Source: Octopus vulgaris (Eukaryota). From it: 64,000 nucleotides of DNA. The DNA lies in NCBI GenBank assembly GCA_951406725.2, contig OX597815.1, positions 102,610,001 through 102,674,000 of the forward strand. The letters are read 5' to 3'. Shown piece after piece: positions 1 to 64,000 of this stretch. Under the pieces are notes generated by a model. That model ran no database searches. It saw only the letters and a list, made by a program, of their open reading frames with translations, and was not told the origin of the DNA. The position numbers and the translations under genes were made by a program. The stretch's first letter is position 1. Every line of letters starts with the position of its first letter.

Positions 1-729
1 AATCTACACTGTTTCTTTTTTGTCATCCTTATATTGAGGATTCCACGGATCGCTGTTTCTGAAGACCAATGTAAGGGTAAGTTACAACTGTATGAAAAAC
101 ATTTGTTGCACAATGAGTCAAAATGCAATTATTCTGTGGTTACACAAGCAACTGCAGTGGTTAAAAGAGGTCTACTCCTACAAAGTAAATTCTTAGAAAG
201 AAATATCATAACATCATAAAATGCAACGTGCGAATGAAAAAAAAAGCCACCTGTTATTCACAAGCGAGTATGACCTGGTAACATTTACCTTCTGTTCGCT
301 TGTTGTTTTAGGTACTTAGGTAATCTCGAGCAGATATGGACACCTTCTCGTCCCTACAACTCTTGATTCAGCAGAACATCGTAAGTGAACATTTAGAAAG
401 AGAGAAGGCTGCAGCAGCACACTGCTGCTATTCAGTTTCATCTGAGAAGATTAGAGTAACTGAACCGAACTACTTCTGACAAAGCACACAATGCAGTGCC
501 CAGTCTAGGAATAGAGCCCATTACTTTATGATCGGTAACCAAATGCCCTTATCATTAGGTGCATTCATTTCCATTGAATGATAGAAGACATATTAGAAAA
601 GTGTTTGCACCGACAAAGCACCTTTTTCACCTTTGTGGTTTGGAAAATTCTCCACCACAATGCAAACACAAATACATCTACAGATCATAAACTATCGAAA
701 GAAATACGATTATAACATGGATATTTACA

Positions 730-732
730 GAG

Positions 733-811
<79 letters not shown>

Positions 812-838
812 CGGAGAGTGAGAGGGAGGGAGAGAGAA
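730..838. repeat. (GA)n microsatellite
   Basis: Direct reading: long gagaga run with degenerate ends. Confidence 0.97.
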
Positions 839-1177
839 AGCAAAATCATTTACGGAAATGATTTAAGCTCAAAACTCTATTAACCTTAATTCTGAAAGTA
901 TGTTCGAAATTCATCGTTAAGTGATAGTCTAATCCTATTGAATAATTTCAAAGCTTTGTGAACAGAATCCAGTGTCATTGATCATATAACCTATGAACAT
1001 AATCAATCCAAATAAAGTTGGTACTATTGTATTTGATGGTGTCCAGTACCTTTTAAACATCGTAACATCCATTTTGCATTTTAGTTTTCATTATCACTCT
1101 TTCAAGTATGGTTGTTTGTGAAATACATCATACTGAAGCAATGGCTCTCGTAAAATAATGTTGCTTACCGTTATGTT

Positions 1178-1290
1178 ATATATATATATATATATGTTTG
1201 TGTGTGTGTGTGTGTGTGTGTGCGTGTGTGTGTGTGTGTGTTCTGTTGTGAGTGCATGTATGTACATACATACATACATACATACATACA

Positions 1291-1349
<59 letters not shown>
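1178..1349. repeat. Compound microsatellite (TA)n-(TG)n-(TACA)n-(TA)n
   Basis: Direct reading; explains ORFs 1094..1315 and 1158..1403. Confidence 0.97.
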
Positions 1350-1352
<3 letters not shown>

Positions 1353-2249
1353 AATATTTCTGAAATTACATCGGGAATACTCTTTAAAGTGGGAAAACGC
1401 TAGAATGTTTCATAAACAAGAATTAGGGGTCTATAATGTTTAAATTAACTGTATGAAAAGAGAGAAATACAATACAATTCAAAGCAAATAGACTAAAAGT
1501 TGCACCCTTACGCAACCATACACGCATTAGTACAGGAATTTGGGATTACAGAGGTGCTACATGCAAGCAAGTCGAAATATCATTCAAGATGTGGTTACAA
1601 AAAAGAAAAAACAAAGAAAGAAAACGTCGTTCAAAATAAACGAAGGTAGATACTAAAACATAATTTTGCTTACATTTCTGTTATTTCCTGGGGTAATTTC
1701 TTTTATAATATAATTATTTTTTTGATTGCACTACATCGGGCTATACAATTCTCTTACTTTCTATGTCAAATGACATAAAGAACAAATACCAGAAACAATG
1801 TGCCATTATGCAAAATTTCATTTGGATAGGTGCAAAACTGTGGCCTACAACCCGCAACATGAAAACATACATTTATTATCATATATTTAGATAAAACTTA
1901 CATTTATACGCATATCGTATATTTCACCGAGGTACAAATTGTGTTTTGGAATGTTTGCGTTCATAAAAATACAAATACATCGGCCATCAACCTAAAATAA
2001 AGTGAGGGAAATTCCAATTCAATTTGATTATTTACAATCGTACCGAAAAAGCCATAAAACAGACGATGTCAATACTTCACAAAATTTAAATTTCCTATGT
2101 TTATGCGTATAAAAACTACTGCAAGATGCATTAATAAGCAGAACCTTAGCTGTACTCAGAATTATTATGATCATTTTTGAAAAACACAAGGAATGTGTAT
2201 ATAAAATAGGAATCCACTACAGAGTATTTTATAAAATAGGTCTACAGCG

Positions 2250-2760
2250 ATATATGTATTAATATAAGCAGCTAGGCACAATATAATAACATAAAAGAAA
2301 GATTTTATCGTCACTGATTGTGAGTGAGGGTGTCAAAGCACCTATATTGCAAGAGATAAGAATTAAAATCTCTTAATGCTGTATGAAACGTGTAATATAT
2401 ATATATATATATACACACAAACAGTGGAGGTTAACCGCCCTATGAGCGTTTCTAGGATCCCTAGACTACACTAAGTCTGCCTATCAGTTGCAGGATCGTC
2501 AGCATTGACTACCCAAACGCTCAGTGGCTTGGCTAAATCCGGCTGTCAGTATATATATTTTTATCATAAACATTTATGGCTGATTTAGTGAAATGCTAAT
2601 CCGTGTATTAAAAACTAATAGAAACAGCTTGACGTAATATAATACCATAAAGTAAAAATTCTTATCGTCACTAATTGTGACTGAAGGAGCCGAAGCACCT
2701 GTATTACAAGAAATAAGAATTGAAAACCCTTAATACTGCAAGAAACGAGCAATATATAAA
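2250..2760. repeat. Diverged direct repeat pair (~2250-2400 and ~2600-2757) flanking a GC-richer structured insert
   Basis: Shared blocks aatataata(a/c)cataaa, ttatcgtcact(g/a)attgtga, aagcacct(a/g)tatt(g/a)caaga(g/a)ataagaatt and gaaacg(t/a)g(t/c)aatatat occur in both copies about 357 bp apart. Confidence 0.8.
2443..2523 (-). ncRNA. Degenerate type III hammerhead-like motif
   Basis: Minus strand reads UGAGCGU-U ... CUGACGA ... GAA-ACGCUCA, giving a 7-bp stem III. Stems I and II are imperfect, so probably a relic. Confidence 0.35.
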
Positions 2761-2879
2761 CATTGACAGGGGGTGTATATATATATATATGCCTACACTA
2801 TATATATCTCAAGCGTTAAACTAATACATCTGCTTATTCCTACACCTGTCAACGTCTTTTGTTTTCTGTAAATTGAAAC

Positions 2880-2915
<36 letters not shown>

Positions 2916-3135
2916 TGTATGTATGTATGTATGTATGTATGTATGTATGTATGTATGTATGTATGTATGTATGTATGTATGTATGTATGTATGTATGCAT
3001 GTATGTATATACGTATGTATGTATATGTGTGTGTGAGTGAGAGAGAGAGGGGAAAAGGAATTGACAGTTTTGTAAGGTGAATTCTACAGTTAAAGATATG
3101 ATTCTTTTCTTTACGTATTTTTGCTTTATATATGT

Positions 3136-3170
<35 letters not shown>
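2880..3170. repeat. (TATG)n, (TG)n, (GA)n and (CA)n microsatellites
   Basis: Direct reading. Confidence 0.95.
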
Positions 3171-3172
<2 letters not shown>

Positions 3173-4603
3173 TAAAAGAATTGGTTAAATTGAATGTCCA
3201 TTGCAAAATGTTTGGAAAAATATGTGAATGATGTATATAATCAAAATTTCGTGATTAAATACTATATCTGTTTCTACTGCTTATGTACAAAGGTTATCAG
3301 TCACACAAAATATTACATAAGCTGTAGGTATTTAATTAATTTGAATGAACTAATTAAAGCATTTTATCAGAAACTAAAACTGAAATATCAAAATATTTAA
3401 TCCTTTTGGGGTTGAGAAAATAAGTTCCAGTTGATTACTGGTGTCGGTATAATCGACTTACTCTTCCTCCAAAATTTTTAGCCTTGTACCAAAATTTGGA
3501 AGCAATATTTCTGACAGAAGCATAAAGCTTCAAATACTATCGGTTATTACGCCTCCAATACTTGGTTGATATTTTACACTATTTATCCTAAGAAGCCAAT
3601 GCTAATTCAACGGATTTGAAATCATAATAGTCCTGACCGTATTGAACAACATATGAAGCTGCATCGTGAAAGTTGACTGACGGAGGGCAATAAATATTTC
3701 TGAAATACAAGGCCAGAATCTGGAGGGAGGATGTTAGTCGATACACTCAATTGTTATACTGAACGCGTATTTGAATAGCAGGCCTCGGCAAAACTGGAAC
3801 TCAAAAATATAAAGAACAATGACTAAATTCCACATTGTATTTTGTTGAATACTCTAACGATTCTACCAATCCACTTTTTAAATAGCAAATGCTTCTAGTT
3901 TTGACATAAGGTGAGTAATTTTGAGGGGCGTGGTTATTTGATTACATCGGCACCAGTATAATTATAAAATAAAGTGGTAGTTTATTTTATCGTTCCTGAA
4001 TAGATGAAAGTCAGAGATAACGTCTGTAAAATTAGGAGCATTTTGTACGACGCTCTAACAATTTCGAAAATTCATCTCCATTCTAGCAATGATAATAATA
4101 TCACTGCCAACATCTAATATTCCTATCTATCACCTAAAATTTCTCAGCGATATGAGAAATGTTGAAAGTAACCTCACCTGTCACCCACCAACAAATGTTT
4201 CATTATCGTGTTACTATCACAAGCAGCTGCAAGCATTAAACTACGAAAGGGACATTTTATTAAGCAATAAATAATTAAGGTAATTTGGATACCATTAGCT
4301 TGAAGTTTGCACCGTTATTAAGGCATTCGTTAATTGTGCGAATATATCAACGTTTAATGATTACCAAATAAACAGTTCTCTTGTGTCTTGTCAAACCTGG
4401 ATAAGTACCTCGTGTTAGTGGATATATTTAATATACTCTATGTGATATCTGTCAATTGTGATGTCCTCTAATTTCTGCTCATCTGCTTCGATACCTACTT
4501 TTCTCCCTTTAGATGATATTTTCTAATGTGGTTTCATATTGCATCATTTAGTCTATTTCTGTTATACCTTTAACTGCTACAACAACCGAACGCCGACGAC
4601 TAC

Positions 4604-4637
<34 letters not shown>

Positions 4638-5195
4638 GAGAATCAAGAGAATGTGTGTGTGTGAGAGAAAGAGAGGGAGAGAAAAGGTGATTGCATAAAA
4701 GAGCCAAAGAAAGAATGAGATAAAGTGAAGTGAAAGAGTGACAGAGAGGTGTATAAGGGAGGCAAGAAGAATTGAAATCACCAAACTAAAGGGGAGACAG
4801 TGGAGAGATATAAATATGTAAAATGGAAATGGAAATGAAAGTTGCTACTTCTAATATATTTGTGACGACAAGTATGAACTAGATCTTCAGTAGACTGTTT
4901 TCCTATGACACACACAAGTTTGTTTCCGACCTAGAGAAGAAATCTCTAAGTGGTCACCCACCCTGGAATAAATAGTTGAAAATTATTTCTCGAATCACAC
5001 TTCAATGTCTTTATATATATATATATTAATATTTATCGCCGTACTAATATGGCAATCTTATAAATATAAGACTAAAGCTGTCGATGATTAGCTCCAAGAG
5101 GCCACCGCCTCAAGCTAGCTATTTGACACACAATCTGCGTCCATTATAGACTTTCGAACAGGGGAGGTCAGCCGCTTCATCCTGCTAGTCAGACA

Positions 5196-5238
5196 GCTGC
5201 AGACGCGTTTCAGGGTAGTTGCCATTTATCAATGCAGC
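5196..5238 (-). ncRNA. Minimal type I hammerhead ribozyme (U3-A8 core variant), minus-strand copy
   Basis: Exact reverse complement of 5633-5675. Confidence 0.75.
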
Positions 5239-5632
5239 GTAGTCAGACCCAGCAGGTGTCGCTACTGACTGTCCCTGTTCGAAGAATCTATTTACCTAGT
5301 TTCGGTGGAATACATCCACTTGTTTTCAATAATAGAAATATTAAAATTACTAAGTCTCTCTAAAAGAGATTACGGCAGCGTTACTGGAAATTAATAGGCG
5401 GTGGCCTCTTGGAGCTAATCATCGACAGCTTTAGTCTTATAGCTATAAGATTGCCATATTAGTATGGCGATAGCTATTAATTTCCAGTAACGCTGCCGTA
5501 ATCTCTTTTAGAGAGACTTAGTAATTTTAATATTTCTATTATTGAAAACAAGTGGATGTATTCCACCGAAACTAGGTAAATAGATTCTTCGAACAGGGAC
5601 AGTCAGTAGCGACACCTGCTGGGTCTGACTAC

Positions 5633-5675
5633 GCTGCATTGATAAATGGCAACTACCCTGAAACGCGTCTGCAGC
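5633..5675 (+). ncRNA. Minimal type I hammerhead ribozyme (U3-A8 core variant)
   Basis: Stem I GCUGCA(5633-5638)/UGCAGC(5670-5675); core UUGAUAA; stem II AUGG-CAACUA-CCCU with one mismatch; GAA; palindromic stem III ACGCGU; GUC cleavage triplet, cut after 5669. Stem I extends via CCUGCUGG(5615-5622)/CUAGCAGG(5683-5690). Confidence 0.78.
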
Positions 5676-6103
5676 TGTCTGACTAGCAGGATGAAGCGGC
5701 TGACCTCCCCTGTTCGAAAGTCTATAATGGACGCAGATTGTGTGTCAAATAGCTAGCTTGAGGCGGTGGCCTCTTGGAGCTAATCATCGACAGCTTTAGT
5801 CTTATATTTATTGCCATATTAGTATGGCGATAACTATTAATTTCCAGTAACGCTGCCGTAATCTCTTTTAGAGAGACTTAGTAATTTTAATATTTCTATT
5901 ATATATATATATATATATTATATAATGGGCTTAGTAAAATAAATTACTTTGCCACATACTGAACTTAGTAGAAATAGCAGCCAAAAAAATTTTTCTTAGC
6001 ATTTCTACTACTTAAAGAAAATTTCTCTCAGATAATGTTTATTCTAGACATCTCACGAAGGTTTGGGGGTAAATACAGAAAAATATCACAAGTACATAGA
6101 TCG

Positions 6104-6166
6104 TTTGAGTACGTCAACGTTTCAAGATTAGCCAAATAAAATCAGCATTTCTTTCGTCAGCTCAAA
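6104..6166 (-). ncRNA. Type I hammerhead ribozyme, minus-strand copy
   Basis: Reverse complement of 6661-6723. Confidence 0.85.
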
Positions 6167-6660
6167 ATTTCTTAATTTGGATTTGGAAACACTAAAAGAA
6201 GGAACTTTACCTATCAGCGAACTTGTCGCTTCAGATGAACCACTCCAACTAAACAGTGTCAACAAATTCAAAATGCGCAGGCGTAAAATTCTGCACTCCC
6301 CATTCCACCCACGTGGTCTATCTAGCAAACATTATATTTTAACCGCGAGAACCAAGGCAGTATGACCGAGAGAAATGAATTATAATATCAACAATTGAGG
6401 GTAAAATTAATTAATTAATCAATTTCACCAAGTGTTGATATTATAATTCATTTCTCTCGGTCATACTGCCTCGGTTCTCGCGGTTAAAATATAATGTTTG
6501 CTAGATAGACCACGTGGGTGGAATGGGGAGTGCAGAATTTTACGCCTGCGCATTTTGAATTTGTTGACACTGTTTAGTTGGAGTGGTTCATCTGAAGCGA
6601 CAAGTTCGCTGATAGGTAAAGTTCCTTCTTTTTAGTGTTTCCAAATCCAAATTAAGAAAT

Positions 6661-6723
6661 TTTGAGCTGACGAAAGAAATGCTGATTTTATTTGGCTAAT
6701 CTTGAAACGTTGACGTACTCAAA
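6661..6723 (+). ncRNA. Type I hammerhead ribozyme with canonical core
   Basis: Stem I UUUGAG(6661-6666)/CUCAAA(6718-6723); core CUGACGA(6667-6673); stem II AAGA/UCUU plus GCUGA/UUGGC; GAA(6704-6706); stem III ACG-UUGA-CGU; GUA triplet, cut after 6717. Confidence 0.88.
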
Positions 6724-7090
6724 CGATCTATGTACTTGTGATATTTTTCTGTATTTACCCCCAAACCTTCGTGAGATGTCTAGAGTAAACATTATCTGAG
6801 AGAAATTTTCTTTAAGTAGTAGAAATGCTAAGAAAAATTTTTTTTGGCTGCTATTTCTACTAAGTTCAGTATGTGGCAAAGTAATTTATTTTACTAAGCC
6901 CTAATTATATAATGTAATATTTTGAATTCGCCTTAAATGGTCCTTTTACATACTGAACACTTGGTGAAATTGATTAATTAATTAATTTTACCCTCAATTG
7001 TTGATATATATATATATATATATAATTCAATTATATCATCATACAGCTGCTGCTTCAGTATAAAGCACATTATCAAGAGCCCTCTCTCAG

Positions 7091-7372
7091 TTGTAACTGT
7101 TAAGACCCTGGATCTCGCCCACAAGTCCAGGCTTGCATGATAAATTCAGCAATGCTACAAGATAACCTAACCGAAAGAATTACACCGGGTTAAAGGAAGG
7201 CGACTTCAAAAGATGTTATGCAAACCACCTATCTTCTGTCCGGCACAATGACAAAGTTAAAGTCACTAAGTTGACTAGCCATGTATTGGGTTTGGAGACC
7301 AATTCCATACCACATCCTATCCAGTGGAAAATCTTAGAAAAATCTATGCCATATATTAATGGATCAGAAAAT
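7091..7372 (+). pseudogene. Penelope-like element GIY-YIG endonuclease remnant
   Basis: Manual translation across a stop and frameshift: CNC*DPGSRP...C then NYTGLKEGDFKRCYANHLSSVRH...TKLTSHVLGL...IQWKILEKSMPYING. This matches the CxC-linker / YIG..FK.RY.NH..SF / W.I...PY pattern of PLE endonucleases. Non-coding 3' sequence may continue to ~8320. Confidence 0.8.
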
Positions 7373-8325
7373 TTCAGCTAATACAAATAAATGGACAAAT
7401 TTCTTTTGGAGAATTGGAGAACATCGCCTTCACCAGATTGAGCAGTTGTATCGCAAACTATGGATCCTTCTCCGTTGATTCTACAATTAGCTTTAGTAGC
7501 GGGACGTGTAGAAATTCCACAGAACGAAAAATATTAAGAGAAACTATTTAAGAAAGAAAGAATGATTTTTAGTTTTATTTTGCTAAGTTATGCCACTTCC
7601 AGTCACTATAATATACTATATGATTTTAAAATTTTCCCTTTGCTAAGCACTGTATATTTCTTTCTTTCTCTTATCTGTTCAACCAAAAATTTTAACCATG
7701 TAATTCCTCTCTTCATATCTTTAACATTTCTCTCTTTCACTTCACCTTTCCCTCCCGACCATACAATACGTCACTAACACGTCTCTCACCCACTTTTCTC
7801 TCACCGTCTTTTCCTCTCACAATCTATTTCTCTCGTCCTTTCTTCTCCCTTCAACTAACCACGTGATGTATTTGGTCTGAGTGTGATATTATACTCCTCT
7901 CTTCTTTCTTCCGTGCTCACAGTTCTCCCCGCTCTCTCACTTTTACTCCACCTGTTACTCGCTCCACCTCCATATTCACTCACTAACTAAAGTATATAGA
8001 TTATGGCTTTACGAACAAAGGGGATGTAACACTAAGTTTTCCTTTTCTTTTTCAGTTTATTTCCCCCTGCCATTTTTGTATCCACCCTCCCGCTTTTTCT
8101 CGTAATTTCTCTTGATCTAGCATCTTGATTTGTAATTTGTATAGGCCATGTTCTAAGAGCTTGAAGTGGCGTGTTATTAAAACCTGCCTAGGTTCTATCT
8201 CCAATGAAGGAAACTATTTATAACTTGTAACTGTATACTTTGTACATTAAATCATATTTATCCCTCACTGGATGCAATACACTTTTTTGTGCGTCTTACC
8301 CTAACAGAAAAGTAAACAATAGATA

Positions 8326-8331
8326 CGTGTG

Positions 8332-8372
<41 letters not shown>

Positions 8373-8379
8373 AGAAATA

Positions 8380-8449
<70 letters not shown>

Positions 8450-8516
8450 ATGTGTGTGTGTATATATATATTATATGTATACGGAAAGAAGTAATATATA
8501 TATATATATATATATG

Positions 8517-8564
<48 letters not shown>

Positions 8565-8590
8565 CACTCACACACACATATATCTATATA
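8326..8590. repeat. (TA)n/(TG)n compound microsatellite
   Basis: Direct reading. Confidence 0.95.
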
Positions 8591-10349
8591 TAACGTATAC
8601 TGGTATATAATCGCAGGAACACATGCACGCATACTCGCACACATGCGCACATACTCATGTCTGTGAACATCTATCTGTTTTTCTATTCTCGCTGTGTAAC
8701 ACCATTATTTTTTGTTAGCTTTTTTAAAAATAAAAAGACCGTCATTGTCTCAATGTCCTTTTCTGTAAATTTCATATCCTCTCTCTCTTGCCTATTTAAA
8801 ATAAAGTCATTGGCTGCATTCTAGGGAAATGGATTTGATAAACCATAAACATATTAGTTTAACTTTAGACTGATTTTTATTTGAATCGTTCGATTTGTCA
8901 ATCAACAATATACATGACACAGTGATACAGTTGATTTATCACATTAAATTAAGGTGAGACATTTTTTAAGCGTGTTCCCAGCATTTGTAAATTTTTTGTG
9001 TCATTGTCAGAGTGACGGAAACTGGCACGATTTAATCTTCTAAACTTGCACACAGCATAGCCAGACGAGAAAAGGTAGCGCTCGATAATATTTTTCAGCC
9101 ACTCAAAATGAATATAGGGGAGTGAGAAAATTATCCCCAATTAAGGAACCTAGAAAAATCGCTTACAGAAGAGTGGACTCGTCTAAATAAAGATCAAGAT
9201 GTCTGTGTTAAAGAAGTGACGGGATGAAGCCTACAACATATGGAGAAGCGGCCTACTCAATAGATTCCGACACTATTTTCATCTACCTAGACTTTGGAGA
9301 TCTCGATGCTACAGTAAAATATACTTTACTGAGACACCATGTGGTGGGACTGAACATGAAACTACGTAGTTCCGATACGAACTTCTTAACCACATAACTA
9401 TTCCAGTGCCACTTACAATAAAGCGAAAGTAACTAAATACCGTAGGATATTTAGTTCGGCATTTTATCGATTCTAACATCCTTTCTTTTTCATAAACGTT
9501 GATAATAATGTTGATAAAGAATATTTATCGTGAGTATTTACCTTTTGCCCTACAGCACATGGCTTAGATAATATAATATAATTCAGAAAATCTATCTCTT
9601 TATGATAATATTCGAGTTTCATAATTGATTCTTGAAACTGGTACAAGGCAACAAATTTTGGAGCGTAGTTATAGATAATTCAGTCGATCATAGTACTAAA
9701 CAGGTATTTTTTTAATCGACCATAACAAAATTTTAACTCTGAACATAAAGGGACGTAAATAAATACTATTCAAACGATTTATTGACACTGCCAATCTGTC
9801 GACTATAATACTGAGATGGTAAAATATGGTGGATAGTTGGCAGGAACAACAGAACATCGAATAAAATGTCTTGCGGTATCTTGTCACACTTCTTTACTTT
9901 TTACGTCCAGTTCTACCAAAATCAACTTGTTCCTTCATTTTTTTATCCGAAGGCGGTAACAAAACATAGCATTAAAATGGTCAATAGAATCGACTACAAC
10001 CGTTCCTACAAATTCTGGTGTTTAAGACTACATTGCTAGTCAACACTAAAGTTTTCATGATAATCTTAAATATATTTAAAAATGATGATGGATATTCAAC
10101 TAAAACTTTGAGTTTTAAGTTGAAAGATGAGGTAAAAAGGATAGAACACATTCATTTTATTCTATATTAAAATCAAATTGCACCATAACCCGTATAATTT
10201 TTCGTATCTGACACTGGGATCTAGATTAGCATGAATAAAAAGATTAAAGTAAACACTTTCCTTATCAAGATGATTTTCAATACAATCAGTGTATATATGA
10301 ATTTCTTAACTGTGGTAATATCAAATATAAAATAGTTTGCTCTGAATTA

Positions 10350-10545
10350 TTGGAATCGTTAGATCACCGGGTAAAACGCCTTGCACTATCTGTTTCGACG
10401 CTACTTAGTTTAAATTCTAATCAGGCCAACTTTCTCATTCATCTTTCAGGAGTCGATAAAATAATTACCAATCAAGTACTGGAGTCGATTGTATCGACGT
10501 ATTCTCCCTCCTCTTCCAAATTTCAGACCCTGCTGGCATATTAAA
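10350..10545 (+). mobile_element. SINE remnant with Meta/MESC-type central domain
   Basis: tttctcattcatctttcaggagtcgataaaataattaccaatcaagtactgg resembles the gcctttcatcct..ggggtcgataaa..agtaccag core seen more clearly at 24961-25175. Other decayed copies at ~3400-3500, 3700-4070 and 27720-27880. Confidence 0.7.
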
Positions 10546-11519
10546 AACAATAATAAAAACAACAAAACTGCCATGTAACGGATAGAAAACTCTTGAGTGT
10601 ATTGAACAGTGTGTAGTTTTAACCAGGCATAACGCAGCTACTTGGCTAGACGATCTTCTAGATGGCCGTAGAAATTGCTTTAAATAGCAGCCACATCTTC
10701 CTTAAATCACACACAACTATCTTTAAAATGTCAGGACATTTTGGATAGCATAGTTACCCTTAGATATTTTGTACCTGAACAAATGACAGGTTAGTCACTG
10801 TTAGACCAATTATGGTAATATGTATAATCAATTAGAGATGAGCTTTCATAAGAACAACAATAATCGGGTTTGATTCAATATCCATCAGCGAATTATCATA
10901 CACAACATATTTACTCATATTACTTTGCGGTTTGATTTCAAATCCCCACGAAACCAGCCTTTCCTTGCCTCTGCACACGAAAATGGTATCCGTGAATGCT
11001 AGATTTAACCAACTATATGCGAATGAATTTCAATATCATATAGGATTGATATTAATATATCTATCTTAGTGCTTTGCAACATTCAGCTTGCTTGTTTCTC
11101 ACTGTGCAAAATGTAAATTAAGAAATATCTTTGCATTTAGTAGAGTAAAATAAACTTGGATATGAGCGGATTTCATCTTACGACAAATTGGTAACAGTAG
11201 AAAATATCTATTTAGAATTGTACTGTAATCAATTAGTTCTAATAAATAGTAAATACGTGAAGAAGTAGAAGGAATTTGACTCTTTTTAAAGAAGAGTCAG
11301 AAAATATGCTTTTATATAATGTTTGGTCCGAAATATAATGGTGGCTGAAAATGTGGTACGGAACTATTCTAGTTGATGTTAACATCAAGGTAAATATTCA
11401 GAATAGACATTTAAATACATAAAAGAATATTCAAAATATTTTTAGCTCAAAAAAATGAGTTGCGACGTGTAAGATTTATATTTCGGGATTGAGTTTCAGA
11501 TGTGCATGTGAGGGTCGCC

Positions 11520-11850
<331 letters not shown>

Positions 11851-13330
11851 AATACTCACTTTCTCATATCCACAGTAATTTTGCTCCAGTAATTTTTCTT
11901 ATACAAAAATATTTCTAAATTTACATGTACAGTGGAAAACAAGCGAGGTGAATGCTGCAAAGCACTAAGATAGATATATTAATATCAATCCTATATGATA
12001 TTGAAATTCATTCGCATCTTTTTTATTTATCCGTAAAATGTTTATCGATTTACGAGAAAGATAACAACGATCATAGGGTTATAATCCTGTTGCCAAGGGT
12101 AACATTTGAATACCAAGCCCTGTATTATTTTATACAAATAAAAATTGTTACTATTCTCTCTAAATTTAGATACGATTTGCCATTACATCAAGCTGATTTT
12201 CCGTTATAAATTACAAATCAATTTCGTTTGAAAGCACTTTACTGAACTGACAGGATTTGAGTCTACACATTATGGAATTTAATCTAGGATCCAGTTCTGT
12301 GAAATCAATTAAATTCTATAAATATTAACACATCTCAATACATTTTCTTATTGTCATAGGATTCTAAACTAGTAGTTGATTTCCTAAGTAGACTAAGTTA
12401 GCACGAGTATTAACGTTTGAAAAATGTTTCAGGCTGGTGAATAGTTTCTTTACTATGAAATTCATATATATATTGATCGCATTACATGGTGCTGTGTACA
12501 TTTATAAATAACAGTAATTAATTTCGTAAAAGATATAGATCGTGTGAGATTTCCAATATCACTGTCGCAATTTCGACCTTTAAGTTATCAGTCATCAATT
12601 ACAATCTTAGGGAATGATGAGTTAACTCATTTAGGCAAATAATTTTTATAGAATTATATTTATAATCATACATTTGGCGATAAAACTCAGAAATTTACCG
12701 AAAATTCAGCTCATAATGTGTATTGTTAATTTCTGTATTGCTTCGATAAATCCGTAATATAGATTCTATACCAGAGCACAATCACAATTAGTACGAGATA
12801 GCAATATTTTTTTTTCATTTTCATTCAAGGAGTTTTCTATTTTTATTATACTGATGAGGACAAGAACGGTTATGTCTATAAGGGATGCGAATGTATTTTG
12901 CTGAGTTAACAGTTGTTAAGAGGAAGCGTATGTTGCACAGAAATTTTGAGAGAGAGACGCATTTTGTTGTAGAATTGTTTAGTACCGAAAGTAAGACATA
13001 ATAGTATAACATGATCAGATAAAGTAGACGATAAGCATTCTCAAATGGAATTGACAGAGATATAGTGCGGTTGAATTTTAAGGAGACAAAGCGTGTTTAA
13101 AAAGACCGATGAGTTATTCTTCCACAACGGTACATCATAAAGTGCGTATCATCTACAAATCATCTGAATCCGTGCTGTTATATCTTATAAAAGACATATT
13201 TCACTGAAACCAAAACCTAAAATAGATTAGTGATTCTGCACTTTGCTGTTAAGTTACAGCTCATAGTTAATGGCAAGCATCAAGGTATCTTATTGTGTTC
13301 GCGATTGTTTGTTTGTGTGTGATCGCATGT

Positions 13331-13368
<38 letters not shown>

Positions 13369-13739
13369 ACATTTGTTTAATTTCTAAATAGTACTCTACA
13401 TTGCCAGCGATAATTGTAATCTATAGTTTATTATTTGTTCAAAATTCAACTGATGTACATTGACTTTAACCAGAAATCTAATTTGTGTAACGCCGTCTTC
13501 ATTACACAAGTTTTGCAGCCGTATCATAAATAAAGTATATTGTCTTATCTGAAATTAAACAAGTCAGAGTGTGAAATGAATATAATTTAACAAGTTTGCC
13601 GGAAAGAGTGACAGCTAGTCAACAAAGATTTTTCTGAGGTTTCTCCTCAAAAATAGAAAAAGGAGTTGTTAGCTGGTGTTTCCACAGTGTAAAACATTAT
13701 TTCAGAATGGATAATCTTGTCATAATCAAAGATCTTTTT

Positions 13740-13840
13740 GAAGTTTGGTCGTGTGCGTATGTGTGTCTGTGTGTGTCTGTGTATCTTTACATATGAGCAT
13801 TTACATATATATGTATATATACTCACATATATATGCACTT

Positions 13841-13906
<66 letters not shown>

Positions 13907-14150
13907 ACATACATACATACATATATATATAAAGATATATATAGAATTTTTTATTTATGATAGATTGTATGATAGATGTACATACAGTTATATCTATACC
14001 TGTCTGTGTTTGTCAAGTGCTGTGTTTTTACTATAGTAGAAAGAATAGCTATTTTTTTTGTACTTATTTCTAAATTCGGTGTGTGGTGAGGCAATTCGTT
14101 GCTAAACCGCCTTTTAGAGTATATATATATATATATAAGGATATATATGT

Positions 14151-14204
<54 letters not shown>

Positions 14205-14206
14205 GC

Positions 14207-14260
<54 letters not shown>

Positions 14261-14262
14261 TT
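13740..14262. repeat. (TA)n/(TG)n/(TACA)n microsatellite cluster
   Basis: Direct reading. Confidence 0.9.
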
Positions 14263-14490
14263 ATTGTTTTTTAGGTTGACTTATAATAAAAACAATTTTA
14301 CATTAATCTGATGGGTTACTCTACACTTTTGTGGAGTACAAATTTATAATTCTTACACAAGAATGTTGCTGACAGCGACTTTGAAGTTTCGGTCAGCTAA
14401 GCTATCGTCGGCAGTCCGACAATGGTTTAGCTGGCCGAAACTTCGAGGTCACTGTAAACAACATTCTTATATACAAATACTATAAGTACA
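14262..14490. mobile_element. Short fold-back element containing a 53-bp hairpin of two inverted hammerhead-like motifs
   Basis: Arms 14359-14411 and 14416-14468 with loop CAGT. Both outer ends run into TA-rich microsatellite. Confidence 0.7.
14411..14455 (+). ncRNA. Variant type I hammerhead-like motif (C4)
   Basis: Stem I GCAGU/ACUGU; core CCGACAA (CCGACGA on the other arm); extra U; stem II GGUU/GGCC; GAA; stem III ACU-UCGA-GGU with a palindromic loop; GUC triplet. Confidence 0.55.
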
Positions 14491-15210
14491 TATATGTATA
14501 TGTATGTATGCGTATATGTACTTATGTATGTATGCTTATTTAATAAATAAAAGAATTTTCATACGATAAGATGGAATGAGCAGGCTTCATTTCAGGCCAC
14601 TACAATTGTTTCGGTGCAACATTATGAGCTAGTAGTATCTGAATGTTACATATTTTATAGGCATTATTTACTACCTCTCTTTCGAGGGAATTAGTGGTAT
14701 CCGCTCTGTTGCAATTATTCGAGTCTTTCCCCGCCCATCTGACATTAACTTCCTACCATCTTTCCTGAAGTATCACAAGCTCTGGAAATGGTCATGGACG
14801 TTCTTATTACTCCACTTTAACTAAGTAGTTCGAAAACGGTAGAATTGAAACCACACTGCGGCTCGTTTTTTCAGCTCCACTACATAATAATATAGACACA
14901 AAATGTGGATGCAGAACTGCTGGTAAAATATCGACATGTGTATTTATTTATCTCTTTCTGGGTGTATTTCGGAGTTCATATTCAAAATTATTCTTAAAGA
15001 ATGGTTTTTAGAGCAAATTCAAAAGAATTAGTGTGAATCTAAAATGAGACCCCAAAATTCAATTACAAAATCTTCCCCCAGCAGTCTAAATCAAACAAGG
15101 CAGAGTGATTTCTCAACATAACCCTGTAACATTCACACATGTTATAACCCACCAAAGATATGAATTCAGAGCTATTCTGTTACTATAATATGAAAGACGT
15201 TATAAAATTC

Positions 15211-15641
15211 GGATCTTTTCGGTTTGAACGGCAGTTTTTAACATAATTTCTAGGTAACTAAAAATTTTAAACTTCGTATACTGGTAGAATGTGTTTATAA
15301 AATATCTTTTTCTCTTGGCTTTATTGAGAAAATTATATAGTTTGTAAGATATTTGTTGTTTTTTTCTTCAATTTCTGCAATTTCAACCAATCAATGACGT
15401 CTATTTTAGGTGAAAACATTGTGCCGTATGAATATGTGCCTCGTTTAAGAAACAGATTGGATTTATTTACATTTGTGAAGAAAAAAAAGATACCCTCCCC
15501 CCACTCCTAACCCTAACCCTAACCCTAACCCTAACCCTAAAACAGATTGAAATGCAATAGATCGATACTAGGGTCATAATTACGGGTGACAATTTCATAA
15601 GACACCGCTAGAAAAAACCGCCGTTCAAACCGAAAAGATCC
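15211..15641. mobile_element. MITE / non-autonomous DNA transposon with 29-bp TIRs and 8-bp TSD
   Basis: TIRs ggatcttttcggtttgaacggcagttttt / aaaaaccgccgttcaaaccgaaaagatcc. TSD taaaattc at 15203-15210 and 15642-15649. GG termini with an 8-bp TSD are compatible with Merlin or hAT (inference). Confidence 0.92.
15506..15540. repeat. Interstitial telomere-type repeat (CCCTAA)5 plus a partial unit, inside the MITE
   Basis: cctaa followed by five ccctaa units. Confidence 0.95.
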
Positions 15642-16616
15642 TAAAATTCTACTCCATCTGTATGAAGAAACTCACAGGAAATAGGAACATGAAAAAAGAA
15701 AACTTCAATAATATTGTAATCTGCAATTGAACTTATTCGGAATGCATGGCAATCATTCCTAGCCACTTATAACTTCAGCAATGCATTCACCTGTTGGATC
15801 TCTACACTATTTGAATACAAACGTCCACCTACATATCTCACAGTTTGTAGCCGGTGTAAGTAGCTTATGTGATAACAATAATACCCTTGAGAGGATTGTG
15901 CTGTCCTGGCTCCCATTGTCAACTGATTATAGTTAATACATTTTCCTATTGATAAAGAATCAATCTTAAGAAACTGTAGAAATAACCATATGTGACTAAA
16001 GTTATCGTTAACTGTGTATGTCTATAGGTAAACTTCTATAGTCTCCCATTCTCAAACTATAACCAAGACTAATCATTTCATACTAATTACGAGCCTATCA
16101 CGATATAGAATCAATTTACTTTTTCGATGACTTATTCTTACCAATAAAACGACAAAAGTACATGCAAACACCACCAGCAGCGATCTCTTGTAGTTTATGC
16201 TCTCTCACTCAAGCTATAAAAGTGATTGTGATACTACCAAAACGGTATTGTCTACTTATTGATACCATCCCAGTCAAACTTGGAAAGTAATTGTTATTCG
16301 ACCAGAATAATTAGTCTCATGTGTTTACTTGTTCATTCTGGGCCCTTAGAAGAAATTGTAATAGAACTAGCTAATTGGTGTCGATTTAGATCTTTTCAAT
16401 CCCACACTAATATTCAAATTCTTATTTTCTTCGAAGATGGTTGCAATATACGCTTAACCTCTTTTTTCCCTTTTAGCACAGTTTCAATATAATATCGCCT
16501 TCCAATATTAATCCATCACTCGTTATAGAAAGCAAGCAGTTCAACATTGTCCATATTCTTCAGTCATTTGTTAACTAAACACACTTCTGAGCTCAAACAA
16601 TTGCTCACTAGCTAAG

Positions 16617-16681
<65 letters not shown>

Positions 16682-16744
16682 TACACACACACATACGCGC
16701 AGACACGAGCGCGCACACACAAATATATTTATGTAGGCTTCTAT

Positions 16745-16995
16745 TTTTCATCTTTTACTTATCTCAGTCATTAGAATGCGGCCATGGCAGGGCCTTGATG
16801 AAATTTTAGCCAAATAAATCGACCCCCGTACCTTTTTAAAGCTTGATACTTATTTTATCGCTCTCATTGCTGAACCGCTAAGTCACAGGAACGAAAACAA
16901 GCCAACACCGGTTGTCAAGCGGTGGTGGGTGACAAACACACACACACAAACACAAACGCACACACACATACACACACACGTTTTATTATTTAATG

Positions 16996-17028
<33 letters not shown>

Positions 17029-17160
17029 TATGTATATGAGACTTTGGTCGGCCAGAATTTATATTAGAAGACTCCTGCCGAAGGTACCACGCCAGGAGAC
17101 TGAACGCAGAACCATGTAGTTGGGAAGGAAGCTTCTTACCACGCAGCCACGCCTGCGCCT
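16745..17160 (-). mobile_element. tRNA-derived SINE with internal microsatellites
   Basis: Minus strand begins ggcgcaggcgtggctgcgtggtaagaagc (A-box-like TGGCTGCGTGG) and has B-box-like GTTCAGTCTC. Body ccgcttgacaaccggtgttggcttgttt... is shared with the copies at 28665-29025 and ~31020-31130. Confidence 0.8.
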
Positions 17161-18597
17161 GTGTATAAATAAAACATATAATATAATATATACATATGTA
17201 TGTGTGTACGTGTGTGCATGTGTGTGTGTGTGTGTGTGTGTGTGCTCGTACATTACCTGCTTGCCATACACACGCACGCACACACGTAACACATCACATA
17301 CATACACACTTTCATACTCGCACACCATTTCTCTTCCACACTCACATACCTCTTCCCATGTGAACACTTGCATACTCACATACTACTTCACTTGTTTATT
17401 TCCACATATAGTTAAAGCTCTTGTATCTTTGACATGAAATATCACAAGCAGATAGATAATTTTAAATAATTCTTGACTGTGTAATATATTTTGTAAATCT
17501 GATGAATTCAAGACAGATTAAACTACAATTGCTAGAAAAATACATTATTGATCTTGTAGATTTTGAAAGTTGATAAAACAATTAAAACTTCTTTTCATGA
17601 ACAAAATTATAAGCTTTCACCATATATCGACTTCTATCTTAAATAGTCTAATATTGTGGGAATTATAAACTCCGTAGCAGAAAAAATGGGCATTGGTACG
17701 CAGAATTCGCACTGTTTTTAAAATTAAAACCTGTGTTTAGGCCATTTCTGTAAAATCTTTTGGTGAAGATTGCCGGAATAGTTAAGAAGTTAAAATCCTC
17801 TTTGCATTGAGTGTATTAGTAAAAAAAATACAGTTATATTTTTCCATTATATTACTCGTTTACACGCCATTGACTCTCTTCTCTTATGCTGATATTGATG
17901 GTAATACTCCAACGTGGTGATAGCCAACTAACTGGAACCAGTAAGAGAATAAATTTTTCGTTTATAGAAGTGATCCTAATAATCTTTATGTGTAACCTGG
18001 TATTGATGCGTAGTAAATTTCAACACAGGATACACAGTCAGTAGCAAACTGCATACACGCATTACAATCCATTATGCATTTGTTTCAAAATTAGGCATTC
18101 CAATTTAGATATGCAAGAATGATGACAATTTGAGATGAATATTTTAAAGTACATAAGCTCCGCTGCAATCTAATTAAAATAATCAGCAGTTACTATTGAT
18201 TTTCAGGTTAAATTGGTGCTTCTATGGTATAATTACGAATTGGCTGTTAGTGAGAGGTGTTTTAAATATTCGGAAAGCTATTACCATGTGTTACATATAT
18301 GATGGGGAATTCAAATCAATGATCGTTTCTGCTATGAATGTTTGAAACTGACTTTGGAAAGTAACGGTTAGCTGGCTATTATAAATACCCGTTGTGCCTC
18401 AACGCTACCTGCTTGTTGAGAATACTCATTGAATGTATATGAACAGTCAACAACCAACGTATATTCAGATTTTATGGGAGTCCAATGTATTTAAATAAAA
18501 GAATAGAGACTTAATTTGTTAGAAGCATTTTCAATACGGTAACGTCACACAATCGAACTACAAAATTGCATTCATGACAATGATTTCACGGTAACAA

Positions 18598-18967
18598 TAG
18601 AGAAAGTGAGAGTGAGAGTGAGAGAGAAAATGAGGAAGAGAAGAGGGAGAGAGAGAGAGAAGGAAGAAAGTGGGAGAGAGAATGAGGAGGAAGAGGAGTA
18701 GAGATTAAAAAATAGAGTGAACGATAGAGAGTTTGGATGAATCATGATTAAAGAAATAGAATTATTAAAAGAAAGCGAGGGAAAAGAGAGAGAGAGGGAT
18801 AGAAAAAGAGAGAGAGGTGGAAGACAGAGAAAGAGAGAGAGGGGGAGAAAGAGAAAGAGAGAGAGAAACTGATAGACTTATTAAAAACGGTTCACAGAGA
18901 GATTTTATGTGTATGAGTGAAAAAATAAAAGACAAGTAATACATTACAAACAATGAGAACTAAAATT

Positions 18968-19006
<39 letters not shown>

Positions 19007-19193
19007 AGGAGAGAGAAAAAGAGTAAGCGAAAGAAGGAAAAGAAAGAGAGAGTGAAAGAGATGATGAGGGAGAGAATTAGTAAAAAGAATGTGAACTATA
19101 TAAAATTATGCAGGATAACAATCGAGAGAGGGATATCATTTGTAAAATATAAGTGAGATTGTTTGCACGGATATGAATGAGAGAGAGAGAGAG

Positions 19194-19235
<42 letters not shown>
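18598..19235. repeat. GA-rich low-complexity region with (GA)n runs
   Basis: Direct reading. Confidence 0.9.
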
Positions 19236-19289
19236 TGTTTTGATGCGTGGGTGAAAGAAAAAAGACAAGCAAGAAGAAAGAGAATCTGA

Positions 19290-19675
19290 GGGACATCGAT
19301 CCCACCCCAGTGTTTAACTGGCCCTTATTTCATCGATTCCGAAAAAATGAAAGGAAAGGTCGAGCTTGGTGGAACTTAGAACTTAAAGACAGACGAAAAA
19401 CCATAAGGATTTTGTCCTGCGTGCTAACTATTTTGCTAGCTCACCGCCTACATAATAATTATGATAACAATCCTTTCTGCTGTAGATATAAGGCCTGAAA
19501 TTTCTGGAGTGGTGCTAAGTCGATTACATTAAACCCGGCACATGGCTGGTACTTACATTATCAACTTCGAAAAGTTGAAAGGCGATGTCGACCATGGCGG
19601 AATTTGAACATAGAACGGACAAAATGGCTCTAAACATTTTGCCCGGTATGCTTAAGCTTTTGCCAGCTCGCTACC
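19290..19675 (-). mobile_element. Two tandem decayed SINE copies (Meta/MESC-type core)
   Basis: gaaaggaaaggtcgagcttggtggaacttagaact and gttgaaaggcgatgtcgaccatggcggaatttgaac parallel gatgaaaggtaaagtcaacctcgacagaatttgaactc at 25063-25100. Confidence 0.7.
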
Positions 19676-19708
19676 ACAATGATAATAATGATGATGATGA
19701 TGATAATG

Positions 19709-19764
<56 letters not shown>

Positions 19765-19785
19765 TATAATAATAATAATAATAAT

Positions 19786-19841
<56 letters not shown>
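19676..19841. repeat. (TAA)n/(TGA)n array; further (TAA)n blocks at 20571-20657, 22501-22670, 24801-24960 and 25250-25357, with (TAC)n at 25175-25250
   Basis: Direct reading; the blocks separate the LINE copies. Confidence 0.97.
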
Positions 19842-20566
19842 GCCTCCCCACCAGAAATTACCAAAAACATGTAATGAAAAGAAATATTACAAGTAACTGC
19901 AGAATATGTGGAGATGGACAAGAAACAATAAATCATATTATCTCTAGCTGCCCAGTCCTGGCTAAGAAGGAATATATTCACAGACATGACAGAGTTGGAA
20001 CCTACATACATTGGAAGCTATGCCAACATTATGGAATAACAACAGAAAAAAGATGGTATAGGCACACACCAGAAAAGGTTACAGAAAACGAGAAAGCAAC
20101 CATACTCTGGGATATGCCGATACACACAGATAGAGAAATTAAGGCCAACAGACCAGATATAGTTGTCAGAGATCATGAAGAAAAAAATGCTTTCTAATTG
20201 ATGTATCAATACCGGCAGATGACAACGTGTCTCTAAAAGAAATGGAGAAACTCTCAAAATACAAAGACCTGGAAATAGAGGTAACTAGAATGTGGAATCT
20301 GAAAACAGAAACAATTCCTATCATAGTAGGTGCATTAGGCATGATAAAAAAATATTCAGACAAATACATAACAAAAACACCAGGACTTACAAACACATAT
20401 AACATACAGAAAATTGCACTACTAGGCACTGCCCACATCCTACGCAGAACACTTTCCATACAATAACCATCAGAGCATCACAACAAATCACAGCACATAC
20501 CCAAGGCACACAGAGCTGCGCTCGGTAGTGAATGAAAGCACGCTATAAAAAATAAAAATAAAACTA

Positions 20567-20570
<4 letters not shown>
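19842..20570 (+). mobile_element. R4/Dong-clade non-LTR retrotransposon A, 3' fragment (CCHC knuckle plus restriction-like endonuclease)
   Basis: CRICGDGQETINHIISSC, RHDRV and RPDIVV motifs, frameshift near 20190, then KLSKYKDL...IIVGALG...ALLGTAHILRRTL with stop at 20466. The 3' UTR ends ...actactga|ataataa. (TAA)n on both sides. Confidence 0.93.
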
Positions 20571-20647
<77 letters not shown>

Positions 20648-20657
20648 AATAATAATA

Positions 20658-22500
20658 GCTCCAGGTTATCGATAAGACTATTCTGGCTGACTGCAATGGT
20701 CCCACACTCGTGGATTATTGAATGTCTTATGCTGCTTAATGTCTCCCACAATATCCTGAAGTTAATACAAAGCTCAATGGCAACGTGGCGAACTGAACTC
20801 ACTGCTTGGGAAGATAAACTGGGAGAGGTAAATATCAAAAGAGGAATCTTTCAAAGGGTCTCTCTTTTTAGTTGTCTGCATACTGCCCCTAACCAACGTT
20901 TTAAGAAAGATGCATGTGGGGTACATGCTAGGCAGGGTGAAAGTAAACAGACTGCGGTTTGTGTATGATCTAAAACTACTTACTAAAATTGAGAGTTTGA
21001 CGGTAAATGTGCAGATGATTAGCAAAGATAATGTTATAGAATTTAGGATCGAGAAATGTGGTGCAATGATTCTCAAAAGGGGAAAACAGGAAAAGCCATG
21101 GAATCAAGCTGTAAAGTGGCGAAACTATAAAGGAAGTCGGAGAGGAAGGATATAAGTACCTGGGTATTATTAGAAGAGATAAGATGAATGAACACAAGAT
21201 GAAAGAAATGTAGAGGAAAAAGTATTTGAGGAGAACTCGGCTTGTCCTCTAATCGAAGCTAAATGACCGCTATAAGATTAGAACAATTAACACGTGGGCG
21301 AATTCTTTGATGAGATATGGGTCAGGAATAGCATCTTGGAAGAAGAATGAATTACAAGAGATAGACCGGAGAACACGTAAATTAATGACAATGAACAAGG
21401 AACTACACCCCAAGAGTGATGTGTCAAGATTGTATGTAAAGAGGAAAGAAGGAGGACATGATTTGGTGTGTTGTGAAGTTTGTTTAAGGGAAGAGGAGAA
21501 TAGCCTGGCTTGGTTTGTGAAGGGGAGTAAAGTAGAAATGATTGAAGCAGTGAAAATGCAGGGAACCTTAAAAGTGAACGAAGCTGTAGATCCAACATGA
21601 TTTAAGAAAGACCAGAGAGAGAGCAGATGAAGAAAATTTGGCAGGACAAGAAAATGCACTGCCAGTTCTTGAAGAATAAAGATGAGATTGATTGGAATGG
21701 AACCTGGCAATGAATGCAGAAGGTAGACTTAAAAGGGCCTACTGAGGCATTGGTGAGCAGCGCTCAAGAACAGGCTCTCAGAACAAACTACTCTAAATAT
21801 CTCATTGGTAAAAGCACTGACTCGCCACAGTGTAGGATATGCTCTGAGAAGGGAGAAAGTATAAGCCATATTGTTAATCTGTGCTGCAAGCTCGCACAAC
21901 GCGAATACAAAAGGAAACACAACAATGTGGCTAGATATGTCCACTGGCTGTTGTGCAGTAAAGCAAACCTTGTGAGAGCCGAACAATGTTACGAACACAA
22001 GCCAGAGGGAGTAATGGAAAACGAACATTACAACATACTGTGGGGTTTTTACATGGAGTGCGACCAAGTCATAGAGGCGAGACGGCCAGATATCATGATC
22101 ATCCATAAAGACGAAAAAGAAGCAAAGATAATAGATGTTGCAATACTAAGCGATTCAAAGGTGAAATATAAGGAAACAGAAAAGAGTGAGAAATACCAGC
22201 CACTGCGGGATGAGATAGGAAAGTTATGGGACATGAGGAAAGTAATCGTGATACCGGTGGTAAAAGGAGTATTAAGAGCAGTTTCCAAGAGCTTTGAAAA
22301 ATATATTAAGAATATTGGAACTACTGGCAGGCTCGAAGTGCTCCAGAAGACAGCATTGTTGGGTACAGCTCGCATTCTAAAGAGAGTATTGTCTCTGAGT
22401 CACAGGAGAAGACACAACTTAAAACCTTTACTGATTTTTTATTGCCTACTTTCAAGTAAAGAACAACCGCAAATTAAGAACAATACGAGAGTCTTTCAGA
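20658..22500 (+). mobile_element. R4/Dong-clade LINE B, 5'-truncated and degraded (RT part plus RLE)
   Basis: MVPHSWI, KRGIFQ, YKYLGI, RLYVKRKEGG, CRICSEKGESISHIVNLC, RRPDIMI...IIDVAI, EKYQPL, ALLGTARILKRVL, with multiple stops. Ends ...ctttcaga|ataataa. Confidence 0.92.
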
Positions 22501-22524
22501 ATAATAATAATAATGATAATAATG

Positions 22525-24834
<2,310 letters not shown>

Positions 24835-24853
24835 TAATAATAATAATAATAAC

Positions 24854-24897
<44 letters not shown>

Positions 24898-24960
24898 TAA
24901 TAATAATAATAATAATAATAATGATGATGATAATAATAATAACAGCAACAACAATAATAA

Positions 24961-25174
24961 TCCTTGCTACTACAGGCACAAGGCCTGAGATTTGTGGGGA
25001 GGGGGATAGTCGATTACGTCAACCTCAGTACTCAACTGGTACTCAATTTATCGACTCCGGAAGGATGAAAGGTAAAGTCAACCTCGACAGAATTTGAACT
25101 CAGAACGTAGCGACGGGAGAAATACCACTAAGCATTCCGTTCAACGAGCTAACGATTTCGTCAGTTCGCCACCT

Positions 25175-25175
<1 letters not shown>
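24961..25175 (-). mobile_element. tRNA-type SINE with Meta/MESC-type core
   Basis: Minus strand: aaggtggcgaactgacgaaatcgttag...gagttcaaattc (B-box-like)...gactttacctttcatccttccggagtcgataaattgagtaccag...aggccttgtgcc. Confidence 0.82.
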
Positions 25176-25251
<76 letters not shown>

Positions 25252-25268
25252 TTAATAATAATAATACT

Positions 25269-25349
<81 letters not shown>

Positions 25350-25357
25350 AATAATAA

Positions 25358-26840
25358 AGTAAATGTTTGAATATATTCAGTATAGCAGACAACATAAGAG
25401 AATTAATTAGTTTTAGCATGAAGAAATGGCAAGTAGATCTATACTCAGGTGACACACTCTTAGGAAAAGTTCATACCAAAAGAGGAATTTTTCAGGGGAC
25501 TCGTTGTCCCCTTTAATAATTTTCCTTTGTTTGATTACTCTCAGTTTAGTAATAAGGAAGGTAAACGCAGGGTATCAGTTCAGAAATAGTAATGGAAAAA
25601 TTAACCATCTGCTCTACATGGATGTTCTGAAGTTTTTTTGTAAGAAGGAAAAAGAGATAAATTCCTTAATGCAGACTGTAAGACACTTCCGCAAAGATAT
25701 AGGCATGGAATTTTGTATAGATAATTGTGCAATATTAGTGATGAGAAGGGGACAGGTAGTCGACAGCGAAGGCATCCAATTACCAGATGGCCAGACATTA
25801 GAATCATTGAAAGGAGGAGAGAGTTATAAGTATTCAGGAGTATTAGAATCTGACAGAGTACTAATTACAGAAACGGAAACGAAAATTGAGAAGGAGTACA
25901 TCAGAATGGTGAAGAAGCTTATGAAGTCAAAGCTAAACGGTCCGAATCTAGTGAAGGCTGTAAATACGTGGACAGTATCATTACTTAGATACTCAGCTGC
26001 TTTTGTAAACTGGAAAAAACTGAATTATCAAAGCTAGACAGAAGAACTAGGAAGGGATTCAATATGAATGGAGGGCTCCCCACAAGAGCAGGAGTAACAA
26101 GATTACACCTACCTAGAAAGGAAAGTGGAAGAAGGTTAATATCCGTAGAAGACTGCGTGGAGTTAGTTAGAGTAGATATAGACTACTATGTAGGTAATAG
26201 TGAAGGCAGTTTATTAAAAGCTGCTAGAGTCATAGCAAGACATAGGGAAACTAAAACACCAAACGAACTTAAAAACCAGAATAAAGAACAGAAATTATCT
26301 GACTGGCAGGAGAAGGCTTTGCATAGTAGATTCCCAAAGAAAGTTTCAGCAAATAGTAATAGTGAGACATGGTTATGAATGCAGAAGGGAAAGCTGAAGA
26401 GGGAAACAGAAAGTTTGTTAGTAGGTGCACAAGATCAAGTATAAAGAACTAATTGGATAAAAGCCAAGTAGATTCTAAATGTAGATTATGCAAATCAGAA
26501 GAGGAAAACATTACTCATATAGTAAGTAAATGTAGCATGTTGGCACAGAAAGAATACAAGACATGGTAATCCAGGGAGAGCAATCCGCTGTGAGCTATGC
26601 TGAAAGCTAGGATTTGAACATACTGATGAATGGTATTAATATGAACCTAGTTAAATACTAGAAAGTAAGAAATACAAGGTATTTTGGGCTTTAAAATTCA
26701 GACTGACAAACTAATAGAAGCTAGAAGGCCTGATTTGGTAGTAGTAAATAAAGAGAATAGAAAGTGCTATATAATTGACTTTACGGTCCCAAATGATGAA
26801 AGCACTAATATGAGATATATAGAAAAAATGTCAAAAGATC
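25358..26840 (+). mobile_element. R4/Dong-clade LINE D, degraded and missing both ends
   Basis: [58 protein letters not shown]...IIDFTVP, EKMSK. Begins directly after (TAA)n. Confidence 0.88.
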
Positions 26841-28664
26841 TAATTAGAATATCCATCCAGCTTGCACAGTTTCTTCCTTGCTAGCGAGTCAGCCAGGGAG
26901 GAAAATGGAAGGTCATTTTGAAAATGAAACAAATTAAAAGTCAACACATTTTACCACAGAGGTAAGCGACCAACAGGGCTATCAAGAGTACTGGCAGTGA
27001 CAACAACAACGGTACAGCTACAACCACAACAATAGCAACAACAATCACAGCGTCAGCAACGGTATGTTAGAAAAAAAAACAAACAACAAACAAGCAACAG
27101 TAGGTAAAACACCTCAGTTGTCCACAAATTCACTAAAGCAAAAACCATTACCATGACAGCAGCAATAAGCAACGAGCTGTATTTGTTGGTGATCATTAGA
27201 TTGGGACTTGATGCTTATGTTGCTGTCACAGTTGCTCTTTAATGCTTTCTCTCTCGTTTTCTTGCCAATTTTTTCTGAATTGCTTATTTAGGGCTATTTG
27301 TTAGAATAAACAACTATTGTTACATGGGACTTGGACGAATAGCCGCGCCAATAAGCTAGGCCTCCAAGATAGATATGACTGGGCGAAATCACAATAAATA
27401 AATTATTGCAGTGAAATGGAATACATTGAAATATCGATTAGAAACTTGGTTTAAATGCTTTCAAAAGACTGACTGAAATCTGCTAGAGTTACCCGAGACA
27501 CAAGTAGTGATGTTAAAGCAAGTAACATGGTAAGTCTGCCTATCAACGGATACCGTCCATTCAGCTGGTTTCAGCCCATTTATTTCGAGCAACAAATATC
27601 AGTCACAAATTGTTGATCAATACGTAGGTATCATAGAAGATACAAGGTGCTTCACACAGTTATATTTGTTTAAGGTACCCAATACAGCCATACGCACTTT
27701 AATTATTATTTCTGTTGTAAAGGCGGCATAATGACAGAATCGTTTGTGCCTCAGACAAAATGCTTCACTGCATTTCTTCCGTCTCTTTACGCTATTAGTT
27801 GAAACCTCACCAAGGCCAGCTTTGGTTTCTATGCTTTCAGAGCCGATAAAATAAAATGTAAGTCAACTACTGATGTCGACTATAATTTCTGTTAATATTA
27901 TTACTTCAGACCTAAAAGAGAAAAAAAAGGAAAGAATTGTGTTATCTTTAGAGTATCTCTTCATTATTTTCAGCTGTTTTCCTTAATATTATTACAGCGC
28001 TTTTTATCTCGATACTGTTCATCTAAAATTTAAGACTAAGAGAATTTTTATATTCTTTGTATTTTTCTTCTCCGAAAGGACCAATGGAAGCACAATATAC
28101 TGATAAACTGCGGTGGAGTTGACCCAAATATAAATATAAATATGTTCTTCACTGAAAATGTATATATTGGATATATAGCAAGGTTTGAAAAAGATTTTTA
28201 AGTGTAGCGATTTTATAGCACATTAGAGTTATCCTGCAGGTTGCTTATGAAAAGTAGCTATCATTTAGTAATGATGTTTTGTGTGGGCGCATGCATGCGT
28301 ATGTGCATACATGCATTCTTGCATTCGTGCGTTCGTTGATGGGCTCTCACGCGTGTGTGTATGCATTCGCACGCGCGTGCGAGTGTATGTGTTTTTAAGA
28401 TTTGTATTATAAGAGAAACTGTTTAACTGTTTAAAAATCTGAGGTTGCATTTCTTTAACCCCTTGTTGATTTCAAATTGACGAAAGGCGTTCTAATCGTG
28501 TCCGTCTCGTTTTTTTTTTCAATTTTTGAAACCTAAAAAAACCCAAATTATTAATATACTGAAAATGTGGTAGCAAATCTAAAAGCATGATTGAAGATAT
28601 TACAATGGATATTGGGTATTATATATATAACTGCATCTGTGTAATAATGTTTCAAAAACGATAG

Positions 28665-29025
28665 GTGCTGGAATGACTGAGTGGTTAAGGATTAACTTTT
28701 AGAACCTCGTGGTTTCAGGTTCAGTATCATTGTGTGATTCCTTAGACAAGCGTCTTCTACTCTAGGCCTGGTCCAGTCAATGGCTTGTGAGTAAAATTTT
28801 GTAGACGAAAACTGTGTGGAAGCCCAACTTATATGAAAGTGCATTTCTTTAATCTGTGTTACCTTACTTGACAACCGGTGTTAGTTTCTTTACATCGTTG
28901 TCACATGGTGGTTCGTTAAAAGAAACTGATAGAAGTAATAATTACCGGAGTAGATCTGTTCGACTAAATCCTTGAATGCGGTGCCCCAGTATCACTGCAA
29001 TCCAATGAACGAAATAAGTTAAAGA
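28665..29025 (+). mobile_element. tRNA-derived SINE, decayed
   Basis: gctggaatgactgagtggttaagg...ggttcagtatc...gtcttctact...cttgtgagt...gtagacgaaaactgtgtggaagcc...cttgacaaccggtgtt; same family as 16745-17160. Confidence 0.75.
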
Positions 29026-31460
29026 AAAGAGAAATGAGAAAGTAAAAGAATTCTTAAAGTTCTTCCAAGGTTTCAGTTTTGTCTTTCTTTTTTTTACTAT
29101 GAGAGCGCATTATTTTACGTGTAAAGACAGAATTATTGATAACACACGTTACGATATCATGGTGTTCTTTGAAGGAGATTTGGTAACTATTTCTTATAGT
29201 TTAAATGACCGCGTTTAGGCTCGGTGGTATAGACTGGAGACAATGGAAGTTTATAGAGTGCATTAGTGGGTAGTTTCTAAGTATTTGCGTCCATGAGACT
29301 GAAAATGGTTTTGGTTCATAATTATATTGCAAAATTAATCATGTTAGCTATATCAATTTCTTTCTATTTCTAATGCCATTCACATACATACATACACATA
29401 CACATACTTGTATGCGTATGTGTATATATGTGTGTGAGTGTGTGTATGTATACATGTATATATGCATGTATGCATGTATGCATGTATGTATGTATGTATG
29501 TATCTATCTGTCTATCTATCAATCAATCTATCTGTATATCTATATAACACATATTAATGTAGTTAATACTTTGCCTGCCTTCTGGTATGTCTAGGCTCTC
29601 TTTCGATATGAATGATGAAACAGACACAAAATAAAATAAAATAAAATGAAACATTATTTGTAAACGTGTGAAGCTATTTATCTTCGGCGGTTAAGAATCG
29701 TAAGTCTTTGTTACTTGTGAACATGAGAAGACGAAAATCACATACATACACAGACAAAAAAAAATAGAAAACACCACCAACAACAATAGCAACAACAACA
29801 GCAGCAGCACTACATCATTAATAGAAACAGAAACAATATTCAAGAATGGTCACGTCAACCACTACAAAACCATCGACAACAACCACATAATATTCGAGAA
29901 CGAGGACAAGAAAAAAAGATGATGGCGACAACAGCAGCAGCAGCAACAGCAGCAACAACAATAACAATTACAACAAAAACAACAGTAAGTCTACATTCAA
30001 GAATATTGGCGCCATAACAACAGCAATAACATCAACTGCACACTATTTTGTAATGACAACAGCAAGTAAAATAGTATTGCTAACAACAATATAAAGAGTC
30101 TATTTCACCCATTGAAAACAAATATATAAATAAATGTAAGTCTGGGAAAGTTTTCTTTCTGTTTAGATTGGAGTCCGTTCTAATAAATATATCAATATTA
30201 GTCTGTGACGTATCCTACAGCTGCAAGGTGTATTTCCTTTCTATTGATTCCTTTTCTTCGCATCCTGTTTATCTATATAATTTTCTTTTTTTGCTGACGT
30301 ATCATCGTAAAGGTAGAGGGAGAATGAAATAGGAAGAGAAAGAGAGAAAGAGAGAGAGAAAAAGGTGGCGGATAGGTGTAGTGAAACCAAAATAGGCAAT
30401 CACAGAAAGAGTAGTCTGAAGTTGAGATAAATATTAAACGACATTCTCGCTGATATCTAACACACGAGGTGGCTCAGGGTTTTAAAGTATTGTATAAATA
30501 AAAATATTAATAATCGGAGAGAGAGAGAGAGAAAGAGAGAGGGAGGGAGGAGGAGGGAGAGAATATGATGTCAATGCTGACTGTTTTGTTTTTCTTCTGC
30601 TAGTGTCCATCAACGCAACACTAGAATCAGTAGCAAAACCAACAAAAAGAAATAACAACAACAAGAACTACAACAACAGATATTAATAACAGAAAAGGGG
30701 GCAGAATATATGAACATATGTCATCATAAATGTGTAACGTACAATTGCGCAATTCACTAGAATTGAACTCTACATGTGCTTATATTAGTTCTCCTCCTGG
30801 CAAAATATCACCTAAAACGAACAAATAGGCAGTGGAAAGTCATCTGCTTCGCACTTCCACTTATTCTGTCAACGTCTCAACTAACATAGGTGCTATTTTT
30901 CCTAGTATCAATAGATAAATATTTGGCTGAATTCACAGATATACAAAAAATTTCAATAGATGCTTTTGGAAATTAGTTTTAGTTCCACTAAAACTAATTA
31001 GTAGGGTTCCACATCGAAGGGGTCAGTCGATCAAATCGACGCCAGTACTTTATTCTATCGGTTCTTTTGTCGAACCACTAAGTTACGGGGACGCTAACAC
31101 TGCTTGTCAAGATGGCGACATAGAGAATCATACAGACACACACACAAATATATGTGACGGACTTCTCTCTATTAAATTTTGTCCAAAGGTATAGGTATGC
31201 CCGGGGCTATAGTAGCATACATTTGGCCAAAGTATCATATTAAAGAACTGAATCCAAAACCGAGTGGTATTTTAGTGAGATGTTGACTGTGGAGGATGTA
31301 AGGGAGGAAAATATAGTGGTTGTAAGAGGAGAGTGGAGAATGCCTGTTAGGGAATGGAACTACGGTGCAATTGGAAGAGAAGAGGTGAGGGAAACCCTGC
31401 GGAAGATAGGAAACTGGAAGCATCTTAATCACACAGCAGTGTATATATATATATATATAT

Positions 31461-32037
31461 AATTTTAAAATAGGATAAAATCTTTATAAGAATTTATCAA
31501 GTAGTTAGCGTGAAAAACCTCATAAGAGAAAAAATCCATCAATTTTTCTCTCAAATTTATTTATTTATAGTGAGGGCATTACTATACATAAATGTCACAC
31601 GCTTAGAGGGACTCTTAAAGTCAAAACTACCAAAATAAATAAACTCATAGTACCGAATGCGAGGGAATGCAACACTCGAAGCAAGCCTCTTAAAAACAGA
31701 ATTTAGCTTCATATCACATAATTTCATAATTAGTGCACAAATGCACTTTTTAATCCTCAGTGCAAGCATAATTCAAGATTTATAAAAAAATGAACAAAAA
31801 TCAACATACCAGATGAACAGCCAATGTATTCAGCGTAGCATACAGAATTGTTCACCCTTAATACATTTATGTAAAAGGCGGGCTTTTTCGAATTGCACCT
31901 CGGTACAACATGTTTTTTCGGAATAAAATTCAGCACTGAATATACTCCGGTTAAAATTACAATTTAAAAATAGGATAAAATCTTTATAAGAATTTATCAA
32001 GTAGTTAGCGTTTAAAACCTCATAAGAGAAAAAATCC
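31461..32037 (-). mobile_element. Hammerhead-bearing non-coding element 3, 500-bp monomer with 77-bp terminal redundancy
   Basis: Direct repeat 31461-31537 / 31961-32037 (period 500). The HHR-sense 3' end abuts (TA)n at 31442-31460. Confidence 0.82.
31706..31767 (-). ncRNA. Type I hammerhead ribozyme motif
   Basis: Minus strand: GCUUGCA-CUGAGGA-UUAAA AGUGCA UUUG UGCACU AAUUAU-GAA-AUUA UG UGAU-A-UGAAGC. Stem I has one bulge, 10.1/11.1 is U-U, triplet AUA. Confidence 0.65.
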
Positions 32038-32253
32038 TAGCCTTTCATCAGGAGGAACGTTGGCATCTTCACCCAGCCAGCGGAGTGGCATTATTCGAAA
32101 GCTAAATCGATGGAAAGCGCATTGTGACCAGCGATGTATATCATCTGATGGGCTTCTTGATCACGTGATATATGTCTGTTTGTATGTCTTTATGTCTGTC
32201 TGTCTATCTCTCTCACTCTCTCTATCTCTATTTTCTCTCTCTCTCTCTCTATC

Positions 32254-32285
<32 letters not shown>

Positions 32286-35200
32286 AAACTTTGTAAGTGG
32301 ATTCATGAACAAAGTAGAAAGAAGTCAAACTATTACTTGAAATAAATGTTTAATGAAATGTGATTGGTAAAAATGACTGATTTCACATGACTTTATCTTT
32401 CTGAAAGAGTGAAAGTGATCGTAATATCTTGTGCGAACAATGTATGTCAAGCGATGGCTATACAGTGGGGTTTAATATTGTAGGCAATCTGAATAAATTC
32501 TATATACATGGTCCCTTATTCAGCTCGATTGCTCTGTTTTAAGTGAAAGCTATTTGTAGAACTTCATTGTTAGAGAGCCATTTATTTTGTCATGTTTTGA
32601 TACTAATCTATAATCTCATTCGAAATTCAGTGGTGTTTAACTGATGGTACTCATTAGTGATTAGCTGATCAGATGATGAAAATTATAGGATCAAAATATT
32701 TTTAGCTTTGATTTGTGTGGCGCTTTTTAGAACTCTCTAATTTGGGTTTCTTCTCTTAATTCTCACCTTTGTTTATATTCAAAAGAGCCAAGGTCATTTG
32801 TTAGAATATTAAAATATTGGACTCATAGCTAGAAAAGATTTAATCATTTTAAGGATGAAAGGAAAATATGAATTGATTATATTATCAGCAGAAGACACAA
32901 GGTCAATAAATGCTTCCCAATATATTCTAATGTGACATCCATTTCCTGGGTTACTCTGTCACCTTGAATCGCTACACACATCCACAAAATAAGAATCCAG
33001 TTTATTTTCACAAAGTTTCAAACATATCTCTACTATAAAAGCGTGCACATATTGATTTCTAGAAATTTCCACTTTAATAAATACTCTTTGATTACAAGGA
33101 TGATCCGGGGCTGCAATTTGATAAGAGTTACAAAAGAATACACCGAAAGTATTCAATCTTATTTAGTTTTGGAGTGTTAAAGTCAAATTCGCTCTTAGAA
33201 TTTGCGTGTCAAATGTATACAAAAAATTTTCAAATTCTAGCATCGTATTGATAGAACAAACATTGCAGTCATATAGTAGGATACTATAATCATATTAACT
33301 ATTTCATTGATATAACTTTTTCAGTTCTTATTTACATACTTCATTAGGTTCATATGTATTACACATATATAGAAATTTGACAAATGTTGTGAAAGCTTAT
33401 TAAAAATTAACACAATTTCTTACACAGATAAAGTAATTCTTGCAGCATTAAACATTATATATTATTGATATGACACGATAGTAAACAGCACGATGTTGTG
33501 AGAAAAGTGCACGACACAGTCAAATAATTCTATCGTTTTACGCTAATTCAAAAATTGAAGATATAGATTAAAAATAAAGTTTGTGTCAGCAAGTAGCCTC
33601 TTTAAGGGGGAGGGGATTTCTCGTTTTAGATTGTTGGACCTTATCACTTTTTTTTTTCTTTTAAAAGGCCACAGAAACCTTTGGCGACATAATTGTATTG
33701 CAAAAGCTGTATACTATTTTCCCCACTGTCTTGTATGTCTTGAAAACGTTCTTCCTTCTTCCTCACTAATATCTCCTAAATAGGCAAACAACGAAAAAAA
33801 GAAAAACAAAAAACAACAACAAAAGACAAAACAAATTAAATAGCTGAGGAGGCAATGTGCTTTAAATCCCATATTATATCCTAGCTCCAGGAAAGAAAAG
33901 TAAAATACTTTGAAGCTCTCCAGATTCCGTTTATCATCGAAAAATATTTTTACATCTTCTCAACAGTTATAACTAAACTCATATCTCATTTCTGTTCTTA
34001 TCTTAGGCTCATCACAGGTATGTACCCTCAATTTCTCTTGAATTAGAGCAGAATATTTTCTAGATAGAGCCAACTATCTTATCTATGACATAAATAAATA
34101 TGTTTTATCAGACATAATCTAATATGAAATGATGGGAACAAGACCTTTCCTGGATTTTTCTTGAGAGATGTTCATGAAGATTTTATGCATTTCAATATCG
34201 CAACATCCTTCTTCTTATGATAACTTTTAGCAAGAGACCTCTATAAAAGAAATCCTTACAGGAATTTATTGTAACTGTTTTCTTGACCAAGAAGTATGTT
34301 GCTAGCTTTCAAATCTCTAGACATCCTATTCCGTTAGAGTAATTTCAGCTTCTCACGACAATTTTTTAGGTATCCCGAATGGTTGCAGGATATCTCCTTT
34401 CCATGTTTGCTAGGGCTTGGAAACACAATTTGCAATCTTCATAATAATCTTTCATAAAAAGGAGTTAATCTGCTTTACAATCTATTCAGTAAATAATTGC
34501 TAGTTGGCATTTATCTTAAGAAATTAATCAAATATTTTCTCTACTTTAGAATCGATCTGGTTAAGATTTTCTTGCACTATACTGTAATTCATACATTATG
34601 GTAGTGTAGGTATCCTTCATTCTCTGTAGCTTAGAACTTTACTCTTTGATTCTTCTTGTGTAATATAGTAACGAGGTGGTCGTAGAATAAAACGTTTTAT
34701 GAAATAGTCTAGGCTTCCCTTTAACAGAAAATAAAAGAAGTTTTGTTGATATTACTTCAGATTTGAATATATAAAATACTTTGAAACAATGACTTGATTC
34801 CATTGATAATTTCCGTAAACTGTCAAACACCGAGTAATTTAACATTTCTTCTGTATGGGAATTACCAAAAGTTGATGGGTTAGATTAAACCTATGTAATA
34901 TTTGACATCAGATTCACCCAAATTAACTTAAAACGACCTTCATCTTTAAAAAGAAAGGTCAGTGCAATCCGTTGAATCGATCGAATTCTATCATGGTAGT
35001 ATTCAAGTCGACATCTAAGCGTCTATGGCGGGAGATTCACAGTAGCAAAATCTCCCTTAAATCACACCCTTCGGCCTTTAAAAAGCAGCAGTGAATGACG
35101 TAGTCTAGGACAATAAACACTTGGGCAAAAAGATGAGAGTTATTGTTTGGATGTCTTTGATCATAGATCTGTGTGATCAAGATTAAGCTTGAATCAAGCA

Positions 35201-38200
35201 ATAGCATCAATAACTTGTATCTATTTATGAATGTCGGTAGTGTCACTCAGCCATTAAAAAGCATCGATGATACAAATAATAAAAGACATGAACATCAATA
35301 TACTTCCGATGGAGTTGAAAATTATTTACATTCATTTTCATATTGTTTGGCTTGGACATCTAATAGAAAAGGAGAAAAATAAATTATATGATAGTTACAG
35401 CAAGAAAGGAAATAGCAGAAAAATATAGCCCGTATGAACAGAACAGCGTAAATGCAGAGCAGCAGGATACAGATATATATATATATATATATATATATCA
35501 TGTGCCAGCGAAAGTGCTTCTACGTGGTCTCTTGCCTTCTTTGTCTCCCCAAATCTCACAAATCAAACCCTGACACCTTCAATAAACAAAGGACATATTA
35601 AATAATGTAATCACTCCTACTCTTACAAAGACAATATCACCATAATTGGTTTGCTTTTGATCATATATTGGCTAAACAATATCATCATGACCGGACACAG
35701 TACATTAGAAAGATCATCAGAGATACTAAGGAATTTAAAAACTAGTAAACAGCTTTACTATTATTTTATTCCGTTTGCGATAATCATCATTAACTTGGCA
35801 TTATTATTTCTTGTGAAAATAACCCAGTCTATTGTGATATTTAAATAACTACTATAATATATCAGAACAAGTGATTTTTTTCAAACGTTTATCTAAAAAC
35901 AAAAAAACCCCTCTATCTCTGATTCAATAAAGTAAATAAAGTAACTTTTACAGTATGTTTTTATCGATGTGAAATTTAATACTTTGTAATTTCGTGGATA
36001 ATTTCTTTTATTTATGATGTTATTTACTTAGGTATGAATATTATGGGACAGAAAGATATTAATTAACTTTTCTTTGTTGTTGCTTAATGAGAGAACATTT
36101 ACATTTTAATGGCTGATTATTATTTGTTAAAAAGTAGACGCGGTTATACTCCTACTGCAAATATAATCGACCCACTTTTAATAGATTCAAAGAGACATCA
36201 TAAAAGAAAGCTGATTATTTCACTAACAGTTGAGAGAACAATGCTTTGAAGTAAGTGTTTTTTTGTTGTTGGACTTTTGTTTATCGTAATATAAGAAAAG
36301 TGAACAAGGGTTGTTTGTATTGCTGGAAATAGCTGCTAGATCTTCATATTTACACCACCTACCACATTAAAAAAAGAAAGTAATAAAACGTTACAAAATG
36401 TAAACGATAATACTGCAGCTGAAACGTTTTTATGCAAGTTTGTTTAACCGTGTTCTTTCACTGAGATAACCAACGACAGTAATTATCAAGAAGAATATCT
36501 AGTCTAATATATGATAAATCAATCAACGTTTATATAAATAAGCAGAATAAGAATGTAGACCTTACCGCTGCAAGCAGTGAGCATTGGAGTAGCTTTCAGA
36601 GATAATCTTAGCAGGAAATGATGTATTTTTTAATGGTTGAGATAGAGAGGAAATCTATGATTGTTTAAGAAATGAAGGAAGCCATCTCTAAATTAGAGAC
36701 TGAACCGGAATATTGGCAACAATATTCTGATAAATGCATGCAAGGTTTGGATAGTTGTGTTAATGCTAAGTCCTCATCGACTGCAGAATCTTACCAAACG
36801 CACTTAAAAATCCCGTCGTATTTTCTCTGTTATTCAGGATGTCTTATAATTACAAGTAGCGTTTATAAATGTCTATTGTTTTAGTTTGCTGCTGACGTAC
36901 TCAATGATATAAACAAAATATCTGAAGGATTTTAAACTTTGCTTCTTGGAGAGGGAGAACAAAAAAAAAACTACTGATAATTGTTAGTGACTCGAAGATA
37001 TAATGGGGCATACTTTTAGGAACATCAGAATATAATTCACAAAAATTTTATTTTCATATTTGGTGGAGCATGTGATCTTTATTATTAGAAATATTGATGG
37101 AATCGGTAAATTATAGTTTTCTAAATCCGGCTTTGATCAGTAGAAAAAAATTTTTCTGACTAGTAAAAGGGTATGGAAGAGTTTTCGCCACTGTAATATA
37201 TATAGTTATAAGAAGCGAGTTAAAGGAAATTGCATAAGTACGAAAAATAATTCAGATAGATGTCTAGCTGAAGAAAAAAAAAAGGGCAGTCTGAATTGTT
37301 AGCGACTTTAGTAGGTAATGGGAGATAATTTTAAAAGAAAATTTAGTTTTAAAGAAAAGTTTCATATTTGCAGGGGAAATTTAATCTTTGTTAGCAGCAG
37401 ACAATTTTATTAGACTTCATCAACGAAACATATTCATCGTTGCTCGGAGGACAGAATTTTTACGATTATATAAAAAAAAATAATTTGGACAACATAATTT
37501 GCAGAATTTCCAAAGTATTTTTCTTGATAGGTTCTGTGGAAATTAGAAGAGTTCTTATGAGATTTGGATGAGATGAATTTGCGTGTTAAATGAAAAATAT
37601 ACAGTTTTCGCCCTTTCGTCTGTTGAAAATAATTCAAATTAGTTTCCACACCACCAGCAGTATCTCATCATTTCTGACATATCTTATGTTTATATTTAAA
37701 TTCTGATTAAATAGTACATACATCATAACATTCGTTAGAAAATAATTTGCTAAAAGCCAAGAATATTAAGTCTTCTATTGTTTCAAGTGATTAATTACTG
37801 AAAATTTATTTGAAACTTGAAGATATCAGTAATTTTCTAATAGTATACTTTACATGTCTCAGAGGACCACCTTGTCTGTGTTTTTCTGGCAGAAGCAAAG
37901 GTTGAAAGATGTTTTTATTTCCCGCATCAATTATTTGTTGATTATTGGTGAAAAATGTTTCCGAGAAATATTAAACATTTATAAACTTGGAAAAATTCTA
38001 ATTTCAGCTAGATTCTCCAAACTCTTATAAGTATTTATTCATAACACTTTATTTAATATTCATCACTAAGACTTCTCTGAAAGTTTAAAAAAAACATAGA
38101 CAAATTTTCTTCTCACGGCACGTAAACAAACATTATGTTATGGTCACATACTTCTCATACTTATTAGACTTTGGTTGATGAAAACAACATTTACATCGAG

Positions 38201-39113
38201 TTTTACAGTTCATCTAAAGACAAACAGAATCGTTTCCCCAAACTAAAGTCTTGTCCAAATTTTGAGTGTTACTACTCTGACGATGTTTAATAGAGAGGTT
38301 TGTTGCTGTAGAAATTAAGCTTCATATAAGTCCTGATTAAGTTGGGCTTTGATCATAAGCGCTTTAGCCATGATTGCTGTAGGTTATATTTTAGATACCA
38401 GGGAGTATAGTAGACGGTTTCGACTAGCATAAACGTTGTATGTGTTTGTGCTGTATGTGCGTGTATTCATGCATGTGTGTAAATCGACAGGAGATGTGAT
38501 TTGGCTAGAGGCTTTCTTTGTTAGTCTCTGTAGATATAAAAAAAAATGGCGAAATGCGTTGCGATTATGCATGATAGCAATACAACTATGTTAATTAAGA
38601 AAAATTTAATTCGCATGAAACAAGAGTATATTTGTGGGTTATCACTAGTTAGAAAGTGTGTTGTTGTTTAGAACTCCAGCTGCAATTTAATGAAACTGAC
38701 CTAGAATGAAAGCTTTCCTGCTATGATAATTCTGATGTATTGCATAATGTATCCAAGGATGTATTATTCAATGTTTTCTTCGTTTTTCAAAGACGGTAGG
38801 GTATCATTTGAGGTTAGATTGGACTGCTTTCTCAAGAAGCAAGTGTGCTGGTGTAAAAGCTGCTTCATTTGATCAAAAAATGATTGCCTTTGTTAATTAG
38901 TCCCTCACCAGCCAAGATCGGTAAGATGTATGATAAAATAATTTCTAGTGAGAACAATCCCGTATTATTTAAAAGAAGAGTGTGTCTAGGACTGCATTAT
39001 CCGTAGGTTCCTTTCTTTTCAAAGAAGGTAGGGTATAGTTTGATTATTTCTTTCTTACTGTTTTTAGCAGCTCAAGCATTAAGTGCAAAATCTGTTTACT
39101 TTATTTGCTAGTT

Positions 39114-39167
39114 AGAATGGGTGATTCGCAACCTTTTAACAGAATGGGTGATTCGCAACCTTTTAAC
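39114..39167. repeat. Exact 27-bp tandem duplication
   Basis: agaatgggtgattcgcaaccttttaac twice. Confidence 0.95.
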
Positions 39168-40205
39168 ATTGAAGCTCAACGTAGCAAATTAACAATCCTC
39201 TGTGAACCTTCTTTTTACGAGCTTAAATAATGAATACAAACAATTTTCTAAACAAATTAATAGATTAACATTTAGCAATTAATATTTATAGTTCAGAACC
39301 CTTCGAGATCAATTTTTCATTTCATCCATCTGGGATTGATAAAATGTAAGCGATCAATATGTGCGTCTTTCAAGCTTCTTCAAGCAAGGAAGATTCTGAT
39401 ACTACAGCTGATAATTCCCAATATATTTTCTTCATTCCATTGGCACTTTAAGGGCCGATACAGGTATAAAATTCCAAGGCCAAAGTATTCCATGGAGGAG
39501 TTGTACCCCAGAAATTATTAAGTTTGAAATGCATAATTATGAAATGATGTCACAACACAGCTTGCCATTTCTGTAGAATATTGACTAAATAAGAAGTAAA
39601 ACAATCACCGGTAGATGTAATGTTATTGAAATTAGAGAAAGCAGCATATATGGTGCATGGCTTAATGTTACTTAAAGAAAGGTCTCTTCTCGTTTCTGAC
39701 TTACATGTTGAAAATCATGTTTACGCATGTAGAGAAACACACACGCACACACACACACACACACACGCGCGCACATATATATATATATATATATATACAT
39801 TCGCACGCACATACACTCAAAGAAATATATGTGCAGGCATGTCGTGTTAGAGTAATAATTCTTATGCAGAATTGTATATTTTTCAGAAAGAAAACTCTTG
39901 TTTTTATATTATATAGCATTTATTCTTAAGCCGAGGCTTACATACATACATACATAATACATACATAGATACATACATGCATACATACGTACATAATGCA
40001 CACACGCATATATAGAGAAGACATATATTCATATACACAGACTTAAAAACATATGTTTATATACATATATACTATATATTGGTATTTACTTATATGTATA
40101 TATGCATACATGCATATATGTAGATGTCTGTCTGTCTATCTATCTATATATCTTTCTTTATCCATCTGTCGACCTATCTAGCTATCTATCTAAATACATA
40201 CATAC

Positions 40206-40236
<31 letters not shown>

Positions 40237-40589
40237 CATACATACATACAAAAACATTCTTTTACTTCCTCCTGTTACCGTTTTTTCTACTTCTAACATA
40301 TTTCAAGAGTTCATACTGTTGTATATTTATTTATTCTTACATTTATTTTATTTTATTTTTTATGTTTTGGTCTTCATCATTTCTAGTATTAAATTTTCTT
40401 TGATCACTTCGTATTCTAAGGAGGAGCCAGTCTTGTTTTTAGAATACGAATCAGCAGAGTTAAGCAAACCTTCTGAATAAGAACGAGACTCTGGCAAAAG
40501 GAAAAAGGTAAAAAAAAAAGAATAAATTATTTAAAGAAAAACAAAATAGTCATAAACTCATTTATACAATCTAAGCGGTATTCGCAGAC

Positions 40590-40930
40590 GTATACACAAA
40601 TGAGCATATACACACGTATACGTACATACATACATACATACATACATACATACATACATACATACATAATACATACATACATACATACGAACCTACACGT
40701 ACATATATATATATATATATATATGTGCATATATGCATATATACATATATATGTATATATGGTGTGTGTATATATATATATAAATACACGTATCCCTACA
40801 TATGTATATATATATGTATGTGAATGTATGTGTGTACACATGCACATATAGATATATGTGTTTATATAAGCATATATATATATGTATAGATGTATATGTG
40901 TGTGTGTGTATAAACATATGCAAATACGAA
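40590..40930. repeat. (TACA)n/(TA)n/(TG)n low-complexity region
   Basis: Direct reading. Confidence 0.9.
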
Positions 40931-43331
40931 TGTACACAGGTGACATATATTCATATACGCACAATTACTCTAAAACTTCTACACACACATTCATACACAT
41001 GCGAAAACAATTATACACAATGCAAGCACATTCAGGTACACCCACATGCGTCAAGAACCATTCACCTCTTCACCTCATACGCACCACACCAAACCACACA
41101 TATATGCACACAAACACATGAACCAATAGACACAGAGATTCATACACGCACCCATGTACAAAGCTGAACTTACACACAAGCAAAAAGTCATATCAACATA
41201 CATATACACGATCACCTATACACATATAAACACATTTATACACACAATCTCATAAACTTTGCTTTACTTTGGTTGTGCCACCATTGAAAAAATAATCCTT
41301 TGAAGTCGTCGATTCAGTGAAGCAGAAAGACATATTAATGTTGGAGAGCAATTGCTTCTTTTGGCATTCTTGGTGGAAGGCACGAATGTATTTCCTTTTT
41401 ATAGGTTAATGTAATTTTCTGCTAAAAGGCTGATGGCTGAGAAGTAGTTTGAAGACTAAACAATCAAAGAGATCCTGTATATTTAAGAGAACCTGTGCTT
41501 TTCAGGACCTTCTCAACTATTTTACTTTTCAAGTCAATCAATACATTGTCGAAAGCATGTATTAGAAATAATGATATACTATTCATATATAATTAATATT
41601 CATAATAGTAAAACTATATGTTGATGTTATTTATACCAAGTCATACCTGAACCAGTAAATCTGTGATTAATGTTGTTTCAGCCGTGAATTAGTTATTCTT
41701 TACGTATTTTAAATTCTCCCAAGACAACAAATATTCAATTTTGAACATTAACTGATTCATTCATTACTATTTCAACGGGGACTGCAAGACTATATTTCGC
41801 TGTTGAGGTCAGTATATGGTTACAAATACCTAAAGTTGACTAACGCTTTATGTCTCACCGTATATATATTTCTAGTTAGCATTGTGAAGTATTCTGCTTT
41901 ATAAAGGTTAAAGGTACATCCATATAACATATATAGATTAGATTAATAAGTATATTGACAGTCAGGCATACATATTGAGGAACTCATATGGAAACATGCA
42001 AATAAGTAAATGATAAATAACTCAGAACACAAAGACAGATACAAATAGAATTAGATGGAGACAGATATAAGAGAGAGAGGGAGAGAGTGAGAGACAGAGA
42101 GAGAGAGAGACAGACAGACAGAGAATTACAAAATAGATTGAGAATATTTATTTATCATTTGTACATTCTATTGTAGCATAAATTTCTTAATGACCGTAGA
42201 TAGATAAATATGATAGAGTGCCGAAATATATGCTGAATAAGGTCTATGAAATCCAGAATTCTGTGAATCTATTGTGGGTATACATTATCAATATAGAATC
42301 CAATGGAATAAACATTAGAAAACTAAGAGTAAAGTCAGTAAATTGAGTCGTATTGAAAAGGAGGAAAAAAAAAGGTTCTTTATCATGAAGAGAGAAATTA
42401 AGTATTGAAAAATGTTAGTATTTTACTTCAAATTTATCTTTCAACACGGCCTATTGTACAGGTTTTACTAATTTTATTTAATTTCGAGACTGCGCGTTCT
42501 TTGTTCAAATATCATTATAGTCTTTCATACCACTTAGGATTATAATGTAAGTACTAGCTATGACTCTGGTTGATTCGATCAGCTACTGTCTTCTCTGTCT
42601 CAATTCCTTTTCTTCATTCTGAAAATTTTATAAAAGAAGTTTACAGAGATTGGGATATCGGAAATAGAAATTTTATACAATGTAACTTGGCCAATTTAAC
42701 GTCAGACAGCAAAAGTTCCGAAAATTCTTATTCTTGTTCCTTTTGATTTAATTATATATCAATAATCAAATCTCAGAAACAGTATGATATCTTACGTACA
42801 AAATTATACAGTTGCCTCTAGATTTGGTAATTTTTCAAATTTCTGACATAGCCTATATATTTTCAGGTTATTATCGATTCATCGCATGAGTTATTTTAGA
42901 TCATACGAACATTTTTTTCTCTATGAAAAATTATTCAGACCTTGATATGCTAAAATAATTAGCAATTACAATTATAATTGAAAAAAGAAAATATCAGTTC
43001 ATGAATGAAACTAATTATCTGCATATCTTCAGTAATACTCGTAATACGCGCAAATTGAATGCAAACCTGTCATAGTATTCTCTCCCCACCCAATCATTCA
43101 CTTAACTACAGCGGTCGAACGATTGGCGGGAGGTGGGAGGAGAGAGAGAGAGAATATTTTAGCATATTCTGATATTTTCAATCATCTTAACGTGTAGTTA
43201 CGTCATCATTGCCTAACTACTGCTCTTTTATTCAGGCAGAACACTTGACATAAAATATGACTACACTGCACTTTACCATGATTTTTTAATGGAAAGTTTG
43301 GTAGGTATAGCCTCCATGGGTTCCTTTTTTG

Positions 43332-43332
<1 letters not shown>

Positions 43333-43416
<84 letters not shown>

Positions 43417-43457
43417 ACATATATATATATATGCATATATATATAATTGTATATATA
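43333..43457. repeat. (CT)n followed by TA-rich tract
   Basis: Direct reading. Confidence 0.95.
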
Positions 43458-43504
43458 CATGCTGACAGGGACTGTAATAGACCGAAAAGCAGCAGTCGCG
43501 ATAT

Positions 43505-43555
43505 TCTCAGACTGATCGGTCAATTTCGGCTTTCGTCGGAGCCTCTTCAGTGGGA
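43505..43555 (-). ncRNA. Type I hammerhead ribozyme with canonical core, in a ~130-bp GC-rich insert
   Basis: Minus strand: UCCCA-CUGAAGA-GGCU CCGACGAA AGCC-GAA-AUUGA CCGA UCAGU-C-UGAGA. Stem II is perfect, stem III has 5 bp, triplet GUC, stem I has one C-A mismatch. Confidence 0.8.
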
Positions 43556-43688
43556 TCGGTCCCACTCGGCTGATTCTGGACGATGATATAGATATAAATA
43601 TAGGAACAATCACACACGCGCACAGACATGCACAAATATATTCAGCATAAGTAAATTAATTGATAAATAAATAGGCAGACAGACAGAC

Positions 43689-43763
<75 letters not shown>

Positions 43764-44039
43764 CAAATAGAGAGGGGAGAGACAGGAGCTGAGAAAGGTA
43801 GAGAGACAGACATGAAGGTTTTGTCCATTTTGGACAGGCAATGTTTAACCTTATGGCACCAACTGCAGCAGTCTTTTATGGTCTGTTTTGGGACATCATA
43901 GCGACTCGTGTACAAAGTTGTTTGCTGAGGTATCTCCGGGTGATAGTGTTTTGTCTTCTATTACATATAAGAATTTGTCTTCTATGTAATGTAACGTTTG
44001 AATGTTATAGGTGTCTTTTCTTTGAATTCTTTCGGAATA

Positions 44040-44660
44040 ACGTTAATTAAGGAAGGAAAATTTCAGACAAAAAGTTGTGTCACAAGATCTGAGCCGGACT
44101 AAAGTCCAGTTCACAGAAACTTCAACAACCATCATGCTTGCTTTCCACAGCCCCACGATCGGATCTCATAGAATAGTTAAACGTCCCAGACTACATCGTA
44201 CCAACAACATTCCGCTTAGACATATTTCCATCGAAATCCACCAAACAATCATCTAGGAACTGATTGTGTCCTGGGAGAAAGACATGAAGGAGGCTTATGA
44301 GTGCTTGACAAAAGCCAAGAACTGGTATGGCAATACAGAAATCAGGATTGTTGTATGTCAATTGATGTCGACAGTCAAGAATTTGTGGGTAGTTCATTCT
44401 GCAAAGCTCTGATTGGGCTTAGAGTTACTGGTGCAGTAATGCGGAGGGCTATAAATTTATAAATTCGAACACTGAAGCTGCAGAGAATGGCAAAATGTAG
44501 CTTGGGATTAAGAGCGAAGACTAATGGTTTGCTGCTACTAGGATGCAAGCTCGGATTTGATTAACCCCCGTTTGGTTCAATCGGGCGAGGGGTTCTGTTG
44601 TTGAAAATATCTGAAACTCTCAAAGACCCCGAAACATAAACGATGATATATCCTAGAACC
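44040..44660 (+). mobile_element. Degraded RLE-type non-LTR retrotransposon 3' end (HERO-like)
   Basis: Frameshifted translation: PDYIVPTTFRLDIF...ELIVSWEKDMKEAYE...SIDVDSQEFVGSSFCKALIGLRVTG...RRAI...TEAAEN. This resembles the RPDIV/ELTVPWE/VEVGCRGF/EAAE pattern of HERO-type endonucleases and is followed by a GC-richer putative 3' UTR. Confidence 0.6.
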
Positions 44661-45274
44661 TCTGCGAAATTTATCTTAAAAGTAAGCATGATGTTGACTT
44701 GAATTTTGTAGGGAGCGCATGGTACACAACCTAGCCGTGAGTCACCCTGAGAACTCCAAACCAGCAACGTTTAGATAATATTGGTGGAATAAATTCTACA
44801 TTACACGAATAAATAACGCCCAAGTCAGCGTTAGGCAGAGTATATTTTGAGCCTATGAACCGTTTGCGACAGTCACGGCTTGTCCATCCATTTAATTATT
44901 TATATTCCATGATCGATCTCTGTGATTTTTCAATTCTTGAAAAGGTTCGGTTTTTGTGGGGAGGCCGTTGTGGGCAGCAGTATACAAGGTTCTTACTCGA
45001 AAATGCAGATAAGAGATGATGGTATCAGAAGGTCTGAAGTACAAAGTTCGATGTTCTGTTCACAATCCCATTTTGTCAACCACATCGACTTCATAAGTTG
45101 GTATGTGCACATCAGCATATGTTGTTGACCAAAGTCACTGATAAACGCTACGAAACACTCTCTCGGAGAAAGAAAATATGGTTGTTTAATAATGTATAGA
45201 TACATAGACACACATTTTATATATACATACACACACACACATACACACACACACACACACACATATATGTATAC

Positions 45275-45356
<82 letters not shown>

Positions 45357-46147
45357 ATAATGAATGGTGTGATATATTACAGTATATGCGTCAATCCAAA
45401 ACCAGAGGCTTACATATACATAGTTCTTCGTATGGATAAGTATTCACACATACAGGTGCACTTATTCACTCATACACAGATCCGCAATAATGCACACTCA
45501 CACACACCCACACACACACGCACACACGCACACACACACACAATGGATGATGCAATATATTACAGTATTTGATTAAATTATTATGAGAATATTAGTCTGT
45601 CAGCGTCCTATGACACAACATAAAGAAACCACAGAAACATCAAAACAATAAAAGCAATAACAATAAAGACAACAACGACAGGATCAACAACAGCAACAAC
45701 AACCAGAACAACTACTACTACTACTACTTCACACACCAGGTACAAATAACTAAACTGAAACTTCCGTTCTATAGGTATCGTCTCACAATTGTGTTCATGT
45801 CAGCAAGAGATACGAAATAGTTTTTCTCTCCTTATAATTTCTCATTGCAATTAGATATAGGAAGTAATTCATGCGTTTTTATATTATTATATCGATAATC
45901 TAATGTCTCGCCAAAACAGCGATTCTCCTACGTTTTCTCCACCTTCTTCTCATCTTACACACCATACACTAACTCACACACGCATACATACACTGCTTCA
46001 CACCTGTTTATCATTCAAGATTCCATCAATATTCCTTTGTTTTGTCTGTCTTTCCGTTCTTCCCCGCTCTACATTTCTCTCTCTCTCTCACTTTCTGTCT
46101 ACACATAGACACACACAAATATACATACATATATGTGTATGCGTATA

Positions 46148-46179
<32 letters not shown>

Positions 46180-46599
46180 CATATATATGATGTATGTATG
46201 CATGTATGTATGTATGTATGCATGTATGTATGTATGTATGTATAAATGTATGTATGTATGTATGTATGTATGCATGTATGTATGCATGTATGTAACGACG
46301 ATACCAGACCAGGCAACCCTTCAAGGACACACCCAGGGATGGTCAGCTGTTACAAACTCCATCACAGATCTACTTCCAGCCATAAAGCGAGAGCAAAACG
46401 GAAAGTAAATAAAGACGGTGCTACAGCGTGGCCACAGTCCTATAACTAAAACCACTAAAAATTATATATATATATATATATATAGATAGATATATACATA
46501 TATATATATGTGTGTGTGTGTATGTATGTATGTGTGTGCGTGTGTGTGTGTGTGCGTGCGTGTGTGTGTGAGTGCATATATATATTGTATGTATGTATA

Positions 46600-46790
46600 C
46601 GTTGGACCACTCAACACATTTTTTTCCATTCTCTGTTTATTTTCTCATTCCATTTTCTGTTGAAGAGCGTAGGTTCGAAACGTAAAATACTTTTTCATTT
46701 TTCCCGAGCGTCGAACAAACACGCTTGTTGTTCATACACCTGTCTTCGTCATTTGTACTTCTATAAATTTTATGGATATTTATAAATACG
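46600..46790 (+). mobile_element. Short pLTR-like insert between microsatellites with a degenerate hammerhead-like motif
   Basis: UUGAAGA-GCGUAGGUUC-GAA-ACGU...GCGU-C (46660-46712). Stem I is poor. Confidence 0.4.
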
Positions 46791-46889
46791 AACATACATA
46801 CATACATACATACATACATACATACATACATACATACATACATACATACATACATACGTACATGCATACATACATATGTATCTACCTAC

Positions 46890-46971
<82 letters not shown>

Positions 46972-46983
46972 GTCTACCTATCT

Positions 46984-49444
46984 GTGGATATCACAGCCAT
47001 CTGTGAGACCAGACTCCACAACCCGCGGGCTTTCCAGCACATGTTCTGCAGACAATTCGACACTTATATTTCACCGTGTAGTATCGCGGTGCTTTTTCGG
47101 AAGAGTCTGGGCCTCAAAGTAAGAGCAATATTCATAGACTCGGAGGGTAGGCTGGTCGCCTTGGATGTCGATGGCAGTAATGCCTGCGCTTTTCCACTGA
47201 TAGTAGTTTATGTACCATCCTTAATAGATCCGCCGGATTTCTTTCGACGTCTAGAGCTTTTCCTGGGAACGTCTCGACCTTTACTTTTAGTGGGGGATTG
47301 GAACGCTACCTTCGACACGCATCTAGACTACGTGGGTAGAGAAAGGAATTGGAGGGGATGTAAATGTCTCAAAGACCTGCTCAGACGTTACCAACTGTCT
47401 GATAGGTACCGACTGGACCACCCGAATGTGCCAATGTGGACATGGAGCAACCGCATTGAGTCGTCCAGATCGTATTTAGGTAGAGAATTCTGTAGGACAG
47501 TGGGTAGGGGTAGTGTAGGTTGTCCACAATTTCATATAGTTAGCTACACAGGTCACAAATTTGTGACTTGTACGCTTGACTTAGATAAGAATCATTGGCA
47601 GGGTCCCGGCTACTGGAAACTGGACGCGCCGTTCACGGCACGCCAGGCTTATAGAGACCGGATTAGCACATTAGTTAAGAGAGCATTGATGAGCACCATC
47701 GTCAATAATAGATGGTGGTATGCCATAAATAAAGCAATTAAAGCAGAATCGGTTAGGTATAGTAAGGCTCTAGCGATAGATCGAAATAGAATAGAGGGAG
47801 GCCTAGTTAAGAAATTAGAAGAGGCACATAAAGTAGCATCGCGTCCAACGTACTGGCGGCGAGGTTGGCCTTCGACCAATACTTCAACGCCAAACACGTC
47901 AGAGCTAGGATCCTTGCTCTGCGAAGCGGTAACGGGAGCGAAAATTCACTCGGAAAAGTCAGTGGGCTTGCGGCTCGGCACCTGGTGAGTCAGGCCTCTG
48001 CCGTCCAACAGTGTCTCCATCGTGGCACACTGGATCGACGGACCAATTAAACTGCTCGGTGTCTGATTCAGAACGTACCTCCAAATGGAGAAGAACTAGG
48101 ACGAGATAACGAGTAGGATGGCCCCTCTCACCCGGCAATGGGCCGGGAGAAAGCTATCCCTAAAAGGTCGGGTGGAAGTGGCGACACATACATCGCATCT
48201 GCCATCTATTACCGTCTGGCCGTCGTGCATTGTCCAGACCCTACCATCACCAAAATGGAATGCATGCTCTTCCGCTTTTTGACGAAGGGAAGCGTTCCGA
48301 TAGTTAGGCGATCTATTTGCTGTCAACACCCATTAAATGGAGGGCTGAACATGCCATGGTTGATGATGCGCAGACATGCGCTGAGGCTACGACATCTCTG
48401 GCGCTTCATATACGACGGTGAACAGGTGTGCTCGCCGTTTATGAGGCGCGCGTTACCGCAGCTCGTCTCTGGCCGAACTGCAGTCACAGATAAGAGACCG
48501 AGAGTAGGCGAATAACACCGCGAGTGCCGCCTTACTCTCAAGCGACTCTGCCGCCCGGGAACAAACTTGTGCAACTTCAATTCCACGAAGGCGTTCTATA
48601 GAGGATTAGTAGAGGGGAGATGCGACGAAGTTCTTGGGGAGAATCTTGCGTCGGCGGGGAAGACCAGACTCGCCTCTTCAGGACAACTTTCGGGCCGGAA
48701 CCTATGGACAATCATCAGAGATCACTGGCCTAGTAGTGCTATCGGGAAGTATTGCCCGATCAGGATAAGCTCTACAGGCACTGTTAGAGATACGCAGGAT
48801 CGACTTGCCCGAGATACGGTAAAAGCGACGAAACAGTTCTGCACGCACTCGTGTAATGTTCAAACCTGTGGTCTTATGTGGAACGGCTGCTGTCACGTGT
48901 TGGACGAATTCGTGAATATTACCCCGCCACCTTCCTTTAACCGGGAAGGCAAAACAGTTTTCATTGTACTGGTGGCTATGGTGAAAGAATGTGTGTGCTG
49001 GGCTAGTGAGAAAGGTTTAGAGACAAACACTTTTCTCTCTGGCCAATCGCTGATCAACTTTTTTAAGTACCACTTGAAAAGGAAGGTGAGAATAGAGAGG
49101 CACGATTTGTCTCATGAAAGTTTCAATAAATGGTTGGTGAATGTAGCGAAGGTGGTACGCATGAATGACGAAACCACTTCGAACATGATCATGCAAATCC
49201 AAAGGAGAGAGAGAGTGACAGGGAGAGAGAGAGAGGGCTTTCTTTCCCTGCCTGAGGTTACCGTGGTCTCTTTCGAAGGTTTTTCTTTCCACATTTGTTT
49301 TACATTTTTACTCCCCATTATTTTGCTTTCGATCCCTTTTGATCGGGATTTTTTCTTTTATTTTCTTCTGCCTTTCTTTCGAAAAGATAAGTTCTACATT
49401 GTACTGTCCCATCTGTGTTCGGCTTTGTGTGGCTAATAAAGAAA
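46984..49444 (+). mobile_element. Tx1/L1-clade LINE, 5'-truncated with most of the RT deleted, inserted in (TATC)n
   Basis: APE endonuclease motifs AICETRL, EGRLVAL, IVVYVP, LLVGDWNA, WTW and GPGYWKL. Near 47915 the sequence jumps to late-RT EAVTGAKIHSEKS, GPIKLLGV, LSLKGRVEV and NGGLNMP, with a C-terminal Zn-finger relic at ~48805-48860. 3' end aataaagaaa|tctatc. (TATC)n at 46878-46983 and 49445-49660. Confidence 0.9.
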
Positions 49445-49476
49445 TCTATCTATCTCTCTATCTATCTCTCTATCTC

Positions 49477-49563
<87 letters not shown>

Positions 49564-49576
49564 GTCTGTCTGTCTT

Positions 49577-49648
<72 letters not shown>

Positions 49649-50212
49649 TCTATCTGTATCCCCTTCCACTCAGTGCTGCTGTAACTATTCACACGATAGG
49701 GTGGTCATTTAACAACTCTCCCCCAAAATGTATAAGCCTTTTTCCATTACTTTGTATGTTTGCTAAAACTTTGAGATGTTTAGAAATTCCTATATCATTG
49801 CTATGGTACTTCTAGCTTGTCAGCGCTCCTCTCAAATGAACTTACATGTATAAAGGTAGGGAATTCTAGTAGCTGTCCCTTATAGATTTGGCTGAGGAGA
49901 TTCAGGCGCTTTTGGCGCTAAATTCGAAATCCTGATATCAAATTAACCAACATCCCCTGGTGGAGGTAAGACGCTATTCTTGTTCACTAAGATTTTTTTT
50001 CCTAACACGCCTGTATTAATTCAGTGATTCTTCCGTGGCTTCTATTTTTAGCAAAGCAGGTGCTTATTTAGTACCCTAGTTTATATAAATATATTTTTAT
50101 ATATTACGTACATAATTATTAATTTGCCTATACGGCTTTACGCTCTTGGCCACTAATTTTATGATTTTTAGAAATAATATCGTTCTTCTCTCTCGTTCTC
50201 TCTCTCTCTCTG

Positions 50213-50270
<58 letters not shown>

Positions 50271-50278
50271 TGTGTGTG

Positions 50279-50945
50279 TATTCTGTCATCCTGTAAATAA
50301 TGCGGTTTTTTCAATTGCATGAACTAAAATTCGGAGTGGGACAAGATAAACTACCTGCATCGACTTACTATAAAAGCAAATAGTAATTTTACCTTGAACT
50401 TATTCTTCTTAGTGCAAGTTTTGAAGCGTGCAGTTTGATTTTAATAGTTATTCTTTTCAGAGCTATAGTGGAATTGTCAAAGGAGTGTATTCTGTATATT
50501 TTGCTTCAAGGTAACAACGCAACGGAAAGTTTGAGGAATATTAATGCAGTGTATGGGGATCGGACAATAAGCGTAAGCGAATATCAACGGTGATTCCAGA
50601 AATTCCTAGCCGGAAATTACACCCTAGAAGACAAGCACCGTCCTGGAAAATCTGTAGAGCTCGATGAGGACGTCCTGAAAACTCTGGTGGAACAAAATCC
50701 AATTGTAACAGTTGTGGAACTAGCAGAGAAGCTTGGATTTGGTCGTTCAACCATTCATGGACACCTGCGGGTCATCGGAAAAGTCAGCAAATTGGATCAA
50801 TAGGTTCCACACAAACTTTCCGAGAGTGGATGTGTGCTCTTCTCTGCTGTCATGTCACACGAATGAACCTTTTTTTCGACCGAACAGTCACTAGTGACAA
50901 GAAATGGGTTCTCTATAAAAATGCCAAGCGCCGAAGACCGTGGGT
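50279..50945 (+). mobile_element. Mariner transposon 5' fragment
   Basis: TIR-like ta|ttctgtcatcctgtaaataatgcgg. Translation NATESLRNINAVYG...FQKF...LEDKHRPG...ELAEKLG...HLRVIGKVSKLDQ*VPHKL...VTSDKKWVLY covers the HTH region, WVPHEL-like linker and first catalytic D. Confidence 0.88.
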
Positions 50946-50959
50946 AGGGAAAGGAGAAA

Positions 50960-51645
50960 CGGCGACTTCACCATAACGGCAGTGGCGATAGCATTACCGT
51001 CGCCAACACCATCTCCAACGACACCAGCACCAGTAGTCCCAGCCCCAACAACAACAGATACAGTACCGACAACACACTCCCACGGAGATACATTGGCTGT
51101 TCCGAGAACTATTTCAAGCAACGTCTCCCAACCGCAGGTCCTCCTTCAGAATTCTGGAAAGGAGATACGTAACATCAGTGGCCAGCCACGTCTGGCAACT
51201 AAGAGATGATGGCGTTCCATACTCGATCTCATGAAAAATCCTCGGGAACCAAGGCCCCTACATCAACGGGATGATGCGTTGCAAGCTATGCATAGCTGAA
51301 TGTGCGAGAATCCTAAAAGGACTCACACGAACCAGGGAACATCTTAACTCCCAAACGGAGATTTTCAGGCCATGTTTACATTTCAGAAGGTTCCTGTTGT
51401 TTTTTGAACCCACAAGATGGCGGCACAGCCGGAAATCAATAGCGTATATCAAAGGGAGATAATCCCCAATTATCACCTTTGAGTAGTGAGGCATTTCCTC
51501 CTCCATATTTTTAAGAGGGCCATAAAGTTAAACCCTTTATGGAAATCTAAGGTGATCCCATAAACCGGCCTTCCTCACTTTTAATATATGTTGCTCTACC
51601 TCTTAGAAGGTGCTTCTTTCGGATTTATGTTCTTTACAAACGATA
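50960..51645 (+). mobile_element. Penelope-like element 3' fragment (GIY-YIG C-terminus plus 3' non-coding) abutting the mariner
   Basis: RRYIGCSENYFKQRL...SSFR...TSVASHVWQLR...*KIL...PYINGMMRCKLCIAECARIL...HLNSQTEIFRPCLHFRRF. Ends in (TA)n. Confidence 0.82.
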
Positions 51646-51662
51646 TATATACATATATATAC

Positions 51663-51707
<45 letters not shown>

Positions 51708-51918
51708 ATTTTATTTTTTTATTTTTTTATTTTTTTATTTTTTATTTTTTATTTTTTTATTTTTTTATTTATCTATTCTTTCATCTAACTTACCACTGAC
51801 TCCTTGACCACTCCCCCAAGTATGATATTTTGCGCTATGCCTACCCCCAAAAAGTCCCCCACCACCACTCCTTTAAACCTGGCTAAATGTATAAATGCTA
51901 ATACAATTCTTGTTAAAT

Positions 51919-51969
51919 AGCTTCCTGAAGATTTCTCTTGAATGAAACAGTACTAGTCCTGTAGAAGCT
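51919..51969 (+). ncRNA. Type I hammerhead ribozyme with canonical core
   Basis: Stem I AGCUUC/GAAGCU; core CUGAAGA(51925-51931); stem II U-U mismatch then UUC-UCUU-GAA; GAA; stem III ACAG-UACUAGUC-CUGU (near-palindromic); GUA triplet, cut after 51963. (TA)n follows immediately. Confidence 0.78.
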
Positions 51970-51981
51970 CCTTCTATATAA

Positions 51982-52022
<41 letters not shown>

Positions 52023-52033
52023 GTATTTGTATA

Positions 52034-52080
<47 letters not shown>

Positions 52081-52520
52081 GCACACACATCTATATGTAC
52101 ATATCTAAATAGAGAGATAGGCAGATACACACATGCATAAACATGTGGAGAGGTAGAGACTGTGCTAGTATTATTTTAAAATTACCAACTTATGAGTATG
52201 TGAATCCAATTAATTTTCTAAATTACTGAAGTAAGGAATGAATGCCACAACACTCGGTTAAAAGCATTCATGCTTTCGATATACAAAACATACAAACTCC
52301 ATGACATGGGTAGTGGTGAAAAAAAAAAGCCGGCAACCTTCCATATTTATATAGCCATTAGACCAAGGTTATATGGATTTTTCAAATACCTACCCAAAGA
52401 ATCGATATGTATAATGATATGAAAACGCGAATATTGTTCGCACATAGGAATATTGACTTGGACGCACTCTCAGTAGAATGTGTATAACATCCATAGGTAC
52501 ACACCTACCTACATCCGCAG

Positions 52521-52551
<31 letters not shown>

Positions 52552-52669
52552 CACCCACATTTAAAATATGCACTCATATGCGTATACATCTGTACACGCT
52601 TTACACACTAATATATATGTGTATAAACAATTTGATAACTGGGCTGCTTATTATGAATGTATTAATACG

Positions 52670-53018
52670 TACATACATGCATACATACATAATAGATACA
52701 AACATAATACTCGTACATACATACATACATACATACATACATACATGCATACATACATACATACATACATACATACATACATACATACATACGTATATGA
52801 ACATAGATGTGCGTGTGTATTTGTATGCATATGTTTGCATATACATATATACGTATCATATATCAAAGGGCATGAATATATAAATTTACCTATACAGATA
52901 TATAATTTTATACAATCTATCTATATGGAAAGCGAAGTAATATATGCATACACATATAAAAATGTATTCTACAAGTATATGCACACACATATTTATTCCC
53001 TCTTTTCCCTCATTCTTT

Positions 53019-53061
<43 letters not shown>

Positions 53062-53570
53062 CACACACACACACACACACATACACACGCACACACACAC
53101 ATCTACTTATCGCTATCTATCTGTTCGTCTATCTACGCCTGTACGTGTGCATTTACCTATATAAATGTTTATATGAATATATCTATATGTTTACAACCGA
53201 ATACACGCACACACACATGTATATAGTATGAGATAGACAGATAAACGTATAGGTATCCTTTTATATACACTCATTCATATATATGTGTAGGTCATACACG
53301 CATATACATACATTCATATATATATATATATACATATATATATTTATATATATACACATATATTATATATGTATATATATATGTATATATGTATATATAT
53401 ATATATATATACACACACATATATACATACATATATATATATTTGTATATATATGTATATGTATTCATGTATATATATCTCCATATATATATATGTATAT
53501 ATGTGTGTATACCCCCCACACATATATACATATATACACATATATTTATATATATATATTCTTATGTGTG
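52670..53570. repeat. Large (TACA)n/(TA)n/(CA)n low-complexity region
   Basis: Direct reading; explains the many YI/HT-rich ORFs. Confidence 0.92.
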
Positions 53571-54411
53571 CATATAAAATGTCAGAGTTTATTTATATTG
53601 ATCATAAATAGTTATTTTTCCTTTCAGGCAAAGAAACATTTGTTACTAAGTGAAACAAACCTCAAAAGCCACGCTGAATAGTTTCGAATTTTATAAGAAA
53701 AAGCATGAAAGCATCCCAATATAAAACAACAGTATTTGGTCATAAAAAATATATGAAACCGTCTATAATAGCAATTTAAAATATTTCGTAGCAAAACTTT
53801 CTCTCTAGTTCCATTCTGTCTGATAAAGCTAACGCAAACAATATAAAATAGAGAAAGTAAATGAAAAGAAAAGTAGAATCAATTTTTGTAAATTCATAGT
53901 AATATACTTTCGAAATATGAAAAATACTTTACTATATGTCCTGCTGGTTTTTAGTGAAGTAACCATAAATATATGGAAAGTAATCTGTTGATCGCATCAA
54001 AATCAGAAGCCACGTATAGTTATTATTATCTACACATGTATTACCTTGGGAATAGATTATAACGATCGATATAATAATGTAAGTATAAAAACTGAAATTC
54101 AAATTAAGTACAAAAATAAATGAAAAAAATAAGAGAAGTGGAACAGTAATTTCACCCCACGTTCAACGATACTTTCAAAATTAGAATAATTAATGAGTGA
54201 TATTCAATTTGCAAAAGAACAAACGGAGATCCTCATGGTTGCAACATATACGAGGTATGAAAATATATATCGTCTGTACTTTGATCTGTACTCATAAATA
54301 CACAAAAACACACCGTATCAAATAATCTACATAACCACGCCACCATGCTATTGCTGACCCATACTCTCTTCCTCGATTGCTCCCTCCTCCTGCTCTTCCT
54401 CCACTCACACA

Positions 54412-54449
<38 letters not shown>

Positions 54450-54699
54450 CTACCTATCTATCTATCTACAGCAAGGTCATCAGCTAATCACAGCAAATAC
54501 AAGTAAGCTGAGAAATGTTGGTCTCAAATGTGATTGAAATATTTTTAGAGAGCACGAAACTTATTTGTTGAACATGTTTATTTTATGTCACAATTAGTAG
54601 ACAGTGGCATCATAGAATATAGTTTTTCAACTGGCCTAACCATCATCCTCGTCATTATTTATAACGGCAAGACACGAAGGGATGCTAAAATCTTCCTGG

Positions 54700-54740
<41 letters not shown>

Positions 54741-54745
<5 letters not shown>

Positions 54746-55555
54746 TTTTCGGTCTAAGTCTGTTAAAATATCATAAAAATATTGACTAGAATATGGCTGG
54801 GAGATAACAGTTTCTCACAATAGACGCCCTCAGATCTACTGCAGTTTCAAGATAGCCCCAGGACTTAACACATGCGTTCCACACTGTGTCCCTGGGAAGA
54901 TTTTCCTGCACCTTCTTCATCAAGGCCACCAGATCGACGTTGGTGTTGCTGGCAGATTAGTTGGTGTCTTTCTCAACCGCGTCCCACACGTAGTAGCTCA
55001 TGGAATCACAATTGAGAGAATTTGGAGGACAGATATTGAGGCTGCTGTACGCCTAGATCTTCTCCGAGAACTGCATCTGACTATTTCCGGGGCATTGCAA
55101 GCAGCCGATTCCTGCTGCCACTTATGGCCATCCAGTAGCAATCCTCTCCTGCAGGATTTGACCACAACCCTCAGCCGCCTAAATTGAGCCTAAGGCCCTT
55201 TTCAGAGATGTGGGTTGCATGACGTCACCCTCACTGGAGACACACCCAAAGTGCATCATGTGCTTGCTAGTTACGGCTTAGCCATCTCCGTTGTAGCTGT
55301 TCGTGTTACCAGTATCCATAGAGCATTGAGCAGCAGTCATAATGTCGGCATTTTGATATCCTGAACGAATCCCCGTGACAGATAACTCCTTTTCCAATAT
55401 TCCAATGACTGCTATTTCTCTATGTTACCTAACTTTTTCTCAACTATAACTTGATCTTCCTACTCTCGAATGCCGTTGACCGTTGCCCAATACATCAAGT
55501 TATTCCTGAAAAGAGAAGACATAAAAGATCCTCAAGTGTGGTTTGAATACCATAT
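54741..55555 (-). mobile_element. Degraded Tc1/mariner-superfamily transposon between (TA)n tracts
   Basis: Minus-strand relics FGCVSSEGDVM, KWQQESAAC (WQQDSAP-like) and PPNSLNCDSMSYYVWDAVEKDTN (WPPNSPDLNPLDY.VW-like). Confidence 0.72.
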
Positions 55556-56177
55556 ATATATACCTTAACGGATTTTGTAATAAGAGAAAAACCGTACACT
55601 TTTCATGCTAAATACAAATAATGTAGGTCATCACAAGTACTATAGGATTTGAAATATCTCGATTAACTGAGATTATATACAGGAAAATTGCTTTCAGTTC
55701 AAAATCCAACAAGAACCAAGCGAGAAAAGTTGGCTCTTCATATATCACCTAGAGAGAATAATTGTGAAAGAAAACAAAAAGATTTGGAGTATTCTACGGG
55801 GGGGAAATACTAATTCAGGTGATTGAAATTCCTGCCAAGATCCATATAGCAGATTGTGGCACTTAGACATAGGTGCTACAAATTTAATTGATTCAAGTAA
55901 AATATTTAATCACCGAGGGTACACAGCGACTCAGCAGCAAGACAGTGACAGCCTTGATGTCAAATAAATTGATGGGAAGATGGGACTGTAGATGTGTAGT
56001 TGGTGTATTATTGATTAAGTATAGACAAACAAACAAAAACCACTGCCAAATAATATGTAAACAAAGAATATTAACAGCCATAGGATGGGAGTGAAAAATA
56101 CATACACAAAGTTCCACAACGAGAAGTAAAATAATTTGGGATGCTGAAGTACATGACAAGAACAATAAAATAGACGC

Positions 56178-57555
<1,378 letters not shown>

Positions 57556-58185
57556 GATTTATATATATACATATATAAGTTTATACGACTGAGTGGACAA
57601 AGAAAAAAGAGGCACTCAACACATTTATTGGGAAATATATTATTATATAAACCAGTTTGGATCGGCTCCATGCCACTCAAGGTTTCGTAGGCTTCTTACA
57701 GAAACCCAGCTAATTCAGGCACAATTAATGGAATGGATAGATGCAGAAAATCCAAGACGGCTGCCAAAACTGGCCAGCCGTTGGTAAAGGCGAATCACCT
57801 GATGTTATGAAAAGTGAGATGGACACCCCAGCGACACCAGATGTACTTGAAAGGAAAATTACTTGGACCGCGTGGCTGGACAGGAAGCCGGTGGTGCCTT
57901 TGTGTGACGCCGGTCTTTGAAGACGGTGTGTAAACCAGCAGCAAAAGCCTGGACAGCCAGGGTGTGTGTGTGTACACCAGATGCATGAGTTCTTGGATGT
58001 GGGTGTTTCATGTCTATGCGTGTGTATCAGGTATGCGTGTGTTTGGCTGTGAGTATGTAGTTAAACCTGACAAGTGGGCGTCAGTTGATGGCATCAGCTT
58101 GCTGATGCGTATGTGCATGATTTCTACAGTGTGTGTACGTACAGGTACAAGTGCGCATCAGCAACATATTTGTTGCACGAGAGTA

Positions 58186-58231
<46 letters not shown>

Positions 58232-58789
58232 CGTGAGTGTGTGAGTGAGTGTTTGTATGAATATGTGTGCGCTTGTGCCAGCTGTATGTATAGGGGTTTA
58301 GGATGCAGTTATGTGTGTATGTATGTGTGCGCATGAATGATTGTTGAACGTGAGTATGCACATTCCTATATTCATATGCTAACATATGAACGTAGGCGTA
58401 TTCGACTGGATGAACATGTGTATGTACTTGTCTTTTCATTTGGTGTGTGCGTGTTTGTGCGTGCGCGGTACCACACGCATACACACACACACACACATTC
58501 CTATTTTGCTTTTACTGTTTATGTGTGCAGGCATGACAATTGCATGCTAGCATAGTAGCAACAGCGTAGCTGGTGGGTGGGAGAAAAAGCATTGGTCTGA
58601 GATTTTGTGGTATAAGTAGGAAAAAGAGCAAGAATGTGGATGACAAGCGTAAGATAATCAAGAATGAGGGTGATAAGCATAGATGATAAGCATAGATGTT
58701 TTGCCTGTTTGTGCTGGTGCACGTAGGTGTGCGTGCACGTGCATACCCGAATATAGGGAGGCAAACGTAGTAGGTTTGTGTTCTTAACT

Positions 58790-59445
58790 GTGGCCCTCCA
58801 TAAATCTAACATTTTATTTTGGTATTTATGGGGAAAACTGTCTTCGAAGACTCATATTGTCGTTGATTCCTCGAAATGGGGAGTACATAGACAGTCGACA
58901 GCTGATGAAGGATCGTTCTTTGTATTACTTGTCTTTTTTCTGTTGTTATTCTCTCTAATTTCCTTTTTCGCTCCCTCGTTGCTCACACGTGACTATCATC
59001 TATCTTTCTCTTCCTCACATGACCATCTTTCTTTCCTGCACGGTCGTTCTAAAGACTGGACGTCTCCTATCTATCTCTTCTATCTTTTCTCTTTTCACAG
59101 AAAATATTTCTCTCAGCGTTCACTATTTTCCCCCTCGTTCAGGTCTAACGACCCTCCATGTTTGTTTTTGTTCGGTTTCCCTGTATGTCCCCACTGTCCT
59201 GTTTCTGTTAATAACTTCACCCTCCATGAATTCACAATTTTATTCTGGTATTTATGGGAGCAACTGTCTTCGAAGACTCATATTGTCGTTGATTTCTCGA
59301 AATGGGAAATGCATAGACAACCGATAACTGATGAAGGGTCATTCTTTGTTTTACTTGTCCTTTTTTCTATCGTTAATATGTGTCATATACTCATTTGTTT
59401 TCGATTTACATGTTGTTTACTGTTGGCGACGTCCTGTATCCACAT
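58790..59445 (+). mobile_element. Partial tandem repeat (period 426 bp), pLTR-like, ending in (TA)n
   Basis: ggtatttatggg...ctgtcttcgaagactcatattgtcgttga...cgaaatggg...catagaca...ctgatgaagg...ttctttgt..tacttgtc starts at 58821 and again at 59247. Confidence 0.75.
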
Positions 59446-59472
59446 ATATATATGTATATATATATATATATC

Positions 59473-59474
<2 letters not shown>

Positions 59475-59520
<46 letters not shown>

Positions 59521-59712
59521 TTATCTATCGAATTAAAAGCAGATTTGTGGCTGTAAACATCATTGATTGCGCGCACACACATAGTGCGCCTATATATATA
59601 TATATGTATATATGCGCACACTCACATGCACGCGCGGTCGATAATGTTTACAACCACGAATCTGCTTTTAATTCGATAGATAAATAGATAGATAGAAAGA
59701 TAGGTAGATAGA
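59475..59712. repeat. ~240-bp palindrome with (TATC)n/(GATA)n outer arms and a (TA)n centre
   Basis: ctatcgaattaaaagcagatttgtggctgtaaacat / atgtttacaaccacgaatctgcttttaattcgatag; inner gtgcgc..(TA)n..gcgcac. Confidence 0.88.
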
Positions 59713-60657
59713 AAGATGGTGTATTTGAACTTGTGTATGAGTATGTAACCCTTTCTGTCCAGTGTAAGTCTCCGAAATTCCACTCTCCGCCATAGGCTAA
59801 CGGGAGGCCTGAGCAAAAGAAGCTTGCACAATGTTATCGATACCTTAGTCATGTGATTGCAGACCGAACTATCTAAAGTAGTTCACGGTTTCACACTGCC
59901 AAGTGTATTATTTCTGAATGTGTAGATGATTAGATTTAGGCTAGGAATGTGTCTTTCTAAACAAAAAGCAACCTTTAATCAGCTAAGTTTCTGGTTGATA
60001 TACATTAGTATCACGCATAATACTGCACCTATTTTGAAATAAAGATTCTTAATTCGATCTCTGTCAGAAAATATGTAGGTAACAAGAAATAATTCACCGG
60101 CAGATGATCAGAGATTGAAGCGATCGAAATTAGTGTTCATAAAATTATTGCAAATGTGCGGGTAACACTCCAACGACTTGTATTAATATGTTAGACGTTG
60201 AAACATTTGTTTTCATTCATTAACTCCATCACCACTTTCCTTTAATACGACAGTATGCACTTGCCTATGTTTTACCTATGTACATTTACGCCAAGCTAAT
60301 CTCGTGTACATTTTTTGACAGGATCTTTGCAACTCTAGTAATTACCAGTATTTGTGCGAATATGGCATAATCTATTCAATGTTAATATGCCAAAGATATA
60401 CACATTAGCTTCACATTCGTAGACAATCGGCAATATTCATTGTACGTGCGTGTATATATGTGCGTAAGAGTATTAAATGTGTGTGCGTGTATGTAAACTT
60501 AAAACGGAATGCATGTTTGTATGTATGTATGTATGTATGTATGTATGTATGTATGTATGTATATATCTATCTATCTGTATATACAGACATATACATATAT
60601 ATTTAAAATAAAATATTTAATATATGTATATCTAATATATATATATATATATATATA

Positions 60658-61862
60658 TTGGTAAAAACGGTAAGATAACAAAAGAAAGAAAGAGACCTCA
60701 ATATTATGTAAATAGAGGGAATTTATCTATAAAATGATATGTTACAATTACTCAATAGTCAAGATAAAACTCTGAGTTTCAGATGCCGAAGTGGAAATCC
60801 ACAACAACATCTCTTCGGTTATCAGGCCATCTGAAAAACGCTATGAAAAAATACCGTTATATAAAGGGAAATTACTGTGTTATAATTCTGCTACTTATAT
60901 ATAAGAAGATTAAAAGTTCATAGTAATCACGTAAACATGGCTAGTCATACACTCACATGTGCGCTCGTGGACCACGTGCGTACTTATACGTCACTATGAA
61001 AACGTACACATCCTCACTCGCATTTTCGCCAAATATATAGGCATATATATACAAACTCATACACACACACGCGTACCGTAAAAGTTCATACATACGTCTA
61101 TATATGCACAAGCACAAGAAAAACCATAGTTAAAGGTAACAGAGAAAACATAAGGAAGTATGCAAAGCATAAAAACCACGTTCATATACGGACATGCCCT
61201 TATGCACTCATACATACACACGCCCATATATGTACATACCCGCACATGTTTATATACGCATACATACACACGCATATACAAAAAATGAATATACATATGC
61301 CCCCCCTCAAAAAACCCCCTAAAAATGGAAAAATACTAAGTAAAAACGTCTATATATATATATATACATTCTTATGCCCGCACACACACACACATCTAAA
61401 ACTGCCCACTCATACATATTGCCACACGTGTACAAATGAAACTATATACACGTCTATATAGGCACAGGAAAAAATGCAGGATAAAAGAGTAGAGAAAAAA
61501 TTATTATGTGTGAAAGTATAAAAATATATGAAATAATAAAAGGTATAATGAGATAAAAAACTTTTTGGGACATAATATAGAAAGCAAGTTCTATCTGTTT
61601 TCTTTAGGGGACCAAAAACGTAACAAAAATCTTGTCACATATGGGCATGATCCGAAAAGTTCTGTCCTTGAGTTTAGACATGTAGTAGGGTCTAAGCTGC
61701 TTTTCCAGATAAGCCATATCTCCATGTCGCAGTAATTTCCCTTTATATAACGGTATTTTTTCGTAGCGTTTTTCAGAAGAGATGGTGTCGTGGATTTCCA
61801 CTTCGGCATCTGAAACTCAGAGTTTTATCTTGACTATTGAGTAATTGTAACATATTATTTCA
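60658..61862. mobile_element. Fold-back element 4 with hammerhead-like motif, between (TA)n tracts
   Basis: Inverted arms ~60729-60877 and 61730-61862. (TA)n at 60635-60657 and from 61862. Confidence 0.75.
60763..60823 (-). ncRNA. Variant type I hammerhead-like motif (C4); the plus-arm copy at 61776-61829 lacks the stem I 5' strand and part of the core
   Basis: Minus strand: GAUAA-CCGAAGA-GAUGUUG...GUGGA UU UCCAC...CGGCAUC-U-GAA-ACUCAGAGU-U-UUAUC. Confidence 0.55.
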
Positions 61863-61894
61863 TATATATATATATATATATATAATATGTACAC

Positions 61895-61937
<43 letters not shown>

Positions 61938-63126
61938 GTACACATTAAATATATTAAATATATTAGTCAAATATATTAAAGTGTGTGTTAATTAAATCTA
62001 CTGAATTTATGTTGAGTGCTCTATTGTATCAAAGTATTAATACTATTAAAGTATTTATATATTTAATGCGAGCGATTATATATATGTTTTATAAAATGTT
62101 ATTATTATTAATATCAGGAAATCAATATTAGAAAATTCTTCAGAAAGATATATACGTGTGTAAAATAATTGTTGTATTAAAAATATAAATAAATATATAT
62201 AAGTATATATATATAATGTATATGACTGTTTAAAAGTTTTGAACTAAGTATTTAAAGCATTTTACGATCGTTTCCCAGACGTGCTGCCCCTATAATGAAA
62301 TCCTATATTGATTAGCATTTATAGACAACTCTTCTACTCTTCACAGATATAAAATTTGAATTTTGTATAATATCGAATGGTAGTCTTTTGAAAAATTTGA
62401 AGTAATACTATAAAATGGTGTTTGTTTGAAATATAAACTAAAAATTAAAAATTACTGTTTTTGCTGAGAGTCTTTAAATCCATATATACTTGATTTGTTA
62501 GTCTTCTGTAATACTCCATAATATTCATATGTAAAATCCGTTATATTGTCTGGCATTCCAAATATTGTTCATATACTTAGATAAAATAGAATAATGGAAT
62601 CCTGTATTGATAATCTATAATATAAATTGGACATAGGTGATCGTTGTATTCTTTCTTGTCTTCAGGTTTACAGCCAAATGGCTGGGTGGATTCGCCTGAA
62701 AAATGGCACACATGTGAAAACGGGTGTATACATTAAAATGCTGTTTCTACTTTTTCCTAGGACCCATACTTACCAAGAAAATCGATTAGAACTTTTTCTA
62801 ATGGAAGTTCCCTCTTTCTTCCGCCATTAAAACAACCAGTTGCTTAGGAGCTGTTTTCTGATGGGGTGGGGATCAGGGAATGTTCATACTGCTGGAGGCT
62901 CCAATCGAAACAGGAGACCCGAAATGATAAGGTTGAGAAACGCTGTTATAGATTATGCCTAACCGAAAACGATCACATCCACATCACCCAAACAGACCGG
63001 GTGAAACCAGTCTTATAAGTAACTCTTCTCTTCAGTAATATTAACTTATTTCTTGTGATGTACATGCATTCCAGTTGATTTACACACACACACACACACA
63101 CACACAGACACACACACACACACACA

Positions 63127-63183
<57 letters not shown>

Positions 63184-63194
63184 ATACATATGTA

Positions 63195-63637
63195 TCAGGT
63201 CATCCCATAAGTTCTGTCCGAATTTTGAATAAAGAAAAAAGTGATCAGTAATATCAAATTATTCAGCATGGCATACTTCAGTGTGCGCGACCCCATACTG
63301 CAAACATCACATCACAGAAGATCGAAGAGCTTGGTTGGGAACAAATTCCTCATCCATCTTATTCTCCCGACCTTGCTCCTACAGACTACCATTTGTTTCG
63401 TAGTTTACAGAATCATTTGAGGGACATAACTTTCGCAAGACAGGAGGGGGTCGAAACTGACATCTGAGAGTTCTTCGCTTTGAAACCAAGAGTGAGATTA
63501 AAAAGCTTGTAAACAGATGGTAGGAAGTCATAGATAATCAGCGAAAGTACATCGAAGATTAAATTTCAATTAAATATAACATTTGGTCACTTGTTTTCTT
63601 TATTCAAAATTCGGACAGAACTTACGTGATGACCTGA
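63195..63637 (+). mobile_element. Internally deleted mariner with ~44-bp inverted ends flanked by TA
   Basis: ta|tcaggtcatcccataagttctgtccgaattttgaataaagaaaa ... ttttctttattcaaaattcggacagaacttacgtgatgacctga|ta. Internal ARPHTA...LGWEQIPHPSYSPDLAPTDYHLFRSL is the mariner C-terminus. Confidence 0.92.
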
Positions 63638-63671
63638 TACATATATATGAGTGTGTGTGCGTGTGTGTGTG

Positions 63672-63718
<47 letters not shown>

Positions 63719-64000
63719 ATCCACTGGAATGCCTGTACATCACAAGAAATAATTTCTCTTCACTGATAATTCTCTGGAAATTCACTAATCTTAAATGATA
63801 AAGTATCACTCAATATTTCAGCTCTCATTAATGTACTTGTGATACTCGTTGGTTATACAACGTATCTGTTTTCGCTTTGACGATTTTCATATATATGTTA
63901 GACCATCCTTTAAGTAAGCTGATGCATGCCATCCTGGTTATCTGATTTGTAGGAAGAGACAGGTCTTTTTACGCTTTATAGGTATACGATATTATTCCTT

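Follow-up and report, generated by a model that had tools for sequence, protein, structure and literature searches.

Non-LTR retrozymes of animals are small, non-coding repeats, each carrying a single type I hammerhead ribozyme, which are low in GC, strongly self-paired as circles, multi-copy, and found alongside Penelope-like elements (PLEs) (PMC7229834; bioRxiv 10.64898/2026.07.22.740005). They are known from head-to-tail arrays and as circular RNA, the circles described in invertebrates measuring 170-400 nt (PMC7229834) and the vertebrate elements ranging from 51 to 972 bp (bioRxiv 10.64898/2026.07.22.740005). The same preprint counts a retrozyme as active if two or more hammerhead-bearing units follow one another head-to-tail, and reports that eight of nine Xenopus retrozymes tested in vitro failed to cleave. 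It bases the PLE origin of animal retrozymes on this co-occurrence and on similarity to PLE pseudo-LTRs, and describes the mechanism of mobilisation as open. In the giant squid genome, 235 hammerhead matches have been counted rather than described (PMC6962438).

Head-to-head inverted copies, tails and a bias towards TA sequence form the standard footprint of PLEs, the formation of whose tandem and inverted structures is called unresolved (PMC8557442, PMC3846280). Insertion into (TA)n is a trait of the Hydra, Naiad and Neptune groups and is found in nearly all Hydra-clade PLEs, which are marked by a CxCX5C linker and CxxC/CxH motifs; in one Hydra family an inverted copy, truncated at its 5' end, is recorded along with hammerheads on either strand, and the tails described measure 30-40 nt (PMC8557442). 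The inverted pseudo-LTR structures of Penelope are likewise head-to-head, with a junction overlap, a palindrome and a one-sided tail (PMC3846280, PMC4209133), and pairs of opposite-strand hammerheads 100-700 bp apart have been put down to the truncation of PLEs (PMC4209133). The sole PLE examined in vitro, that of the anole, encodes a protein that cuts both strands of AT-rich DNA and extends both, beginning at two internal sites, the distance between which becomes the tail, and using unprocessed RNA as its main substrate (PMC11167929).

Here a locus from Octopus vulgaris is described, in which a non-coding unit of 566 nt that carries a type I hammerhead is arranged head-to-head within (TA)n, beside an unrelated element of the same build.

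Structure of two adjacent head-to-head insertions

The window, a stretch of 64,000 nt from contig OX597815.1 (positions 102,610,001 to 102,674,000), is low in GC and rich in microsatellites and decayed retroelements, as is typical of a large animal genome. Within the element at 5917-7007 (Table 1), the 8-mer tgttgata occurs at 6433 and again at 6999, which sets the unit length at 566 nt; the right arm is therefore one permuted unit running from tgttgata to tgttgata, as stated in a preliminary description of this DNA. The left arm is an inverted, permuted copy of 520 nt that reads from 6436 down to 5917, spans the junction between unit end and unit start, and lacks unit positions 482-523. In either arm the last letter of the unit (566) runs straight on into its first (1), which closes the map at 566 nt. 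Two substitutions, two one-base homopolymer indels and a 2-nt deletion near the left end distinguish the arms.

The same description placed the strand switch at a TGTT microhomology, where the arms do overlap by 4 nt, and regarded the spacer as an inverted copy of the unit's own end, which is borne out for 6381-6436, at 52 of 52 letters over 6385-6436 against 6956-7007. Its near-perfect palindrome is real in kind and smaller than the 1.1 kb given to it, pairing extending over 5917-6913 (~1.0 kb) and the remaining 94 nt forming an unpaired tail. The left arm ends 3' at an AT-rich site internal to the unit, and both arms merge at their 3' ends into (TA)n by way of AT-rich unit letters. An inverted, 5'-truncated, head-to-head copy is thereby present at the locus, as is a partial tandem of the permuted unit equivalent to a pseudo-LTR overlap, of 9 nt in this element and 142 nt in its neighbour.

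With a GC content of 34%, the 566-nt unit is non-coding and without an ORF of known kind. Neither an ORF for reverse transcriptase (RT) plus a C-terminal GIY-YIG endonuclease nor any coding remnant was found in it, and none of four window frames submitted to Pfam was matched. As a circle it folds at z -6.2, and none of 60 shuffles was equally stable. In all these respects it resembles the animal retrozymes; it is larger than their invertebrate circles and within their vertebrate range. It differs from them in lying head-to-head with a tail in (TA)n, an arrangement for which the main text of PMC7229834 does not use the word 'inverted', and in being known here from DNA alone rather than as circular RNA. 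Compared with Hydra-clade PLEs, it has no RT-endonuclease ORF and a longer tail, and while the inverted segment of a Penelope insertion adjoins a long stretch of coding sequence, the unit here is so small that the palindrome makes up the entire insert.

The neighbouring element, composed of a 365-nt unit that as a circle folds at z -7.0 (again equalled by none of 60 shuffles), has a junction overlap of 2 nt, a one-sided tail of 56 nt and a left arm that falls entirely inside the range of its right arm. The two families had been described as unrelated and as adjoining in one TA tract, and both statements hold: the units have no alignable sequence in common (best local scores 17 and 19), and a single TA run lies between the elements. 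The suggested repeated targeting of the same site is supported as far as TA sequence goes; the window contains 48 (TA)6+ tracts, both families are multi-copy, and insertion into (TA)n would leave (TA)n available to the next insertion, so that no preference for a particular site need be invoked. The inner arms of the neighbour are identical across 338 nt, and its spacer and outer overlap copies differ at several places. When three overlap copies were compared (5396-5481, 5761-5846 and 5025-5110), these differences were confined to one 35-nt segment near the start sites, a pattern that favours a multimeric template of mixed composition, or a subsequent conversion of one arm by the other, over a plain monomer circle having been copied repeatedly.

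Table 1. Features of the two insertions and of the related remnants, in window coordinates
Feature	Position	Strand	Remark
(TA)n left of the neighbouring element	5012-5025		
Neighbouring element	5025-5902		unrelated family, 365-nt unit, head-to-head
Left arm of neighbour	5397-5025	-	
Right arm of neighbour	5396-5902	+	
Mirror copy of neighbour hammerhead	core at 5232	-	
Hammerhead of neighbour	5633-5675	+	U3-A8 core, 6-nt palindromic stem III; regular-expression match
(TA)n separating the two elements	5900-5917		
Left arm of 566-nt-unit element	5917-6436	-	unit positions 524-566, then 1 to ~481; 3' end in (TA)n
Hammerhead in left arm	6104-6166	-	identical to that in right arm; C3 at 6160, predicted cleavage site 6110
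Spacer	6398-6428	-	31 nt, unpaired, within inverted copy of unit end; contains AT-rich imperfect hairpin
Strand-switch microhomology	6433-6436		TGTT, 4 nt, head-to-head
Right arm of 566-nt-unit element	6433-7007	+	full unit (6433-6998) and its first 9 nt repeated; 3' end in (TA)n
Type I hammerhead in right arm	6661-6723	+	C3 at 6667, predicted cleavage after 6717; 10-nt self-complementary stem III region
One-sided unpaired tail	6914-7007	+	94 nt, separating one 3' terminus from the other (unit 482 to 9)
(TA)n right of 566-nt-unit element	7005-7024		
Hydra-clade PLE remnant	7024-7372	+	decayed, 5'-truncated, frameshifted; linker and GIY-YIG-type endonuclease region
Hydra-clade PLE remnant	51112-51399	+	decayed; profile match
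Hydra-clade PLE remnant	about 56925-56382	-	decayed; profile match, RT sequence by eye on to ~57300
Hydra-clade PLE remnant	61737-61597	-	decayed; profile match

Hammerhead motifs and Penelope-like remnants

The conserved core, the three helices and the open stem I of a type I hammerhead are all present in the 566-nt unit, as judged by a descriptor of our own that matched none of 5000 shuffled units and 0.025 times per shuffled window (40 shuffles). Its three matches in the 64-kb window are those with C3 at 6667 (+), at the mirror position 6160 (-) and, more weakly, at 49892. Stem I has 6 bp, stem II 4 bp with an extension and stem III 3 bp with a tetraloop; the stem III region may alternatively form a 10-bp intermolecular helix with a second copy (-10.8 kcal/mol), a dimer design reported for animal type I hammerheads (PMC4209133).

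The preliminary description had credited this motif with a fully canonical core and all three stems. The core letters and the three helices are there, with reservations: stem II is closed by an A-U pair, stem III amounts to just 3 bp on its own, and the active fold, at -9.2 kcal/mol, lies 0.4 kcal/mol above the minimum-energy fold (-9.6). G-C is the usual pair at the closure of a hammerhead's stem II. Rfam was silent on the motif: at gathering thresholds nothing in the whole window was matched, and at E values up to 10 the 33 matches within 4900-7200 included no hammerhead, being mostly microRNA-type hairpin models on the palindrome centres. Overall, the hammerhead appears credible and beyond chance, cleavage at the indicated site being a prediction.

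Compared with it by eye, the Hydra-clade hammerheads of PMC8557442 (File S2) are alike in shape: their palindromic stem III is the same in opening A-C and closing G-T, their cleavage triplets (GTA/GTT/GTC) agree with it, and in the octopus Hydra family stem II is closed by an A-U pair too. The neighbour's hammerhead has a U3-A8 core, a variant reported for PLEs (PMC4209133), and was missed by the strict descriptor since position 5647 in stem II is mispaired in this copy; in nearly all of that family's contig depth a letter able to pair occupies 5647 and the corresponding 5224. The opposite-strand hammerheads lie 507 bp apart in the 566-nt-unit element and 407 bp apart in the neighbour, both within the interval known from Penelope.

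The weak match at 49885-49944 (+) is a degenerate type I hammerhead-like motif with a core like that of some Hydra-clade hammerheads, which is not displayed in its minimum-energy DNA fold; it is possibly an old solo PLE end. A scan of metagenomes with the hammerhead pattern returned 18 loci, none with BLAST similarity to either unit. Ten of these (L001, L004, L005, L007, L010, L012-L014, L016 and L017), all of one metagenome, have a dispersed repeat in common, an unrelated chance match to the pattern.

Directly to the right of the element's TA tract lies a decayed PLE remnant with 203 homologues at E values up to 0.001, and in most of the 15 that were inspected the linker and motifs of the Hydra clade could be recognised. 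A profile built from 16 of 150 listed homologues, applied to five window stretches, recovered this remnant and revealed the three further ones in Table 1; by eye, the remnants of the window resemble a published octopus Hydra family at the C-terminus. A single decayed PLE ORF, split by the site into two collinear flanks, was considered and rejected, the left flank (4660-5030) giving no profile match above 3 bits. When 12 of these 150 homologues were compared with Pfam no meaningful family emerged, a word-based protein search found no family, and an Atlas search yielded GIY-YIG leads only (0.89-0.90). Between the 566-nt unit and the four remnants no DNA similarity was detectable, so the link to the Hydra clade is circumstantial. 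Elsewhere in the window, decayed non-LTR retrotransposon frames occupy 19600-26100 (+), in fragments split by (AAT)n, and 46800-49400 (+), the latter endonuclease-like, the family labels of both being provisional; 50470-50950 (+) reads like what we take to be a decayed mariner-type transposase.

Further copies of both families

Contigs from four of 24 listed sequencing runs were compared with the window, namely the DNA runs X1, X2 and X4 and the run X14, which is RNA only by guess, may hold DNA, and was given no weight as regards expression; one of the compared runs may be the window's own source. In X1, X2 and X4, summed contig depth, which is no copy number, is 13-58 in bins of the left flank and thousands to hundreds of thousands in bins of the elements, and both the 566-nt and the 365-nt families are clearly multi-copy. 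As the reference is itself palindromic, a contig that crosses the head-to-head junction of a different copy leaps from the left arm to the right. Such joints, each at a position of its own and at other unit positions than here, make up 15 of 25 distinct joints among those listed, the ten dropped comprising four same-arm skips, three on the TA side, two inside the Hydra remnant and one on the opposite strand. Ten of the 15 belong to the neighbour's family and five to the 566-nt family; eleven were found in X1, three in X4 and one in X2, at depths of 46-140 in fourteen cases and 529 in one. Each joint represents one contig, with a short side of 21-30 letters where reported, and self-similarity does not explain them (best control identity 9-15 of 25). 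In addition, seven X4 contigs pass from the unit into (TA)n at 6913, the position that matches the 3' end of the left arm. Among the contigs listed, none bridges the centre of the locus or its TA tracts; in a check for the empty site, the flank contigs of X1, X2 and X4 ended inside the TA tract, TA repeats being skipped in the comparison.

Two further observations concern the ends of the 566-nt unit. In all four runs, many contigs share its terminal region and depart at about unit position 26 into related, different sequence (6368; 6844-7007), and its terminal bins are far deeper than its interior bins; several subfamilies probably share these ends. In four of the five other junctions of this family, one arm begins at unit positions 536-555, inside the AT-rich hairpin (6385-6436), as if reverse transcription often stalled in this hairpin near the unit end.

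Candidate origins of the insertion

Two consecutive head-to-tail units with hammerheads are absent from the locus, which has one hammerhead per strand; without two on one strand it is a spent copy that cannot release unit-length RNA, and at best a solo-type derivative. As it also has no autonomous PLE ORF, it is classed here as an insertion of PLE type, non-autonomous and belonging to a family like the retrozymes. We consider it likely that the element is of retrozyme type and was mobilised in trans by a Penelope-like retrotransposon, the Hydra clade being the best candidate. Directly seen are a closed, non-coding, multi-copy unit of 566 nt that bears a type I hammerhead, its head-to-head insertion, (TA)n at either 3' end and a tail on one side; the likeness to Hydra-clade hammerheads and their insertions, the inverted 5' copies and tails described for PLEs, and the Hydra-clade remnants of the window speak for the proposal.

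Under this proposal, a source array would be transcribed into multimeric RNA, which the hammerhead, probably as a dimer, may cut into monomers that may circularise. A PLE endonuclease would then nick both strands of a (TA)n tract, and reverse transcription of a circle or uncut multimer would begin at two internal AT-rich unit sites, near positions 9 and 481. The 3' ends of the two cDNAs would anneal through TGTT/AACA and be filled in, generating the palindrome and leaving the 94 nt between the start sites as the tail. By analogy, the behaviour of the anole PLE would map directly onto two such cDNAs. Neither arm is interrupted at the predicted cleavage site (unit position 285), and the right arm is longer than one unit, hence the template was not a cleaved linear monomer; the circle of the preliminary description, which is putative and would have to be ligated, and an uncut multimer would fit equally well.

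LINE-1 twin priming also joins two primed cDNAs by microhomology to give a 5' inversion, its arms carrying different parts of the RNA. Here, by contrast, the arms overlap by ~480 nt, which calls for a template that is circular or multimeric, for two separate templates, or for snap-back synthesis. Several points count against mobilisation by a PLE. No sequence link from the 566-nt unit to an autonomous PLE was found in the window; the tails of 94 nt and, in the neighbour, 56 nt exceed the length described for PLEs (PMC8557442); the start site of the anole PLE is not homologous to the DNA that is cut (PMC11167929), whereas here the ends merge with the TA tract; cross-mobilisation between PLE types was not seen in Adineta (PMC3846280); and to these may be added the unbridged centre and TA tracts, the dependence of each other junction on one contig, and the failure of most Xenopus retrozymes tested to cleave in vitro.

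Explanations other than a retrozyme mobilised by a PLE fare worse. There is a slim chance that sequencing or assembly produced the palindrome by artefactual fold-back: the arms are ~99% alike, the centre and TA tracts are unbridged among the contigs listed, and one X1 contig that matches the left flank finishes with 4 letters foreign to the window. Such an artefact is made unlikely by the flanking DNA, which is not duplicated, and by the arms, which differ in five places, in length and in unit phase; the inversion goes no further than the TA tracts, its 3' end being one that other copies share, the neighbour is built alike, and the multi-copy nature of the families, together with the 15 other head-to-head junctions at genomic depth in contigs of three runs, argues against a one-off error. 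About equally improbable is that two solo pseudo-LTRs of a long autonomous PLE were left by 5' truncation and that no small unit exists. The spacing of the hammerhead pair here agrees with the opposite-strand pairs ascribed to truncated PLEs (PMC4209133), but the closed 566-nt map, with position 566 joined to position 1 in both arms, leaves no room for an ORF, and the unit contains no coding remnant. Least probable of all is a DNA transposon of the fold-back or MITE type, with long inverted repeats at its termini and TA as its target, in which the hammerhead would be a passenger; a long inverted repeat bordered by TA is as expected of one, and yet the 94-nt tail makes the ends asymmetric, the inner junction differs from copy to copy, the unit shows circular permutation, and an unrelated neighbour with a hammerhead of its own has the same build.

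A closer rival, and a sub-case of the PLE-mobilised retrozyme, is snap-back, in which one cDNA would copy 1.09 units, fold back at its 3' end, prime itself and stop near position 481; it would also require either that recombination between the arms later inverted the spacer or that another short cDNA supplied the tail. Self-priming has been proposed for head-to-head PLE palindromes (PMC3846280), and in the DNA of 6390-6436 the fold of lowest energy has the terminal TGTT paired with AACA; this fold is weak, however, at -3.6 kcal/mol (z -0.46), and 59 of 200 shuffles did as well. Rare alleles are common to both arms of the neighbour (5224/5647, 5149/5722 and 5152/5719), and the letters at 6776 and 6782, rare in the 566-nt family, are identical in the left arm, as snap-back would predict; a single active source copy would likewise give shared alleles. 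The containment of the neighbour's left arm within its right arm also suits self-priming, whereas in the 566-nt-unit element the left arm is without positions 482-523 and the spacer has the wrong orientation for a simple snap-back of the right-arm cDNA. In two of the 15 other junctions the arms start within 2 nt of each other, as would follow from snap-back, but in 13 the offset is 31-251 nt. Given a retrozyme mobilised by a PLE, priming on two strands therefore has somewhat better than an even chance and snap-back somewhat less than one; over all readings, snap-back is rather unlikely.

The literature search, from whose coverage subscription journals mostly fell outside, returned no description of the 566-nt family or of retrozymes in octopus genomes; the family thus looks undescribed, in a structure of a kind already known, which makes it useful rather than surprising to a PLE specialist. 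With families so small and multi-copy that a whole insertion fits in one read, many natural junctions are on hand for testing models of PLE inversion. More tentatively, and at a little under even chances, two or more unrelated, recently active retrozyme families may be non-autonomous partners of Hydra-clade PLEs, replicating through circular RNA and bearing at many loci a complete PLE footprint, made up of two fixed internal start sites, a tail and a head-to-head inversion joined by microhomology. If so, they would provide footprint-level evidence that target-primed reverse transcription by PLEs moves animal retrozymes, and many such junctions would tell two-strand priming from self-priming. 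As these insertions seed kilobase palindromes, they could also yield long double-stranded RNA or fragile sites.
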